In this document: in pieces, positions 1 through 64,000 of the stretch
Layout of the letters: every line of letters begins with the position of its first letter
Position numbering within the stretch: the first letter of the stretch is position 1
From: Actinomycetota bacterium
GTDB taxonomy: Bacteria; Actinomycetota; Thermoleophilia; Gaiellales; Gaiellaceae
Direction: 5' to 3'
Length of the DNA: 64,000 nt
NCBI GenBank assembly: GCA_046731605.1
Contig: JBKPLL010000056.1
Coordinates: forward strand, 1,664-65,663
The notes under the pieces: generated by a model
What the model was told of the DNA's origin: nothing
Databases searched by the model: none
What the model saw: only the letters and a program-made list of their open reading frames with translations
Made by a program: the position numbers and the translations under genes

Positions 1-1
1 A

Positions 2-316
2 CTCCTCGGAGGTCACCAGCCTTCGCTCAACGCGGCGGAGCGCACCGCGCAGCAGCTCAACCGGCGTCTTCGGCGTTGTCGCCCTCTTCCAGTCGAGGAG
101 CGTCTCAAGCATCCAACGCTTCTCTTCGCCCTGGAGGCCGGAGAGTGCAATCGCCGCCGTCCTTGGGTCATACGCTGTGCTCCTGCGGCCGATACGCAGG
201 TTCGCGCGAGCAGCGCAACGAGGGAGAGCTTCAATTCTGTTACGGCGGATGCGCCGGAGGGACTCGGTGGTAGCCACGTTGTGGCCGAATACAAAGGTGT
301 TTTTGGGTCTGGACAT
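2..316 (-). CDS. hypothetical protein, partial (start in window, 3' end beyond window edge)
   Basis: ATG at 314-316 (minus) opens a frame that runs 105 codons to the window edge without a stop. It is absent from the ORF track because no stop is in view. Codons mostly end in G/C. No motif recognised. Confidence 0.3.
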   Translation of the reverse strand, partial: MSRPKNTFVFGHNVATTESLRRIRRNRIEALPRCAARANLRIGRRSTAYDPRTAAIALSGLQGEEKRWMLETLLDWKRATTPKTPVELLRGALRRVERRLVTSEE

Positions 317-353
317 AATCGGCGGCACCTATCCGCCTCTGGGGGTCTGAGGG

Positions 354-482
354 TTACGTCTTGGTCTTCGTCGCCTTGGCTTCGCGCTCGAGACGCTTGG
401 CTCTCAGCTCGGCTTGGCGCTCTCGGAAGCGGGCCGTTGTCTCGTCAGCCCGCCGGGCGCGGTTAGTGGTGGAGTCAGGCAT
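354..482 (-). CDS. small basic helical peptide (42 aa), hypothetical
   Basis: ATG 482 to TAA 354: MPDSTTNRARRADETTARFRERQAELRAKRLEREAKATKTKT. Lies 37 nt upstream of the ORF starting at 316 on the same strand. Below the track cutoff. No family recognised. Confidence 0.2.
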   Translation of the reverse strand: MPDSTTNRARRADETTARFRERQAELRAKRLEREAKATKTKT

Positions 483-788
483 CTCTACGTACTAGGGTCT
501 AACGCCGCACAGGGACTGAGCGTGGTCAGCGTGGGTCAGCCTCCTAGGGCGACAGATTCCAGACTTCGTACCGCGCCCTGTTGGGTGCAGCCGGGATAGG
601 ACAGAGTTCGCGTCGGACGGATCAATCGCTCCAGCCGTGGGCGGCACGAGCCGGAGGCAACCAGCTCTCGGGCTATGAGAACGAGGCGATGCCGAGGCGC
701 CTGTTAGACGCTCAGGCTTGACCGTCTCGAAGGTGTGGAGCGGGGGAGAGGCGAGTATCGCCTCGCCTCATCCCTCCCAAGGCTCCGG

Positions 789-977
789 TCAGGTCTGCTG
801 CTGAGGCTGGCCGTCGTCGCGCAGGTGCGCGAGCACGTCGGCCACGTCAGCGAGTTGCTGTTCAAGGTCGCGCTGGTAGCTCTCGAGCCTTTCGATCAGC
901 TCAGGCCGGCTAGGAAACCGGCCACCGAACAGACCGCGCCGACCTCCGTGCCAGAGGCCATGATGGCGATGGTGCAT
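789..977 (-). CDS. small His/Gly-rich plus coiled-coil protein co-oriented just downstream of the PadR gene
   Basis: 62-aa track ORF with ATG start, 6 nt after the PadR stop. Gly-rich N-terminus followed by a heptad-like LIERLESYQRDLEQQLADVADVLAHL. This kind of small partner is common next to padR genes (from memory, not searched). Confidence 0.5.
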   Translation of the reverse strand: MHHRHHGLWHGGRRGLFGGRFPSRPELIERLESYQRDLEQQLADVADVLAHLRDDGQPQQQT

Positions 978-983
978 TTGTGT

Positions 984-1358
984 TCACCTCCTCTCCTCGT
1001 ACCGTGCGAGAAAGCGGGCGGTGCGCTCCTGGGAGCGCTGCAGCGCCTCGGCCCAGTGGTCGAGCAGCCGCTCGCCCGCGGGTGTGAGTGCGTAGCGACG
1101 CTTGGCGGGGCCGGGGGAGGAGTCGTCCCACTCGGAGGAGACGAGCCCTTCCTCCTCGAGCCCGCGCAGGAGCCGGTAGAGGTTCCCCATCTCGATGCGT
1201 GCCTCGCCGGTCAGCTCGGGCAGCCGCTCGAGCAGGTCGTAGCCGTGCGCCGGACGCTCGCGCAAGAGCAGCAGGAGCGCCGGCTCGGCGAAACGTTCCA
1301 CCCGGGCCAGCACGCGCCAGCGGCCGTGGTGGTGGCGGCGTGCGCGTGGCCCCCTCAT
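984..1358 (-). CDS. PadR family transcriptional regulator
   Basis: 124-aa track ORF with a winged-helix PadR signature: LLLLLRERPAHGYDLLERL...NLYRLLRGLEEEGLV...KRRYALTPAG. Confidence 0.85.
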   Translation of the reverse strand: MRGPRARRHHHGRWRVLARVERFAEPALLLLLRERPAHGYDLLERLPELTGEARIEMGNLYRLLRGLEEEGLVSSEWDDSSPGPAKRRYALTPAGERLLDHWAEALQRSQERTARFLARYEERR

Positions 1359-1367
1359 CTACTATCT

Positions 1368-1395
1368 ACATGTAAAAAACACATGTAAGACACAT
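1368..1395. promoter_or_regulatory. AT-rich ACATGT/ACAT dyads in the divergent padR promoter region (PadR-operator-like)
   Basis: Sequence ACATGTaaaaaacACATGTaagacACAT sits between the padR start (1358) and the divergent gene start (1445). It contains ATGT-N7-ACAT and ATGT-N5-ACAT inverted half-sites. Confidence 0.4.
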
Positions 1396-1444
1396 TACCG
1401 GTTTTGCAGGGTTCTGGGTAACCCTGGCTAAACTCGGTGGCCGG

Positions 1445-2065
1445 ATGAGGGTCACGAAAGTCGCAACCACGCGCCAGTGCGCCGTCTGCGAACGGACGTT
1501 GCTGATGGGCGAGCGCGCCGCGAGCTTCGCCCCGTCGGAGGGCGCGGAGCTCGTCGACGTCTGCCCGCTCTGCCAGGAGCTGGCGATCGAGGCGGGCTGG
1601 ATCAAGGAGGGCGCTCCGACGACGCCGACGCTCGAGAACGCGCGCCGTCGCCGCCGCAAGCGCAACCTCGTCGAGTTTCTCGGCCTGACACGGACCAATG
1701 ACGAGGGCGCGCTCGCGCGGCAGGAGCCGATCCTACGCAAGCTTTCCGACGGCGAGGTCGCGCTGCTCGAGGCTGCGGATCTGTTCAACGGCAGCGCCTA
1801 CCGGCGCACCGTCGGCGGCATCGCGAAGAGCCTCGGCGAGCCGAGCGCGAGCATCGTGCCGCTCTCCGGCACGTCCGGCGAGCTGGCCGTAACAGTCGCC
1901 TGGGAGCTGTCCTGGTACCAGTACCGCGTCAGCCCGGATTCCGCCCAGCCCGTGCGGCTCGAGCGGCGAGGCCACGAGCTCGACGAGCTGGACGAGGGGT
2001 TCAAGGACTGGAACGCGCAGGTCGAGGACGAGGGCCGCCTCGTCCCCGAGATCGCGCGGCTCTAG
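1445..2065 (+). CDS. hypothetical protein with N-terminal CxxC...CxxC zinc-ribbon-like motif
   Basis: 206-aa track ORF with ATG start and G/C-ending codons. Motif CAVCER...CPLCQE. No family recognised. Confidence 0.7.
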   Translation: MRVTKVATTRQCAVCERTLLMGERAASFAPSEGAELVDVCPLCQELAIEAGWIKEGAPTTPTLENARRRRRKRNLVEFLGLTRTNDEGALARQEPILRKLSDGEVALLEAADLFNGSAYRRTVGGIAKSLGEPSASIVPLSGTSGELAVTVAWELSWYQYRVSPDSAQPVRLERRGHELDELDEGFKDWNAQVEDEGRLVPEIARL

Positions 2066-2068
2066 CTC

Positions 2069-3112
2069 TCAGCTGGTTCCCGGGAAGGTCCCGAGCTTCA
2101 GGTGGAGCGTCTTGCGCGCTCCGCGTTGCGTCACGACCTCGAGCGACACGGTCGTCCCCGGCTTCAGCTCCGAGACGACGCTCGTCAGGTCGTCCACGGT
2201 CGCCGTCCTCTTGCCGTTGACGGACGTGATCACGTCGCCCGGCGCGAGCCCGGCTTTTGCGGCCGGCCCGCCCGGCGCGACGCTCTGCACGAGCACGCCG
2301 GCGCCGTTCGTGTCCCCGATCTGGACGCCGAGATAGGCGCGATGGGAATTGACGACGTGGCCGAAGCGGATGATCTGCGTCGCGACGTCGCTGACGAGGT
2401 TGCTCGGGATGGCGAAGCCGATGCCGGGCGCCGCGGCTCCTCCGAGCTCGGGGTCGGCCGCGGCGAGCGTGGGGATCCCGATCACGCGGCCCTGGAGATC
2501 GGCGAGCGCTCCGCCCGAGTTCCCGGGGTTGATCGCCGCGCTCGTCTGGATCATGAGCGGCAGCGCGACGCCGTTGCCCTCGGAGACGCCCTGGCGGAAG
2601 GCGCTGACGATGCCGTCCGTGACGCTCGAGCGCAGCCCCAGCGGGTTGCCGATCGCGATCGCGAAGTCCCCGACGTCGAGCTTGCTCGAGTCCGCGAACG
2701 ACGCAGGCGTGAGCTTCGCCCCCGAGACGTGGACGACTGCGAGGTCGTCCGGCGCAAAACGACCGACGAGCGAGGCGCGGTACGAGTGCGCGCCCGCCGT
2801 TACCGCGTACGGTCCGCCGCCGGCGACGACGTGGTTGTTCGTGACGATGTCGCCGTCCGAGTCGAAGACGACCCCCGAGCCGAGTCCCTCGGGGCTCTGG
2901 ATCTGGACGACGGAGGGCGAGAGCTCGCGGACGACGGCCGTGATTGCGTCCTGGAACGCGAGTGCCGCCGCCGCGGGCTTGAGGCGTGCGTGGCTCGTCT
3001 TGGGGGCGGTGTTCGAGGACGAGCCGCCCCCAAGCGACACGGCCGCGACGACCGCTCCGGCGACGGCCGCGCCGGCGAGCGGCGCGAGCCACCAGATGTG
3101 CCGGCGCAGCAT
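2069..3112 (-). CDS. S1C trypsin-like serine protease with C-terminal PDZ domain (HtrA/DegP-like), membrane anchored
   Basis: C-terminal 347 aa of track ORF 2069..4924, starting at ATG 3112. N-terminal TM segment. Triad contexts TNNHVV, DDLAVV, GNSGGAL. PDZ-like tail GVLVQSVAPGGPAAKAGLAPGDVI. Confidence 0.9.
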   Translation of the reverse strand: MLRRHIWWLAPLAGAAVAGAVVAAVSLGGGSSSNTAPKTSHARLKPAAAALAFQDAITAVVRELSPSVVQIQSPEGLGSGVVFDSDGDIVTNNHVVAGGGPYAVTAGAHSYRASLVGRFAPDDLAVVHVSGAKLTPASFADSSKLDVGDFAIAIGNPLGLRSSVTDGIVSAFRQGVSEGNGVALPLMIQTSAAINPGNSGGALADLQGRVIGIPTLAAADPELGGAAAPGIGFAIPSNLVSDVATQIIRFGHVVNSHRAYLGVQIGDTNGAGVLVQSVAPGGPAAKAGLAPGDVITSVNGKRTATVDDLTSVVSELKPGTTVSLEVVTQRGARKTLHLKLGTFPGTS

Positions 3113-3174
3113 CCGCCTCTTATACCGGCGCGGTCGGGCGGCCCAGCCGGTCTCCGTCCTATGATCAGAGCGCC

Positions 3175-3402
3175 GTGATCTATTGCGTGATTCCCCGCGA
3201 GCTCGCCGACGAGCTGTACGACAAGATGGTCGACTACTACAAGGAGAACCCGAACGTGACCGTGATCGTCGACCGCCGCGAGGGACCGGATCGCCGCAAG
3301 GTTGGCGAACAGCGGCTCGAGGACAAGGAACAGCGCACGCTGCGCGACCGCCGCCGCGCGCACCCGGGCAAGTTCCCGGATGTCGACGCCCCACCCGAGT
3401 AG
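3175..3402 (+). CDS. small charged hypothetical protein (75 aa)
   Basis: GTG 3175 inside track ORF 2986..3402: VIYCVIPRELADELYDKMVDYYKENPNVTVIVDRREGPDRR... G/C-ending codons. Start uncertain (second GTG at 3187). Confidence 0.45.
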   Translation: MIYCVIPRELADELYDKMVDYYKENPNVTVIVDRREGPDRRKVGEQRLEDKEQRTLRDRRRAHPGKFPDVDAPPE

Positions 3403-3421
3403 CGCCCGCTAGGCTCGCCGC

Positions 3422-4933
3422 ATGGCGACGACAACGGGCACCAACTTCAAGAACTTCATCGGCGGCGAGTGGGTGGACGCCGCTTCGGGCGAGACCTTCG
3501 AGAGCACGAGCCCCGCGACCGGCGAGACGATCGGTGTCTTCCCGCGCTCCGGTGCCGAGGACGTCGACCGCGCGGTCGCGGTCGCGAAAGAGGCGTTCGC
3601 GGAGTGGCGGCTCGTGCCGGCACCCAAGCGCGGCGAGATCCTCTTCGGCCTCGCGCGACTGCTCGAGCAGGAGAAGGCGGCGCTCACCGACCTGATGACG
3701 CGCGAGATGGGCAAGGTGAAGGCCGAGGCGGGCGGCGACGTCCAGGAGGCGATCGACATCACGTACTACATGGCCGGCGAGGGAAGGCGCCTCTTCGGTC
3801 ACACCACTCCGTCGGAGCTGCGGGACAAGTGGAACATGAGCGTCCGGCAGCCCATCGGCGTCGTGGGAGCGATCACCCCGTGGAACTTCCCGGTCGCGAT
3901 CCCGTCCTGGAAGCTGATCCCGGCGCTCGTCTGCGGGAACACCGTCGTGCTCAAGCCTGCCACCGACACCCCCGCGCTGGCCGAGCGCTTCGTCGAGCTG
4001 CTCGCCGAGGCCGGGATCCCGGACGGAGTCGTCAACATCGTCCACGGCGGCGGCGGCACGGTCGGCGAGCGGATGGTGCGCCACCCCGACGTCCGCGTGA
4101 TCACGCTCACGGGCTCCCGCGAGACCGGCGTCGAGGTGCTGAAGGCAGCGGCCGAGACCCTCACGCACGTGCACCTCGAGCTCGGCGGCAAGAACGCGAT
4201 CGTCGTCCTCGACGACGCCGACCTCGAGCTCGCCGTCGACGGGATTCTCTGGTCGGCGTTCGGCACGTCGGGCCAGCGCTGCACTGCCGCGTCGCGCGTG
4301 ATCGTGCAGAAGGGCGCGTACCAGGAGCTCCAGTCGCGGCTCGTCGAGCGTGTCGAGAAGCTGCGGCTCGGGCCGGGCTGGGAGGACGACACCGACATCG
4401 GCCCGGTCATCAACAGGACCGCGCTGGACAAGATCCACTCCTACACCGAGATCGGGAAAGACGAGGGCGCGAAGCTTCTCACGGGCGGCGAGGTGGCCGG
4501 CGACGGCGACCTCGGCAAGGGCTTCTTCTACCGGCCGACGATCTTCGCGGACGTCGATCCGCAGATGCGGATCGCGCAAGAGGAGATCTTCGGCCCGACG
4601 ACGGCGCTCATCCCGGTGGAGGGCCTCGACGAGGCTATCCGCGTCTCCAACGGGATCAAGTACGGCCTCTCGTCGTCGATCTTCACGCGCGACGTCAATG
4701 CCGCCTTCCGCGCGATGCGCGACCTCGAGGCGGGGATCACCTACGTCAACGCCGGCACGATCGGCGCCGAGGTGCATTTGCCGTTTGGCGGCACCAAGGA
4801 CACGGGCAACGGCCATCGCGAGGCGGGCCAGGCCGCGCTCGACGTGTTCACCGAGTGGAAGTCGATCTACGTCGACTACTCGGGCCGGTTGCAGCGCGCG
4901 CAGATCGACACCGAAGAGCACCACGCGCCTTGA
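3422..4933 (+). CDS. NAD(P)-dependent aldehyde dehydrogenase family protein
   Basis: 503-aa track ORF. ALDH motifs ITPWNFP, ELGGKN and catalytic Cys context GQRCTA. Confidence 0.9.
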   Translation: MATTTGTNFKNFIGGEWVDAASGETFESTSPATGETIGVFPRSGAEDVDRAVAVAKEAFAEWRLVPAPKRGEILFGLARLLEQEKAALTDLMTREMGKVKAEAGGDVQEAIDITYYMAGEGRRLFGHTTPSELRDKWNMSVRQPIGVVGAITPWNFPVAIPSWKLIPALVCGNTVVLKPATDTPALAERFVELLAEAGIPDGVVNIVHGGGGTVGERMVRHPDVRVITLTGSRETGVEVLKAAAETLTHVHLELGGKNAIVVLDDADLELAVDGILWSAFGTSGQRCTAASRVIVQKGAYQELQSRLVERVEKLRLGPGWEDDTDIGPVINRTALDKIHSYTEIGKDEGAKLLTGGEVAGDGDLGKGFFYRPTIFADVDPQMRIAQEEIFGPTTALIPVEGLDEAIRVSNGIKYGLSSSIFTRDVNAAFRAMRDLEAGITYVNAGTIGAEVHLPFGGTKDTGNGHREAGQAALDVFTEWKSIYVDYSGRLQRAQIDTEEHHAP

Positions 4934-5865
4934 GATACCGGCAGCTGGGCGACAGCGATCTCCAGGTCTCGGAGATCTGCCTCGGCACGTGGACGACGTT
5001 CGGCGGGAGCCTCGGCGACGACGTGGCAGCCGCGCTCGTCGACGCTGCGTTCGACGCCGGCGTCAACTTCTTCGACACCGCGAACATCTATGGCGATGGC
5101 CGCTCGGAGGAGGTGCTCGGCCGCGCGCTCGCCGGACGGCAGCGTGACTCGTTCGTGGTGGCGACGAAGGTCTTCGGCGAGATGCCGAACGGCGACCGGG
5201 GCCTCTCACGCGAGCAGGTGCTGAAGCAGATCGACGACTCGCTCGGGCGGCTGCAGCTCGACCACGTCGACCTCTACCAGTGCCATGCCTGGGATCCCGA
5301 CGTCCCGCTGGACGAGACGCTCGGCGCGCTCACCGAGGTCGTGCACGCGGGCAAGGCACGCTTCGTCGGCGTCTCGAACTGGACCGGTGAGCAGATCCGC
5401 AACGCCGTCCAACTCGCCCGCGAGCGCGGCTTCGCGAAGATCGTCTCCTCGCAGCCCGAGTACTCCCTGCTTCACCCCGAACCCGAAGACGAGGTGATCC
5501 CGGCCTCGCGCGAGAACGGCGTCTCCCAGATCGTCTACTCGCCGCTCGCGCAGGGCGTGCTGAGCGGCAAGTACCCGCCCGGCGAGTCCTACGCGCAGGA
5601 CACCCGTGCGGCCGCGCGCGGTGACGGGTTCATGTCGCGGTTCCTGGCGAACGAGGTGCTCGAGCGGGTGCAGCGTCTGGTGCCGGTCGCGGACGGCCTC
5701 GGGATCACGACCGCGCAGCTCGCGCTGGCCTGGATCTTGCGCGAGCCCAACGTCGCGAGCGCGATCGTCGGCGCGTCGCGGCCGGAGCAGCTGCGCGACA
5801 ACGCCGCCGCGTCGGGTGTCGAGCTCGACGAGGAGACGCTGCGGGCGATCGAAGCCGCTGTGTAA
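4930..5865 (+). CDS. aldo/keto reductase
   Basis: In track ORF 3469..5865. TTG 4930 overlaps the ALDH stop (TTGA). Typical AKR N-terminus (L)RYRQLGDSDLQVSEICLGTW, plus DTANIYG and HAWD motifs. Confidence 0.85.
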   Translation: MRYRQLGDSDLQVSEICLGTWTTFGGSLGDDVAAALVDAAFDAGVNFFDTANIYGDGRSEEVLGRALAGRQRDSFVVATKVFGEMPNGDRGLSREQVLKQIDDSLGRLQLDHVDLYQCHAWDPDVPLDETLGALTEVVHAGKARFVGVSNWTGEQIRNAVQLARERGFAKIVSSQPEYSLLHPEPEDEVIPASRENGVSQIVYSPLAQGVLSGKYPPGESYAQDTRAAARGDGFMSRFLANEVLERVQRLVPVADGLGITTAQLALAWILREPNVASAIVGASRPEQLRDNAAASGVELDEETLRAIEAAV

Positions 5866-5875
5866 AGGTGCGCCG

Positions 5876-6187
5876 GTGAACCGGAAGCTCGTCGTGTTCG
5901 TGCCGCGCGAAGCCCTCGACGGCGTGCGGGAGGCGCTGTTCGCTGCCGGTGCCGGCCGGATCGGCGCCTACGAGCGCTGCTCCTGGTACACGGAGGGCAC
6001 CGGCACGTTTCTCGGCGGAAAGGGGACGTCGCCGAGCGTCGGGCAAGCCGGCCGCGAGGAGCGCGTCGCCGAGCTGCGGCTCGAGACGGTCTTCCCGGCC
6101 GAGCGCCAGGACGAGGTGCTCGACGCGCTGCGTCGCGCCCACCCGTACGAGGAGCCGGCGTTCGACGTCTACGAGCTTGCGGGGTGA
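5876..6187 (+). CDS. small NIF3-related (PII-like module) protein, function unknown
   Basis: GTG 5876 with AAGGTG 7 nt upstream, inside track ORF 5606..6187. 103 aa resembling the insert/C-terminal module of NIF3 (GTP cyclohydrolase 1 type 2) homologues. Family assignment is from memory. Confidence 0.6.
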   Translation: MNRKLVVFVPREALDGVREALFAAGAGRIGAYERCSWYTEGTGTFLGGKGTSPSVGQAGREERVAELRLETVFPAERQDEVLDALRRAHPYEEPAFDVYELAG

Positions 6188-6591
6188 AAGCGCGGCTCTT
6201 CACGGACGGCGGTGCGCGAGGCAACCCAGGCCCGGCCGCCTACGGCTACGTGCTCGAGGCGGAGGACGGAACGGTGCTCGCCGCACACGGCGAGGCGATC
6301 GGCGTCGCGACGAACAACGTGGCGGAGTACCGCGGTCTCGTCGCCGGTCTGGAGCGCGCCGCCGAGCTGCAGCTGGGGGAGGTGGAGGTCGTCTCCGATT
6401 CCGAGCTGCTGGTAAAGCAGATGAACGGCGAGTATCGGGTCAAGAACGAGGCGCTGCGCGAGCTCTCCCTGCAGGCGGCGCGGCTTGCGAGGCAGGTCGG
6501 AACGGTGCGCTACACGGCCGTCCGGCGGGAGCACAACGAACTCGCCGACCGCCTGGTGAACGAGGCTCTGGACGCAGCCGACCTCGGCTAG
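6184..6591 (+). CDS. rnhA: ribonuclease HI family protein
   Basis: 135-aa track ORF. GTG start overlaps the upstream stop. Motifs DGGARGNPGPAAYG...NNVAEY...SDSELLVKQM...NELADRL. Confidence 0.85.
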   Translation: MKARLFTDGGARGNPGPAAYGYVLEAEDGTVLAAHGEAIGVATNNVAEYRGLVAGLERAAELQLGEVEVVSDSELLVKQMNGEYRVKNEALRELSLQAARLARQVGTVRYTAVRREHNELADRLVNEALDAADLG

Positions 6592-6605
6592 AATGCCCCT
6601 CCCAC

Positions 6606-6679
6606 GCGGATGTAGCTCAGTTGGCTAGAGCGTCTGCTTGCCATGCAGAAGGTCGTGGGTTCGAGTCCCATCATCCGCT
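6606..6679 (+). tRNA. tRNA-Gly (anticodon GCC)
   Basis: Cloverleaf read by hand: acceptor GCGGATG/CATCCGC, D arm GCTC-AGTTGGCTA-GAGC, anticodon arm TCTGC-TTGCCAT-GCAGA, T arm GTGGG-TTCGAGT-CCCAT, discriminator T. Confidence 0.9.
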
Positions 6680-6716
6680 CTTCTTTCCTGAACCCGCTGG
6701 AAACGGCGGGTTTTTT
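6676..6716 (+). repeat. direct repeat copy 1 (last 4 nt of tRNA-Gly plus its terminator)
   Basis: cgctcttctttcctgaacccgctggaaacggcgggtttttt. It matches 7961-7997 at 36 of 37 positions, with gaps totalling 4 nt. Confidence 0.75.
6693..6716 (+). terminator. intrinsic terminator after tRNA-Gly
   Basis: Hairpin CCCGC-tggaaacg-GCGGG followed by TTTTTT. Confidence 0.6.
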
Positions 6717-6758
6717 CATGCATGCAGGGTCGCGCTTCGTCGCTTTGCAGCTAGTGGA

Positions 6759-7676
6759 CTAGTTCGTGTCGTAGCCGAGGACTTGGACGAGGTCTTGCGT
6801 GGCGTCCGCGAAGTAGGCAAGGATCTCGTCGTCGAATTGCGCGCGCCAGTCGCCGGCTGTTCCCTTCCGAAGGTGATGACTGATGTCCTCGGTTCCCTTT
6901 GGGCGGCCGCCGGTGATGGTCTCGAACGAGAATCGGGATGCAAGATGCCCCAGCTCTTCTTCGGGCATCGGCACCTCGAGGTAGTCGAGTAGCTCGCGGA
7001 GGAACCTCGACTCGTTTGCCGCTCTGTCCTCGTACCGGAAGACCCGGACGTTCTCGTCGGCATCGGCTTCCGCGCTGGCCCAGGAACGCTGCGCCTCGAA
7101 GAAGCCGAGTTCAGCAAGGGTGTCGATGACGTAGCGCAGGCCCGCTCGCTTGTCGAGAGGCTGAAGGTCGGCTCGCATACGCGGGATGACGCCGACGGGT
7201 GTATGCGACACCAACGCGGCATAGTAGAAGGAGACGACGGCATCGCGCGGGTCACGCATCACGAAGAAGGTCTTGTAGCGGGAGGGCTTCGGGATCGAAA
7301 GGTAGGTCGGGTAGTCGACGTAGAGGTGACACGCGAGCGTACGCCGCGCGAAAGCCCTCCGGAGGCGCTCATCCGCACGGGCGGAGCGGAGCCCGACCTC
7401 GAAATAGGGCTCTACGCTCAGGCCGCTCCAGCGCCAGAATGTCTCATGCTGGAACACCGCCCTCAGCGTTTGGCTCCCGGTTCGCTGCGTGCAGCAGTAG
7501 TAGACGTTCTCATATGGCACTCTCGCCTCGAGACCGATCCCGAGCCTGTGCTTGATCGTGAGCCTGCGCCGTAAACGCGCGTACGAACGCTCGAACGCGG
7601 ACGAAGATGTCGCACGGGGATGGAGCAAGACCCCGAGCCTTAGACCACCAGCTTCTTTGGATTGTTTGTCAACCAT
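6759..7676 (-). CDS. sulfotransferase family protein (PAPS-dependent type)
   Basis: ATG 7676 within track ORF 6759..7928. 5'-PSB-like TQRTGSQTL, 3'-PB-like FVMRDPRDAVVSFY, C-terminal RKGTAGDW. Codon usage is less GC-biased than the flanks. Confidence 0.7.
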   Translation of the reverse strand: MVDKQSKEAGGLRLGVLLHPRATSSSAFERSYARLRRRLTIKHRLGIGLEARVPYENVYYCCTQRTGSQTLRAVFQHETFWRWSGLSVEPYFEVGLRSARADERLRRAFARRTLACHLYVDYPTYLSIPKPSRYKTFFVMRDPRDAVVSFYYAALVSHTPVGVIPRMRADLQPLDKRAGLRYVIDTLAELGFFEAQRSWASAEADADENVRVFRYEDRAANESRFLRELLDYLEVPMPEEELGHLASRFSFETITGGRPKGTEDISHHLRKGTAGDWRAQFDDEILAYFADATQDLVQVLGYDTN

Positions 7677-7960
7677 CCGCACGACCAGGAGTTCGAGTGT
7701 GGCTCCCTGATCGTTGTGGCCCAAGGCTGTACGCGCCGGTGGTATCGATGTTCCCGCTCCTGACCTTCTGACAGTGCATGGACACGCTTCCCGACCCGAA
7801 GCTGTTCGAGGAGTTGTGGGCGAGCATTTTCCCTGTAGGAGTCTGTGGGAAACGCGCGCCCGTAGTCGTGTGCACGCGATCGCGGACGGGATGACCTCGG
7901 AGGACGCGTCAACCGGCACGGACGGCAAGACCGCCCCGTTCGGAACGGAATGTAGGCGCG

Positions 7961-7997
7961 CGCTCTTCCCGAACCCGCTGGAAACGGTGGGTTTTTT
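7961..7997 (+). repeat. direct repeat copy 2 (orphan copy of the tRNA-Gly 3' end/terminator)
   Basis: cgctcttcccgaacccgctggaaacggtgggtttttt. The hairpin is retained with one G-U pair. No plus-strand gene upstream for it to terminate. Confidence 0.75.
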
Positions 7998-8042
7998 ACC
8001 GGTCGGAGGGCCCCACCCGGGGCCTTCCGGGATGCTTATCGG

Positions 8043-8520
8043 CTAGCGGCCCTCGCAGACGATCTCGACGGCGTTGGTGGTCGCAGCCCCGTTGCCGTCG
8101 AGCGCGTACTTGAACTGCGAGCCGCTGGTGTAAATGTAGGTCACGTGAGCCCCCGTGCGGGACGGCGTGACGTTTGAACCGAAGCAGACGTAGCTCGTGG
8201 CACGAAGTGAATCTCGCCGACCCGGGCAGGTTGATGCTCACCTTGGCGTCGTTGGCCGTCAGATAAACCACGTGCCAGCCGCTCCGCAGGGGCCGGCCGG
8301 ACCGATGGCACCGCAGGGAGAACCGGGAACGCCGGGCGGCCCGCCAGGTCCGGCGGGGCCCGCAGGCCCGATGGGCCCGGCAGGAGCGGCAGGCCCGGCA
8401 GGACGTCTTCTATGCGACGTTCACGACGAAGACCGCCGGCATGCCCTTCATGGGAACCGTGATCGCCCCGCTTGCCGGCTGACCGAAGCCGGGTCTGCTG
8501 CTGCTCAGGTGGTCAACCAC
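8043..8520 (-). pseudogene. frameshifted collagen-like (Gly-X-Y) repeat protein gene remnant
   Basis: Minus-strand pieces in three frames. First a short N-terminal piece ending in TAG. Then PAGPAAPAGPIGPAGPAGPGGPPGVPGSP... Then VVYLTANDAKVSINLPGSARFTSCHE. Then SYVCFGSNVTPSRTGAHVTYIYTSGSQFKYALDGNGAATTNAVEIVCEGR-stop (stop at 8043). Each piece has G/C-ending codons, but no single frame is open. Confidence 0.4.
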
Positions 8521-8618
8521 TCTTCGTGCTCAACGGGGCGAGGGACGGCGTGGCGCTCACGGACGCATTGTCGCGCTTGTGAACGCTCGTATCAATCCCA
8601 CGTAATGGGCGAGCCGCT

Positions 8619-10574
8619 TCAGGAGCCGTGCAGGTGGAAGTACGCCTCGTAGATCTTCTTCGCGACCGGCGCGGCGGCCTGGGCGCCGAAGCCGCCCTTC
8701 TCGACCATCGCGACGACGACGAGCCTCGGACTACTCGCCGGCGCCCACGAGGCGTACCAGGAGTGGTCGGGGCAGCTCACGCCGCACGTCTCGGCGGTGC
8801 CGGTCTTGCCGGCGATCTTGATCGGGAACCCGCCGAAGACCGGGAACGAGGTTCCGGACGGGTTGTTCGCCGCCTCGTACACGCCCTCCCTGATCGCCGA
8901 CGTGTAGGGGGAAAGCTTCACCCGCCGAACCGGCGGGAAGTGGAGCTTGTGCCGGACACCGTTCCGGATGACCGCCTCGCCGACGTGCGGCCGGACGACC
9001 TTGCCGCCGTTGATCAGTGTCGAATACGCCACCGCGAGCTGCAGCGGGCTGACCTGGAGCGCGCCCTGGCCGACGGCGAGGTTGACCGCCTGGCCCTCGG
9101 TGTACGGCGTGCCGGCCTGCCGCTCGAAGTACCGGCCCGGCATCGGGAGGTAGCCGGCCGCGGCCCCGGTGAGGTCGATCGGCGGGCGCGTGCCGAGGCC
9201 GAGCTTGCGCGCCCACGCCTGGATCAGCGTCGCCTTGCGGGCGGGGTCGTGCGCCCAGATCGCCGCGCCGAGCCGGTAGAACCACGTGTCGCACGACTGC
9301 TCGAGTGCGGTGGGCAGGGTCATCGTCTCGTTGGCGCCGCGCTCGACGTTGTAGAACGTGTGGTCGCCGAGAGTGAAGGAGCCGGTGCACTCCATCGGCG
9401 TGTAGGGCGTGATGATCCCGCCGCTGAGCGCGGCCTCGGAGATGATCGGCTTGAACGTCGAGCCCGTGGGATAGACGCCGGTGATGGCCCGGTTGATGCC
9501 GGGCGTCGAGCCTTCCTCGTTCAGGATGCGCGAGTAGTAGTGCGGGTCGACTGCGGCGCGCTTCTGGTCGAACGTCGGGTAGCTCACGAGCGCCTTGATC
9601 GCGCCCGTCCACGGGTCGATCGCGACGGCGGAGGCTCCGGGCGGGCTGTGGCCGAGCAGCCGCGACTGCCCGATCCCGTATTGCAGCGCCCGCTCGGCGG
9701 CTTTCTGGAGGCGGGTGTCGATCGAGAGCTGCAGCGTCGGCGGCTGCTTCTGGCGCGGCACGCTGAGGGGGCCGGCGATGCGACCCAAGGAGTCGACCGG
9801 GATCTTGGCCTGTACGAAACCCGCGTTCAGGAGCGAGTCGTACGCCGCCTCGACGCCGCTCTGGCCGACGACCTCGCCCGCCTTTGCACGCTTGTACGCG
9901 TGTGACTCGAGCTCGTCTCTGCTGATCTGGCCGAGCAGCCCGAGGAACTCGCTCCCGAAGGCGCCCTGCGGATAGCTGCGGTCGTCCGCGACACCGACCT
10001 TGAAGCCGGGGAACTGGCCGCTCCGCTCCTGCATGTACGACGTAAAAGCCGCGTTGGGGTGAGCGATCACGACGGCGGGCGCGAAGGGGGACTGCAGGAC
10101 CGACTTCCGGATGCGCGCGGCGAGGATCCCCCAGCGCCGCCCCGTGGTCTTACCGAGCTGCTGGAGCGCGCGGACGCCGGCGGGGCTCGGGTGCCAGTGC
10201 CCGTGTGCGTCTCGGCTCCCCAGCGATGCCGCGTCGGCCTCGATCACGACGTGTCCTGTCGTGCCTGCGATCAGGCGTCCCTTCGAGTCGAGGATCGCGC
10301 CGCGGGCGCCGAGCAGGTCGACCGTCCGGAACGCCTGCGTGTGCGCCTCGTTCGCGTACTGCTTCCCGTGCAGGACCTGGATCGACCACGCGCGCAGGAG
10401 CAGGAGCGACAGACCGGCGGCGACGACGATCGCCAGTCCGCCGATCCGGACGTAGAAACCGGAGCTGCGGAAGTACGGCGCGTCGGCGCGCGAGTACGGC
10501 TGCAGTTGTCGGCGCCCCGGCAGGTTGCGGGGAAGCTTCAACCGACGGCGAGGTTCCGGTCTCGAGATCGCCAC
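8619..10574 (-). CDS. class B penicillin-binding protein (PBP2-type transpeptidase)
   Basis: 651-aa track ORF. N-terminal TM anchor. Motifs STFKP (SxxK), SCD (SxN/D), KTGTAE (KTG). Confidence 0.9.
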   Translation of the reverse strand: MAISRPEPRRRLKLPRNLPGRRQLQPYSRADAPYFRSSGFYVRIGGLAIVVAAGLSLLLLRAWSIQVLHGKQYANEAHTQAFRTVDLLGARGAILDSKGRLIAGTTGHVVIEADAASLGSRDAHGHWHPSPAGVRALQQLGKTTGRRWGILAARIRKSVLQSPFAPAVVIAHPNAAFTSYMQERSGQFPGFKVGVADDRSYPQGAFGSEFLGLLGQISRDELESHAYKRAKAGEVVGQSGVEAAYDSLLNAGFVQAKIPVDSLGRIAGPLSVPRQKQPPTLQLSIDTRLQKAAERALQYGIGQSRLLGHSPPGASAVAIDPWTGAIKALVSYPTFDQKRAAVDPHYYSRILNEEGSTPGINRAITGVYPTGSTFKPIISEAALSGGIITPYTPMECTGSFTLGDHTFYNVERGANETMTLPTALEQSCDTWFYRLGAAIWAHDPARKATLIQAWARKLGLGTRPPIDLTGAAAGYLPMPGRYFERQAGTPYTEGQAVNLAVGQGALQVSPLQLAVAYSTLINGGKVVRPHVGEAVIRNGVRHKLHFPPVRRVKLSPYTSAIREGVYEAANNPSGTSFPVFGGFPIKIAGKTGTAETCGVSCPDHSWYASWAPASSPRLVVVAMVEKGGFGAQAAAPVAKKIYEAYFHLHGS

Positions 10575-10612
10575 GGACTGCCGTCCAGAGTAGTCGCCGT
10601 GCCGCGAGACGG

Positions 10613-11011
10613 CTACTCGTCGGCGAGCTCATCGGCCAGCAGCGAGAGCGCGAAACTGCGCCAGGCGAGCTCCGGATCGGCGCGGAGCGCGTCCACTGCA
10701 GCGGTCACGGACGGAAGATCGTCTGTTGGCAGCGCCTCGAGCGCTCTCGTGAGCTGCGCGCGGCGCTCGGGTATGTCGAGCTCGTCGGCGAGCCGTTCGG
10801 CCGCGATCGAGTCGACGCCGACGTCACGATGCGGGTCTCCGCCCGCCGCGAGGACGAACATCGCGCGGCGGCGGGCTGCGTTCAGCTCACCGTCGTCGAT
10901 CGGTATCTCGCGCTGTACGAGCCAGCAGAGGACGACCTGCAGCTCGCTCGAGCGCGCATCGAGCTCGGATCCCTCGAGCTCCTCGAGCCTAGCCCGGATC
11001 CCGGCAGTCAC
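10613..11011 (-). CDS. hypothetical acidic protein
   Basis: 132-aa track ORF with GTG start and G/C-ending codons. No motif recognised. Confidence 0.6.
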   Translation of the reverse strand: MTAGIRARLEELEGSELDARSSELQVVLCWLVQREIPIDDGELNAARRRAMFVLAAGGDPHRDVGVDSIAAERLADELDIPERRAQLTRALEALPTDDLPSVTAAVDALRADPELAWRSFALSLLADELADE

Positions 11012-11117
11012 CGGTCTCGCCTTCGCAGCAACCGATCTTCAAGCGGCACTTCGGGCACTGAAACGTCCCGTGGCGCCACTCCATCTCGGCGCTGCAGCGC
11101 GGGCAGGTCTCCTTCAC
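10989..11117 (-). CDS. zinc-ribbon micro-protein (42 aa)
   Basis: GTG 11117 to TAG 10989: VKETCPRCSAEMEWRHGTFQCPKCRLKIGCCEGETGDCRDPG. Two CPxC pairs. Almost every third position is G/C. Overlaps the next gene start by 23 nt. Below the track cutoff. Confidence 0.4.
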   Translation of the reverse strand: MKETCPRCSAEMEWRHGTFQCPKCRLKIGCCEGETGDCRDPG

Positions 11118-11209
11118 CCCACCGAGGGTACGTCCTCGAGCCGACGGACATCGAAACGTTCAATGCGCACGATGAGGCGCGAATTCGCGAGCTCAACGCG
11201 GAGAACACG

Positions 11210-11548
11210 GTGTTCGCGGCTCCCGGCGATGTTCATCTCGAGGGCCGCGAAGCAGCCAGCGCCTACGCGATGCAGTGGATCAAAGGATTCCCGGATGCGC
11301 GGATCTCGGTGCACAACGAGCGCGCGACGAGCAACTGGGTCGTGCAGGAGTTCACCTTCGAGGGCACGCACACGGCTCCGATGCAGAGCCCGATGGGCGA
11401 GATCCCGCCGACCAACCGGTCGCTCCGGGGCCGCGCCGTGCAGATCTTCAAGGTCGAAGGGGACGCCGTTGTCGACACCAGGCTCTATTTCGACCAGGTG
11501 CAGGTGACGACGCAGCTCGGGCTGATGCCTGAGTCTGCAATGGCCTGA
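11210..11548 (+). CDS. SnoaL-like / NTF2-fold (ester cyclase-like) protein; true start probably further upstream
   Basis: End of track ORF 10205..11548. GTG 11210 has GGAG 7 nt upstream. However, family-like sequence (PTDIETFNAHDEARIRELNAENT) continues upstream to about 11141, where there is no ATG/GTG/TTG. Confidence 0.65.
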   Translation: MFAAPGDVHLEGREAASAYAMQWIKGFPDARISVHNERATSNWVVQEFTFEGTHTAPMQSPMGEIPPTNRSLRGRAVQIFKVEGDAVVDTRLYFDQVQVTTQLGLMPESAMA

Positions 11549-11603
11549 GAAATCGGGTTCGGGAAAGCACGGCGCTCCCGCGCCCTCCCGCTACGGTTCG
11601 CGT

Positions 11604-13115
11604 ATGACCGAGACCGTGGACGCGCCAGCCGCCACGCGGATCCCCCACTGGATCGGCGGGGGCCGGGTCGAGGGCGGCTCCGGCCGCAGCGGGCCCGTGT
11701 ACAACCCTGCGACCGGTCGCCAGACCGGCGCCGTCGACTTTGCGACCGCGGAGGAGGTGGATGCTGGCGTGCAGGCTGCGCGCGAAGCGTTCCCGGCATG
11801 GCGCCAGACGTCGCTCGCGAAGCGCGCCGAGCTCTTCTTTCGCATCCGGGAGCTCCTGCACGCGCGGCGCGAGGAAGCGGCCGAGATCCTCACGCGCGAG
11901 CACGGCAAGGTCCTCTCCGACGCGCTCGGCGAGGTGACGCGCGGGCTCGAGGTGGTCGAGCACTGCTGCGGGATCCCGACGCTGCTCAAGGGCGAGCACT
12001 CGGAGCAGGCCTCGACCGGGATCGACGTCTACTCGATCCGCCAGCCGCTCGGCGTCGTGGCCGGAATCACGCCGTTCAACTTCCCCGCGATGGTGCCCAT
12101 GTGGATGTGGGCGCCCGCGATTGCGTGCGGCAACTGCTTCGTGCTCAAGCCGTCGGAGAAGGACCCGTCCGCCTCGCTCTGGGTCGCCGAGCTCCTGAAG
12201 GAAGCAGGCCTGCCGGACGGGGTCTTCAACGTCGTGATGGGAGACCGCGTGGCCGTCGACGCGCTGCTCGAGCACCCGGACGTGGCGGCGATCTCGTTCG
12301 TCGGCTCGACACCGGTCGCGCGCTCCGTCTACGAGAAGGCGACCGCCAACGGCAAGCGCTGTCAGGCCCTCGGCGGCGCGAAGAACCACCTGATCGTCCT
12401 TCCGGACGCGGACGTGGACGCCGCTGCCGACGCGGCGATCTCGGCGGGCTACGGCTCGGCCGGCGAGCGGTGCATGGCGGTTTCCGTCGTGGTCGCGGTC
12501 GGCGACGTGGCGCAGCCCCTCGTCGACGCGATCCGGGAGCGGATCCCGAAGGTGAAGGTCGGCGACGGGATGGATCCGTCCTCGGAGATGGGCCCCCTGG
12601 TGACGCAGGAGCACCGCGACCGCGTCGCGTCGTACGTCGAGAACGCGACCGGCGAGGGTGCCACGGTCGTGGTCGACGGGCGAGAGGGGGTGCCGGAGGA
12701 GGGCTTCTTCCTCAATCCGAGCCTGCTCGACGACGTGACGCCGGAGATGAAGGCGTACGTCGACGAGATCTTCGGGCCCGTGCTCGGCGTGACGCGCGTC
12801 GCGACCTACGACGAGGCAGTGCGGCTCGTCAACGAGAGCCCGTACGGCAACGGCGTCGCGATCTTCACGCGCGACGGCGGCGCCGCCCGGCAGTTCCAGT
12901 TCGACGTGCAGGCCGGCATGGTCGGGATCAACGTGCCGATCCCGGTGCCCGTCGCGTACTACTCGTTCGGCGGCTGGAAGTCGTCGCTCTTCGGCGATCT
13001 CCACGTCTACGGTCCCGAGTCGATCGGCTTCTACACGCGCGGCAAGGTGGTCACGCAGCGCTGGCCCGATCCCGCCACCTCGCGTATCGACCTCGGCTTC
13101 CCACAGACCCGCTGA
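11604..13115 (+). CDS. mmsA: CoA-acylating methylmalonate-semialdehyde dehydrogenase
   Basis: 503-aa track ORF. Motifs ITPFNFPAMVPMWM, ALGGAKNH, catalytic Cys context GERCMA. Overall MMSDH-like N-terminus HWIGG. Confidence 0.9.
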   Translation: MTETVDAPAATRIPHWIGGGRVEGGSGRSGPVYNPATGRQTGAVDFATAEEVDAGVQAAREAFPAWRQTSLAKRAELFFRIRELLHARREEAAEILTREHGKVLSDALGEVTRGLEVVEHCCGIPTLLKGEHSEQASTGIDVYSIRQPLGVVAGITPFNFPAMVPMWMWAPAIACGNCFVLKPSEKDPSASLWVAELLKEAGLPDGVFNVVMGDRVAVDALLEHPDVAAISFVGSTPVARSVYEKATANGKRCQALGGAKNHLIVLPDADVDAAADAAISAGYGSAGERCMAVSVVVAVGDVAQPLVDAIRERIPKVKVGDGMDPSSEMGPLVTQEHRDRVASYVENATGEGATVVVDGREGVPEEGFFLNPSLLDDVTPEMKAYVDEIFGPVLGVTRVATYDEAVRLVNESPYGNGVAIFTRDGGAARQFQFDVQAGMVGINVPIPVPVAYYSFGGWKSSLFGDLHVYGPESIGFYTRGKVVTQRWPDPATSRIDLGFPQTR

Positions 13116-13117
13116 CC

Positions 13118-13690
13118 ATGGCCTTCATCGAGACGATCGCTGAGGAAGACGCAGACGGCGAAGTAGCGGAGATCTACGACGTGATGCGCGACCAGTTCGG
13201 CTACTTGCCGAACCTCGTGCGGGCGTTCTCATTGCGACCCGAGACCTACCGAGCCTGGATGCAGCTGAACGGCGCCGTCAAGGCGCCCGATCTGCGCCGC
13301 TACGAGCTCGCGACACTGGCGGCCGCGCGCAGGCTGCGGTCGAGCTACTGCGCGCTCCAGCACGGGAAGGTGCTCGCGCAGCAGTTCTCGTCGTTCGAGG
13401 ACGTTCCCGGCCTGCCCGCGGGGCTCGACGAGGCCGACCGCGCGGTGATGGAGCTCGCCGAGAAGGTCGTCGACGATGCGACGTCGGTGACGCAGGCCGA
13501 CGTGGATCGGCTGCGCTCGCTCGGCCTCACCGACGCCGAGATCGTGGACGTCGTCCTGGCCGCTGCGGCGCGCTGCTTCTTCAGCAAGACACTCGATGCC
13601 CTCGGAGTTGCCCCGGACGCGGTCTACGCCGAGTTGCCGGAGGAGTTCCGCGAGGCGCTCACGGTCGGCCGGCCGATCGAGTCGGCCTGA
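13118..13690 (+). CDS. carboxymuconolactone decarboxylase family (AhpD-like, peroxidase-related) protein
   Basis: ATG 13118 in track ORF 11798..13690. Motifs FGYLPNLVRAFSLRPE...ELATLAAARRLRSSYCALQHG are typical of the peroxidase-related CMD subfamily. Confidence 0.8.
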   Translation: MAFIETIAEEDADGEVAEIYDVMRDQFGYLPNLVRAFSLRPETYRAWMQLNGAVKAPDLRRYELATLAAARRLRSSYCALQHGKVLAQQFSSFEDVPGLPAGLDEADRAVMELAEKVVDDATSVTQADVDRLRSLGLTDAEIVDVVLAAAARCFFSKTLDALGVAPDAVYAELPEEFREALTVGRPIESA

Positions 13691-13695
13691 TCAGG

Positions 13696-13794
13696 TCAGG
13701 CGGTGGCTGGGCGACGCATGCCCTGGGTTACCCACCCGGCGGCGGCGAGCAGCAGCAGTGCCAGTGCGACGATCAGGATCTGATGCAGCTTCAT
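13696..13794 (-). CDS. hydrophobic micro-protein (32 aa), hypothetical
   Basis: ATG 13794 to TGA 13696: MKLHQILIVALALLLLAAAGWVTQGMRRPATA, a single TM-like segment. Below the track cutoff. Confidence 0.3.
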   Translation of the reverse strand: MKLHQILIVALALLLLAAAGWVTQGMRRPATA

Positions 13795-13832
13795 GCTCTT
13801 ATGACGCTCCGGCGGATGACAATCTTCCTCGC

Positions 13833-14789
13833 GTGACGGGCCCGCCCCATCACCGTCCGCTCGACGCGCGGGAGATGCCGCGCTTCGCCGGCGTGCGGAC
13901 CTTCATGCGGGCGCCGCACACCACGGATCTCGCCGGCGTGGACGCGGCCGTGTACGGCATCCCGTTCGATACGGCCACGACGTACCGTACGGGCACGCGC
14001 TTCGGCCCGGAGGCGATCCGCTCGGCCTCGGCGCTGCTGCGGCCCTACAACCCGGCGCTCGACGTGAACGTCGTCGAGACGCTCTCCATCGTGGACTACG
14101 GCGACCTGCCCGTGTCGCCCGGCGACACCCAGCGCACGTACGGCCAGGTGGAGCAGGCGCTCGCGCCGCTCGTCGAAGCGGGCGTGTTCCCGCTCGCGCT
14201 CGGCGGCGACCACTCCGTCACGCTCGCCGAGCTGCGCGTGCTCGCGCGCCGGCACGGGCCGCTCGCGCTCGTCCAGCTCGACGCGCACGGCGACACGTGG
14301 GACGAGTACTTCGGCCAGCGCTACTTCCACGGCACGACGTTCCTGCGTGCGGCCGAGGAAAAGCTGATCGAGCCAGGGGCGTCGACGCAGGCAGGCCTGC
14401 GCGGGTCGCTCTACAGCGCCGAGGACATCGAGTCGGCCCGGGAGCTCGGCTTCGCCGTCCTCCCCTGCGAGCAGCTGCGGACGCTCGGGCCGGGCGGCTT
14501 CGCGAGCCTCGTCCGCGAGCGGATCGGGATACGCCCCGTGTTCGTCTCCTTCGACGTCGACGTCCTCGACCCGGCGTTCGCTCCGGGGACGGGGACGCCC
14601 GAGGTCGGCGGCCTCTCGACTGCCGAAGCGCTCGCCTTCGTTCGCGCGCTGAGCGGGATTCAGCTAGCCGGCGCTGATGTCGTGGAGGTCTCGCCTCCGT
14701 ACGACGGCCCGGGCCAGCAGACGGCGCTCGCCGCTGCGAACGTCGCCTACGAGCTGCTCAGCCTCTGCGCGGTCGCGGCTCAGCGATAA
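13833..14789 (+). CDS. ureohydrolase (agmatinase/guanidino-acid hydrolase family)
   Basis: GTG 13833 in track ORF 13596..14789. Mn-binding motifs GGDHSVT, DAHGD, SFDVDVLDP. N-terminus PLDAREMPRFAGV is typical of agmatinases. Confidence 0.85.
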   Translation: MTGPPHHRPLDAREMPRFAGVRTFMRAPHTTDLAGVDAAVYGIPFDTATTYRTGTRFGPEAIRSASALLRPYNPALDVNVVETLSIVDYGDLPVSPGDTQRTYGQVEQALAPLVEAGVFPLALGGDHSVTLAELRVLARRHGPLALVQLDAHGDTWDEYFGQRYFHGTTFLRAAEEKLIEPGASTQAGLRGSLYSAEDIESARELGFAVLPCEQLRTLGPGGFASLVRERIGIRPVFVSFDVDVLDPAFAPGTGTPEVGGLSTAEALAFVRALSGIQLAGADVVEVSPPYDGPGQQTALAAANVAYELLSLCAVAAQR

Positions 14790-16954
14790 CGGAAGCGCAG
14801 CGTCATCCGGCCGTGCCGTCCCCAGGGATCGACGGCGACGATGCGGAGTCGGTACGAGCCCGGCAGTAGCGTGCGCGCGTTGAGGCGCAGGCGTACCTGG
14901 AGCAGGCCCGGCTTCCGGCGATAGGCCTGCACGGTCTGGAAGGTGCCGGCCCTGAGCAGCGCTCCGAAGCGGCTGCCTTTGCCGACGATCGGGGCCGTCG
15001 TCCCGTGGGGACCGATCACCGACCCCGAGATCCTGGCCTGCGAGTGCACCGCGATCCGGGTGAGCAGGAGGAGGCTCCGGTCGGCGGGATGGCGGACAGC
15101 CTGGAACTTGCTCTCGGTCGTCAGCGCGGGACCGCGAGCCGACGTATAGGTGGGATCGCCCCAGCCCCCTTGCTTGAACAGGGAGAGCTGGAACGGCGTC
15201 CGCGTCAGCACGTGGGGGAGGTTGCTCGAGTCGGCGTACCAGCCGACAGCAGTGCCGGGCGGGAGCTGGGCGGGCTGAAGCGGAGGCACCGTGTGGAAGA
15301 CCCTGCCGTCGGTGGAGTAGCCGAGCACCGTCCGGCTCGGCTGCGGCTGCGCGTACACGAGATCGAGCGGCCAGCGGAATCCCTTCGACGACAGACCCGG
15401 TACCGCGAGGGAAACCTCGCTTCCGGGCACCGCCAGGGCGCCGCTGAAGCTGGTGAGCGAGACGGTCTTCCCGACCGGGACGGCGCCCGGCTGCCAGGTG
15501 ACGCTCGCGCGCCCGTCCGCGGTGCGGAGGTTGCCGGCGATGCCGCGACGCACCGTCTGGCTCCCGATCGACACCGCGGGCAGGGGCGCTACCACGACGA
15601 GGTCGGTCGCCTCCGTGGTGGCGGAGCTGGAGCCACCCTTGCCGGTCGCGGTCACGACGAGCGAGAGCGTCGAGCCGATGTCGTCGGGCGTGAGCGTTCG
15701 CCTCGCTCCGGTTGCATGCGGGATCGCGAGGCAGGACGTGCCGGCGGAGTTGCAGCGCCGCCAGCGGTAGGTGAACTTCGTCGGCGAGCCTGTCCACGTC
15801 CCGACCGAGCTCGTCAGGATCTGCCCGACCTGGGAGCTGCCGAGGATCTGCGGCGGCCTGATGTTGGCTGGCCGCGCCGCCGGCGAGCTGCCGGCCGGGG
15901 CGACGGCGGCACTGGGAGCGCTCGTCGCGTTCGCGGCTCCTCCTGGGGCGGTGGAGGTCACGAAGACCTTGAGCGAGTGCCCCACGTCGGCGGCGACCGG
16001 CCGGTAGGTCTCGGCGGTCGCGCCGTCGATCGCCGTGCAGTCCGCGCCCGACGCGTCGCAACTGCGCCACTGGTACGTGAACGTCACCGGCTTCCCGCCC
16101 TCCCACTCACCGGGCACGGCGGCGAGCAACTGGCCGGCCTGGGGCGGGCCGACGATCGTGGGCGGTGTCGAGAGGAGCGGGACGCCGCTGGGATAGGGCT
16201 CGATCTCGACGGCCGTGAGCCTCGTGCCGTTCATCCGGTCGCCGTCGGCGCAGTGCCTGATCCCCGGCACGGAGACGCAGTTCGTCCACTGCCAGAACCT
16301 CCAGCCGACCCCGTTCCAGTTCTGAGCGGGCACCTGCGGCCTGCTCTTGGAGGTCCAGTGCGCGACCCAGAGGCCCGTGCCTGCCGCTGCGGCAGCGGTC
16401 GAATCGCCGAGCCGCCCCTTCCAGAAGAGCGGCGACGTGTAGACGAACGGCTCGACGCCGGTGCGCGCAGTGATCTGGCCGGTCCACGCGAGAGTCCAGG
16501 CGAGCAGGCGCTGCTTCGGCAGGTTCCCCGTCGCCTCGAGGTCGAGCACCGGCGGCAGCTCTCCCGGCTGGGGGCCGGCGAGGGCGAGGAAGTGGTTGGC
16601 CTGCCTGATCGCGCTCGCGGTCGCGGCGGCGAGGTTCTTACCGGTCGGGCGCGCGAAGTGGTAGGCGCCGAAGGCGAGGCCGGCGCCCTCGCTTCCGTTT
16701 CGGTTCGCGGTGAAGGTCTTGTCGTTGTAGGACGAGCCCTCGGTCGCCTTGGCGAACGCGAAGCGGTAGCCGGCACGCGCGACCTTGCTCCAGTTGATCG
16801 ACCGGTTCCAGTTCGAGACGTCGACGCCCTTGAAGCGTACGGTCGCAGCGTCGGATGCGCTCGCCGAGAGGAGCGCGCTCAGCGCGACGACCAAGACTGC
16901 GAGCAACCCGAGGCGCCCGCGCCGCGCTCCGATGAAGGACCCCACGAGTGGCAT
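14780..16954 (-). CDS. secreted GH25 muramidase with two tandem Ig-like repeats and a large C-terminal domain
   Basis: ATG 16954 in track ORF 14780..17512. Signal peptide. GH25 motifs GVDVSNWN...FAFAKATEG...GAYHFARP. Two ~90-aa repeats carry the TFTYQWRSC / KFTYRWRRC pattern. Confidence 0.85.
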   Translation of the reverse strand: MPLVGSFIGARRGRLGLLAVLVVALSALLSASASDAATVRFKGVDVSNWNRSINWSKVARAGYRFAFAKATEGSSYNDKTFTANRNGSEGAGLAFGAYHFARPTGKNLAAATASAIRQANHFLALAGPQPGELPPVLDLEATGNLPKQRLLAWTLAWTGQITARTGVEPFVYTSPLFWKGRLGDSTAAAAAGTGLWVAHWTSKSRPQVPAQNWNGVGWRFWQWTNCVSVPGIRHCADGDRMNGTRLTAVEIEPYPSGVPLLSTPPTIVGPPQAGQLLAAVPGEWEGGKPVTFTYQWRSCDASGADCTAIDGATAETYRPVAADVGHSLKVFVTSTAPGGAANATSAPSAAVAPAGSSPAARPANIRPPQILGSSQVGQILTSSVGTWTGSPTKFTYRWRRCNSAGTSCLAIPHATGARRTLTPDDIGSTLSLVVTATGKGGSSSATTEATDLVVVAPLPAVSIGSQTVRRGIAGNLRTADGRASVTWQPGAVPVGKTVSLTSFSGALAVPGSEVSLAVPGLSSKGFRWPLDLVYAQPQPSRTVLGYSTDGRVFHTVPPLQPAQLPPGTAVGWYADSSNLPHVLTRTPFQLSLFKQGGWGDPTYTSARGPALTTESKFQAVRHPADRSLLLLTRIAVHSQARISGSVIGPHGTTAPIVGKGSRFGALLRAGTFQTVQAYRRKPGLLQVRLRLNARTLLPGSYRLRIVAVDPWGRHGRMTLRFRYR

Positions 16955-16985
16955 GAGGCTAGCGCAGGTTCTGTTCGCCCGCCGT

Positions 16986-17008
16986 AAAAAAAGCCCTGCT
17001 ACGAGGGC
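16986..17008 (-). terminator. intrinsic terminator of the dihydropyrimidinase gene
   Basis: Minus strand: GCCCT-CGTAGC-AGGGC followed by TTTTTTT. The hairpin includes the TAG stop codon. Confidence 0.55.
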
Positions 17009-18411
17009 ACCACTGCGGCGGTCTCGAGCTGCTCGCCGAAGCGCGCCCGGCGCACGAAGCGCCCCCTTCCCGCCGTTCCGACGAGGTCGCCCTCCTCCAC
17101 GAGAACGGAGCCGCGCAGCAGCACGTGCTCGGGCGCGCCCACCACCTCTGTGCCCTCGTAGAGGCTGTAGTCGCACCTCGAGTGGTGCGTGGACGCCGAG
17201 ATCGTCTCCCGCCGCTCGGGGTCGAAGACGACGAGGTCGGCGTCGGCGCCGACGGCGACCGTGCCCTTGCGCGGATAGAGGCCGAACAGCTTCGCGGGCT
17301 GTGTCGCGAGGAGGTCGACCATCCGGTTGAGGCTGATCCGGCCCTCGCGGACGCCGAAGTGGTGGATCATCTTCAGTCGGTCCTCGAGACCCGGCCCGCC
17401 GTTCGGGATCTTCGTGAAGTCGTCCTTGCCGAGCGTCTTCTGCCCGTCCCAGAGGAACGCGCAGTGGTCGGTCGAGATCGCCGACAGGGCGTCGGTGCGC
17501 ACCGCGTCCCACAGCACCTCGTGGTTCGCCGCGTCCCGGGCGGGCGGTGAGTACACGTACTTCGCGCCCTCGAAGTCGGGCTGCTCGAGATCGTCAATCG
17601 ACCGAAAGAAGTACTGCGTGCACGATTCACCCCAGACGTCCCAGCCCCGCTCGCGGGCGCGGCGGATCGGCTCGACCGCTTCCCGGCAGGTGACGTGGAC
17701 GACGTAGAGCGGGCTGCCGGCGATCCGTGCAAGCTGGATGGCGCGGTTCGTGGCCTCGCCCTCGAGCTCGGGCGGCCGCGTCAGCGCGTGGTGGATCGGC
17801 GCCGTCTCCCCCTGCGCGAGGGCCTCGCGCACCAGGACGTCGATCGCGTCGCCGTTCTCGGCGTGCACCATCACGAGCGCGCCACTTGCCGCGGCTACCT
17901 CCATCGCGCGGAAGAGCGTCTCGTCGTCGACCTGCAGGACGTTCTTGTACGCCATGAACAGCTTGTAGGAGGTGATGCCCTGCTCCGGCAGCGTCGCGAG
18001 CTCCTCCAGGCGCTCCTCGTCGGCGAGGTCGGTGATCGCGATGTGGAAGCCGTAGTCGATCAGAGTCTTGCCGTTCGCCTTCGCATGCCAGCCCTCGAGT
18101 GCTTCCGCGAAGGTCTGTCCCCGGCCCTGGATGCAGAAGTCGACGTGGCACGTCGTGCCGCCGCAGGCCGCCGATCCCTGCCCCGACTCGAAGTCGTCGA
18201 TCGTGACCGTGCCGCCGAACGGCATGTCGAGGTGCGTGTGCGGGTCGATGCAGCCCGGCAAAACGTACTTGCCCGCCGCGTCGATCGTCCGCTCCGCCGA
18301 GACGTCGAGGTCGGCGCCGATCAGCGCGATTCGCTCGCCCTCGACGAGGACGTCCGCGACGTAGTCGTCGGCGGCGGTGACGACGCGCCCACCCCGGATC
18401 AGGACCGACAT
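16999..18411 (-). CDS. hydA: dihydropyrimidinase / D-hydantoinase
   Basis: 470-aa track ORF. Motifs DPHTHLDMP, SYKLFMAYK (carboxylated Lys context), VHAENGD. Confidence 0.9.
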   Translation of the reverse strand: MSVLIRGGRVVTAADDYVADVLVEGERIALIGADLDVSAERTIDAAGKYVLPGCIDPHTHLDMPFGGTVTIDDFESGQGSAACGGTTCHVDFCIQGRGQTFAEALEGWHAKANGKTLIDYGFHIAITDLADEERLEELATLPEQGITSYKLFMAYKNVLQVDDETLFRAMEVAAASGALVMVHAENGDAIDVLVREALAQGETAPIHHALTRPPELEGEATNRAIQLARIAGSPLYVVHVTCREAVEPIRRARERGWDVWGESCTQYFFRSIDDLEQPDFEGAKYVYSPPARDAANHEVLWDAVRTDALSAISTDHCAFLWDGQKTLGKDDFTKIPNGGPGLEDRLKMIHHFGVREGRISLNRMVDLLATQPAKLFGLYPRKGTVAVGADADLVVFDPERRETISASTHHSRCDYSLYEGTEVVGAPEHVLLRGSVLVEEGDLVGTAGRGRFVRRARFGEQLETAAVVPS

Positions 18412-18435
18412 CGCCTCCGAGTTTAAGCTCGTCGG

Positions 18436-19674
18436 GTGAGCCTGTCACCCGAGCGGACCGTTGCGGAGCTGCGCGAGCTGCAGGAGCTGACCGGCGACGA
18501 GAACGGATCCCAGCGCGTCGCGTGGACCGAGACGTGGGAGCGCGCACGCGTGTGGCTCCGCGAGAAGGTCGCTGCGACCGGGGCGGAGGAGGAGATCGAC
18601 GAGGCGGGGAACCAGTGGTTCACGCTGCCGGGAGCGTCCGAGCGCGCGCTCCTGATCGGCGGCCACATCGACTCGGTACCGAACGGCGGCTGGCTCGACG
18701 GCTGCCTCAACGTGCTCGCGGCGGTGGAGGTGCTGCGCCGGATCGCCGAGGAGGGGACACCGCCGCTGACGATCCGCCTCGTCAACTGGGCCGACGAGGA
18801 GGGCGCCCGCTTCGGCCGCTCGCTTTTCGGCTCCTCTGCGGCAGCCGGTTCGATGGGCGACCAGGACGAGCTGCGGCAGCGCCGCGACGCCGACGGGATC
18901 GCGCTCCCGGACGCCCTGGCTGAGCACGGAGTCGATCTCGACCGGGCGCTCGAGGCCCGCAGGCAGCTCGAAGGCGCGGCCGCTTACCTCGAACTGCACA
19001 TCGAGCAGGGCCCCGTGCTCGAGTCGCTCGACCTGCCGCTCGGCGTCGTCCTCGGCACCTTCGGCGTCGAGCGCCACCAGGTCACGTTCCGCGGCCAGGC
19101 CGCACACGCCGGCTCGACGCCGATGGACAAGCGCCGCGACGCGCTCGCCGGCGCCGCCAGGCTCGAGCTGAACATCCGCGAGATCGCGAAGCAGACGCCG
19201 GGCGGAGGGGTCTGCACGATGGGCAGAGTCGTCACGAAGCCCGGAATCGTCACCTCCGTCGTCGAGACCGCCGAGTGCCTGCTCGACCAGCGCCACCTCG
19301 AAGCGACCGAGCTCGCCGGAATGCTCCGCAGCGCGGAGACGGCGTCGCGCCAGTTCGCCGACGAAGAGGGGATCGAGGTCGAGTGGGAGAAGGTCTGGTC
19401 GATCGAGCCGATCCCGTTCGACGACGGGCTGATCGAGCTCGCCGACGAGTCGATCCGCGAGGTCGCGGGCTCCTCGCACCGTCTCCCGTCAGGCCCGCTG
19501 CACGACGCCGCCGAGGTGGCGCGTGCGGGGATCCCGACCGTGATGCTGTTCGTGCAGTCCCTCCGGGGTCTCTCGCACACGAAGCTCGAGGACACGAAGG
19601 AGGAGCACCTCGAGCTCTCGGTGCAAGCCCTCGACCGGCTGACCACGAAGGTGGGTCTCTTCGCAGAGACGTGA
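18436..19674 (+). CDS. M20-family Zn-dependent amidohydrolase (N-carbamoyl-amino-acid / beta-ureidopropionase / allantoate amidohydrolase type)
   Basis: 412-aa track ORF with GTG start. Motif GGHIDSVPNGGWLDG. Divergent from the dihydropyrimidinase gene with a 24-nt gap. Confidence 0.85.
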   Translation: MSLSPERTVAELRELQELTGDENGSQRVAWTETWERARVWLREKVAATGAEEEIDEAGNQWFTLPGASERALLIGGHIDSVPNGGWLDGCLNVLAAVEVLRRIAEEGTPPLTIRLVNWADEEGARFGRSLFGSSAAAGSMGDQDELRQRRDADGIALPDALAEHGVDLDRALEARRQLEGAAAYLELHIEQGPVLESLDLPLGVVLGTFGVERHQVTFRGQAAHAGSTPMDKRRDALAGAARLELNIREIAKQTPGGGVCTMGRVVTKPGIVTSVVETAECLLDQRHLEATELAGMLRSAETASRQFADEEGIEVEWEKVWSIEPIPFDDGLIELADESIREVAGSSHRLPSGPLHDAAEVARAGIPTVMLFVQSLRGLSHTKLEDTKEEHLELSVQALDRLTTKVGLFAET

Positions 19675-19988
19675 CTCCCGCTCAGCTACGGCGGCATTGC
19701 CTGAAGCTCCCCGAGGCCGAGGAGACGTTTCCGTTCGGCCCCGAGACGTCCGTGTTCAAGGTGGGCGGGAAGATGTTCGCGCTCGCGCAGCTGAAGCGCG
19801 AGCCGCTGAAGGTGAGCGTCAAATGCGAGCCGGAGCTGGGCGAGCAGCTGCGTGGGACGTACGACGAGATCGAGCCCGGCTACCACCTGAACAAGCGCCA
19901 CTGGCTGACGGTGATGTGCGGCGGCGCAGCGCCGGATGAGCTCGTCCGCGAGCTGGTGGCCGGCAGCTACGAGCTGGTCGCGGCGTAG
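19671..19988 (+). CDS. MmcQ/YjbR family DNA-binding protein
   Basis: GTG 19671 overlaps the upstream stop (GTGA). 105 aa: LKLPEAEETFPFGPETSVFKVGGKMFA...HLNKRHWLTV. Confidence 0.75.
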   Translation: MTPAQLRRHCLKLPEAEETFPFGPETSVFKVGGKMFALAQLKREPLKVSVKCEPELGEQLRGTYDEIEPGYHLNKRHWLTVMCGGAAPDELVRELVAGSYELVAA

Positions 19989-19998
19989 GCTCGCCCGC

Positions 19999-21129
19999 GT
20001 GCCGGGCGGGGAGCGAATCGGCGGGCTCGCGACCGCCGGCGGGATCGCGATCGGAGTCGCGGCGGGGTGGAACCTCGCAGCGCTCGGACCCGTCGCCACC
20101 CGCGAGAGTCACGCCTACGGCGTGGGCCTCGCCACGATCGGCCTCTTCGTCACCGTCCAGTTCGTGATGCACGGGGCGATGCAGGTGCCCGGCGGCCGCG
20201 CCGCCGACCGCTGGGGCGCTCGGCGGAGCACCGCCATCGGGCTTGCAGTGCTCGCGGTCGGCAACGCGGTGGCGCTTCCCGCCGCGACGCCGGCGCTCGG
20301 CTTCCTCGGCCGCGCGATCGTCGGAGTCGGGACCGGGCTCGCGTTCATCGGTGGCTCGGACTACATCCGCGCGCACGGCGGCTCGGCGACCCTGCAAGGC
20401 CTCTACGGCGGAGCTTCGGTGCTCGCCCCCGGCGTCGCGCTCGCGCTCATCCCGCTCTTCGCAGAGTGGACGGGCTTCCGGGCGCCGTACATCTCGACCA
20501 TCGGCGTCGTCATCGTTGCCGCCGTGCTGCTCTGGCTCTCGCCGGACACGCCCCGGATCGCGCGGCGGGCCGGGGAACGGCTCGACTGGAGCTTCGTCCG
20601 TGACTCGCGCCTGTACCGGTTTGCGGCGATCCACTCCTTCTCGTTCGGCTTCAGCGTGATCGTCGGCAACTGGGTCGTGACGCTCCTCGAGCATCACGGG
20701 CAGTCGAAGCCGGCGGCCGCGGCCGTCGGCTCGCTGACCCTGCTGCTCGGCTTCTTCACCCGGATCGCCGGCGGCTCGCTCCTGCGGCGCCCGAACGCGG
20801 ACCGGATCATCGCCTCGAGCCTCGTTCTCGGTGGCGCCGCCGCGATCGTGCTCACCTTGCCGCTGTCGCTGCCGGCGTACGTCGTCGTCGCGGCGGTGCT
20901 CGGCCTCGCGGCCGGTGTCCCCTTCGCCCGGGCCTTCACGGGCGCCGCCTCGGCCCGCCCGGACGGCCCCGGAGCGGCCGTCGGCTTCGTCAACGCCTGG
21001 GCTGCGCTGACGATCGTCGTGGGCACCCCGCTGGTAGGTCTCACCTTCGCGATGCCGGGCGACGGCAGACTCGGATTCGTCGTCCTCGGCGGCCTGGCGG
21101 CGCTGGCCTCGCTCGCGACGCCGCGGTAG
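19999..21129 (+). CDS. MFS transporter
   Basis: GTG 19999 in track ORF 19936..21129. About 12 hydrophobic segments. MFS loop motif GGRAADRWGARR. Confidence 0.8.
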   Translation: MPGGERIGGLATAGGIAIGVAAGWNLAALGPVATRESHAYGVGLATIGLFVTVQFVMHGAMQVPGGRAADRWGARRSTAIGLAVLAVGNAVALPAATPALGFLGRAIVGVGTGLAFIGGSDYIRAHGGSATLQGLYGGASVLAPGVALALIPLFAEWTGFRAPYISTIGVVIVAAVLLWLSPDTPRIARRAGERLDWSFVRDSRLYRFAAIHSFSFGFSVIVGNWVVTLLEHHGQSKPAAAAVGSLTLLLGFFTRIAGGSLLRRPNADRIIASSLVLGGAAAIVLTLPLSLPAYVVVAAVLGLAAGVPFARAFTGAASARPDGPGAAVGFVNAWAALTIVVGTPLVGLTFAMPGDGRLGFVVLGGLAALASLATPR

Positions 21130-21139
21130 GGTCAACGGC

Positions 21140-22159
21140 ATGGATTTCGGCGTCACCGTCCTCCCGGATCCGCCCTTTTCCCGCTGGCTCGAGCTGATCC
21201 AGCTCGCCGAGCGGCACGGCTTCGGCTACGCGTGGACGTACGACTCGCACGTCCTCTGGCAGGAGTCGGTGCCGATGCTCGCGGTCGCCACACGCGAGAC
21301 CTCCACGATCAGGCTCGGCCATTTCGTGACGAACCCGGCGACCCGCGACCCGACCGTGCTCGCGAGCGCGTACGCAACGCTCCACGACCTGTCGGGCGGG
21401 CGGATGGCGATGGGCATCGGCCGCGGCGACAGCGCCGTCCGCTACATCGGCCGGCAGCCGATGAGGGTCGCGGAATTCGAGCGCTCCTGCAGCATGATCC
21501 GCAACTTCATGAACGGCGACGAGGTGGAGTGGAACGACAAGCAGCTCCAGCTCAAGTGGGTGCGGCCGGAGCTGCCGCGCATTCCCATGTGGATCGCCGG
21601 CTACGGCCCCAAGGCGCTCGCCGTCGCCGGCCGCGTCGCCGACGGCGTGATCATCCAGCTCGCCGACCCCGAGATCATCCAGTGGATCATGGATACCGCC
21701 CGCCGCGCAGCGGAGGAGGCAGGACGCGATCCCGCGCAGCTCAAGTGCATCGTCGGCGCGCCGGCCCACATCTCCGATGACCTCGCGGACGCGCGCGAGC
21801 AGGTGCGCTGGTTCCCGGCCATGGTCTCGAACCACGTCATGGACCTGATCGACCGCTACGGGGCCGACGGGAGCGCGGTGCCGAAGGCGCTCACCGACTA
21901 CGTCCAGGCGCGGAAGTTCTACGACTACAACGAGCATTCGCGCGTCGGTGCGGCGCATGGCCAGTTCGTCACCGACGAGATCTGCGACCGCTTCTGCGTC
22001 CTCGGCACCGCCGAGCAGGCGAAGGCCAAGCTGCAGGAGCTCCAGGGGATCGGCGTCGACCAGTTCAACATCTACTTGATGACGCACGGACAGGAGGAGA
22101 CCCTGCAAGCTTTCGGAGACGAGATCATCCCCGAGCTCTCCTCCGAGATCCCTGCTTAG
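21140..22159 (+). CDS. luciferase-like monooxygenase (LLM) class oxidoreductase, probably F420-dependent
   Basis: 339-aa track ORF. LLM TIM-barrel pattern YAWTYDSH...NPATRDP...MGIGRGDS...IAGYGPKAL. Confidence 0.85.
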   Translation: MDFGVTVLPDPPFSRWLELIQLAERHGFGYAWTYDSHVLWQESVPMLAVATRETSTIRLGHFVTNPATRDPTVLASAYATLHDLSGGRMAMGIGRGDSAVRYIGRQPMRVAEFERSCSMIRNFMNGDEVEWNDKQLQLKWVRPELPRIPMWIAGYGPKALAVAGRVADGVIIQLADPEIIQWIMDTARRAAEEAGRDPAQLKCIVGAPAHISDDLADAREQVRWFPAMVSNHVMDLIDRYGADGSAVPKALTDYVQARKFYDYNEHSRVGAAHGQFVTDEICDRFCVLGTAEQAKAKLQELQGIGVDQFNIYLMTHGQEETLQAFGDEIIPELSSEIPA

Positions 22160-23891
22160 CCTCCAACACCTCCTCGAGCTCCGCCAGGCCTACCCGCTGT
22201 CGTGGTCGAGCGACGGCTCGTGGCTGCTCGTCGCATCGGACCTCTCGGGCACCCGCCAGCTCTACCGCCTGCCGGTCGAAGGAGGCGAGCTCGAGCAGCT
22301 GACGAGCTACGCCGAGCCGGTCGAGGGGCAGCTGCTCCCGGACGACCGCCTCCTGCTCGAGATCGACGAGGGTGGAAACGAGCGGACGCAGCTCTACCTC
22401 GAGGGCGAGCCGCTGGTCGTGGATCCGCGCTACATCCACCGCACACCGCACGTCTCCCACGACGGCACGCTGCTTGCGTACTCCACGAACCGCCGCAACG
22501 GCCTCGACTTCGACATCGTCGTGCGCCGGCTCGCGAGCGGGGAGGAGCGGAGCTTCGAGCTCGGTGGCTGGTGCGCCTCCGGCGAGATCTCGCCGGACGG
22601 CCGCTGGGTCGTCGCCGAGCAATTCGGTGAGCTGAGCGGCGACTCGAACCTGTTCCTCCTGGGGATCGAGAGCGGTGAGGTCGTCCACGTCACGCTCCAC
22701 GAAGGCCAGGCCGAGTACACACACCCCGTCTGGCTCGCCGACTCGTCCGGCTTTCTCAGCGCGACCAACGAGGGTCGCGACACCTTCGCGGTCGCGCGTT
22801 ACACCTTCGACGGCGGGTGGGAGACGCTCACCGAGTCGGCGTGGGATCTCGAGTGCGTCGGCGACAAGGACGGACGGCGCGTGCTCGTCGTCGCGAACGA
22901 GGACGGCTACACGAAGATCGACGGGCTCGCGCTGCCGGAGGAGGGGGTCGCCGAGCACTTCGTCTTCTCGCCGGACGGCAAGCGTGTTGCGTTCGGCTTC
23001 TCGACCACGACGGAGCCGCACCAGGTCTGGCTCCACGACTTCGAGTCGGGCGAGCCGCGGAAGCTGACCGACCTCGGGAGCGTCGAGGACGGCGTCGAGC
23101 CCGAGCTGCACCGGGTGGAAAGCTTTGACCATGAGCCGATCCCGGTCTTCCTCTTCCTGCCGGAAGGCGAGGGGCCGTTCCCGGTCGTCGTCATGGTGCA
23201 CGGCGGCCCGGAGAGCCAGTGGCGGCCGTGGTACTCGTCCGGCTTCGGCGCCCTGACCCAGTACCTCGCCTCGCGCGGCTACGCGGTCGCCGCACCGAAC
23301 GTACGCGGCTCGACGGGCTACGGCAAGCGCTTCGAGCACCTGGACGACGTGGAAAGGCGGCTCGACTCGGTCGCGGATCTCGCCTCGCTGCACGAGTGGC
23401 TCGCGGCGCGGCCGGAGATCGACGGCTCTCGCGCGGTGGTCTACGGGCGCTCGTACGGGGGCTACATGGTGCTGGCGGCGCTCGCGTTCCAGCCGGAGCT
23501 GTGGGCAGCGGGCATCGAGTTCGTAGGCATCTCCAACCTCCGTACCTTCCTCGAGAACACCTCGGAGTGGCGCCGGGCGGCCCGCGAGCGGGAGTACGGG
23601 CCGCTGAGCGACCCCGAGCTGCTCGAGCGGCTCTCACCGTGGAGCCGGCTGGACGCGATCCAGACGCCGCTCTTCATCGAGCACGGCCGCAACGACCCGC
23701 GCGTCCCGGTGAGCGAGTCGGAGGCGATCCACCGTGAGCTCGTGCGGCGCGGAGTCCGCTGCGAGCTCGCGATCTACGAGGACGAGGGGCACATGGTCGA
23801 GAAGCTCGAGAACCGCATCGACTCGTTCGAGCGTGCCACCGCCTTCCTCGACGAGGTGCTCGGGGCTACAGAGTTGGCGCCGATACGATGA
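22152..23891 (+). CDS. S9 family serine peptidase (beta-propeller + alpha/beta hydrolase)
   Basis: Track ORF 22419..23891 starts at the first GTG. The same frame is open from 22083 and clearly coding from 22158 (SLQHLLELRQAYPLSWSSDGSWLLVASDLSGTRQLYRL...). The only candidate initiator is CTG 22152. Nucleophile elbow GRSYGG. Confidence 0.8.
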   Translation: MLSLQHLLELRQAYPLSWSSDGSWLLVASDLSGTRQLYRLPVEGGELEQLTSYAEPVEGQLLPDDRLLLEIDEGGNERTQLYLEGEPLVVDPRYIHRTPHVSHDGTLLAYSTNRRNGLDFDIVVRRLASGEERSFELGGWCASGEISPDGRWVVAEQFGELSGDSNLFLLGIESGEVVHVTLHEGQAEYTHPVWLADSSGFLSATNEGRDTFAVARYTFDGGWETLTESAWDLECVGDKDGRRVLVVANEDGYTKIDGLALPEEGVAEHFVFSPDGKRVAFGFSTTTEPHQVWLHDFESGEPRKLTDLGSVEDGVEPELHRVESFDHEPIPVFLFLPEGEGPFPVVVMVHGGPESQWRPWYSSGFGALTQYLASRGYAVAAPNVRGSTGYGKRFEHLDDVERRLDSVADLASLHEWLAARPEIDGSRAVVYGRSYGGYMVLAALAFQPELWAAGIEFVGISNLRTFLENTSEWRRAAREREYGPLSDPELLERLSPWSRLDAIQTPLFIEHGRNDPRVPVSESEAIHRELVRRGVRCELAIYEDEGHMVEKLENRIDSFERATAFLDEVLGATELAPIR

Positions 23892-23900
23892 CCGCCGCGC

Positions 23901-23971
23901 GGCGCCTTGGCCGAGTGGTTAGGCATGGGTCTGCAAAACCCAGTACACCGGTTCGACTCCGGTAGGCGCCT
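23901..23971 (+). tRNA. tRNA-Cys (anticodon GCA)
   Basis: Acceptor GGCGCCT/AGGCGCC, anticodon arm TGGGT-CTGCAAA-ACCCA, T arm ACCGG-TTCGACT-CCGGT, discriminator T. Confidence 0.9.
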
Positions 23972-23979
23972 TTCAGAAA

Positions 23980-24004
23980 AAGCCCCGCATAGGGGCTTCT
24001 TTTG
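23980..24004 (+). terminator. intrinsic (potentially bidirectional) terminator after tRNA-Cys
   Basis: AAGCCCC-GCATA-GGGGCTT, flanked by an A-run upstream and CTTTT downstream. Confidence 0.6.
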
Positions 24005-24277
24005 GTCAAGGCTCGCGCGTTCCCAAAGAACCCGCGCGAGGATGAGACGTTCGATGCCCGCTTCCTCGCGTAGGCGAGGAACGAGCATGCCGAGGGCGTC
24101 TATCGCGAACCGTTCGCCGTAACGGTCGGACGGCTTCGGGTGAAAGTACGTTAACCCGTCGACGTCGAAAAAGGCGTGGGGCACATCGCGCTCTTCGAGA
24201 AGTTCCATGGTCTCGAAGGCGACGGCCGTCTTTCCGACACCGACAGGCCCGGTAATGAGAAGAACTGGCAGCGACAT
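24005..24277 (-). pseudogene. 3'-truncated P-loop NTPase/kinase gene
   Basis: ATG 24277, Walker A GPVGVGKT. Protein-like sequence stops near residue 91 (about 24005). The nominal track ORF (23774..24277) then reads through the terminator and the tRNA-Cys gene. Confidence 0.5.
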
Positions 24278-24298
24278 CGTGCTGATTATCCGAGCCGC

Positions 24299-24330
24299 GG
24301 AGCCAGTGTTCTGGAATGACCACTGGGCGC
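24299..24330 (-). repeat. module-boundary repeat, copy M1 (type A)
   Basis: Minus-sense GCGCCCAGTGGTCATTCCAGAACACTGGCTCC. Lies 21 nt upstream of the P-loop gene ATG and is followed by GATAAT. Confidence 0.7.
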
Positions 24331-24447
24331 TGCCACGAATGTTGGACGTGGCCCGAAGACGCCAGCGGCCTCGACCGACGAGTCAGCGCTGAAGGATGAT
24401 CCGCGAGCGCCCAATCTCATCCCGTGTCGCGTCCCAAGGAGGCAGTG

Positions 24448-24732
24448 ATGTACGCAGTCGTTCGCAGCTGGTCTGGCGATGGTGCTTCGGAACTGTTTGA
24501 TCAGCTCGAGCAGAGAAACGACGAGATCAAGGAACTCATCGGAGGGGTGCCCGGCTTCGTCAGCTACACAGCTTTTCGGATGAAGGAAGGTGGCAGCACT
24601 GTCACTGTCTGCCAGGACAAAACCGGCACAGACGAGTCCTCTAGGCGTGCCGCGGAATGGGTCAAGGAGAACATCAGCGCCACTACCGACCCACCCGTGA
24701 TCACTGAGGGCAGTACGGTCGCTCACTTCTAG
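24448..24732 (+). CDS. ABM-like (dimeric alpha/beta barrel) small protein
   Basis: ATG 24448 with AAGGAGG 6 nt upstream, inside track ORF 24424..24732. 94 aa: MYAVVRSWSGDG...VPGFVSYTAFRMKEGGSTVTVCQDKTG. The only plus-strand gene in the array. Confidence 0.75.
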   Translation: MYAVVRSWSGDGASELFDQLEQRNDEIKELIGGVPGFVSYTAFRMKEGGSTVTVCQDKTGTDESSRRAAEWVKENISATTDPPVITEGSTVAHF

Positions 24733-24760
24733 CGCCTGGACACAGTCAAGAGCAACCGCT

Positions 24761-24795
24761 GGCCTGAGCCGGTGTTTCGGACTGACGCCTGAGCG
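24761..24795 (-). repeat. module-boundary repeat, copy M2 (type A, diverged)
   Basis: Minus-sense CGCTCAGGCGTCAGTCCGAAACACCGGCTCAGGCC. Lies between the multicopper oxidase stop and the ABM-like gene stop. Confidence 0.65.
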
Positions 24796-24815
24796 CAGGT
24801 TGTCAGGCTAGGCGG

Positions 24816-26519
24816 TTACGGCTCGACCGTGAACGGGCGCATCATGTCGTTGTCTTCGTGCTCGACGATGTGGCAGTGGTGGACGTATGTCTGCGGTGCG
24901 GTCACGTTGGCGGGTAGTTCGAACTTGGCGCGGATGGTGGTGAAGTAGCCGGGGTCGGCCTTGACGGTGTCTTTGAAGCCGCGTTCGCTCCGGTCGGGTG
25001 GCTCCATCGGTCCGGTCGCAAATGGGGTGGGGTCGATTCCTCCGGGGACGCCGCCCCCGCCCGCCGGTTCATAAGCCTCCTCGTAGGCTGCCGCGTCGAA
25101 CGGTGTGCGGCCGACCACCTGGAAGGTGACGAGGTGGGTGTGCATGGGGTGGGTATCCGCGGTCAAGTTGACGTAGACCCAGTCCTCGACTGTGCCCACT
25201 TTGGGTGTCTCTGTTACCGGCGCGTCGAAGCGACTGCCGTTGAGGTTGAGGAACCAGGTTGGCTCGTCGACGTCGATTTCATTCAGGGTGATGTAGCGCG
25301 TCCGTGTCGGCTCCGGCAGCTGCGCTCTTCGTCCCGGCAAGCTCGAGGGAATCCTGCGCGGGCCCGGGCGGCTCACGGAGTGTCCGACCCGGATCTGCAT
25401 CACCTGCTCCAGTGACGGTGCTGGCGTCGAGACCGGCTTCTTGGGGTTGTGGTTCTTCATCATGAGGCGGGCGCCGGGGACCTTGCTGAAGTCGACGAGT
25501 ACGTCTGCTCGCTCGGCGGGTGCCAGGACGAGCTTCGTCACGGGCACGGGTTGATCCCACATTCCGCCCTCGGCGCCGATCTGCCACATCCTCGGTCCGC
25601 CCAAGTCGAGGCTCATGATGCGGGCGTTGCAGCCGTTGAGGATTCGCAGCCGGTACATGCGCGGCTCGACTTCCAGGAACGGCCACACCTTGCCGTTCAC
25701 GAGCATGACGTCACCGAAATACTCGCCGATCCAGGTCGCATCGGGAATGTCGCTGCGCGGGTAGAGGAAGGTCCCGTCCCGGTTGAACTGACGGTCTTGG
25801 ATCACGAGTGGGATCTCGTAAGGGCCACCTGGGATCCCGATCGGATTGGGCTCCTCGCCGGTGTCAAACTCGTCGCGCAGGATGTAGGCCGCCGCAAGCC
25901 CCGCGAACACGTTCAGGCGGGTCGCGCCCAGCCCGTGGTCGTGGAACCAGAGCATTGAGGCGGGCATCTGCGGCCTCTGGTTCGTGTACAGGACGCTCTG
26001 TGTCTCGTCTGGGCCGAAGCCCTCGGGCGTGATCGCAGGGTTGCCGTCGCTGTCGGCGGCGACGAACCCGCCGTGCAGGTGCGTCATCAGCCGCACCTGA
26101 TTACCAAGCGGCGTCAGCCGCGTGTCCACTGGAATCCAGGACGGGTAGGTATCGGGCAGCTCATTCGTGTACCTCACCCGCAGCGGAACGCCGCTCTCAG
26201 CGACCACCGCCATCCCGAACGAACCTGCCTGCCCGGCCAAGCCCGACCCGTCGTCATAGGCCCACAGTGGGGTCGGCGGCAAGTACGGATGCAGCTGGCG
26301 CTCGATTTGAGTCTGTGCGAACTCATACGCGTTCAAGCCGCTCGGCGCCGCCACGACCACGCCGGCCCCAGGCAGCGGAACAGGCTCCAGGTACTTGATC
26401 AGCCTGCCACCCACTCCGGCGCCTGCCGCCGGCACCCGAGCCGACCACGGCAACGCCAACGCGACTCCACCCGCCGCGCCGTACTGCAAGAACCGTCTCC
26501 GTGAAAACCGGGCCTCCAT
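24816..26519 (-). CDS. Tat-exported multicopper oxidase (CotA/bilirubin oxidase-like)
   Basis: ATG 26519 with GGGAGG upstream, in track ORF 24816..26612. Twin-arginine signal SRRRFLQYG. Copper motifs THLHGG, WFHDHG, HPMHTHL, HHCHIVEHEDNDMM. Confidence 0.85.
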   Translation of the reverse strand: MEARFSRRRFLQYGAAGGVALALPWSARVPAAGAGVGGRLIKYLEPVPLPGAGVVVAAPSGLNAYEFAQTQIERQLHPYLPPTPLWAYDDGSGLAGQAGSFGMAVVAESGVPLRVRYTNELPDTYPSWIPVDTRLTPLGNQVRLMTHLHGGFVAADSDGNPAITPEGFGPDETQSVLYTNQRPQMPASMLWFHDHGLGATRLNVFAGLAAAYILRDEFDTGEEPNPIGIPGGPYEIPLVIQDRQFNRDGTFLYPRSDIPDATWIGEYFGDVMLVNGKVWPFLEVEPRMYRLRILNGCNARIMSLDLGGPRMWQIGAEGGMWDQPVPVTKLVLAPAERADVLVDFSKVPGARLMMKNHNPKKPVSTPAPSLEQVMQIRVGHSVSRPGPRRIPSSLPGRRAQLPEPTRTRYITLNEIDVDEPTWFLNLNGSRFDAPVTETPKVGTVEDWVYVNLTADTHPMHTHLVTFQVVGRTPFDAAAYEEAYEPAGGGGVPGGIDPTPFATGPMEPPDRSERGFKDTVKADPGYFTTIRAKFELPANVTAPQTYVHHCHIVEHEDNDMMRPFTVEP

Positions 26520-26622
26520 CTCCGCCTCCCTGGTCGGCTCACCGCAACCCGCACACCCCGGGGACCTGTCCACGCTTACACACAGCCGCCCGACCTCCAT
26601 CCGCGAACACACACACGGCGAA

Positions 26623-26639
26623 CTGCGGAGTCTCCGCAG
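26623..26639. promoter_or_regulatory. perfect 8-1-8 palindrome upstream of the multicopper oxidase gene
   Basis: CTGCGGAG-T-CTCCGCAG, about 105 nt upstream of ATG 26519. An (AC)5 run lies at 26607-26616. Confidence 0.3.
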
Positions 26640-26700
26640 ACATTCGCGGACAACTGGTGAGGCGCAGAGACGACCAGATGGCGGACTGGCCGTAACACTC

Positions 26701-26734
26701 GGCTGGGCCAGTGTTCCGAATGACCCCTGAGCGG
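26701..26734 (-). repeat. module-boundary repeat, copy M3 (type A)
   Basis: Minus-sense CCGCTCAGGGGTCATTCGGAACACTGGCCCAGCC. Starts directly after the cyclase stop codon. Confidence 0.75.
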
Positions 26735-27298
26735 CTAGGCCGTGTCGATGTGTAGTACGCGGAAGATGCGGCGCGGCTCCTCGAACCCCTTGAACTCCAC
26801 CTCGCCCAAGTCTTCGAAGGTGAGACCGGACCCTGCGACGAGGTCGCGGGTAGTAGCGGAAACGAATACCTCGGCTGCTTCTGCCTGGGCGGCGATGCGT
26901 GCCGCGAGGTGCACGGCGATGCCACGCGGTGGCCCGCCGGCAGAGCGTTCCACCTCGCCCGTATGGATGCCACAGCGAACGCGTAGTCCGATGCTTGCCA
27001 CAGCCTCACCAATTGAAAGTGCGCAGCGGATCGCGCGCGCGGGCCCATCGAAGAGCGCGAGGAACCCGTCACCGGCAGTGTCGATCTCCTCGCCACCGAA
27101 ACGAGACAGTTCCTGCCGAACCGCGGCGTGGTGGATGTCGAGTGTTCGTGTCCAGGCTTGGTCGCCCATCCGCTCCAGCGCCTCGGTCGAGCCGACGAGA
27201 TCGGTGAAGAGGATCGTCGCCAGGACTCGCTCGGGCGCGCGCAGACCCAGGACGTCGTCGGCTAGCGGCGGCTCAGGGGGCTGTAGTGGCCCAACCAC
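26735..27298 (-). CDS. stand-alone class III nucleotidyl cyclase catalytic domain protein
   Basis: 187-aa track ORF with GTG start. Metal-binding Asp contexts ILFTDLVGST and IDTAGDGFLALF. Also GIHTGEVE. No sensor or effector domain. Confidence 0.8.
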   Translation of the reverse strand: MVGPLQPPEPPLADDVLGLRAPERVLATILFTDLVGSTEALERMGDQAWTRTLDIHHAAVRQELSRFGGEEIDTAGDGFLALFDGPARAIRCALSIGEAVASIGLRVRCGIHTGEVERSAGGPPRGIAVHLAARIAAQAEAAEVFVSATTRDLVAGSGLTFEDLGEVEFKGFEEPRRIFRVLHIDTA

Positions 27299-27338
27299 GA
27301 TCTGACGCTAACCGTCCTAACGCTCAGGCAGCAGAAGT

Positions 27339-27391
27339 CTCGCCTGGGCCAGTGTTTCGGGAATGGCCCTTGATGCTCAATGACCCTGATG
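27339..27391 (-). repeat. module-boundary repeat, copy M4 (type A with internal partial duplication)
   Basis: Minus-sense CATCAGGGTCATTGAGCATCAAGGGCCATTCCCGAAACACTGGCCCAGGCGAG. Lies 40 nt upstream of the cyclase start. Confidence 0.75.
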
Positions 27392-27401
27392 CCGATGCGA
27401 C

Positions 27402-27827
27402 CTAAGGCGCGTCGCGATTTGCAGCGTTGTCGAGCCAAGAGCCGACCACGATCGACCAGAACTCGGGTTGGGGCTTGAAGCCGAGCGATGCGTAGAAGTC
27501 CTGGGCATCGTCGGTCTGTAGGCCGACGTGCTGGCCTGGCACCTGTTCAAGCAAGTGACGGATCATTGCCGAGGCGATGCCTCGACGCCGGTAGGCCGAG
27601 GCAGTCCACACATCTACCAGGTACGCGTTGCAAACGCCGTCCGAGAGCAGCCGCGCCATCCCGATGATCTGCTCACCGTCCCGAGCGAACGCAACATGCT
27701 GCGACTGCTCGAAGGAGCGACAAAGTGCGTCCGCACTCCGTCCGTTGTCGAAGTCATCCGCCGCCAGATCAGCCTTCGCCTGCACCCAGTCGATGCGCTC
27801 CAGCGAACTATCGATCCGCACCGACAC
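27402..27827 (-). CDS. GNAT family N-acetyltransferase
   Basis: 141-aa track ORF with GTG start. Acetyl-CoA motif A YRRRGIASAMIRHLL. Confidence 0.8.
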   Translation of the reverse strand: MSVRIDSSLERIDWVQAKADLAADDFDNGRSADALCRSFEQSQHVAFARDGEQIIGMARLLSDGVCNAYLVDVWTASAYRRRGIASAMIRHLLEQVPGQHVGLQTDDAQDFYASLGFKPQPEFWSIVVGSWLDNAANRDAP

Positions 27828-27881
27828 ACGCCAACGATCGCATGAAACTGCCCGTCCGATCCAGATGCAGAGGGAAGCACG

Positions 27882-27916
27882 CTCGCCTGGGCCAGTGTTC
27901 CGGAATGACCCCCGAG
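27882..27916 (-). repeat. module-boundary repeat, copy M5 (type A, best copy)
   Basis: Minus-sense CTCGGGGGTCATTCCGGAACACTGGCCCAGGCGAG. Contains the palindrome TTCCGGAA. Lies 54 nt upstream of the GNAT start. Confidence 0.75.
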
Positions 27917-27966
27917 TCTCGCCCCGTGAAGGGGCCGACCCGCACGGTCGTGCAACAGACCTTCGC

Positions 27967-28203
27967 CTAGCGACGGCGGAAGACGAGGACGGCGCCTCCG
28001 AGAGCCGAAATCCCGATTAGGCCGAGGAGTGGGGTTCCCCAATCGGGCGACCTGACGGCGGGGACGGGGGCACCCGGGGGTACATGCCCCGTATAGCCCT
28101 TTGACAGCGGCTCCCGATACGTAGCAACCCACACCACCGCGGCCGCCCCCACACCGAGCAATAGCACTACGACGGCGAGTCGAGCTGCAATGATCCTGCT
28201 CAA
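27967..28203 (-). CDS. 78-aa protein with N-terminal and C-terminal hydrophobic segments and a basic tail
   Basis: Track ORF with TTG start; TACTAT lies 7 nt upstream of it. MSRIIAARLAVVVLLLGVGAAAVVWV...PLLGLIGISALGGAVLVFRRR. Confidence 0.5.
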   Translation of the reverse strand: MSRIIAARLAVVVLLLGVGAAAVVWVATYREPLSKGYTGHVPPGAPVPAVRSPDWGTPLLGLIGISALGGAVLVFRRR

Positions 28204-28239
28204 ACAGAAATAGTACGGCGGTGAGCAGGCGGCGTCACC

Positions 28240-28270
28240 CTCGCCTGGGCGAGCGTCCTCTCACCTGACC
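28240..28270 (-). repeat. module-boundary repeat, copy M6 (type B)
   Basis: Minus-sense GGTCAGGTGAGAGGACGCTCGCCCAGGCGAG. Lies 36 nt upstream of the 78-aa gene start. Confidence 0.65.
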
Positions 28271-28357
28271 GATGATAACTCCGTTCGGCCGCGGCGGTAC
28301 CGCTCGCTTGCGTAGGGGCCGCTGTGTGAGCGACCCCTAACGCGTGGGGCCGCTGGT

Positions 28358-29143
28358 TCAGGAGAGATATCCGCTGGCGGAGACCTCGGCGCTCCACCCG
28401 GACGGTCCACTTCCGGAGACGTCGACGCAGTACTTGTTCCCGTTGCTGCCGTATGCGGTGTAGACGAGCGGTGTCGGGTACGTGATGTTCAGCGACTGCC
28501 CGACCGGGACTGCAACCGTGAACCGCTCAGCCGCGCTGAAGGTTGCTCCGGTGAGGGCGACGCAGTCACCAGAGCTTGAGTCGCTGATGTAGACCTGAAA
28601 GTGCACTGAAACCGATCCTGCGGTGCTTCCGAAGGCGGCGATCGTGATCGAGGTCAGGTTCAGCTTCGCTGGCACCAGGTTCTGATACAGCACATCCTGG
28701 GATCCGGCACTGATGACGACGTCGTTGACCTGGTTCCACGGCTTCGCGGGAGCAGTTACGACGGCCTGACAGGCGACGCTGCCATCACTGTTGACCACAC
28801 GGACGGCCGAGCCCGAAGCGCAGTTTCCGCTCACTCGGCGCTGCAACTGACTCGCCGTCACACCCCCGACTGCGTTCGCGTTCGTCGCACTCTTCGCCGA
28901 GTCAGCGCTCTTGGCGTGGAGTGCCTCTGGCACAACAAGCCCCTTGGGATTGATCTTGACGGCCGTGACCGCGCCCTTCCTGATCTTCGGCGCCGTCACC
29001 GCGTTCTTCTTTAACTGCTTCGTCCCGACACTGTTCTTCGGCAGGCTCGTGGCCGCGTACGTCGTCCCGGCCAGCGCCACGAACAGTGCGATGATCGAGA
29101 TCACGAACGCCGGCCGCGGTGCCCTCAACAGATGCTTGTGCAT
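28358..29143 (-). CDS. secreted/anchored beta-rich protein with N-terminal KxAVTxxKI repeats (fibre-like), function unknown
   Basis: 261-aa track ORF. ATG with AAGGAGG upstream. N-terminal TM/signal segment. Repeats KKNAVTAPKIRKGAVTAVKI. Cys-containing beta-rich C-terminal domain. Confidence 0.7.
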   Translation of the reverse strand: MHKHLLRAPRPAFVISIIALFVALAGTTYAATSLPKNSVGTKQLKKNAVTAPKIRKGAVTAVKINPKGLVVPEALHAKSADSAKSATNANAVGGVTASQLQRRVSGNCASGSAVRVVNSDGSVACQAVVTAPAKPWNQVNDVVISAGSQDVLYQNLVPAKLNLTSITIAAFGSTAGSVSVHFQVYISDSSSGDCVALTGATFSAAERFTVAVPVGQSLNITYPTPLVYTAYGSNGNKYCVDVSGSGPSGWSAEVSASGYLS

Positions 29144-29357
29144 TACCCCTCCTTGGGCTCACCGATGATCGGATCGACTCTCACCAACGCGTACCTGCGA
29201 GTCAAGGCGCGGCGAAAGCGGCAATCCGCTACCCCGATCGACAGGAAGCCGAGCGCTAGGTCCGGGTCGCCTTCAACCCTGACGACGGAAATAGACGATG
29301 CAACCTTATGAGACGCTAAGGCTGCGCACGTCAAGCTCCGCGCCGCCGTTGTACTGC

Positions 29358-29387
29358 GGGCTGGGCGAGCGTCCTCTCGCCTGAACC
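29358..29387 (-). repeat. module-boundary repeat, copy M7 (type B)
   Basis: Minus-sense GGTTCAGGCGAGAGGACGCTCGCCCAGCCC. Begins 44 nt past the dapE stop and lies 214 nt upstream of the 261-aa gene. Confidence 0.65.
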
Positions 29388-29431
29388 GTTTGGGCACGGA
29401 GTAGGTACGGATTCCGCCTAACGGCGCATGA

Positions 29432-30460
29432 TCAAGCCGAAGTCAGGAACCTAGCCAGCGTGTCGTACACCGCGTGCAGGTTCGCAATCGGGATCTGCTC
29501 GTCCTGCCGGTGCGCGTACGCGGTCGCACCGGGGCCGTAGTTGATCGCGTCGATGCCCTGTTCCGCGAACTGCGCGACCGGCGTCCATGCCTGCTTCGGC
29601 GCGACGTCCGGCACGAGCTCACGCAGCCGCTCGACGAGCGGGTTTCCCAGCGCCGGCGGCGCCGAGGGCGAGTTGTGGAGGACGTGGAGCTCGCCGTCCG
29701 GGACGAGCGCGCGCAGCCGTGCCTCGGCCTCGTCGCGCGAGCGACCGGGCGCGAAGCGGAAGTTGAGCTCCGCCGAGGCGAGTGCAGGAACGACGTTCTG
29801 CGCGATCCCGCCTTCGACGCCGACCGCGCTCACCACCTCGCGGTAGACGAGCCCGTCGAGCTCGGCGTCGAGCGGCTCCAAACGTCCGAGTGGCGCGAGC
29901 CCCTCCGCGAGCGCGTGGATTGCGTTCCGGCCCGCCCAGGGGCGCGCCGAGTGCGCGCTCTCCCCGTGGAACTCGACCCGGGCCTGCAGGTTCCCGAGGC
30001 AGCCGGCGTGGAGGATCGCGTCCGTCGGCTCGAGCACGATGGCGAGCTCGGTATCCGCCAGCACGCCGCTCGCGAAGGCAGCGGGAAGCGGGCTCTCCTC
30101 GAGCGCGACCTCCTCGCGTGTGAAGAAGACATAGCGCGCGGGAGCCTGCGCGCGCGCGAGCTCGAGCATCACCGCCACGCCGCCCTTCATGTCGCTGGAT
30201 CCGAGGCCGTGCACCGCCCCGTCGGCGATGCGGCCGGGGAGGTTCTCCTGCGCCGGCACCGTGTCGAGATGGCCCGCGAGGGCGACCGGCGCGGCAGCGT
30301 CACCCCAGACGAGCGCCTCGCCGTCGTCGTAGAGCGGCGCGCCAGGCAGGAGGCTGCGCACGAGCTCCATCGCGTCGCGTTCGCGGCGGCTCTCCGAGGG
30401 AAGATCGACGAGCTCGAGCGTCCGGGCGGCGAGATCGGAATCGGTCATGGCAGGAGTCAT
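29432..30460 (-). CDS. dapE: succinyl-diaminopimelate desuccinylase (M20 family)
   Basis: In track ORF 29432..30916; ATG 30460 (alternative ATG 30448). Motifs GHLDTVP, GSSDMKGG. Confidence 0.85.
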   Translation of the reverse strand: MTPAMTDSDLAARTLELVDLPSESRRERDAMELVRSLLPGAPLYDDGEALVWGDAAAPVALAGHLDTVPAQENLPGRIADGAVHGLGSSDMKGGVAVMLELARAQAPARYVFFTREEVALEESPLPAAFASGVLADTELAIVLEPTDAILHAGCLGNLQARVEFHGESAHSARPWAGRNAIHALAEGLAPLGRLEPLDAELDGLVYREVVSAVGVEGGIAQNVVPALASAELNFRFAPGRSRDEAEARLRALVPDGELHVLHNSPSAPPALGNPLVERLRELVPDVAPKQAWTPVAQFAEQGIDAINYGPGATAYAHRQDEQIPIANLHAVYDTLARFLTSA

Positions 30461-30472
30461 AATGACCGCCGG

Positions 30473-31777
30473 ATGGCGGTGAGACAGCCCGAGCGCTCCT
30501 GGGCGGCCGAGCCCGAGCGTGGGCTCCTCGTTGCCGTGCTCCCACAGGGGGCCGACGGCGCCGACGAGCTGGCCGAGCTCGAGGAGCTCTCGCGGACCGC
30601 CGGTGTCGAGCCGGTCGGCAGGGTCGTCCAGCACCGGCGGCTCCCCGACGCGCGCACGTACGTCGGCAAGGGAAAGCTCGAAGGGCTGAAGCAGGCGTAC
30701 GGCGACGCCGGTGCCGAGGTGCTCATCGTCGACGACGAGCTCAGCCCGCCGCAGCAGCGGGCGCTCGAGAATGCCCTCCAGGCGCGGGTGGTCGACCGCA
30801 CGCAGCTGATCCTCGACATCTTCGCCCAGCATGCCGTCAGCGCCGAGGGAAAGCTCCAGGTCGAGCTTGCGCAGCTCGAGTACAACCTGCCGCGGATGCG
30901 GGGGATGTGGCAGCACCTCGAGCGCCTCGGCGGCGGGGTCGGGACCCGCGGCCCGGGCGAGTCACAGCTCGAGACCGACCGTCGTCTCGCGCGCCGCCGC
31001 ATCACGCTGCTGCGCACACGGCTGCGCAAGCTGAGCCGCCAGCGCGACGTCCGGCGCAAGGAGCGCAAGCGCACCGAGACGCCGACCGTGGCCCTCGCCG
31101 GGTACACGAATGCCGGCAAGTCCACCCTCCTCAACGCGCTCACCGACGCAGGCGTCTCCGTCCGCGACCGGCTGTTCGAGACGCTCGACCCGGTGACCCG
31201 CGGCTTCGAGCAAGAGGGTCGCCGCTATCTCGTCACCGACACCGTGGGCTTCGTCCGCCGCTTGCCGCACCAGCTGGTGGAGGGCTTCGCCGCGACGCTC
31301 GAGGAGACGCTCGTCGCCGACCTCGTCCTGCACGTCGTGGACGGCTCCGCGCCCGAGCAGCGCCTCGTCGAGCAGATCGCCGCGGTCGAGGACGTCCTGC
31401 GGGAAATCGGCGCGAACGAGCTGCCCGTCGAGCTCGTCGTCAACAAGATCGACGCGGTCGACACGCTCGGGCGACGCCGCCTCGCGAACCGGTATCCGGA
31501 CGCGCTGCAGATCTCCGCGCTCACCGGCGAGGGCCTCGACGAGCTCCGGGCACGCGTCGCCGAGCGCTTCGGTGAGCGATTCGAGCGCGTCCGGCTGCTG
31601 CTGCCGTACGAGGAGGGGGGACGCCTGAACGAGCTCTACGCGCTCGGCGCGCCGATCGACGAGCGCGAGGACACGCCCGAGGGAGTCCTCGTCGTCGCGC
31701 GACTGCCGCGCCGCGAGATCCACCGCTTCGCGCCCTACCTCATCGCCGAGGAAGCCCACGAGCGGCGCCGCGCGTGA
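30473..31777 (+). CDS. hflX: GTPase HflX
   Basis: ATG 30473 in track ORF 29474..31777. HflX N-domain. G motifs GYTNAGKST, DTVGF, NKID. Confidence 0.9.
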   Translation: MAVRQPERSWAAEPERGLLVAVLPQGADGADELAELEELSRTAGVEPVGRVVQHRRLPDARTYVGKGKLEGLKQAYGDAGAEVLIVDDELSPPQQRALENALQARVVDRTQLILDIFAQHAVSAEGKLQVELAQLEYNLPRMRGMWQHLERLGGGVGTRGPGESQLETDRRLARRRITLLRTRLRKLSRQRDVRRKERKRTETPTVALAGYTNAGKSTLLNALTDAGVSVRDRLFETLDPVTRGFEQEGRRYLVTDTVGFVRRLPHQLVEGFAATLEETLVADLVLHVVDGSAPEQRLVEQIAAVEDVLREIGANELPVELVVNKIDAVDTLGRRRLANRYPDALQISALTGEGLDELRARVAERFGERFERVRLLLPYEEGGRLNELYALGAPIDEREDTPEGVLVVARLPRREIHRFAPYLIAEEAHERRRA

Positions 31778-32208
31778 CCGAGCTCCTCGTGAAGCGGGTC
31801 CACGACGGGGCGGCACTGCCGATTCGCGCCTACGAGCACGACGCGGGGCTCGATCTGGCAGCCTGCGAGCGAGTCGTGCTCGGACCGGGGGAGCGCGCGC
31901 TGGTCGGCACCGGCCTCACGGTGGCGATCCCGGACGGGCACGCCGGCTTCGTCCAGCCGCGCTCGGGGCTCGCGGCGCGCCACGGCATCACGGTGCTGAA
32001 CACCCCGGGTCTCGTCGATGCTGGCTACCGCGGTGAGCTCAAGGTCGTTCTCCTCAACACCGATCGCACCGAGCCGTTCACCGTCGAGCCGGGCATGCGG
32101 ATCGCCCAGCTCGTCGTCGTCCCGGTGGCCTTCCCCGAGCCGAGAGAGGTTGCGGAGCTGCCGGACAGTGAGCGTGGCGAGAAGGGGTTCGGCAGCTCGG
32201 CGCACTGA
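31774..32208 (+). CDS. dut: dUTP diphosphatase
   Basis: 144-aa track ORF. GTG overlaps the hflX stop. Motifs AGLDL, RSGLA, GLVDAGYRGE, GFGSS. Confidence 0.9.
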   Translation: MTELLVKRVHDGAALPIRAYEHDAGLDLAACERVVLGPGERALVGTGLTVAIPDGHAGFVQPRSGLAARHGITVLNTPGLVDAGYRGELKVVLLNTDRTEPFTVEPGMRIAQLVVVPVAFPEPREVAELPDSERGEKGFGSSAH

Positions 32209-32669
32209 TGCCGCTCGAGCCGCGCATCCGGGTCTCGGCCGTGCTCCGCTGGGAGGGGCGCGTCCTTCTCTGCCGGCACGAGAAGTCCGGGCGCGGCGAG
32301 TACTGGCTGTTGCCGGGCGGCGGCGTCAACACCGGCGAGAGCCTCGTGGAGGCGCTGCGGCGCGAGCTCGAGGAGGAAGTCGCCATTGGTGACGACCTCA
32401 CGTTCGAGGGGCCGGTCGCCGTCGTCGACTCGATCGCTCCGAAGCGCGCCTTCATCGCCAAGCACGTCGTCCACATCATCTTCGCGGCCGACCTGTCCGG
32501 CCGGTCGCTGGAGCGCGTCACGTCGAGTGACGCTGCTGTGCGCGGCCATCGCCTGTTCGACCCCGGGGAGCTGGACGGCATCGTGCTCCACCCGCCGCTC
32601 CAGCGCTTCCTCGGCCGCTGGCAGCCCGGAGATCCGGCCGTGTACCTCGGCGCTCTTTGGGCACCGTAA
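32208..32669 (+). CDS. NUDIX hydrolase
   Basis: 153-aa track ORF. ATG overlaps the dut stop. Nudix box GGGVNTGESLVEALRRELEEEVAI. Confidence 0.85.
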   Translation: MPLEPRIRVSAVLRWEGRVLLCRHEKSGRGEYWLLPGGGVNTGESLVEALRRELEEEVAIGDDLTFEGPVAVVDSIAPKRAFIAKHVVHIIFAADLSGRSLERVTSSDAAVRGHRLFDPGELDGIVLHPPLQRFLGRWQPGDPAVYLGALWAP

Positions 32670-32674
32670 GCGGG

Positions 32675-33862
32675 ATGCCGCCGCTCAGACGCGTCTCGAT
32701 CCAGGGGTACCGCGCCGCCCGCGAGCTCCAGCTCACGCCTGGCTCTGTGTGCGCGCTCGTCGGCGAAGCGTCCAGCGGCAAGTCCACCGTGCTGACCGCG
32801 ATCTGGACGCTGCTCGAAGCAGCCGCGCCGCCGCCGACGATCGACGACGTCGCCCGAGACGGAGCCGGAGGGCGGATCCGACTCGAGGCCGACGTCGCGA
32901 AAGGCACGATCTTCCTCGACGCCAAGCCGCCCGACACGCTCAACCTCAACCGAGCAGGATCCCCGCCGGTGCTGTTCCTCCCGGCGAACCTCCGTTCGCG
33001 CACGCTCGTGGCGCCCGCCACCGGAAGCGGCGCCGCGGAGGTGGTCGAGCTCTTCCAGCCGCCGACCGTCGACCGGCACTGGGCGGCGGCCGACGGTGGG
33101 CTCGCGCTCGTGGCCGGGATGGAGCGGCTACTCGTCTCCAACCTGCGGCACTTCGTGCTTCTGATCGAGGAGCCCGAGCTCTATCTCAGCCCACACGCCC
33201 AGCGCCACCTCTACGGCCTCCTGCGGTCGCTCGCGCAGGCGGGCAACCAGATCCTCTACTCGACGCACGCGCCCGTCTTCCTGAGCGTCGACAAGCTCGA
33301 GGAGCTCGCGCTCGTCCGCCACACGCCCACCGGGGGGACGTCGCTCTTTCAGCCCGAGCCGCTCGCGGAGGCCGAGACGTTCCGCGCTCTCTCCGAGTTC
33401 GACAGCGACCGGGCGGAGCTCTTCCTCGCGCGTTGCGCGGTGCTCGTCGAGGGCCGCACCGAGAAGCTGACGCTTCCACTCGTCTTCGACGCATTGGGCG
33501 TCGATCCGGACAAGGAGGGGATCCTCGTGCTGGAGTGCGGCGGCAAGGGCAACATGCCGCTCTTCGCCCGCATCGCGAACGCCTGCAGCGTCCCCTACGT
33601 GGTCGTCCACGATCGCGACGCGCCGCGGGGGTCGCGGCCGGTCGAGTCGGAGCGGGTCGTGAACCGACTGATCCGTGAGGTCGCGGGCAGCCGGCGCACA
33701 GTCGTCCTCACGCCCGACTTCGAGACCGTCTCCGGCCTGAGAGCGAGCACCCGGGGACGCAAGCCGCACAAGGCGTGGCAGCGCTTCCGCGGGAACGGCG
33801 AGGTGCCCGAGCCGCTGCGGGTCGCCGTCGAGAAGGCGCTGAAGATCGCGCAGGTGGGTTAG
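32675..33862 (+). CDS. compact OLD-family nuclease-like protein (ABC-type ATPase + TOPRIM)
   Basis: ATG 32675 (track ORF starts at TTG 32657), 5 nt after the Nudix stop. Walker A GEASSGKST. Walker B-like LLIEEPELYLSP. H-loop YSTHAP. TOPRIM Glu VLVEGRTEK and DxD VVVHDRDA. Confidence 0.75.
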   Translation: MPPLRRVSIQGYRAARELQLTPGSVCALVGEASSGKSTVLTAIWTLLEAAAPPPTIDDVARDGAGGRIRLEADVAKGTIFLDAKPPDTLNLNRAGSPPVLFLPANLRSRTLVAPATGSGAAEVVELFQPPTVDRHWAAADGGLALVAGMERLLVSNLRHFVLLIEEPELYLSPHAQRHLYGLLRSLAQAGNQILYSTHAPVFLSVDKLEELALVRHTPTGGTSLFQPEPLAEAETFRALSEFDSDRAELFLARCAVLVEGRTEKLTLPLVFDALGVDPDKEGILVLECGGKGNMPLFARIANACSVPYVVVHDRDAPRGSRPVESERVVNRLIREVAGSRRTVVLTPDFETVSGLRASTRGRKPHKAWQRFRGNGEVPEPLRVAVEKALKIAQVG

Positions 33863-34623
33863 ACGTCGAAGCGGCCGCCGCGGGCGCGAGCGCGGGCGGC
33901 GGAAACCTCGTGGGCGCGCCCCTCGAGCTCGTCGGGGAGCGGCTCCAGCTCGGGAGCGTCGTGGGTACCGAGGCGGTGGGCGAGCGCCTGGGCGAGCAGC
34001 CAGTCGGCGAGCCAGGCGTTGCGAGGCAGGAGCGGGCCGTGGAGGTAGGTGCCGACGACGCGTCCGGTGCGGCAGCCCTCGAAGCCGCTCTCGCCGTCGT
34101 TGCCGAAGCCTGCAAGCACGCGCCCGAGTGGCTCAGCACCCGGATCGAGCCGCGTGCGACCGGCGTGGTTCTCGAAGCCGGCGAGGGTTCGCCTCTCGCC
34201 GGGCTCCAGCTCGCACTCGATCAGCACGTCGCCGATCATGCGCCGGTCGCCGGCGACGGTCTCGAGCGGGAGCAGGGCGATGCCGGGCATGTCCTCGCCG
34301 TGGAAGCCGCGATAGCCGCGGCCGAGCAGCTGGTACCCCCCGCAGACCGCCAGCGCCGCCGCGCCGCGGTCGACCGCCTCGCGCAGCCCGTCCGCCTTCC
34401 GCACGAGATCCTCCGCGACGAGCAGCTGCTCCCGGTCCTGTCCGCCCCCGGCGTAGAAGAGGTCGTGCTCGCCGGGCACCACCTCGTCGCCCATCCCCAG
34501 CGCTGTGACCTCGAGCTCGTGGCCACGCCAGGCCGCCCGCCGGGTGAGCACCGCGATGTTTCCGCGATCCGCGTAGATGTTGAGGTAGTCGGGGTAGAGG
34601 TGACCGACCCGGATCGTCGTCAT
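33859..34623 (-). CDS. gatD: lipid II isoglutaminyl synthase, glutaminase subunit (CobQ-type GATase)
   Basis: ATG 34623 in track ORF 33859..35367. Catalytic Cys AVCGGYQLLG, His YLHGPLL. Start overlaps the murT stop. Confidence 0.85.
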   Translation of the reverse strand: MTTIRVGHLYPDYLNIYADRGNIAVLTRRAAWRGHELEVTALGMGDEVVPGEHDLFYAGGGQDREQLLVAEDLVRKADGLREAVDRGAAALAVCGGYQLLGRGYRGFHGEDMPGIALLPLETVAGDRRMIGDVLIECELEPGERRTLAGFENHAGRTRLDPGAEPLGRVLAGFGNDGESGFEGCRTGRVVGTYLHGPLLPRNAWLADWLLAQALAHRLGTHDAPELEPLPDELEGRAHEVSAARARARGGRFDV

Positions 34624-35996
34624 CTCGACCGCTCCCAGTAGGGCTTTGCGAGCCCCCGCGCGGCGAGCAGCCGCTGCAGGCCGAGCATCGCGGTGTAGGT
34701 GGGAAGAACGACGAGCTCGCCGGCGTCCGGTGTCAGCTCGAGGCCGCGGTCGAGCGCGTCCCTGAGGCCGGGCTCGAGCTCGATGGCGTGTTCGTCGAGG
34801 CCGCCGTAGCGGAAGCGGAGGGCGAGCTCGGCGGCGCGGCCACCGCTCGCCACGAGTGTCTCCAGACCCGGCAGCAACGGCTCGAAGTCGACGTCCCAGA
34901 TCCAGGAGACGTCGCGTCCGTCCGCGATCTCGTCGTTCAGCGCGACGACGACGAGCCGCGGCGCGCCGCCGTCCACGAGCGTCCTCACCGCCTCGTTCGC
35001 GCCGGCCGGATTCTTGATCAGGAGCAGGAGAATGCGCTTCCCGCCGACGGCGATCCGCTCGAAGCGGCCGAAGGCCGCGGAGAAGCGCTCCAGCCCGGCC
35101 GCGATCTCGTCGAGCCCGGCCCCGAGCGCTCGCGCCAGCGCCGCCGCGCCGACCGCGTTGTAGACGTTGTAGAGCCCGGGCAGCCTGAGCTCGATCCGGC
35201 GTGAGCCTTCCGGCGTATCGAGCCGGAACGCGGCGCGCTCCAGCCCTCGCAGGGAGATCTCCCGCGCAGCGACCTGCAGCTGCGGCCGGGCGTGGTCGCC
35301 GCGAGGGCAGCGGTAGTCGCCGAGGTGTCCGACATACGCGGCGGCGTAGTCGTACGGCGTGCCGCAACGGATGCAGTACTTCGAGTCGGCCGCGTGCTGG
35401 AGCGAGGGGCGGGCGACGGCGGGGTCGTCGAGCCCGAACGCGACGCCCCCCGCGTGCGTCTCTCCGACACCGGCGAGCTGAGGGTCGTCGGCGTTGTAGA
35501 CGAGCCGAGTCTCCGCAGGCAGCGCGGCGATCGCCGCCCGCCAGCGCTCGGTCACCAGCTCGAGCTCGCCGTAGCGGTCGAGCTGGTCACGGAAGAGATT
35601 GCCGAGGCAGACCGCCCTCGGGCGCAGCCGCCCCACGAGCTCGGGTAATGCGCCCTCGTCCACCTCGAACAGCCCCAGCTCGGCGTCACCCGCGCTGAGC
35701 AGCGCCGACGCGACGCCCGAGACGAGGTTCGCGCCGGCCGCGTTGTGCGCGAGCCGGTGCCGCGGCCGCAGGATCTCCGCTGCCATTGCCGTAGTCGTGG
35801 TCTTGCCGTTCGTGGCGGAGACGACTGCGATCCCGGCCTCGAGCCGCGAGGCGAGACGGTCGATCGCACCGCGGTCGAGCTCGGCCAGCAACTTGCCGGG
35901 GATCGTCGTGCCGCCTCCGGCGCCGAGGCGCCTCGAAAGCGCGGCCACGCCGCGCGCGGCTGCGATTTCGAGCCGGAGTGGGGGGTGGAGACGCAT
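34620..35996 (-). CDS. murT: Mur ligase family protein MurT (lipid II isoglutaminyl synthase)
   Basis: Track ORF 34620..36017; ATG 35996 preferred (GTG 36017 possible). ATP site SATNGKTTT. Cys4 ribbon CIRCG...CPRGDH. DUF1727-like C-terminus. Confidence 0.85.
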   Translation of the reverse strand: MRLHPPLRLEIAAARGVAALSRRLGAGGGTTIPGKLLAELDRGAIDRLASRLEAGIAVVSATNGKTTTTAMAAEILRPRHRLAHNAAGANLVSGVASALLSAGDAELGLFEVDEGALPELVGRLRPRAVCLGNLFRDQLDRYGELELVTERWRAAIAALPAETRLVYNADDPQLAGVGETHAGGVAFGLDDPAVARPSLQHAADSKYCIRCGTPYDYAAAYVGHLGDYRCPRGDHARPQLQVAAREISLRGLERAAFRLDTPEGSRRIELRLPGLYNVYNAVGAAALARALGAGLDEIAAGLERFSAAFGRFERIAVGGKRILLLLIKNPAGANEAVRTLVDGGAPRLVVVALNDEIADGRDVSWIWDVDFEPLLPGLETLVASGGRAAELALRFRYGGLDEHAIELEPGLRDALDRGLELTPDAGELVVLPTYTAMLGLQRLLAARGLAKPYWERSR

Positions 35997-36068
35997 CGGG
36001 CGAGCGTACCCGGACACGCCTGCACGGGACTACTTGCGGATTCCTCAACCTGCTCTACACTTATTGAC

Positions 36069-36755
36069 ATGGCCGAGAAGCCCCGCTACCGGGCGCTGGC
36101 CTCGATCGACCCGCAGGAGCTCGCGGAGTTCCAGGCCGGTATCCGCAAGCGCTACACCGACGAGCAGATCGTGGCGGAGATCGTCGCCTGCGCCGAGCGC
36201 CTCGGGCGCTCCCCGACCATGCGGGAGTTCGCCGCCGACACGGAGACCGCGGTGCATCCCCAGACGGTGATCGAGCACTTCGGCTCGTGGAACGCCGCGA
36301 AGCGCGCCGCAGGGCTCGTGCCGCGGCGGTTCGCAACGCGCGAGGAGCTGCTCGGCCTGCTGCGCACCCTCGGCGAGGAGCTCGGCCGTCCGCCCACAGC
36401 GCGCGACATCGACGAGCACAAGGGCCGCCTGCCGTCGAAGTCGCTCTACTGGCACACCTTCGGCTCACTCACGAATGCCCTTCGCGAGGCCGGGTTCGAC
36501 GTGCCGGTGGGGGAGGAGAGGCTCGAGCGGGCAGTCGACCAGGGGGTCGCGCTCGCCGAAAGGCTCGGCCGGCTCCCGAAGTTCGCGGACTGGGCCGAGG
36601 CGCGGCGCGCGGACGACTCGCTGCTGACGGAGTGGCAGGTCTACCGGATGTTCGACGCGCGGCGCGGGGCGTGGTCGACGTTCCAGTTCCTCGTCCGCCA
36701 GCGCCTCTCGGAACAAGACCGGGAGGTCGCGAGCGACGGGACCCTGCAGCGCTAG
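36069..36755 (+). CDS. protein made of three homing-endonuclease-associated (HNH-associated) repeats, no nuclease domain
   Basis: ATG 36069 in track ORF 35745..36755. Three ~45-aa repeats of the pattern LGR.PT..(D/E)....(H/W).FGS(W/L)..A...AG. Confidence 0.7.
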   Translation: MAEKPRYRALASIDPQELAEFQAGIRKRYTDEQIVAEIVACAERLGRSPTMREFAADTETAVHPQTVIEHFGSWNAAKRAAGLVPRRFATREELLGLLRTLGEELGRPPTARDIDEHKGRLPSKSLYWHTFGSLTNALREAGFDVPVGEERLERAVDQGVALAERLGRLPKFADWAEARRADDSLLTEWQVYRMFDARRGAWSTFQFLVRQRLSEQDREVASDGTLQR

Positions 36756-36762
36756 GCGACAG

Positions 36763-37563
36763 CTACGCGGCGGCGGCCGCGATGACCGCGAGCCGCGCGA
36801 GGCAGTACGCGCTCTGGCCGGGCGCCCGCACGGCAGGCAGAGCCGATTCCTCGACGTAGCTGCGATCGGGACGGAAGCGGCAGTTACGCGCGACGCGGCC
36901 GTCCCGCAGCGCGAGGAAGGTCCCGTCCCGCAACTCGCTCATGCGAAGCCGCACGCCGGTGTACTCGGAAGCGATCTCGAGAGCTGCCCGGGTGGAGGCG
37001 AAGAAGACCACGTCGCGGCCCTTGCCGAGCCACAGCGGCCGGCCGACGCCGCGGGCGACGAAGACCGTTCCCAGCTCGCGCTCGTCGAGCCAGGCGGTGG
37101 CCATCGAGCCGCCGATCGCCTCGAGCGAGCGCGGATCGTTCTGCGAGTGCGCGGCGAGCGCGAAGATCGCCTCCGAGTCGACGCTCATCCGCGGCTCGGA
37201 GCGCGCGCAGGAGTGGGGGGCGAGCAACTCGTCGTCGTTGACGATGATCCCGTTGTGGATCCCCACCACCGGGCCGTGCCGCACCGGGTGGTTGTTGGCC
37301 GGAATCGAGGGATGGCCCTTCGTGTAGTCGCGGACGTGAACGAGCAGCTCGTTCGCGTGGGCCGGCACGCTGATCCGGTCGAGCAGGCGACTCGCGGGCG
37401 TGCGCTGTTTCGTCACGACCGGAGAGGCGTCCTGTCCGCCTCGATAGGCAAATCCGACTGCGTCCGCGCCACGATCGGCGATTCCGGCCAGCAGCGCCTG
37501 CGCAGCGAGCGTCCGGTCGACGCCGCTTCGAGGGGAAAGGCTGTATCCAGCTATGCCGCACAT
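36763..37563 (-). CDS. stand-alone class II (Ntn) glutamine amidotransferase domain protein
   Basis: 266-aa track ORF. N-terminal nucleophile MCGIAGY. Motifs HNGIIVN...DSEAIF. Confidence 0.8.
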   Translation of the reverse strand: MCGIAGYSLSPRSGVDRTLAAQALLAGIADRGADAVGFAYRGGQDASPVVTKQRTPASRLLDRISVPAHANELLVHVRDYTKGHPSIPANNHPVRHGPVVGIHNGIIVNDDELLAPHSCARSEPRMSVDSEAIFALAAHSQNDPRSLEAIGGSMATAWLDERELGTVFVARGVGRPLWLGKGRDVVFFASTRAALEIASEYTGVRLRMSELRDGTFLALRDGRVARNCRFRPDRSYVEESALPAVRAPGQSAYCLARLAVIAAAAA

Positions 37564-37671
37564 GTCGTTTACGAAGAGCTTTCTCTATGAACGTACTTGT
37601 CCCTCCCGACGGTATCGGCAGGGGGTTAGGGGTTTCTAAAGCCGCAATCCCCCTTAGCCGATATACGCGCA

Positions 37672-38544
37672 ATGGAGCATTCCTATGCGGCTGAGGGCGT
37701 TCCGGCCTCCGAACAAACGGCGTCTGAGGATCCGCTCAAGCTCTACGTACGCCAGATCGGGGGCGGCCCGCTGCTCACGCGCGAGGAAGAGCGGGAGCTC
37801 GCACGCCGGAAGGACGAGGGCGACGAGGAGGCAAAGCGGCGCCTGATCGAGTCGAATCTGCGGCTCGTGATGGCGATCACGCGGAACTACACGAAAGCGA
37901 GCGTCCCGCTGCTCGACCTGATCCAGGAAGGGAACCTCGGCCTCATCCGGGCTGTGGAGAAGTTCGACTACCGGCTCGGCTACAAGCTCTCGACCTACGC
38001 GACCTGGTGGATCCGCCAGGCGATCACGCGCGCGCTTGCCGATCAGGGAAGAACGATTCGGCTCCCCGTGCACGTGGCCGACCAGGTCCGGCGGTTGCTG
38101 CGCGCCCGCCGCCAGCTGGCGCAGAAGTTCAACCGCGAGCCGACGCTCGCAGAGCTCGCGCGCGAGACGCAGCAGACCGAGGAGCGGGTGCGCGAGCTGC
38201 TCGAGCTCGTCGAGATCCCGGTCAGCCTCGACAGTCCCGTGGGCGACGGCGAGAGCCTGTACGGCGACCTGATCGAGGACGTCCATTCGCTCGCACCGCA
38301 CGACCAGTCGGCGGAGCAGGCGCGGAAGAGGGAGCTTGCGGGGGCGCTCGAGCAGCTCAACCCGCGCATGCGGCGCGTACTCTCGCTCCGCTTCGGCCTC
38401 GACGGCGAGCATCCGCAGACGCTCGAGGAGGTCGGCTCCCAGCTCGGCATCACGCGCGAGCGGGTCCGCCAGCTCGAGACGCGGGCGCTACGCGAGCTGA
38501 GAGCCGCCGCTCCGGGTCTCGAGCACTATCTGCGGGCGGAGTAG
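37672..38544 (+). CDS. RNA polymerase sigma-70 factor, group 2-like (no long region 1.1)
   Basis: 290-aa track ORF. Regions 2-4: [43 protein letters not shown]. Confidence 0.9.
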   Translation: MEHSYAAEGVPASEQTASEDPLKLYVRQIGGGPLLTREEERELARRKDEGDEEAKRRLIESNLRLVMAITRNYTKASVPLLDLIQEGNLGLIRAVEKFDYRLGYKLSTYATWWIRQAITRALADQGRTIRLPVHVADQVRRLLRARRQLAQKFNREPTLAELARETQQTEERVRELLELVEIPVSLDSPVGDGESLYGDLIEDVHSLAPHDQSAEQARKRELAGALEQLNPRMRRVLSLRFGLDGEHPQTLEEVGSQLGITRERVRQLETRALRELRAAAPGLEHYLRAE

Positions 38545-38548
38545 CCGC

Positions 38549-39709
<1,161 letters not shown>

Positions 39710-39833
39710 GTCCAGTGCACGATAAGCGATGTTATGTCAAGTAGCGGGGGACGACGCTCGCAGAGCTCCTCTTCCCGCTGCGTTAAGTGAGAGGACGTCG
39801 CCCCGCCGAGCGTGCTTGCTCTGGAGCCCGCCT

Positions 39834-40478
39834 TCAGCCTACGCGGCGATAGCGGATGTGCGTGGCCAGCGGCGAATGCAGCACCTCTACGGGCTCCATG
39901 CCGAGGGACTCGACGCCGTCGAAGATCCGTTCGCCCGACCCGAGCAAGACCGGGGTGAGGTCGAGCGTGAGCTCGTCGACGACTCCGGCGCTAAGCGCCT
40001 GCCTGACGGTCCAGGCGCCCCCGGCGATGTCCACCCCGCCGTCGCCGGCGGCTTCGCACGCCTGCGCGTAGGCGGCGTCGAACCCGCCGGTCACGAAATG
40101 GAACGTCGTGTTGCCCTCCATCTGGATCGGCTCGCGAGCGTGATGCGTGAGCACAAACACCGGAGCGTGGTACGGCGGCTCGGGTCCCCACCACCCGCGC
40201 CAGTCCTCGTCCCATTCACCGCGGACCGGCCCGAACATGTTGCGACCCATGACGTAGGCGCCGCGCGGACGCATGAGCCAGCCGGCCGCCGTCTCGTCGG
40301 CTTCGTTGGCGCGCTCGTCGCCCAGGTGCCAGCGGTGCAGTTCCTTCCCGCGCTTGCCCAGCGGCTCATCGCGGCTCTGGTCTGGACCGGCGACGAAGCC
40401 GTCGAGCGAGATCGACATATGGCATGTGGTGACCTGCAAGCGGGCCACCCTAAGCCACCTGAGAGCCGCCCGCAACAA
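39834..40478 (-). CDS. dihydrofolate reductase family protein (RibD C-terminal domain type)
   Basis: 214-aa track ORF. Motif MSISLDGFVAGPD is typical of the family. The true start could be ATG 40418. Confidence 0.75.
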   Translation of the reverse strand: MLRAALRWLRVARLQVTTCHMSISLDGFVAGPDQSRDEPLGKRGKELHRWHLGDERANEADETAAGWLMRPRGAYVMGRNMFGPVRGEWDEDWRGWWGPEPPYHAPVFVLTHHAREPIQMEGNTTFHFVTGGFDAAYAQACEAAGDGGVDIAGGAWTVRQALSAGVVDELTLDLTPVLLGSGERIFDGVESLGMEPVEVLHSPLATHIRYRRVG

Positions 40479-40491
40479 CTCGCCGAGTTAT

Positions 40492-40548
40492 CCACAGGAT
40501 GCACAGAGTGCTGTGGAAATGTTGATTATTCAACGTTCGCAAATTGCG
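40492..40548. promoter_or_regulatory. cluster of three dyad symmetries in an AT-rich divergent control region
   Basis: CCACAG-N13-CTGTGG (40492-40516), GTTGA-TTAT-TCAAC (40521-40534), CGCAA-A-TTGCG (40538-40548). Confidence 0.35.
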
Positions 40549-40559
40549 GCATTTTTCGC

Positions 40560-40735
40560 TTCACGACCCCTTGCGACATGACCCGAGAGGCCATACATTC
40601 CCTCTTGCGCCGAGCACGGCGCGGGAGTAGGACGAAGCAGCACCGGAAGGCTGTACGGGGCGGCTCGCAAGGGCCGAAGCGGAAAGTCAGTCGGAGTTGT
40701 GGACGAAACCGCGACCGACTCGGCGAATTTTTTTT
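40560..40735 (+). ncRNA. candidate structured RNA (cis-regulatory leader or sRNA) ending in a T8 terminator
   Basis: 9-bp helix 40568-76/40665-73 encloses two hairpins. This is followed by AGTCGG...CCGACT (40689-40720) and TTTTTTTT (40728-35). No convincing ORF. No known family recognised. Confidence 0.3.
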
Positions 40736-40788
40736 GGTCCGCCCTGCTCCTGCGGCGCCGCGAGTTGCGGCCGACTAGGATTGCCGTG

Positions 40789-41010
40789 ATGCACCCGCCA
40801 CGTCCGCCGAGCATCGACCAGGGCGTGATCGCACTGATCTGGGCGGTCGGCCTGGCGATCTACATTTATTTCGGGCTCATCGCAGTCGGCGCGAGCGGCG
40901 CGACGGCGATCGTGCTCGCTCTGGTGTCGCTCGCCGGGATCTGGTTGCTCGTGCGCCTTCGCGGCGAGGACACGCCCGTTCGCCGCCGCCCCAACCGCGG
41001 GCAGCGCTAG
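40789..41010 (+). CDS. two-TM small membrane protein (73 aa)
   Basis: ATG 40789 with AGGA 9 nt upstream, in track ORF 40699..41010. MHPPRPPSIDQGVIALIWAVGLAIYIYFGLIAVGASGATAIVLALVSLAGIWLLV. Confidence 0.5.
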   Translation: MHPPRPPSIDQGVIALIWAVGLAIYIYFGLIAVGASGATAIVLALVSLAGIWLLVRLRGEDTPVRRRPNRGQR

Positions 41011-41017
41011 CGAGCGC

Positions 41018-41197
41018 TCACGCCGCTCGGCGCGTGCTGTGCGGCGCGAGCGCGAAGAGCAACTTGCGCGCGAGGTCCTCGCCGAGCGCTGCCTTGAGCC
41101 GATCCCGCGCGGAGACGGCCTTCGGATCGAGGCTCTGGAGATGCAAGGCGAGGAGCCGTGCCCCCCGATGAGTCGTCTTCTGGGCCAAGACGTTCAT
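41018..41197 (-). CDS. hypothetical 59-aa protein
   Basis: ATG 41197 to TGA 41018: MNVLAQKTTHRGARLLALHLQSLDPKAVSARDRLKAALGEDLARKLLFALAPHSTRRAA. Strong G/C third-position bias. One residue under the track cutoff. Confidence 0.4.
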   Translation of the reverse strand: MNVLAQKTTHRGARLLALHLQSLDPKAVSARDRLKAALGEDLARKLLFALAPHSTRRAA

Positions 41198-41304
41198 CTC
41201 AGTCCCGTATATCGGAGGACCTACCCGTTTAGCGTGATCCCTCCGGGCAGGGATCCGCGGCCACTTCCCTCGTTCGGGAGGCGGCCGCGGGTTGCTGTCC
41301 TGCG

Positions 41305-41922
41305 TCAGCGAGACGGAATCCGTGTCCGCGACCGGGTCTGCGCGGTCTCCTCCGTAGGAGTCGCGGGCGTGGTGGAACCACGCGTCGCCGCGTAGCGCCG
41401 CTCGGCCGCCACGGGCTCGTCGGCCACTCTCGGGCCGGTCGTCGTCTCTACCGGCCCGGCATAGGCCGGCTCAGCCTCGGTCACCGGCGCCGGAACGCCG
41501 TCGAACGAGAGGCCCAGCATCAGGCCGAATGCGAACGCCAGCACGCCCTGCCAGAGGCCGATCGAATGGACGAGCCCGAGGATCCCGATCGAGTTGCTCC
41601 ACGAGTCGAGTCTCCCCTCCTGCCAGCCGTTGCCCGGCTGGTTCGCGATGAGGATCCAGCCGACGCACACGAGCACCGGCAGGAACGCGAGGGCGAACGT
41701 GCCCGGCGACAGTCGCAGCCTGAGCCCCTTCGTCCACGTTCCGACGTGGTTTGCCAGCGCGATCAGCAGTCCGGCCCCGGCGACGATCGCCATCGAGAGC
41801 CAGAAGCGTCCGGTCGTCTGCATCCCGACCTGGGTTGCGCCCCAGAGAGCGAGGCCCGCCAACGCCGCAGCGAGAGCGAGCGTCAGACCGCGGGATGCGT
41901 CGTACATGCCATACCTGCGCAT
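41305..41922 (-). CDS. integral membrane protein, function unknown
   Basis: ATG 41922 with GAGGTG 6 nt upstream, in track ORF 41305..42009. About five hydrophobic segments and a Pro/Thr-rich tail. Confidence 0.65.
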   Translation of the reverse strand: MRRYGMYDASRGLTLALAAALAGLALWGATQVGMQTTGRFWLSMAIVAGAGLLIALANHVGTWTKGLRLRLSPGTFALAFLPVLVCVGWILIANQPGNGWQEGRLDSWSNSIGILGLVHSIGLWQGVLAFAFGLMLGLSFDGVPAPVTEAEPAYAGPVETTTGPRVADEPVAAERRYAATRGSTTPATPTEETAQTRSRTRIPSR

Positions 41923-41995
41923 TCTCTTCACCTCGTTCCGTTGCCCGTTCCCCAGTGGAACGGCCGAGTCCCACCTCGGGGTGCGGCCACCCGGA

Positions 41996-42595
41996 CTACT
42001 CGAGTGCAAGCCTGCGCGCGTCGAACGAGGAAGACCACAACTCCGCCCGGAACTCGTCGAGCGTCGTGAGAGCGTCCTCGGCGAACATGTGTTCCACCAC
42101 CCCTATTTCGCGGTCGTTGTGGAACGGGACGTCGACGTGCGGGTGCGAGACGAGATTCAGCGACAGCCGGTGGCAGGTCGGGCAGCGCACGGCGAGGCCC
42201 ACTGTTCCGTCCGTCGCGCTGAGCAGCGAGAACGAGGACGGGAAGACGGGACGCGGCTGCTCCTCGGGATAGCAGAAGAAGCTCCACGGCCACTCGCCAC
42301 GCCGGATGTGTCCCGCGGCGAGTTCGCCGAGCTCGGCGGCCACAGGGTCGAGGCGGGCGGTCATGAGGTTAAAGAACTCGCGGGCGCCGAGGCCGAGGGG
42401 CGCCCAGTCGAGCTCGTCGTGCGTGAGGAGGCCGTCGTGCTCCTCCCCGCACGAGCAGGCGAAGCGGACGCGGAAGACCGCGGGATGCGCTGCGCCGGGG
42501 AGCTGCTCGATGCAGCGGAAGGCCGAGAGCAGAACGCGCGTCTCGCCGCGCACCGGACAGGCGAACGCGTACCGACCCGTGAGGGGGTCGTACAT
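41996..42595 (-). CDS. Cys-rich hypothetical protein
   Basis: 199-aa track ORF with ATG start and G/C-ending codons. Scattered CP/CxC/CxxC motifs (CPVRG, CSCGEEH, CPTCH). Confidence 0.65.
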   Translation of the reverse strand: MYDPLTGRYAFACPVRGETRVLLSAFRCIEQLPGAAHPAVFRVRFACSCGEEHDGLLTHDELDWAPLGLGAREFFNLMTARLDPVAAELGELAAGHIRRGEWPWSFFCYPEEQPRPVFPSSFSLLSATDGTVGLAVRCPTCHRLSLNLVSHPHVDVPFHNDREIGVVEHMFAEDALTTLDEFRAELWSSSFDARRLALE

Positions 42596-42629
42596 GAGGA
42601 CGTTGTAGAGGTCGCGCCGGACGGCGAGA

Positions 42630-43151
42630 TCAGTACGTGAGCAGCGAGAAGAGGTCGTACTGGTCGAGTCGGCTGCGACCGCCGAGGAACGAGAGCTCGA
42701 TCACGAAGTTCACGCCGACCACGGTGCCGCCGAGCTGCTCGACGAGGCCCGCGATCGCCTCCACCGTTCCCCCGGTTGCGAGGACATCGTCGTGGATGAC
42801 GACGCGCGCTCCGCCGCCGATCGCGTCGGCCGCGACCTCGAGGGTGTTCTTGCCGTACTCGAGCGCGTACGTGGCGGATACGGTCTGCGGCGGGAGCTTG
42901 CCGGGCCGCCGGGCCGCGACGAACCCGCAGCCTGCCTCCACCGCGATCGCCGCGCCGAGCCAGAAGCCGCGCGCTTCGGCGCCGAGCACGAGGTCGGCCC
43001 GGCGCTCGCGCGTCCAGTTCGCAAGCTCTCCGACAGCCTGCTGCAGGGCCTGCGGGTCGAGGAGCAGCGGCGAGATGTCCTTGAAGCCGACGCCGGGCTC
43101 GGGAAAGTCCGGCACTTCCCGGACGCACGTCGTGAGGTCGATCTCCGTCAC
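42630..43151 (-). CDS. apt: adenine phosphoribosyltransferase
   Basis: 173-aa track ORF. PRPP motif VVIHDDVLATGGT. FPEPGVGFKDISP. Confidence 0.9.
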   Translation of the reverse strand: MTEIDLTTCVREVPDFPEPGVGFKDISPLLLDPQALQQAVGELANWTRERRADLVLGAEARGFWLGAAIAVEAGCGFVAARRPGKLPPQTVSATYALEYGKNTLEVAADAIGGGARVVIHDDVLATGGTVEAIAGLVEQLGGTVVGVNFVIELSFLGGRSRLDQYDLFSLLTY

Positions 43152-43161
43152 GCGGGCGAGG

Positions 43162-43845
43162 CTACTCGACGAGGCGCCGGACGTTGCGGCGCAAGAGCAG
43201 GTCGGCGAGCTCCTGGGCGCTCTGCCCGAGTCGCTGCAAGTCGCCGAGCGCGGCCTGCCGGCGGTCGGCGCTTCGGGAGCGCAGAGCCGGCCCGATCACA
43301 GCTTCGAGAAGGCTGCTCTCGCGGTCCGCGGCCGTGCGGAAGGCGCGGAGGTTCCGCGCACCGATCCCGAACTGCGCGAGCGCCTCGCACGCGGCGGCGA
43401 TGTCCGCCTCGCTCTCGGCGTAGATCCGCTGTCCATCCTCGACGCGCGGCTCGAGCAACCCGAACTCCTCGAGCTCGCGGGCGCGCTGGGTGGTGATACC
43501 TGCGCGTTCGCAGAGCCCCTCGAGATCGAGCTCCTCCTCCCCCACGTCGACCGCACTGCGCCGCCGCCGGCGTTGCTTGCCCGCACCGGCCTCGAGCTCC
43601 TGCCGGATCACGCGCAGCGGCAGGAACTCGTCGCGCTGCAGACGGAGAATCGTCTCCAGCCGCTCGACGTCGTCCTCGGAGAAGAGCCGGTAGCCGCCCT
43701 GTGTCCGCCTCGGAGTGAGGAGCCCCTGATCCTCGAGGTAACGGATCTTCGAGATCGAGACGTCCGGGAACTCGCTCTGGAGCCGGCTACAGACCGTGCC
43801 GATCGTGAGGAGGCGCCGGCGCGAGGGGGCTTCCGTGGTGCTCAT
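43162..43845 (-). CDS. MerR family transcriptional regulator (FtsR-like)
   Basis: 227-aa track ORF. MerR HTH ISKIRYLEDQGLLTPRRTQGGYRLF. Follows the FHA gene as in actinobacterial FHA/MerR pairs. Confidence 0.85.
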   Translation of the reverse strand: MSTTEAPSRRRLLTIGTVCSRLQSEFPDVSISKIRYLEDQGLLTPRRTQGGYRLFSEDDVERLETILRLQRDEFLPLRVIRQELEAGAGKQRRRRRSAVDVGEEELDLEGLCERAGITTQRARELEEFGLLEPRVEDGQRIYAESEADIAAACEALAQFGIGARNLRAFRTAADRESSLLEAVIGPALRSRSADRRQAALGDLQRLGQSAQELADLLLRRNVRRLVE

Positions 43846-44306
43846 CAGCGTTGGAGGAACGTAAGCCGGTACTTGCCGATCTGGAGCTCGTCGCCGTCTC
43901 TCAGATCGGCCGTCTCGACCCGTTCGCGGTTGACGAAGGTGCCGTTCAGGCTGCCCTGGTCATCGAGCCTCCAGCGTTCGCCGTCCTTGCTGAAGACGGC
44001 GTGCTTGCGCGACACGGTGACGTCGTCGAGGAAGATCGCGCACTCGGGCGAGCGTCCGATCGTCGTCGGGCTCGCCTCGAGGGCGAACGTCTCGCCGGAC
44101 CGCCCGCCGCCCGAGCGGACGATGAGGGCCGCGCCGTGGATGCCGAGATCGTCGAGCGGGTCGAGGCTCTCGGGTACCTCGGGAGCGGCGAACGCCTCGG
44201 TCGACTCGCCCTCCCCGGGGACGACGAGCGCCGCGCCGCACTTCGCGCAGAAGTGGGCGGATTCCGGGTTGTTGTACCCGCACTCAGGGCAGTAGACGTG
44301 CGCCAT
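43845..44306 (-). CDS. zinc-ribbon + FHA domain protein
   Basis: ATG 44306 in track ORF 43845..44708. CPECG...CAKCG, then FHA core TIGRSPECAIFLDDVTVSRKHA...SLNGTFVN. Confidence 0.85.
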   Translation of the reverse strand: MAHVYCPECGYNNPESAHFCAKCGAALVVPGEGESTEAFAAPEVPESLDPLDDLGIHGAALIVRSGGGRSGETFALEASPTTIGRSPECAIFLDDVTVSRKHAVFSKDGERWRLDDQGSLNGTFVNRERVETADLRDGDELQIGKYRLTFLQR

Positions 44307-44548
44307 CAGGCAGGCGGGGCGGCCTTGCCGGTGAGGATGTCGGTGAGCGAGTCGACGTCGACCGACTCGAGCACGCTCCTCCCCTGCGTCTCCTGGAGCC
44401 GCGCCACGAGCTCGGCCCGCAGGATGTCGATCTTCCCGTGCAGGAGCCGCCGGCGATACGACACCTCCTGTTCCTCGCGCGTGAGCTCGTCGATGAGCTT
44501 CTTGAGGTCCTCGTCGGACAATGTCGCGAGATCCGGCAGCGGTTCCAT
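44306..44548 (-). CDS. small coiled-coil protein upstream of the FHA gene
   Basis: 80-aa track ORF with ATG start. Its stop overlaps the FHA start. LSDEDLKKLIDELTREEQEVSYRRRLLHGKIDILRAEL. Confidence 0.6.
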   Translation of the reverse strand: MEPLPDLATLSDEDLKKLIDELTREEQEVSYRRRLLHGKIDILRAELVARLQETQGRSVLESVDVDSLTDILTGKAAPPA

Positions 44549-44613
44549 CAGGCCCTTTCGGTCGAGGGTGAAGCTGAACTTTAGCCTTTGCCCTCGGCCG
44601 GAGCAAAAGCTCG

Positions 44614-47133
44614 CTACGTCCGGGCGGCCGCCGCCTCCCCCTGCTCGATCTCGTCCACCAGCGCCCGCAGCTCGCGCGCGAGCTCGGCCGACTGCTCGCG
44701 CGTCTCACCCTCGGCGTAGAGGTGGAGGAGCGGCTCGTCCGGATCCGGCAGCACCTGTGTCCAACCGCGCTCGTCGAAGAGCTTGATCCCGTCGGTGAGG
44801 TCGACGTCGCGTCCTGCGAGGCGCTCGTTCAGCACGCGCATCACGAGCCCTTTCAAAGCCCAAGGGCACGGCACCTGGTGGTGGACGAGCGTCGGTTCGG
44901 GCAACTCGGCCACGAGCTCCGACAGGGGGCGGTTGACGGGCGCGAGCAGCTCGAGGAGCTTCGCGAGGCTCGCGACCGCGTCGTAGCCGGGCAGGAACTC
45001 GGGGAAGACGTAGCCGCCACCCACGGCGCCCGCGAAGACGACGTCGCCGTCGGCAGCGGCGCGCGTCAGCTCGGGCAGCGAGGTCGGCGTCCGCACGACC
45101 TCGAGTTCCGAGTGCTCGACGAGCCGCTCGACCTGGCTCGTCACCGTCACCGGGAAGGCGAGCTTCCCGCGGCGCCCGTCCGAACCGAGGAGGCGGAGGA
45201 AGAGCAGGAGCGCCTGCTCCACCGGCACCTCGTGCGCCTGCTCGTCGACCAGGTGGAGCCGCTCCGCAGAGCGGTCGAAGACCGCGCCGAGATCCGCGCC
45301 GACGACGGGCACGAGCCGCTTGGTCTGGCCGATCGAGGCCGCGAGTCCCGGGGCGGCGTCGGCGTAGTCGGGACCCTCCCCCGTGAAGGCATGAGCGGCC
45401 ACGACTTCCACCCCGAGCGGGCCGAGCACGAGCGGAAGCACGTACGAGGCGCCGGAGAAGCCGTAGTCGACGACGATGCGGAAGCGGCGGTCGCGCACGG
45501 CGTCGGCGTCGATCGTCGAGAGGAGCTCGGCCGCATACGTCTCCCGCACCCGTGCCGGATACGAGATGCCGCCGACCTCGCCGGCGGCGACGCGCCGGAA
45601 CTCGCCGCGCGTGAAGTGCTTCTCGACCTCCTTCTGCATCGCCGCGCTCATCTCGACTCCGGGCGGCTCGAAGAACTGGATCCGGATCACCTCCGGGTCG
45701 TTCGGGCTGACGCCCACGTGGAAGCCGGCGTCGTGTGCCTCCGACTTCACGAGGTGGCGGGCGACGGCCGCCGGGCTGACGCGGAGATCGGCGACGTGGA
45801 CCCCCGTCGACGAGATCCCCGAAATCATCGCCCGCTTGATCATCCGGCAGGCGGCGGCGCCCTCGCGGCTGGCCACGACCCGCTGGCCGCGCTTCAGCGC
45901 AGTGCCCAGCGCCGCGGCGAGCCGCACCGCCACGTCCGGGGTGAGATCGACGTTCACCATCCCCGCGACCCCGGTCTTGCCGAAGACGCGCGTCGTGCCA
46001 CGCGACTCCCAGATCAAGCTCTCGTGCAGCGTCGAGCCGGTCTCGACCTCCTTGAAGGGGTAGACCCGGACACCGGGCAGGATCACGCTCTCGGAGCCGA
46101 TCGTGACCTCGTCGCCGATGGCGGCGCCCTCGTGCACGCGAACGTGAGCGCGGAGGTCGCAGCTGCGGCCGATGATCGCGCCGACCACGTCGGTGCTGCG
46201 GCCGATGTAGGTGGAGGTGTCGACGATCGAGCGGACGACGCGGCCGCGCTCGCGAAGCGTGACGCTGCTCGAGAGCACGGTGTACGGGCCAACGTGCGCG
46301 CCGCGCGCGATGCGGCAGTAGTTGCCGAGGTACGCCGGGCCTTCGATCGCGTCGAGGTCGTCGAGGTCCACCCCGTCCCCAAGCCAGACGTTGCCGCGGA
46401 TGCGGATCCCGTCGATCTCCAGCTGGACGCTCTCGTCGAGCGCGTCGAAGTTCGCCTGCCGGTACTGGTCGAGGTTGCCGATGTCCTGCCAGTAGCCGTC
46501 GAAGACGTGGCCGTAGATCGGGCGTCCCATCTCGAGCAGCAGCGGGAAGAGCTCCTTGGAGAAGTCGTACGGCCGGTCCTGCGGGATGTGCTTCAGCACC
46601 TCGGGCTCGAGCACGTAGATGCCGGTGTTGATCGTGTCGGAGAAGACCTGGCCCCAGGAGGGCTTCTCGAGGAAGCGCTCGACGCGGCCGTCCTCGTCGG
46701 TGACGACGATCCCGAACTCGAGCGGGTTCTCGACCGACTTGAGCCCGATCGTCACGGAGGCGCCCTTCTCGCGGTGCGCCGCGACGAGGCCGGTCAGGTC
46801 GACGTCGCATAGCGCGTCTCCGGAGATGACGAGGAACGTGTCGTCGAGCCTCCCCGCTGCGCGCTTGACCGAGCCGGCCGTGCCGAGCGGCGATTCCTCC
46901 ACGGAGTAGCCGATGTCCACGCCGAGCGTCTCGCCGTTGCCGAAGTAGCTCCGGATCGCCTGCGGCAGGAAGGCGACCGTCACGATGACGTCCTCGAACC
47001 CGTGCCGCCTGAGCAGCTCGACGATGTGCTCCATGCACGGCTTGCCGACGATCGGAACCATCGGCTTGGGCTGGTTCGAGGTCAGAGGCCGCAGGCGCGT
47101 GCCCTCTCCACCGGCCATGACTACCGCCTTCAT
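44614..47133 (-). CDS. bifunctional sugar-1-phosphate nucleotidyltransferase / phosphohexomutase-like protein
   Basis: ATG 47133 in track ORF 44614..47223. N-terminus [13 protein letters not shown], left-handed beta-helix region, then a PGM/PMM-like C-terminal half. Confidence 0.85.
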
Positions 47134-47687
47134 TGCCGCAGTTCTCTCCGGGCCGTGCGGATGTACAACACGCCGGCCACGAGGGCGAGTGCGAGCCCGG
47201 CCCAGAAGAGGTAGAGCGGCCACCTCGTCGCCGGGTCGATCACGATGCGGAAGAAGATCGAGGCGTAGAGGATCCAGGTGGCCGCCTTGCCGACCAGATT
47301 GACGTCGACGTCGATTCCGCGCGGCGCCAGCAGGACGGAGCCGGCCAGCAGGAGAACGTCGCGCCCGAGGATCACGGCGAGCCCGACCCAGGGCAGCCGG
47401 TCGTAGTACGCGAGGAGGATCACGGCCGCGTCGATCATCAGCCGGTCGGCCAGCGGGTCGGCGACCTTGCCGAACTGCGACTCGACGTGCCAGCGGCGCG
47501 CCAGGAAGCCGTCGACCTGGTCGGTGATCCCGGCGATGCCGAACGCCACTCCCGCCGGCCAGCTCGGCCTGTGACCCGCCCGCACCATGAGCACGACGAA
47601 CACGGGAATCAGCGCGAGCCGCGCGATCGTGAGCGCGTTCGGCAGCTGCGCGAGGGGCGCCGACACTGCGGGAGCCTGAGCCTCCAT
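47130..47687 (-). CDS. pgsA: CDP-diacylglycerol--glycerol-3-phosphate 3-phosphatidyltransferase-like protein
   Basis: ATG 47687 in track ORF 47130..48821. CDP-alcohol motif [27 protein letters not shown]. Confidence 0.85.
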
Positions 47688-47704
47688 GTGGAAAGGATAC
47701 GGGC

Positions 47705-48715
47705 GTGCCAGAGCTACCCCGGATCCCCGGCTTCGTGAACGCGCATTGTCACGCCTTCCAGCGGGCGCTGCGCGGGCGGGTCGAGGGCGGGCACTTCTGG
47801 GCGTGGCGCGAGACGATGCTCGAGCTCGCGGCGGCCCAGACACCGGAGCGGGTGCGGCGGGAGTACGTCGACGTCTACCGCGAGCTGCGCGCGGCGGGCT
47901 ACGCGGCGGTCGGTGAGTTCCACTACCTCGGCTTCGAGGAGGGGCGGGCGGCTGCCGAGGCCGCTGTGGAGGCGGGGATCGAGCTCGTCCTCCTCCACGT
48001 GGCCTACGCGCGCGGCGGAATCGAGCGCTTCCGCCAGGAGTCGGTGGCGGCGTACCTGCGCGAGGTCGAGCAGCTGCGGAGCGACGGGATCCGCCTCGGT
48101 GTTGCCCCCCACTCCGTTCGCGCGTGCCCCCGCGACTGGCTCGAGGAGCTCGGCCGCTATGCCGCGGAGCACGAGCTGCCCTTGCACATCCATGCCGACG
48201 AGCAGCCGCGCGAGATCCAGGAGTGCCTCGCCGAGCACGGGGTCCGCCCCATCGAGCTGCTGGACGCGTGCGGCTGCCTCGGCCCGCGCACGACCGTCGT
48301 GCACGCGACGCACGCCGACGGCCATGAGCTCGACCTGCTCGCGGCGGCCGGTGCGCGCGTTTGCGCCTGCCCGACGACCGAGGCGAACCTCGGTGACGGC
48401 TTCTTGCCGGTCGAGCGCCTCCTCCACCGCGGCGTCGCGCTCTGCATCGGCTCCGACTCGAACGTGCGGATCGACCCGCTCGAGGAGCTGCGTGAACTCG
48501 ACGGGATCGCGCGACGCCAGTCCGGCAGGCGCGACGTCTTCGCCGTGCACGATCTGCTCGAGATCGGCTCCGCCGGCGGCGCGAACGCGTTGGCGATCGA
48601 GTCGTGGCCGGAAGTGGCAGTCGACACCGAGCATCCGCAGCTCGCCGGGGTAGAGAACTGGCGAAGCGCGCTCGTCGCGGGCTGCTCGGCCGACGTGCTC
48701 CGAAACGCCCGTTAG
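47705..48715 (+). CDS. amidohydrolase, formimidoylglutamate deiminase-like, lacking the usual N-terminal beta-sandwich
   Basis: 336-aa track ORF. Motifs [27 protein letters not shown]. Confidence 0.8.
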
Positions 48716-48744
48716 GTTCTGCCCACCGATCGAGGAGGTTCTCA

Positions 48745-48999
48745 GTGGACGAGCACGGCAGCGGGCAGTGGTCGACCCCGGAGGAGGAGCGCACGTTCCG
48801 TCTCGTCCGTGATCTCCTCATGGAGATGCGCGACCGCGGGCGCGGGATCTACATCATGCCGGTACAGGAGGGGATGGAGTCCTATGGCGTCGACGGTTGG
48901 GCGGTCGGCGAATACAGCGCTACCGGCGGCCAGGACCTCGCGGTCGGACCGTGGCTGGAACAGGTCGTGGAGGCCGCGCGCGACGCTGCTGCGGACTGA
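48745..48999 (+). CDS. hypothetical 84-aa protein
   Basis: GTG 48745 with GAGGAGG 6 nt upstream, in track ORF 48604..48999. Confidence 0.5.
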   Translation: MDEHGSGQWSTPEEERTFRLVRDLLMEMRDRGRGIYIMPVQEGMESYGVDGWAVGEYSATGGQDLAVGPWLEQVVEAARDAAAD

Positions 49000-49006
49000 C
49001 TACGCG

Positions 49007-49237
49007 TCAGGGTCCGAAGTGCTTCCGTCCCCAAGCGACGAGCTCCTCGACATCAGCCGGGTCCGGGTAGTCCATGGGCAGATCGTCGTCTCCGGGCGAG
49101 TATGTGTGCCCGGGCCAGTCCGGCTCGCCCGGGGCGGGGTTCCACGCGAGGCGCCACGCGCCCGCTGCGTCGCCCTGGCAAAGGTCGAGCCAGCCGCGCG
49201 TGAGTCGCTCTCGGCGGTAGATGTGCGTCTCGATCAT
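49007..49237 (-). CDS. hypothetical 76-aa protein
   Basis: ATG 49237 with AAGGAGG upstream, in track ORF 49007..49348. Confidence 0.5.
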   Translation of the reverse strand: MIETHIYRRERLTRGWLDLCQGDAAGAWRLAWNPAPGEPDWPGHTYSPGDDDLPMDYPDPADVEELVAWGRKHFGP

Positions 49238-49399
49238 CCCAAGCCTCCTTCGCCGCAGAGCTGTCGTGTGCGTCAGAAGCCTTTGATGCCCCTGTGTATC
49301 GTCAGCGGGAGCCACAGGCCAATAGCTCAGAGAGGTGCAGTCGCGCAATAGAGCAGGGCCCGCTTTGAGCAGGCCCTTCTCTATTTGTTCCTCCGGTGG

Positions 49400-51001
49400 C
49401 TAGCTGCCGTAGGCGAAGTAGGCGTCCTCGCCGTGACCGCAGCGGCCCGCGAAGCAGGCCTCCTCACGCATGTCGGTCCAGTAGGCCACGACGTGGGTCG
49501 TCCCGGGGACGACCGCGATGTTGCTGTAGTCACCGAGGAAGGTCGTCGCGAACGGGAACGACGGGTCCAGCGTCGTCGCGAACCAGCGATCGTTCTTGGT
49601 CGGATCCGACTGCTGAGTCGAAACCGGGGTGAACGAGTAGCTCGCCGGTCCGGTCTGGGTTGCAAGTGAGTAGTCGTACAGATGGTTGGCCGCGTCGGTG
49701 CCACGGTCGAATGTGCCGATCCGCAGCGTTCCCGACGCGTCGAACGCACCCCACGGCATGAACTGGTCGTTCGAGCGGGCGAGCGCTTGTGGAGCGCTCC
49801 ATGTGCGCCCGTGATCCATCGACTCGCTGACGATCACGTCGGAATTGGTAACAGCTGAGTAGGGGTCGGCAGGCGCAGGCGTCGGGCTGTTCCGCATGTC
49901 TGACCAGACCACGGCGAGGTGGGCCGGATTCGTCGGGTCGGCCGTGATGTTCCCTGCGGCCCAGGTGCGGAAGAGGCTGTCCTGGTAGGTCTGCCGCCCG
50001 AACGCGATCGGGTAGTCGGTCGCTCCGTCGATGGCCTGGGCGACCGGGAACGGTCCGGCGACACGCGCGCCGGTTGCCGGGTCGACCTCGACCGTGTAGT
50101 ACGTGTCGCGGCCGGTGGTCAGGTCGTCGGTGTTCAAAAAGGCGACATAGATCCGCCCGTCGGCAGCGACTGTCGGCACGGAGACGAAGGCCTCGTCCAA
50201 ATCGCCGGAGATGACCCGCGGCTTGGACCACGTCGTACCAGCGTCATGCGTCACCGACGCGTAAATGCGGGCGCTCTCGAACGAACCCTTCTGGCCGAGG
50301 CGGAAGTCGCCGAAGGTGACGATCGCGTTGCCGCGACCCCAGGCTGCGACGTACTCCTTGTCGAGCAGGTCACCGACGCTCGTCTCCACGCCGCTGCCCT
50401 GCGCGATACGGGAAACCGCCCAGCTCTTGCCACCGTCGCCGGAGTTCGCCACGAGCACGTCCGGGTTCTGCGCGTTCACCGGCCCGACGAAGCGGAAGCC
50501 GAGCGTGCCGTAATACGCGTGCCCGGAATCGTCGAACGCGACCGAGGGATCACCGGAGGCCTGGTACGCGGAGTTCGAGTTCAGCGGGTACTCCGTCCAC
50601 GTCTGGCCACCGTCGAACGAGACATGTGCCCGCGAAAGCAGAGTCTCGGACACGTGCCCGCCCCGGTTGATGCCGAGCTGGTAGTCGTTCGCCCCGCCGA
50701 TGATGTTGTTCGGATTCGTCGGGTTGACGGCGATCGACGTCTCGTTGTGCGGCCCGTTGTGCTCGCAGTCAGTGTTGACGTTCGCCGCGGTCGACATCGT
50801 CGTCGAACAGAGCGGCGTGCCGATTTTGACGGCTGGCCCGGTGCCGAACACAGCACTCGTGACCGGCGCAGGCGCGTCGACAGCGTTATGCGTGAAGTCG
50901 ATCGGCTGCGGATCGTCGCCGGCGGTGGCCAGGGCCACCCCGAAAGCAGCGAACGCGAAGAGCGCGACGCCGAACAGCAAGCCGAGCTTGCGATACCTCA
51001 T
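49400..51001 (-). CDS. secreted BNR/Asp-box repeat (sialidase-fold) protein
   Basis: 533-aa track ORF with signal peptide. Asp-boxes SFDGGQTW, SGDGGKSW, THDAGTTW, SMDHGRTW. Confidence 0.8.
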   Translation of the reverse strand: MRYRKLGLLFGVALFAFAAFGVALATAGDDPQPIDFTHNAVDAPAPVTSAVFGTGPAVKIGTPLCSTTMSTAANVNTDCEHNGPHNETSIAVNPTNPNNIIGGANDYQLGINRGGHVSETLLSRAHVSFDGGQTWTEYPLNSNSAYQASGDPSVAFDDSGHAYYGTLGFRFVGPVNAQNPDVLVANSGDGGKSWAVSRIAQGSGVETSVGDLLDKEYVAAWGRGNAIVTFGDFRLGQKGSFESARIYASVTHDAGTTWSKPRVISGDLDEAFVSVPTVAADGRIYVAFLNTDDLTTGRDTYYTVEVDPATGARVAGPFPVAQAIDGATDYPIAFGRQTYQDSLFRTWAAGNITADPTNPAHLAVVWSDMRNSPTPAPADPYSAVTNSDVIVSESMDHGRTWSAPQALARSNDQFMPWGAFDASGTLRIGTFDRGTDAANHLYDYSLATQTGPASYSFTPVSTQQSDPTKNDRWFATTLDPSFPFATTFLGDYSNIAVVPGTTHVVAYWTDMREEACFAGRCGHGEDAYFAYGS

Positions 51002-51144
51002 AAGAGTCCCCCTTCGTTTGCACGACTTGCCGGTAATTACCGAAAGCCCGCGAGACTAACCTCACGGCGAGTTGCTTAGGGCCGTGGCAGCCAACGAGGC
51101 TCGTACGCGCTCACGGAGAGGGCGGCGATAGCTCGCCGCCCTCC

Positions 51145-51288
51145 TCAGACAGCGCGGCCGCGGCCGCCGACGAACCACACGATCACCAGCACGATCAGCA
51201 GGAGTAGCAGCCACGTAGGCAGCCCTCCGATAAGCACGACAAGAAGCCAGATGATGGCGATGAGAACGAGAATTCCAATGAGTGTCAT
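51145..51288 (-). CDS. hydrophobic micro-protein (47 aa), hypothetical
   Basis: ATG 51288 to TGA 51145: MTLIGILVLIAIIWLLVVLIGGLPTWLLLLLIVLVIVWFVGGRGRAV. Below the track cutoff. Confidence 0.3.
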   Translation of the reverse strand: MTLIGILVLIAIIWLLVVLIGGLPTWLLLLLIVLVIVWFVGGRGRAV

Positions 51289-51443
51289 GGTGTGGGTGTC
51301 CCCACGCGAGGGTGACCGTAATCATCTCGATGAGCAATGCAGCAGCCGATACCGGCACTTCCGGCCCAACCGAGCACGTCGGAGACCACCGCGACGTGTC
51401 GCGCGTGTCGCGCGCGTAGACGCAGTAGCGTGAAGCAAGGAGG

Positions 51444-51470
51444 CGGGGCGGCGTCGAACCGAGCCGCCCC
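51444..51470. repeat. partial copy of the tRNA-Pro 3' end, embedded in an 8-bp hairpin
   Basis: cggggcggc-g-tcgaaccg matches 52203-52211 plus 52217-52224 of the tRNA-Pro gene in the same orientation (17 nt identical, 5-nt versus 1-nt linker). It also forms the hairpin GGGGCGGC/GCCGCCCC. Confidence 0.4.
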
Positions 51471-51662
51471 TGGAAAAGTGGAGATGGCTGCTCCCCAGCA
51501 GTTGACCGCCTTTTAGGCGGGATCTCACTTCACCGCTAGCAAATAGGCGTTCGGGCTTCCCAGCGGTCTGCTCGCCGCCGACTCCTAGCCCCAGCGTGTT
51601 GGGCACTCTCCCGCGTTTCGCCGACCTTGCGGCCACGGTCCCGCAGCCCTGTCTGCCGGCTG

Positions 51663-51932
51663 CTAACTGGTTGGGTAGTCAGCGTCGGTGGGATGGAGGG
51701 TGTAACGCTGGCCGAGAACGTCGAGCTGGGCGGGGCCATCGGCGCGGACGCTCACGTGGGCTTCGAGGGCGCTCAGAGCTTCGAGAATCCTTTTGTTGCT
51801 TCGGTCGAGGAAGACCTCGACCCGGCAGCGTCCGTTCTCTCCCTCGATGAGCTCTGGGTCGAATCCTGAGAGCGCCGCGCAGAACGCTTCCGCCGATTCA
51901 CGGCTCGCCGCATGAATTACAAGTGACTCCAT
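51663..51932 (-). CDS. hypothetical 89-aa protein
   Basis: ATG 51932 with GAAGG 5 nt upstream, in track ORF 51663..51977. Moderate GC3. No motif recognised. Confidence 0.45.
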   Translation of the reverse strand: MESLVIHAASRESAEAFCAALSGFDPELIEGENGRCRVEVFLDRSNKRILEALSALEAHVSVRADGPAQLDVLGQRYTLHPTDADYPTS

Positions 51933-51973
51933 TACGCCTTCTAAGTCGGAGCGTAGGCAGCCGCGGTGTTTCG

Positions 51974-52162
51974 TCAACCCCCCGGAGGACTCGAAGCGAG
52001 GAGCCGTTCGAGATCGGCCGCGAGATCGGCTGGTACCAGGAGTTGGCGAGACTCGCGATGTGCGGCTGCGGAAAGATCGTCCCGCTGAGCGTGCGTGAGT
52101 TCGACCGCGAAGGAGCTTGGGCGGACGGCCACGGGCCCGCGCAGCTGCGCGCTTCGTAGCAC
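51974..52162 (-). CDS. possible ribbon-helix-helix-like small protein
   Basis: GTG 52162 (or TTG 52201 abutting the tRNA) in track ORF 51974..52201. The pattern SSFAVELTHAQRDDLSAAAHRE resembles the strand-helix start of CopG/RHH proteins. Weak. Confidence 0.3.
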   Translation of the reverse strand: MLRSAQLRGPVAVRPSSFAVELTHAQRDDLSAAAHRESRQLLVPADLAADLERLLASSPPGG

Positions 52163-52201
52163 TATGCGCGATTGGTTGACTACGGAACCCCTCGATCCCA
52201 A

Positions 52202-52276
52202 TCGGGGCGGCCGGATTCGAACCGGCGACCTTCGGTCCCCCAGACCGACGCGCTAACCAAGCTGCGCCACGCCCCG
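52202..52276 (-). tRNA. tRNA-Pro (anticodon GGG)
   Basis: Minus strand: acceptor CGGGGCG/CGCCCCG, D arm GCGC-AGCTTGGTTA-GCGC, anticodon arm TCGGT-CTGGGGG-ACCGA, T arm GCCGG-TTCGAAT-CCGGC, discriminator A. Confidence 0.9.
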
Positions 52277-52336
52277 CAGCGAGAACAACCGTAGCTCACC
52301 CGGGACCGCCCGGGACCGCTCCCGCGTATCGCTGGC

Positions 52337-53302
52337 ATGCGCACGATCCTCGCTCTCCCGGTCGCCGTCGTCGCGCTCCTTCTCCCCTCCTCCGTCGCCG
52401 CCACCTCGGGCGGCCGGGCGGTCGCTCTCGTCTGTGCAGAGATCTCGAACGAGGTGCTCGCGGTCTCTCTCGGGCCGCACGGCGGCAAGGTGCTCAAGCG
52501 GGTTCGTCTCCACTACCCGCTGATGGTCGCGGCACCGCTGCAGGGCCCGGCGGTCGTCGTCAACCCCCACGGAATCGTGACGCTGCTCGCCTGGCACTCC
52601 CTCCGACCGGTCAAGGTGTTCCGCGGCTTCGACCGGCCGGAGGTCGCCGCAATCGCGCCCGGCGACAGATACGCCTACGTCTCCGACGCGGGCAGCGGCC
52701 GGCTCGTGGTCATCGACCTGCACCGGCGCCGAATCGTGCGCCGCGTGTTCGTCGGCTTCAAGGCGCACCATCTCGACTTCAGCCCGGACGGGACGCGCCT
52801 CTGGGTCTCTCTGGGCGAAACAGCGACGACCATCGTTCGCCTCGACACGTCGAATCTGCGGCGGCCGCGCGTCGCCGGCCGGATCCATCCGGGCGTGACG
52901 GCCCACGGCATCGAGTTCTCGCCGAGCGGCACGACCGTGTGGGTCAGCTCCTCCGCGGCGCCGTTCGTCACGGTGTTCGAGGCCGCGACCGGCAGCGTTC
53001 TGCGTCGGATTGCCGCAGGCAAGGGGCCGCAGGAGATCGCGTTCTCGGGCAAGCGCACGCTCGTCACGAGCGGTTACGGCTCCTCGATCGAGGCCGTCTC
53101 GTGGCGGACGTACGGGCGTCACGGCTCGGTTGCGATGCCCTACGGGTCGTTCAACCTCGCGACGCTGGGTGGGAACGTCGTGACGAGCTCGGTCTTGACG
53201 GGCTATGTCACGGAGCTCGAGGCTGGGACGCTGAAGCGGATGTGGGCGAGCCGGATCGCGCCGGTCACGCGGTACGTTGCCATCTCGGTCTGGCCGCGCT
53301 AG
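52337..53302 (+). CDS. secreted YncE/YVTN-like beta-propeller repeat protein
   Basis: 321-aa track ORF with signal peptide. Repeated ...YVSDAGSGRLVVIDL..., ...FSPDGTRLWVS..., ...FSPSGTTVWVSS... blades. Confidence 0.8.
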   Translation: MRTILALPVAVVALLLPSSVAATSGGRAVALVCAEISNEVLAVSLGPHGGKVLKRVRLHYPLMVAAPLQGPAVVVNPHGIVTLLAWHSLRPVKVFRGFDRPEVAAIAPGDRYAYVSDAGSGRLVVIDLHRRRIVRRVFVGFKAHHLDFSPDGTRLWVSLGETATTIVRLDTSNLRRPRVAGRIHPGVTAHGIEFSPSGTTVWVSSSAAPFVTVFEAATGSVLRRIAAGKGPQEIAFSGKRTLVTSGYGSSIEAVSWRTYGRHGSVAMPYGSFNLATLGGNVVTSSVLTGYVTELEAGTLKRMWASRIAPVTRYVAISVWPR

Positions 53303-54378
53303 CCGATCTCGAGGTCACGTAGGGTCGCGCCCGGCGAGACGCTCAGCAGGGTCGTATTGCCCCCGACGAGCTTGCCCGAGCGCCTCACGACGACGAGCTT
53401 CGGCGTCACCGCCACGACGGTCCCGCGGACGAGGTAGGAACCCCGGGACGCGCCATCCGGATCGACAAGACGAACGACGGCAGAGTCGCGGCGCAGGCCC
53501 GGACTTGCGACGGCCAGCCGACCTCCCAGCCAGCCGAACGACTTGACGGTGCCGCGGATGTTCCGCGCCGCGCTCTGGTGCAAGACCCATACGCCCGTGG
53601 GCTGCGCGACTGCAATCGAATCCCCTGTCGGCGCGAACGCGAGCCCTGTCACGGGGACGCGAACCGGGATGAGCATTCGACTCTCGTGACCGACGTCGTA
53701 GATGACCGCCTTTCCTCCGGCTCCCACGTAGGCGACCGCCAGCGAATCGGCTCGCCACGAGGGCTTGACCGCCCGCACCGATCTGTCCACCGTGGTGTCG
53801 TGGATGCCGTTCCCGTAGATGACGTGCAGCACGAAGTGGTGTCCGGCGCGGACGACGTATGCGATCCGAAAGCCGTCCGGCGCCCATGCGATCGCGACAA
53901 CCTTCCCACCGGCCGGGTGCGTCCATGCCCGGCGCCCGTCAGGAGCCATCGCGATGAGGGAGTCTGCCGTCCCGGCCGCGACATACAGAGCACGCGGTGA
54001 GAGCGCAGCGGCGCTAACCGGCCGCCCATGCAGGCCCAGGCCGCTCTTGGTGACAACAGAGAGCTTTCCGTCGACCACGGCCAGCATGCCGTTGGCTCCT
54101 TTCGGCAACACGAGCCGGGTCGGCGCATGAAGCGGCTTCGTGTTCGTGCCGAGGCTGACATGCAGCGCGCCGGCTGCAGCCAGCGAGCCTGCGGCGATCA
54201 CGAGGAGGACGACCGCGGCCGCGAAGGCGAGGACGGCCGCTCGCAGCCCGCGCCGAGGGCCGGCCGCCGGCTGCAGTTCGCGCAGCGCCTTGTGCAGCGC
54301 TTTTTCTCCCGCTCCGGGATCCGGTTCCGGAGCCTCGGCGAACAACCCCTCGAGTCGCCGCTCAAGCTCACTCGACAT
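53299..54378 (-). CDS. single-pass membrane protein with periplasmic TolB-like beta-propeller; probable anti-sigma factor
   Basis: 359-aa track ORF. Its start overlaps the ECF sigma stop by 11 nt. Short cytoplasmic N-terminus and one TM. Repeats AWAPDGFRIAYV, SWRADSLAVAYV, LAFAPTGDSIAVA. Confidence 0.7.
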   Translation of the reverse strand: MSSELERRLEGLFAEAPEPDPGAGEKALHKALRELQPAAGPRRGLRAAVLAFAAAVVLLVIAAGSLAAAGALHVSLGTNTKPLHAPTRLVLPKGANGMLAVVDGKLSVVTKSGLGLHGRPVSAAALSPRALYVAAGTADSLIAMAPDGRRAWTHPAGGKVVAIAWAPDGFRIAYVVRAGHHFVLHVIYGNGIHDTTVDRSVRAVKPSWRADSLAVAYVGAGGKAVIYDVGHESRMLIPVRVPVTGLAFAPTGDSIAVAQPTGVWVLHQSAARNIRGTVKSFGWLGGRLAVASPGLRRDSAVVRLVDPDGASRGSYLVRGTVVAVTPKLVVVRRSGKLVGGNTTLLSVSPGATLRDLEIG

Positions 54379-54892
54379 GCTCGACCTCCAACGTCTCGCG
54401 CAGCTGCTCGAGCGCGCGGGCGAGACGGGAGTTGACGGTGCCGACCGGAAGCGCGAGCGCCTCCGCGATCTGCTTCGGTGTCATCCCGACTCCGTAGCGG
54501 AGGACGACGACGACCCGCCTTTCGAGCGACAGCTCGCCCACCGCCGCGAGGAGTCCCCGGTCTCCCGTCGCATGGGCAGGCGCGAGGTCGGGCATGTCGG
54601 GCAGCTCCTCGTCCGAGAGCCGCCGTTCGGCGCGCAGCAGGTCGAGCGCGCGATTCGCGACGATCCGGTGCAGCCAGGGCCCGAACGGGCGGCGGTCGTC
54701 GAACCGCGCCAGCGCCGCGAATGCCCGCTCGAAGCCGTCCGCGGCCACGTCGTCCGCGAGCGAGCGGCGGCCGGTGATCGCATAGGCGGTACGCCAGGCG
54801 TCGCGCCAGTAGCGGCGGAACAGCAGGGAAGCAGCTTCGCGGTCGCCACGTCGCGCCCGCCGCACGAGGTCTCGGTCACTCGGTTCACGCAC
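54368..54892 (-). CDS. ECF-type RNA polymerase sigma factor
   Basis: GTG 54892 in track ORF 54368..55087. Region 2 LVRRARRGDREAASLLFRRYW...HRIVANRALDLLR. Region 4 MTPKQIAEALALPVGTVNSRLARA. Confidence 0.85.
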   Translation of the reverse strand: MREPSDRDLVRRARRGDREAASLLFRRYWRDAWRTAYAITGRRSLADDVAADGFERAFAALARFDDRRPFGPWLHRIVANRALDLLRAERRLSDEELPDMPDLAPAHATGDRGLLAAVGELSLERRVVVVLRYGVGMTPKQIAEALALPVGTVNSRLARALEQLRETLEVEHVE

Positions 54893-54953
54893 TCCTCTAA
54901 GTGTCGTACGAACGAGGCGACTTTGCGCGTCCCGCGCCGGTAATACTGCAGTT

Positions 54954-55193
54954 GTGGACAGCTGGGGAGAGCGGGACGATGCGCTCGTGCGGGAGTTCGA
55001 GCTCCCCTCGTTCCCGGCCGCGATCGCGTTCGTCGACCGGCTGGGCGAGCTCGCGGAGAGCGAGAACCACCACCCGGACATCGACATCCGCTATCGCAAG
55101 GTCACGGTGCGCTGGACGACGCATTCCGAGGGTGGGATCACCGAGAAGGATCGCGAGATGGCGGAGCGGACATCTGCTCTGGCCACCGCGTAG
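54954..55193 (+). CDS. phhB: 4a-hydroxytetrahydrobiopterin (pterin-4a-carbinolamine) dehydratase
   Basis: 79-aa track ORF with GTG start. Motifs FPAAIAFVDRLGELAESENHHPDI...V.V...TH..GG.T.KD. Confidence 0.8.
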   Translation: MDSWGERDDALVREFELPSFPAAIAFVDRLGELAESENHHPDIDIRYRKVTVRWTTHSEGGITEKDREMAERTSALATA

Positions 55194-55223
55194 CGCGCCC
55201 TCGCGCCGGTAGAAGGTAAGAAC

Positions 55224-55874
55224 TTGCCCGCTCCCGACACTAATCCTGATGTGAGCACGCTCGCACCAGCACCCGGGCTCGAGGAGTGGCACCTCGACCT
55301 GCATGCGCAGGGCGCCGCGCACGATGAGGCAGTCGCGCGCCTGCACGCGCTTCTGCTGCGGGCGGCCCGGTTCGAGGTGTTCCGCCGCCGGGGCTCCCTC
55401 CCCCAGCTTTCTGCGGTCGAGCTGGACGAGCTCGCCCAGGATGCCGCCGACGACGCAGCCGTCTCGGTGCTGCGCCGCCTCGACGACTTCCGCGGCGAGA
55501 GCAGCTTCCGCACCTGGGCATACAAGTTCGCGCTGCTCGAGGCGGCCGTGAAGGTGCGCCGCCGCGCCTGGCGCGATCGCGAGGTGACCCTCGAGCCCGA
55601 GCGCTGGGAGAGCCTCGCTCACGCAGGGCCGGGGCCGGACGACGACGCCGAGAACGAGGCGCTGCTCGAGGCCGTGCGCGAAGGCATCCGGACGGCGCTG
55701 ACCCCGCGGCAGCGGCAGGTGCTCGTCGCGACCGTCCTCGAGGGCGTGCCCATCGACGTCCTGGCCGAGCGCCTCGACTCGAACCGCAACGCGCTCTACA
55801 AGCTGCTCCACGACGCGCGGCGGCGCCTGCGAGCCCACGTCGCCGCTGCGGGATTCCCGGAGGTGAACGAATGA
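55224..55874 (+). CDS. ECF-type RNA polymerase sigma factor
   Basis: 216-aa track ORF. TTG start with GAAGG upstream (GTG 55251 is an alternative). Region 2 ...FRTWAYKFALLEA. Region 4 LTPRQRQVLVATVLEGVPIDVLAERLDSNRNALYKLLHDARRRL. Confidence 0.85.
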   Translation: MPAPDTNPDVSTLAPAPGLEEWHLDLHAQGAAHDEAVARLHALLLRAARFEVFRRRGSLPQLSAVELDELAQDAADDAAVSVLRRLDDFRGESSFRTWAYKFALLEAAVKVRRRAWRDREVTLEPERWESLAHAGPGPDDDAENEALLEAVREGIRTALTPRQRQVLVATVLEGVPIDVLAERLDSNRNALYKLLHDARRRLRAHVAAAGFPEVNE

Positions 55875-56104
55875 CCGGCCGCGACCTCGATCCGGCTCTG
55901 AAGCGCCTGCTCGGCAGCGACGAGCCCGAGATCGACTGCGACGAGTGCTTTGCGCAGCTCGACCGCTACGTCGAGCTCGAGCTCGCGGGCGCTCGCGCCG
56001 ACGAGCTCGTCCCGGGCCTGCGCGCCCACCTCGTCGGCTGTCCCGCGTGCGCGGAAGAGCACGAGAGCCTGCGCGCGCTTCTGGAACTCGATTCCGTCTC
56101 CTGA
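55871..56104 (+). CDS. small cytoplasmic zinc-binding anti-sigma factor (ZAS type)
   Basis: 77-aa track ORF. ATG overlaps the sigma stop (ATGA). CDEC upstream and the ZAS signature HLVGCPAC (HxxxCxxC). Confidence 0.8.
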   Translation: MTGRDLDPALKRLLGSDEPEIDCDECFAQLDRYVELELAGARADELVPGLRAHLVGCPACAEEHESLRALLELDSVS

Positions 56105-56116
56105 AAGAGGGCTGAG

Positions 56117-57256
56117 ATGAAGACCACCAAGTACCTGATCGTCGGCGCCGGGATGACCGGCGACATGGCGGCGAAGGGCATCCGCGAGCACGACTCCGAG
56201 GGCTCGATCACGATGATCGGCGCCGATCCCAACCCGCCGTACAAGCGGCCGCTGCTCACGAAGGGCCTGTGGCAGGGCGCACCGGAGGAGAAGCTGTGGC
56301 GCGAGGCCGCCGAGAGCACCGAGCTCGTCACCGGTCGCCGCATCGACTCGCTCGACCTCGCGGCGCACACGGCCACGGACGATGCCGGCGAGGAGTACTT
56401 GTGGGAGAAGCTCCTGCTAGCCACCGGCGCGAAGCCGCGCGAGATCCCCGGCGCGGAAGGCGTCATCTGGTACCGGACCCTCGACGACTACCGCCGGCTG
56501 CGCGAGATCGCACCGGAGGGATCGCACGTCGTCGTGATCGGCGGCGGCTTCATCGGCTCGGAGATCGCTGCCGGTCTCATCGGCAACGGCTGCCGCGTCA
56601 CGATGCTCTTCCCGGAGCCGGGAATCGGCTTCCGCCTCTTCCCCCTCGGCCTGTCCCAGTTCGTCGCGGAGTACTACCGGGAGAAGGGCGTCGACGTGCA
56701 CACCGATGAGCTGGTCAAATCGGCTTCGGCGAAGCGGGTCGAGACCGAGTCCGGTCTCACGCTCGAGGCGGACGCGGTCGTGGCGGGCCTGGGCGTGATC
56801 CCGGACACCGAGCTCGCCGAGTCCGCCGGTCTCGAGGTGGCGGACGGGATCGTCGTGGACGAGTACGGACGGGTCCCCGGGCACGAGGACGTCTTCGCCG
56901 CAGGCGACGTAGCGCGGTTCCCGGTGCGCGCGCTCGGCACGACGATGCGGATCGAGCACGAGGATCACGCGAACTCGCACGGTAGGGCCGTCGGCGCGAA
57001 CATGGCCGGCGCCAACGCCCCGTACGACCACCTGCCGTTTTTCTACTCCGATCTGTTCGACCTCGGCTACGAGGCGGTCGGGCTCGTCGACTCCCGGCTC
57101 GAGGTGGTCGAGGACTGGCAGGAGCCGAACCGCAAGGGCGTCATCACCTACGTCGAGGACGGCAAGCCCCGCGGGGTGCTGCTCTGGAACGTCTGGGGCA
57201 AGCTCGACGACGCGCGCGACCTGATCCGCGCGGGAGAGGGAGCCCTTGCGGTCTAG
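56117..57256 (+). CDS. FAD-dependent pyridine nucleotide-disulfide oxidoreductase (ferredoxin-reductase/AIF-like)
   Basis: 379-aa track ORF. Dinucleotide folds IVGAGMTG and VIGGGFIGSE. Confidence 0.85.
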   Translation: MKTTKYLIVGAGMTGDMAAKGIREHDSEGSITMIGADPNPPYKRPLLTKGLWQGAPEEKLWREAAESTELVTGRRIDSLDLAAHTATDDAGEEYLWEKLLLATGAKPREIPGAEGVIWYRTLDDYRRLREIAPEGSHVVVIGGGFIGSEIAAGLIGNGCRVTMLFPEPGIGFRLFPLGLSQFVAEYYREKGVDVHTDELVKSASAKRVETESGLTLEADAVVAGLGVIPDTELAESAGLEVADGIVVDEYGRVPGHEDVFAAGDVARFPVRALGTTMRIEHEDHANSHGRAVGANMAGANAPYDHLPFFYSDLFDLGYEAVGLVDSRLEVVEDWQEPNRKGVITYVEDGKPRGVLLWNVWGKLDDARDLIRAGEGALAV

Positions 57257-57995
57257 CGCCCTCGCCCGGTCGCGGAAACCGCGGCGCGGGACGGAGCTCG
57301 TGTGCGAGAAGGTCTTCCGGCCGCTGGCGCACCCGCTCGTCCTGGCGTTCGCGCGTCTGCGCGTGCCGCCGCCGCTCGCGGTCGTCGCTGCAGGAGCCGC
57401 CGGGATCGCGGCGGCCGTCGAGCTCGGCCGTGGCTCGCTGATCGCTGCTGCGCTTCTCGTTCAGCTCAAGACGCTGCTCGACAACGCGGACGGCCAGCTC
57501 GCCCGGCTCACCGGTCGCACGAGCGCCTTCGGCCGTTACCTCGATTCGGAGGTCGATCTGCTCGTGAACCTGGCGCTCTTCGGCGCGCTTGCGTGGACGT
57601 CGGGGCGGCCGGCGATCGCGCTCGCGGGGCTCGTCGCGCTGACGAGCGTCCTCAGCCTCAACTTCAACGTCGAGCGGCTGTCCCGCGCGGCCACTGCCGA
57701 GCCCGAGGCGGAGCGACGAGGAACCGCGTTCCTGCGACGGATCTACGGGCTCGTCTACGCGCCGCAGGACCGGCTCGCCGAGGCGCTCGTGGCGCGGCGG
57801 CCCGCGCTCGCGAGCCCGACGGCCGTCTCGTTGCTCGCCAACCTTGGAATGTCGACGCAGCTAGCCGCGTTCGGGCTGCTGATCGCACTCGGACACCCGC
57901 TTGCCTTCGCGTGGCTCGCCCTCGCGCAGGTCGCCGTAATCGCGCTCGTGCTTCTTCCGCGGCGCGCGCCCAGAGGACAGGAGGAACTTGCGTGA
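57246..57995 (+). CDS. CDP-alcohol phosphatidyltransferase family membrane protein, substrate unknown
   Basis: 249-aa track ORF. TTG start overlaps the upstream gene by 11 nt (GTG 57300 is an alternative). Motif DNADGQLARLTGRTSAFGRYLDSEVD. Confidence 0.8.
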   Translation: MRSSALARSRKPRRGTELVCEKVFRPLAHPLVLAFARLRVPPPLAVVAAGAAGIAAAVELGRGSLIAAALLVQLKTLLDNADGQLARLTGRTSAFGRYLDSEVDLLVNLALFGALAWTSGRPAIALAGLVALTSVLSLNFNVERLSRAATAEPEAERRGTAFLRRIYGLVYAPQDRLAEALVARRPALASPTAVSLLANLGMSTQLAAFGLLIALGHPLAFAWLALAQVAVIALVLLPRRAPRGQEELA

Positions 57996-58621
57996 GCAGT
58001 AACGTCTTCGAGCTTCCCGCGCACGAGGGCGAAGTTGCGCGCGAGCTCACGCCCGCCGACTGGGAGCGTCTCGAGCGCAACGCCGCCGAGATCTTCGAGG
58101 CGCTCGGGCTCGATCTCGAGACGCCGGGGACGCGCGACACCCCTCGCCGGTTCGTCCGGGCGCTGTACGACGCGACGGCCGGCTACGACGGCGATCCCAA
58201 GCTCCGCACCGTCTTCCCGACCGAGCGTCCCGCGGGCGTCGAGGGGCGGCACGCACAGATCGTCGAGGGCCCCATCGGCTTCTATGCGCTGTGCGAGCAC
58301 CACGCACTCCCGTTCCACGGGCGCGCATATGTCGGCTACGTCGCCGGCGACGAGATCCTCGGCATTTCCAAGCTCACGCGGCTCGTGCGGCTGTACGCGC
58401 GCCGGTTCACCGTGCAGGAGCGGCTCGCGGAGGAGATCGCGGACGGCCTGGGCGAGCTCGCGGGCGCGCGCGGAGTCGCCGTCCGTCTCGAGGCCGCGCA
58501 CATGTGCACCGCGATGCGGGGCGTCGCGGAGGACGGCTCCCTCACCGTGACCACGGTCTGGCGCGGCCTGTACGACGAGGATGCAGCTCTGCGCGCCGAG
58601 TTCCTTAGTCTGACCCGGTGA
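57992..58621 (+). CDS. folE: GTP cyclohydrolase I
   Basis: GTG 57992 overlaps the upstream stop (GTGA), in track ORF 57302..58621. Motifs CEHHALPF, ISKLTR, HMCTAMRGV. Confidence 0.9.
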   Translation: MSSNVFELPAHEGEVARELTPADWERLERNAAEIFEALGLDLETPGTRDTPRRFVRALYDATAGYDGDPKLRTVFPTERPAGVEGRHAQIVEGPIGFYALCEHHALPFHGRAYVGYVAGDEILGISKLTRLVRLYARRFTVQERLAEEIADGLGELAGARGVAVRLEAAHMCTAMRGVAEDGSLTVTTVWRGLYDEDAALRAEFLSLTR

Positions 58622-59418
58622 TCGAAGCGTTCAGGGTCCTGGCCGAGGCCGAGGATCTGCCACGGTGGGACGTGCCGGAGGCGCTCGCCTCGCTCTACGG
58701 CGTGATCGGCCTCGACGAGCCGTGCGTCGTCGCGAACTTCGTCGAGTCCCTCGACGGCGTCGTGGCCGTGCCGCGGCTGCCGCGCTCCCATGCAGTGATC
58801 GGCGACGACAGCGAGGCGGACCAGTTCGTCCTCGCGCTCGTGCGCGCGTGCGCCGATGCGGTCGTCGTCGGATCGGGCACCCTGCTCGCCTCGCCGAACG
58901 GGACGTGGCGGGTCGACCGCGCGTATCCCGAAGCGGCCGGGGCCTTCCTCGAGCTCCGAGCGAGGCGTGGCCGTCCCGAGCAGCCGCTCGTCGTCGTTGT
59001 CACCACCGGCGCCTCGCTCGATCCTGCCCATCCGGTGCTCGAGTCCGGCGCGCTCGTGCTCACGACCGAGGGAGCAGCGGTCCGCCTGCGAGCGTCGGTT
59101 CCGGGTGCGAGTGAAGTCGTGGCGGTGAACGACGGCGACATCGTCGAGCTCGCGCGCGCGATCGACCTGCTGCGCGACCGGGGCTGCCCCGTGGTGCTGA
59201 CGGAGGCAGGGCCGTCGATGTTCGGGTCGCTCGTCGCCTCGAAGCTCGTCGACGAGCTGTTTCTCACGGTCTCCCCCGTCCTCGCCGGCCGGGCGGCAAC
59301 GGCCAGGCTCGGGCTCGTGGAAGGCGTCGAGCTCATCCCGCAGACGCGAGTGGCGGGCCGGCTCCGCTCGGTGCGCGCGCACGGCTCGCACCTCTTTCTG
59401 CGTTACTCGCTGCGTTAG
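58618..59418 (+). CDS. RibD C-terminal domain (dihydrofolate reductase-like/pyrimidine reductase-like) protein
   Basis: 266-aa track ORF. GTG overlaps the folE stop. Motifs ESLDGVVA...VVVGSGTL...LTEAGPSMFGSL...DELFLTVSPVLAG. Confidence 0.8.
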   Translation: MIEAFRVLAEAEDLPRWDVPEALASLYGVIGLDEPCVVANFVESLDGVVAVPRLPRSHAVIGDDSEADQFVLALVRACADAVVVGSGTLLASPNGTWRVDRAYPEAAGAFLELRARRGRPEQPLVVVVTTGASLDPAHPVLESGALVLTTEGAAVRLRASVPGASEVVAVNDGDIVELARAIDLLRDRGCPVVLTEAGPSMFGSLVASKLVDELFLTVSPVLAGRAATARLGLVEGVELIPQTRVAGRLRSVRAHGSHLFLRYSLR

Positions 59419-59720
59419 CTGCGCCGGTTGAGCTGGCGGTAGAGGCGGTCGATCAGCGCCGGCATCGCCTCGAGCCGGTCGGTGATCATCCGGAGCCGGT
59501 ACTCGCGGAAGTGCTCGGGCTCGACCTCGAGCGCCCCGGCGAGCGTCGCGACGACGTCGTTGGAAGGGACAGGCCGGTTTCCGTGTACGAGGTGGTTGAG
59601 GTAGCCAGCCGAGAGCCCCGTGCGCGACGCGAGCTGGCGATACGTCACGCCCTGCTCGTCCATCAGGCGCTGGACGGTCTCGCCGAACCCCTCCTCGCTG
59701 AAGCGCCGACGTTTTGCCAC
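59415..59720 (-). CDS. XRE-family helix-turn-helix transcriptional regulator
   Basis: GTG 59720 with GGAGG 7 nt upstream, in track ORF 59415..59750. HTH VTYRQLASRTGLSAGYLNHLVHG. Confidence 0.75.
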   Translation of the reverse strand: MAKRRRFSEEGFGETVQRLMDEQGVTYRQLASRTGLSAGYLNHLVHGNRPVPSNDVVATLAGALEVEPEHFREYRLRMITDRLEAMPALIDRLYRQLNRRS

Positions 59721-59721
59721 C

Positions 59722-61380
59722 TCAAGCCTCCGTTGCCAGATCGGCAACATCTAATCGCTTCTCGGAGCCGCTTGCGCGATTTCTCACATCCACCTTGCCG
59801 TCCTCGAGGCTCTTCCGGCCCGCCGTGACGCGCAGCGGGCAGCCGATGAGGTCGGCATCGGCGAACTTCTCCCCCGCCCTCTGGTCACGGTCGTCGAGGA
59901 GGACGTCGAGCCCCGCTGCCGAGAGCGTCTCCGCCGCCTGCAGCGCGATCTCGTCGGCGCCGGCCAGCGCCACGACGTGCACGTCGTACGGCGCGACGGA
60001 CTTCGGCCACATGATGCCGTCCTCGTCGTGTGACTGCTCCACGATCGCCGCCATGGTGCGTGCGAGGCCGATGCCGTAGCTGCCCATGACGATGGGCTTC
60101 TCCCTCCCGTCCTCGTCCAGAAACGTCGCGCCGAACGCCTTCGAGTGGAACGTGCCGAGCTTGAAGATGTGGCCGACCTCGACCGCGGTCTGGACGCGGA
60201 GCGTTCCGCCGCACTCGGGGCAGGCGTCACCGTCCTTGGCCTGGCGGATGTCGGCGAAGGTGGGCTCGTAGTCGCGACCGGCCTGAACGCCGCGGAGATG
60301 CTTGCCGTCCTCGTTCGCGCCGGCAACGTACTGCCCCTCGCGGAGCGCCTCGTCGGCGATGACCTGGACGTCGATCCCGACCGGCCCGAGCGAGCCTCCA
60401 CCGGCGCCGAAGCCCGCACGAATCTCATCGTCTGTTGCCGGGCGGAACGCGGCCTCGAAGAACGTCTCGAGCTTTTCGGGGCTGAGCTTGTCGTCGCCTC
60501 GCACGAGCGCGAGCACGAGACGGTCTCCCGTCACGACCGGCAGTGCCTTGGAGGTGGCGGACTCCGCGATGCCGAGCAGGTTCGCGACGTCCTCGATCGT
60601 GATCACCCCGGGCGTGTCGACGGCCTCGGGCGCGTCCAACGGCGGCGGCAGCTCGGGCGCCGGCGGCGTGCCCCGCGCGGCCTCGGCGTCGGCGAAGTAG
60701 TCGCCGTTCTCACAGCGCATGAGCTCGTTCTCGCCCGAGCCCGTCGGCGCGAGGAAACCGAGCGAGCTCTTGCCGCCCATCACCCCCGACTCCGCCTCCA
60801 CGAGGTACGCCTCGAGGCCGCAGCGCTCGAAGATCCGCGCGTACGCCTTCTCGTGCCGATCGAAGGCCGCGTCGAGCCCGTCCTCGTCGGCGTCGAACGT
60901 GTACGAGTCCTTCATCACGAACTCGCGGACGCGCAGGAGGCCGCCGCGCGGGCGCGGCTCGTCCCGGTCCTTGTTCGAGAAGTGGTACCAGACCTGCGGC
61001 AGCTGCTTGTAGGACTGGATCTCGCGCGCGAGGAAGGTCATCGACTCCTCGTGCGTCCACGAGAGCACGAACGGCCGGCCGCCACTGTCGTTGAGGTGAA
61101 AGAGGATCGGAACGTCGATGCGCCCGGTGGTCTCCCACAGCTCGGCCGGCGTGAGCGTCGGAGCGCGCATCTCCTGACCGCCGATCGCGTTGATCTCCTC
61201 GCGGATGATCTGCTCGATCCGCATGTGGACGCGCCAGCCGAGCGGCAGGAAGGCCCAGAGCCCGGCGCCGATCTGGCGGATGAAGCCGCCGCGGACGAGC
61301 AGCTGGTGCGACGCGGCCTCGGCGTCGGCCGGCGGATCGCGCAGGGTCGGCAGGAAGAGCTGTGAGGCTCGGACGATCAT
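59722..61380 (-). CDS. proS: proline--tRNA ligase
   Basis: 552-aa track ORF. Class II motifs FRDE-like DRDEPRPRGGLLRVREFVMKD, GCPLRVT-type C-terminus, anticodon-binding domain. Confidence 0.9.
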   Translation of the reverse strand: MIVRASQLFLPTLRDPPADAEAASHQLLVRGGFIRQIGAGLWAFLPLGWRVHMRIEQIIREEINAIGGQEMRAPTLTPAELWETTGRIDVPILFHLNDSGGRPFVLSWTHEESMTFLAREIQSYKQLPQVWYHFSNKDRDEPRPRGGLLRVREFVMKDSYTFDADEDGLDAAFDRHEKAYARIFERCGLEAYLVEAESGVMGGKSSLGFLAPTGSGENELMRCENGDYFADAEAARGTPPAPELPPPLDAPEAVDTPGVITIEDVANLLGIAESATSKALPVVTGDRLVLALVRGDDKLSPEKLETFFEAAFRPATDDEIRAGFGAGGGSLGPVGIDVQVIADEALREGQYVAGANEDGKHLRGVQAGRDYEPTFADIRQAKDGDACPECGGTLRVQTAVEVGHIFKLGTFHSKAFGATFLDEDGREKPIVMGSYGIGLARTMAAIVEQSHDEDGIMWPKSVAPYDVHVVALAGADEIALQAAETLSAAGLDVLLDDRDQRAGEKFADADLIGCPLRVTAGRKSLEDGKVDVRNRASGSEKRLDVADLATEA

Positions 61381-61396
61381 CGGGTCTCGCCGGACC

Positions 61397-62530
61397 CTAT
61401 TCCAGCGGGATGAGGGAGGCTTCGGCCATCGCCAGGGCTGCCGGCTTGGCCATCTTGAGGCGCTTGGGCCGGTTCATCCCGTCGGCGATCCACTTGTCGA
61501 TCTCGTGGAAGAGCTCGTCGATGAGGATGTCGGAGCTGACCTTCTTCAGCACCCGGCCGTGCGCGTAGATGAAGCCGACGTCGCGGCCGCCGGCGATGCC
61601 GAAGTCCGCGTCGCCGGACTCGCCGGGCCCGTTGACGGCGCAGCCCAGCACCGCGACTTCGAAGTGCTGCGGGTACTCCTGCAGGCGCAGCTCGACCTCC
61701 TCGGCAAGCGTGTGGACTCCGACGTTGTCGCGACCGCAGCTCGGGCACGCGATCATCACCGGGCCCCGCTCGCGCAGACCGAGCGCCTTGAGGATCTCGT
61801 ACGCGGTCTTCGGCTCCTCCACCGGGTCGGACGAGAGCGAGACCCGGATCGTGTCGCCGATTCCCTCCGCAAGGAGCGTCCCGATCCCCACCGCGCTCTT
61901 GATCGAGCCTGCGAAGACGGTTCCCGCCTCGGTCACGCCCAGGTGAAGCGGGTACTCGACCTTCTCGGACAGCATCCGGTAGGCGCGGATCATCGTCGGC
62001 ACGTGGCTCGACTTGACCGAGATCTTGAAGTCGTAGAAGTCGAGACTCTCGAGCAGGCGCACCTCCTCGAGCGCGGCTTCGACGAGCGCCTCGGCCTGAT
62101 CCTTCTGCGCGAGCTCCTTGAGGTGCTTGGGCAGCGAGCCGGAGTTCGCGCCGATCCGCATGGGGATCTCCTTGGCCTTCGCCGCGCGCACGACCTCGGC
62201 GACCTTGTCCGAGCCGCCGATGTTGCCGGGATTGATGCGGACGGCGGCGACGCCCTGGTCGATCGCCTTCAGCGCGAGGCTCGCGTTGAAGTGGATGTCG
62301 GCGATGATCGGAACGGGCGAGAAGCGCACGATCTTCGAGAGTGCCTCCGCGTCTTCCGTCTTCGGGACCGCGACGCGGACGATCTCGCAGCCGGCACTCG
62401 CGAGCGAGGCGACCTGCGCGGTCGTCGCCTCCACGTCGTGCGTCTTCGTCGTCGTCATCGACTGGACGACGACGGGCGCTCCGCCTCCGATCTGCACGCC
62501 GCCTACGGAAATTTGCCGCTTGCTGGCCAT
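61397..62530 (-). CDS. ispG: 4-hydroxy-3-methylbut-2-en-1-yl diphosphate synthase
   Basis: 377-aa track ORF. Motifs VVVQSMTTT, IADIHF, INPGNIG, ACPSCGR. Confidence 0.9.
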   Translation of the reverse strand: MASKRQISVGGVQIGGGAPVVVQSMTTTKTHDVEATTAQVASLASAGCEIVRVAVPKTEDAEALSKIVRFSPVPIIADIHFNASLALKAIDQGVAAVRINPGNIGGSDKVAEVVRAAKAKEIPMRIGANSGSLPKHLKELAQKDQAEALVEAALEEVRLLESLDFYDFKISVKSSHVPTMIRAYRMLSEKVEYPLHLGVTEAGTVFAGSIKSAVGIGTLLAEGIGDTIRVSLSSDPVEEPKTAYEILKALGLRERGPVMIACPSCGRDNVGVHTLAEEVELRLQEYPQHFEVAVLGCAVNGPGESGDADFGIAGGRDVGFIYAHGRVLKKVSSDILIDELFHEIDKWIADGMNRPKRLKMAKPAALAMAEASLIPLE

Positions 62531-62594
62531 CCGCGAGTCAGTCTAGCCGGGTGGGTTCGGCCGGAATCCCGCCCTCAAAGGACGCTGAAGCGCC

Positions 62595-63830
62595 TCAGTG
62601 CGGAACGCCGGAGACGTCGTTCGAGAACGCGATCACCATCACGAGCAGGATGAACGCGAAGCCGACGACGGAGACCCGCTCGTACACCTCGCGCGCGAGA
62701 GCGCGACGGCGGACTCCCTCGATCAGCGAGAAGAGGATGTGTCCTCCGTCGAGCGGCAGCAGCGGCAGAAGGTTGATGAGCGCGAGCGACATGCTCACGA
62801 ACGCGAGGATCTGGAGGTACCACGTCCCTCCGGCCTGGAGCTGGCTGTGCGAGACCTGAACGATCCCGACCGGGCCGGAGAGCTGGCTCCGTCCCTCGTG
62901 GGAGAAGAGCCCGCGGAACCCTGCGGCGGTGCCGGTCACGACGTCCCACAGGTCGGATCCCGCGGTGCGTGCGGCCCCTCCGACGGTGTAGCTCACGACT
63001 CGCGGTTCCGGCGAGAAGCCGAAGATCCAGCGGCCCTGGCTGCGAGTCGTCGGCCGGGGACCCACCGTCACGCGTCGACCGTCGCGAACCACTGTGAGCA
63101 TGACCGGGCGGCCGTGGCTCGACCCGATGAGGTGAGAGACGTCGCCGAACGCGCGGGTCGGCAGGCCGTTGACGGCGACGATGCGATCCCCAGCCTGCAG
63201 ACCCGCGGCTGCCGCCGGGGTTCCCGCCTCGACGCTCTCGACCTTGTTCGTGTAGTGCTGCGTCTGTGCGGGGCCGCCGCTCACGGCGAAGACGGTGAAG
63301 AGGATCGCGAACGCGAGGACGATGTTCGCGAGCGGCCCTGCGGCGATGACGGCGACGCGCCTCCACGTCGACGCGCGCCAGTACGCATCGGAGGCGGTCC
63401 CCTCCTCGAGGTCGCGCAGGGCACGCCCCGCCGAGCGCCGCGCGGCGGGCGACAGGCGCGCCGCGGCCACGTCCTGCTCGAGCTCCGGATACGCCCGCCG
63501 CGCGGCGTCGTAATCCTCGGCCTCGAGGGCGCGCCGGACCGCCCCGACGGCCGGTGCGAGAGCGGGCTGCTCACGCACGGCAGGGTCGATGAACGTACGC
63601 AGGTCTGACGCGGCGGGCCGGTGCATTCCCGGGATCCGGACGAGGCCGCCCAGCGGGATCATGCCGATCCCGTACTCGATGCCGTTGCGCCGCACCTTCA
63701 CGAGCGCCGGCGGGAAGCCGATGTAGAAGCTCCGTGGCCGCATTCCAACCGCGAGCGCGACCGAGAAGTGGCCCAGCTCGTGCACGAAGACGACGAGCAC
63801 GAGACCGACGATCACGATCAGCCAGGTCAT
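62595..63830 (-). CDS. rseP: M50 site-2 protease (RseP/Rip1-like) with PDZ domain
   Basis: 411-aa track ORF. HELGH motif in the first TM, PDZ region GLQAGDRIVAVNG, C-terminal NLLPLLPLDGG. Confidence 0.9.
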   Translation of the reverse strand: MTWLIVIVGLVLVVFVHELGHFSVALAVGMRPRSFYIGFPPALVKVRRNGIEYGIGMIPLGGLVRIPGMHRPAASDLRTFIDPAVREQPALAPAVGAVRRALEAEDYDAARRAYPELEQDVAAARLSPAARRSAGRALRDLEEGTASDAYWRASTWRRVAVIAAGPLANIVLAFAILFTVFAVSGGPAQTQHYTNKVESVEAGTPAAAAGLQAGDRIVAVNGLPTRAFGDVSHLIGSSHGRPVMLTVVRDGRRVTVGPRPTTRSQGRWIFGFSPEPRVVSYTVGGAARTAGSDLWDVVTGTAAGFRGLFSHEGRSQLSGPVGIVQVSHSQLQAGGTWYLQILAFVSMSLALINLLPLLPLDGGHILFSLIEGVRRRALAREVYERVSVVGFAFILLVMVIAFSNDVSGVPH

Positions 63831-64000
63831 GCCGCTGCCAGCGCTCCTTCCGCGATCTCGCGCGCAACCCGGTCGGCCTCCACGAGATCGTCGACGTCGC
63901 GAACCGGATCGGTGCCGGCGGCCGCGAGCGTGTCCCCCACGACCTCCGGGATCCCGAGGAACGGCAGGCGCTCGGCGAGGAACGCGGCGACCGCGATCTC
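63827..64000 (-). CDS. dxr: 1-deoxy-D-xylulose 5-phosphate reductoisomerase, C-terminal fragment (rest beyond window end)
   Basis: Minus-strand frame EIAVAAFLAERLPFLGIPEVVGDTLAAAGTDPVRDVDDLVEADRVAREIAEGALAAA-stop. The stop overlaps the rseP ATG (ATGA). Matches the Dxr C-terminal helical domain and the usual dxr-rseP-ispG order. Confidence 0.8.
   Translation of the reverse strand, partial: EIAVAAFLAERLPFLGIPEVVGDTLAAAGTDPVRDVDDLVEADRVAREIAEGALAAA

Follow-up and report, generated by a model that had tools for sequence, protein, structure and literature searches.

The seven co-oriented repeats in the interval between tRNA-Cys and dapE were shown to be real and to belong to a previously undescribed site family of about 50 bp, which splits accessory DNA of soil Gaiellaceae (Actinomycetota) into shuffled, mostly one-gene cassettes, much as an integron does, but with different sites and without any recombinase found in the loci searched. 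The evidence is most consistent with mobile cassettes that are moved by site-specific recombination in trans, a reading that we consider probable rather than established.

Repeats and modules of the tRNA-Cys/dapE interval

In the window (the whole 64-kb stretch of DNA analysed), five type-A and two type-B copies of one motif, all on the + strand, were found to cut the interval into seven modules, with start-to-start spacings of 466, 1938, 641, 543, 358 and 1116 nt. The 26-nt core was expected 0.00 times in shuffled sequences, and an nhmmer profile built from 167 copies from other genomes found these copies and nothing else credible in the 64 kb, all seven lying within 5.4 kb and none in the other 58.6 kb. 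The interval is indeed poorer in GC (0.61-0.67) than the flanks (about 0.70). The features are as follows.

23901..23971 (+), tRNA-Cys(GCA) (ARAGORN, Rfam), which with its terminator (to ~24004) forms the distal boundary of the array
24006..24277 (-), truncated P-loop kinase-like cassette gene, the last and oldest cassette, lacking its 3' part and its own 3' half-site; no site lies between it and the tRNA; 47% identity to an ORF in another locus
24299..24330 (+), site A1 (24.3 bits, model positions 26-53), with the long (P'-type) arm GCCAGTGTTCTGGAATGACCACTG kept and the short, left arm degenerate and not recognisable
24448..24732 (+), 94-aa ABM-like ORF, the one cassette gene on the same strand as the sites; 41% identity to an ORF in another locus
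24755..24795 (+), site A2, a weak, diverged copy, GCCGGTGTTTCGGACTGACGCCTGAGCG (E=0.02-0.3; 0.02 in a window-only search), also recovered as a repeat
24816..26612 (-), Tat-signal multicopper oxidase (CotA-like) cassette, including its own leader with the palindrome CTGCGGAGACTCCGCAG
26682..26734 (+), site A3 (42.4 bits), central TG at 26704-26705, ending directly at the stop codon of the next gene
26735..27298 (-), cyclase remnant
27323..27391 (+), site A4 (34.4 bits), central TG at 27345-27346, with a partly duplicated outer motif (tail AATGACCCTGA)
27402..27827 (-), GNAT acetyltransferase cassette
27866..27919 (+), site A5 (53.5 bits), the best, canonical copy, GCTCGCC TG GGCCAGTGTTCCGGAATGACCCCCGA, central TG at 27888-27889, and the only copy that matches the 26-nt consensus core within 3 mismatches (an exact match)
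27967..28203 (-), 78-aa hydrophobic ORF cassette
28225..28268 (+), site B1, short arm on both sides, CTCGCC TG GGCGAGCGTCCTCTCACCTGA, TG at 28246/7
28358..29143 (-), 261-aa secreted protein cassette; the identical protein is on 23 contigs with the same context
29341..29384 (+), site B2, TG at 29362/3, the terminal attB-like site of the array and the proposed entry site, 44 nt from the dapE stop codon
29432..30448 (-), dapE (M20), the conserved flank

Pfam searches confirmed the multicopper oxidase, Guanylate_cyc and GNAT assignments made in the preliminary description, whereas the kinase fragment gave only weak P-loop (AAA/NTPase) hits, and the ABM-like, 78-aa and 261-aa ORFs gave none. Two points of that description were corrected: the full site is about 50 nt rather than 30-35 nt, and the "minimal cyclase" is a deletion remnant, in which codons 1-21 come from a RimJ-type GNAT and codons 22-187 are the C-terminal class III cyclase domain; another locus carries the GNAT instead. 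Rfam found no RNA family other than the tRNA.

Distribution of the site family and its cargo

A profile search found about 380 copies in about 75 MAGs, nearly all Gaiellaceae/Thermoleophilia, in arrays of up to 13 per 8 kb. Neighbouring copies were co-oriented 256:6 at a median spacing of 638 nt, and 162 of 256 units held one gene. Since the loci were chosen by an exact core match, conservation is overestimated in this sample, and the gene calls come from an in-house caller. The cargo was very diverse, in that 1199 ORFs fell into 947 clusters and 150 cassette ORFs hit 83 Pfam families, led by GNAT, cupin, glyoxalase/bleomycin-resistance and methyltransferase. ORF clustering revealed no recurrent array-adjacent family, and the largest clusters were cargo, namely cyclases, ECF sigmas and RimJ-type GNATs. 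In searches for a phage or plasmid origin of the site, the type-A core gave only chance hits in IMG/VR viral contigs, the long-long and type-B core patterns gave none there, and the type-A consensus gave only chance hits in PLSDB and INPHARED.

The preliminary description had offered a shared ECF-like promoter as the alternative to a cassette array bounded by a recombination site of no described type. Indeed, GGAAC followed after 16 nt by GTC(CT), read on the minus strand, is present in the consensus, ECF sigma genes are frequent cargo (13 loci carry one, many of them within arrays), and start codons of minus-sense genes lie a median of 38 nt from the site. This alternative was weakened, however, because cassette genes face either way relative to the site (145 on the same strand, 131 on the opposite strand), with strong Pfam hits for 5 of 10 sampled same-strand genes confirming that they are real. 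In addition, the spacer is the most conserved part and the -10 position among the least conserved, and copy A2 lies between two convergent genes. A promoter explains neither the polarity, nor the type-B sites, nor the breakpoint mapping described below, and we thus regard a regulon of stress genes sharing this promoter as quite unlikely.

We also considered whether the repeats are partial tRNA copies left by tandem integration of tRNA-targeting islands (tycheposon-like accretion at tRNA-Cys), since the array abuts tRNA-Cys and one other locus has an array next to tRNA-Pro. However, only about 20 of 120 loci have any tRNA or tmRNA within 8 kb, and the motif matches, by eye, only 14 of 21 positions of the tRNA-Cys 3' half. 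The site-proximal flank here is dapE, not the tRNA, and the units are 0.3-2 kb and carry no integrase. This origin appears very improbable.

Independent assortment of modules

Single-gene modules recurred at 85-99% identity in different genomes with unrelated neighbours. Among motif pairs, 25 shared only the right flank, 12 only the left flank, and 1 both. Positions before the core go with the left module, while positions 9-14 and beyond go with the right module (76% versus 36% background identity), and the junction therefore lies between positions -1 and +9, within the invariant core TGGGCCAG(T), although this mapping rests on 37 pairs.

At the tRNA-Cys/dapE locus itself, by contrast, no site-bounded variation was seen within the species. 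Nine same-species contigs, more than 99.8% identical, carry the same cassettes in the same order, and their only variants were deletions that do not end at a site, namely a 119-bp indel and a deletion or replacement inside the cyclase cassette; an exact-DapE look-up returned only one contig. Precise cassette presence/absence alleles were not found between species representatives either, and no circular form was seen. In other arrays, only distant protein relatives of the window cassettes were detected, and homologues of the multicopper oxidase at 78-87% identity sit in unrelated, site-less contexts, with two closely related contigs sharing its leader.

Site anatomy and polarity of the arrays

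The site was shown to be a dyad around a central TG with two arm types, the inner 12 positions of both arms sharing CCG.TC.CA.G around TG, and to measure about 49 bp in type A and 44 bp in type B. The outer motif TCAGGnG lies 5 bp further out in the long arm, as similarity peaked at shift +5 (0.46 and 0.41, against 0.16-0.34 at other shifts). This matches the attP/attB half-site rule of large serine recombinases (Rutherford et al., 2013; PMC3783163), although the resemblance is one of geometry only.

Type-B sites, with the short arm on both sides, close the same end of arrays in 28 of 29 cases, with 80 A sites on one side and 1 on the other, and one further locus shows the same layout next to dapD. 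In the window, the array sits at a synteny break, given that in relatives dapE is followed directly by the aminotransferase gene, dapD and dapF. The best sites lie near the B end, and the degraded cassette and degraded sites lie at the far end, but the gradient of site quality away from the B end was a trend only (p=0.06-0.07).

Meanwhile, the site failed the attC tests, as the preliminary description had suspected. Single strands folded no better than shuffles (z from -1.8 to +1.9), pair counts in 166 copies equalled chance expectation, giving no covariation, and no RYYYAAC...GTTRRRY arrangement is present.

Search for a recombinase

In order to find the responsible enzyme, phmmer searches with IntI1, XerD, gamma-delta resolvase, Hin, phiC31 Int and IS608 TnpA, together with Pfam censuses, were carried out, but no recombinase gene was found in the window, as the preliminary description had noted, or in about 1 Mb of array-containing loci. 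The IntI1 and XerD probes gave no hit in the window and 5 hits in 120 loci (four with E<=0.01; one a strong XerD-type gene about 6 kb from a lone site), none placed consistently beside an array. An attP-like long-long site, which might have marked the recombinase gene, was found neither in the loci nor in viral contigs, and the 3 hits of a metagenome scan were all ordinary array sites with a variant left inner arm. Among attR-type, CA-centred sites, there was one clear case.

Proposed model

Taken together, the interval is best explained as an array of small mobile gene cassettes, in which the repeats are double-stranded site-specific recombination sites of a new family. Each full site consists of a short arm, TCAGGnGnnAGGACnCTCGCC, a central TG inside the invariant core, and a long arm, GGCCAGTGTTCCGGAATGACCCCTGA. 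A cassette carries the long arm at one end and the short arm at the other, and a circularised cassette would therefore hold one complete type-A site. We infer that a recombinase encoded elsewhere in the genome exchanges strands at or next to the central TG. Recombination of such an inferred circle with a terminal type-B site would give type A, the cassette and a regenerated type B, so that arrays would grow at the B end, here next to dapE, and decay at the far end, here the truncated kinase at tRNA-Cys, while A x A recombination would excise or reshuffle cassettes. The arm geometry suggests a recombinase with two DNA-binding modules, as in large serine recombinases, but this assignment of the enzyme class is tentative.

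Alternatively, the motif could be a conserved regulatory or structural repeat (insulator, operator, RNA-end element or REP-like) that comes to flank accessory genes, with ordinary homologous recombination between its roughly 35 identical bases shuffling the modules without a dedicated recombinase. That no recombinase was found near any array examined accords with this view, the core is identical in most copies, so that RecA-type exchange is conceivable, many loci per genome carry the motif, and stop codons abut the sites, as with REP elements. On the other hand, breakpoints fall in the central core rather than across the whole conserved stretch, co-orientation is strict, arrays are polar and end in a distinct palindromic variant, the site has two-arm dyad geometry, and there is neither hairpin nor covariation. 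Furthermore, the 58 kb of ordinary genes in the window contain no copy, the many loci per genome are arrays of variable genes rather than a generic scatter, and a regulator's operator would not be expected to keep a fixed orientation regardless of gene direction. This explanation is considered unlikely.

More speculatively, Gaiellaceae and related Thermoleophilia may carry a second, independently evolved integron-type platform, in which promoter-autonomous mini-cassettes, each bounded by a hybrid (attL-like) site, are captured and reshuffled by a trans-acting serine-type recombinase at many attB-like entry sites scattered among housekeeping genes, the entry site being regenerated at every insertion. 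Such a platform, which is possible but less likely than not on present evidence, would carry a large share of the accessory genome of one of the most abundant soil actinobacterial lineages. Integrons are the only well-described system that stockpiles and shuffles single-gene cassettes. A different site family doing the same job would show that cassette platforms evolved more than once, give a direct handle on accessory-gene flow in a dominant but uncultured soil lineage, and define a searchable signature for mining cassettes from soil metagenomes. If the enzyme is a serine recombinase that accepts hybrid sites and regenerates its target, it would offer a new reaction logic for genome engineering.

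Comparison with known systems

Like REP/BIME elements with RAYT transposases, the site is a short conserved extragenic repeat lying just after stop codons in many copies per genome. It has no palindromic hairpin, however, the IS608 TnpA probe found no Y1 transposase or other IS200/IS605-like hit, and the copies lie in co-oriented arrays confined to variable DNA, with the genes between the copies assorting independently. In pdif/Xer-dependent modules (dif-module chains in Acinetobacter plasmids), small modules of accessory genes are likewise bounded by short recombination sites, with the recombinase encoded elsewhere. Xer sites are 28 bp (11-6-11) and alternate in orientation, whereas the present sites are strictly co-oriented and chromosomal, and appear to bear no resemblance to the dif consensus arms.

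Attachment sites of large serine recombinases share with the present sites a length of 40-55 bp, imperfect inverted arms around a non-palindromic central dinucleotide, and two arm classes whose distal motif differs in position by 5 bp, as for the ZD motif in attP versus attB. Type A resembles an attL-type hybrid, and type B resembles attB. Nevertheless, attR-type and attP-type partners are essentially absent, the implied A x A and A x B reactions are not the canonical attP x attB reaction, and the units have no recombinase of their own, the only LSR gene seen being in one related contig whose DNA could not be read.

With respect to integrons and CALIN arrays, the present site is conserved duplex sequence with a dyad around TG rather than a folded imperfect hairpin with R/L boxes, no tyrosine integrase was found beside the arrays searched (the B-end flank in the window is dapE/hflX), and genes show no orientation bias, so that no common Pc logic applies. 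There are also many arrays per genome, at housekeeping intergenic spots, and the host phylum lacks complete integrons in IntegronFinder surveys (PMC4889954; PMC9024848). A classical CALIN with unusually short attC sites is thus very unlikely. The layout is nonetheless similar, in that co-oriented repeats separate mostly single, unrelated, compact accessory genes, cassettes assort independently with the junction inside the site, each cassette carries a split site that would be whole in a circle, arrays occur without a nearby recombinase and are polar, with a distinct terminal site at which growth is predicted, and the cargo of GNAT, glyoxalase/bleomycin-resistance, cupin and methyltransferase genes is alike.

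Repeat copies and coding content of the array

The seven co-oriented motif copies noted between tRNA-Cys and dapE in the preliminary description were confirmed to exist, all on the + strand. Five of them are of type A, with the + strand consensus ctcgccTGGGCCAGTGTTCCGGAATGACCcctgagcg, and two are of type B, CTCGCCTGGGCGAGCGTCCTCTC[A/G]CCTGA. The 26-nt core had an expected count of 0.00 in shuffled sequences, and a profile built from copies in other genomes found these sites and nothing else credible in the 64 kb. However, two of the copies were less well preserved, as follows.
~24299-24330 (+): a copy that keeps only one arm
24755-24795 (+): a weak copy

The interval was also shown to be less GC-rich than its flanks (0.61-0.67 against about 0.70), and the last copy ends 44 nt from the dapE stop codon. 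Pfam searches confirmed the multicopper oxidase, the class III cyclase domain, the GNAT, and dapE (M20), whereas the kinase fragment gave only weak P-loop hits and three small ORFs had no family.

Local context and synteny

The window belongs to a soil Gaiellaceae species, and the MAG GCA_036265595.1 and many JGI metagenome contigs are more than 99.8% identical to it. Those contigs carry the same cassettes in the same order, and the only differences lie inside the cyclase cassette (window 26735-27298; L001 11912-12032; L003 11845-12271, where L001 and L003 denote loci used in the comparison)—namely, a 119-bp indel and, in the contig L003, a RimJ-type GNAT gene (cut by the contig end) in place of the cyclase. 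These breakpoints are not at sites. The gene taken for a minimal class III cyclase in the preliminary description is therefore a chimeric remnant, in which the first 21 codons are those of the GNAT and the rest is the C-terminal domain of much longer hydrolase-cyclase proteins.

In four related species (dapE 88-92% identical), dapE is followed by aminotransferase-dapD-dapF-miaA-miaB-rny-recX (recA too where the locus reaches it), and in one of them (locus L152) a 104-aa gene is inserted between dapE and the aminotransferase gene. None of these genes was found in the 64-kb window, and thus the array sits exactly at a synteny break, located at the end of dapE (window 29432). In addition, several gaps in that conserved block (dapE/aminotransferase, dapD/dapF, miaA/miaB, and miaB/rny) hold different inserted genes in different genomes. 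Further features of the window are as follows.
29474-31777 (+): a 767-aa ORF joining the antisense strand of dapE to hflX; public gene calls make the same fusion (a 700-aa "HflX") in some contigs and split it correctly in others
49000-52200: a second low-GC variable segment (0.64-0.66) next to tRNA-Pro, holding several small ORFs with no Pfam hit and no site copies
49400-51001 (-): a 533-aa BNR-repeat ORF within that segment
52202-52276 (-): tRNA-Pro

In locus L074 (CAVWZB010000002.1), which is syntenic on both sides of the second segment, the same place holds a five-site cassette array.

Distribution of the site family

To determine whether the motif occurs elsewhere, one genome per species was scanned with TGGGCCAGTGTTN{2,4}GAATGRCC. 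The motif was revealed to be a new, lineage-wide site family, in that the loci came from about 75 MAGs, almost all labelled Gaiellaceae, Thermoleophilia, or "uncultured Actinomycetes", with several separate loci coming from the same genome. A 55-position profile found about 380 copies in those loci, up to 13 per 8 kb, although it should be noted that the loci were ascertained by an exact core match and that the genomes are MAGs. Neighboring copies within 4 kb were co-oriented 256 times and opposed 6 times, and the median spacing was 638 nt (interquartile range, 448-1293). Of the 256 intervals, 162 held one called gene, 47 held none, and 35 held two, the gene calls being made with a home-made caller. 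Meanwhile, viral contigs, PLSDB plasmids, and INPHARED phages were shown to hold no real copy, and a full-text literature search found no paper with the sequence and none on cassette arrays in Gaiellales. The possibility that the repeats are tRNA-derived att repeats was also assessed, but only about 20 of 120 loci had a tRNA or tmRNA within 8 kb.

Anatomy of the site

In 167 in-register copies, conservation ran over about 52 nt, yCnGGnGnnAGGACnCTCGCC-TG-GGCCAGTGTTCCGGAATGACCCCTGAGCG. No hairpin model was supported, since the observed pairing equaled the expectation from column composition and real copies folded as single strands no better than shuffles. Read outward from the central TG, the two arms form an imperfect inverted repeat, the inner 12 positions of which share CCG.TC.CA.G. 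Both arms end in the same outer motif, TCAGGnG, but this motif lies 5 bp further out in the right arm, the similarity peaking at shift +5 (0.46 and 0.41, against 0.16-0.34 at other shifts). The type-B sites, in contrast, have the short arm on both sides and are near-palindromic.

This is the relation reported for large serine recombinases, in which the zinc-ribbon-domain motif occupies half-site positions 16-24 in attP and is shifted 5 bp toward the center in attB (PMC3783163). By that analogy, type A looks like an attL-type hybrid and type B looks like attB. This is, however, a resemblance of geometry rather than a demonstration, and a tyrosine recombinase acting on an 8-bp spacer GCCTGGGC is not excluded. 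The one clear site with a CA rather than TG center (GGCGCTCGCCCAGGCCAGTGTTCC), that is, with the attR-like polarity, was observed at ~6293-6343 of L074, inside an otherwise normal array.

Independent movement of modules and position of the breakpoint

All-against-all comparison revealed many single-gene segments of 200-1000 nt shared at 85-99% identity between different genomes, with homology ending at motif copies. In the trio of loci L042, L075, and L081 (98.9% over 630 nt), both flanks differ. On the left, homology starts at TGGGCCAG, and the rare TTCTGG variant of the right arm travels with the module, while on the right, homology stops just after CTGGGCCAG, and the three genomes continue with three different right arms.

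Among motif pairs from different loci, 25 shared only the right flank, 12 shared only the left flank, and 1 shared both. In the right-only pairs, positions 9-14 were identical in 76% (background 36%) and positions left of the core were at background. In the left-only pairs the reverse held; for example, position -14 was identical in 92% against 27%, and positions 9-14 in 42% against 36%. The exchange point, the mapping of which rests on 37 pairs, therefore lies between -1 and +9, within the invariant TGGGCCAG(T), which contains the dyad center. Boundaries were not always this clean, as one pair (loci L032 and L067) keeps homology through a whole neighboring right arm. A cassette consists of long arm, body, and short arm.

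Polarity of the arrays

Type-B sites recur in other genomes, where they have the same TG polarity as the A sites of their locus. In 28 of 29 cases they lie beyond all the A sites on the same side, with 80 A sites on one side and 1 on the other, and the DNA beyond the B site is on average richer in GC (0.680 against 0.654). An independent example was found in locus L153, in which an array inserted between dapD and dapF ends in a B-like site next to dapD. In the window, the two B sites are the two nearest dapE and the best A sites are next to them, whereas the degraded elements (the truncated kinase, a one-armed site, and a weak site) lie at the tRNA end. Across arrays, the site score fell with rank from the B end only as a trend (Spearman -0.21, p=0.06).

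A REP-like repeat shuffled by homologous recombination would explain the missing recombinase (see below). It would not explain the central breakpoints, the strict co-orientation, the terminal palindromic variant, or the two-arm geometry.

Cassette genes

Gene direction was unbiased relative to the site, with 145 genes on the same strand and 131 on the opposite strand, and five of ten randomly chosen same-strand ORFs had strong Pfam hits, indicating that this is not a calling artefact. In both orientations the stop codon abuts a site (median 4-10 nt), and the start lies about 40-55 nt from the other site. The alternative raised in the preliminary description, a shared promoter of ECF-sigma-like geometry, was considered in this light. 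Although GGAAC-N16-GTC is present, the spacer is the most conserved part, genes face both ways, and a promoter does not explain the polarity or the breakpoints; it may be a secondary property.

The cargo was very diverse, in that 1199 ORFs fell into 947 clusters and 150 cassette ORFs hit 83 Pfam families, the leading ones being GNAT acetyltransferases, cupins, glyoxalase/bleomycin-resistance proteins, methyltransferases, alpha/beta hydrolases, SnoaL, and cyclases. ECF sigma factors are also cargo, while larger ORFs in the same loci are housekeeping genes.

Homologs of the oxidase of the window (78-87% identity) lie in unrelated, site-less contexts, and thus an ordinary gene appears here as a cassette. 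The leader of the oxidase contains a palindrome, as follows.
~26600-26640 (-): oxidase leader with the palindrome CTGCGGAGACTCCGCAG

In contigs L158 and L159 the homologs share this leader palindrome, a close variant being conserved upstream of the 87%-identical homolog in a non-array context, and it may be a metal-responsive operator that travelled with the gene. In another genome (L160, 9214-9838), the oxidase homolog lies beside two tyrosine-integrase fragments and phage-like genes (TerL, Toprim, and DUF3631), and the same gene therefore also rides on a different kind of integrated element.

Search for the recombinase and proposed model

The recombinase was not found in the window or in about 1 Mb of array loci, to which the search was confined, whole genomes not being covered. 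Probing with IntI1, XerD, gamma-delta resolvase, Hin, phiC31 integrase, and IS608 TnpA by phmmer gave nothing in the window. In the array loci it gave five tyrosine-recombinase hits, one a strong XerD-type gene about 6 kb from a lone site and four weak ones, none placed consistently beside an array. A search for an attP-like long-long site returned only array sites. The only large serine recombinase seen in any context examined (578 aa; Resolvase + Recombinase + Zn_ribbon_recom) lies at 18830-20566 of a related Gaiellaceae contig (JGI 3300047160, the contig carrying P0009), in a variable spot after miaB.

The comparisons described herein demonstrated co-oriented, polar arrays at many chromosomal places, independent assortment of single-gene modules with the junction in the core, and decay by deletion. 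On this basis we infer, in the absence of direct evidence of excision, that cassettes excise as circles carrying one type-A site and that a trans-acting recombinase, most simply of the serine type, exchanges at the central TG. In this inferred scheme, the reaction of a circle with a B site gives A + cassette + regenerated B, so that arrays grow at the B end, while A x A recombination reshuffles or deletes cassettes, and recombination between arrays could explain the synteny break at dapE. It speaks against a canonical serine integrase that only one hybrid type exists and that the needed reactions are not attP x attB.

Comparison with known systems

The observation in the preliminary description and its main interpretation, that the interval has the layout of a gene-cassette array, hold. 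We regard the element as a new kind of cassette platform, albeit on evidence that is comparative only and with the enzyme unknown. A classical integron fails on attC structure, IntI (within the window and the array loci searched), and orientation bias, and IntegronFinder surveys find no complete integron in Actinobacteria; the element works like an integron but is not one. Its sites resemble serine-recombinase att sites but do not follow the phage pattern.
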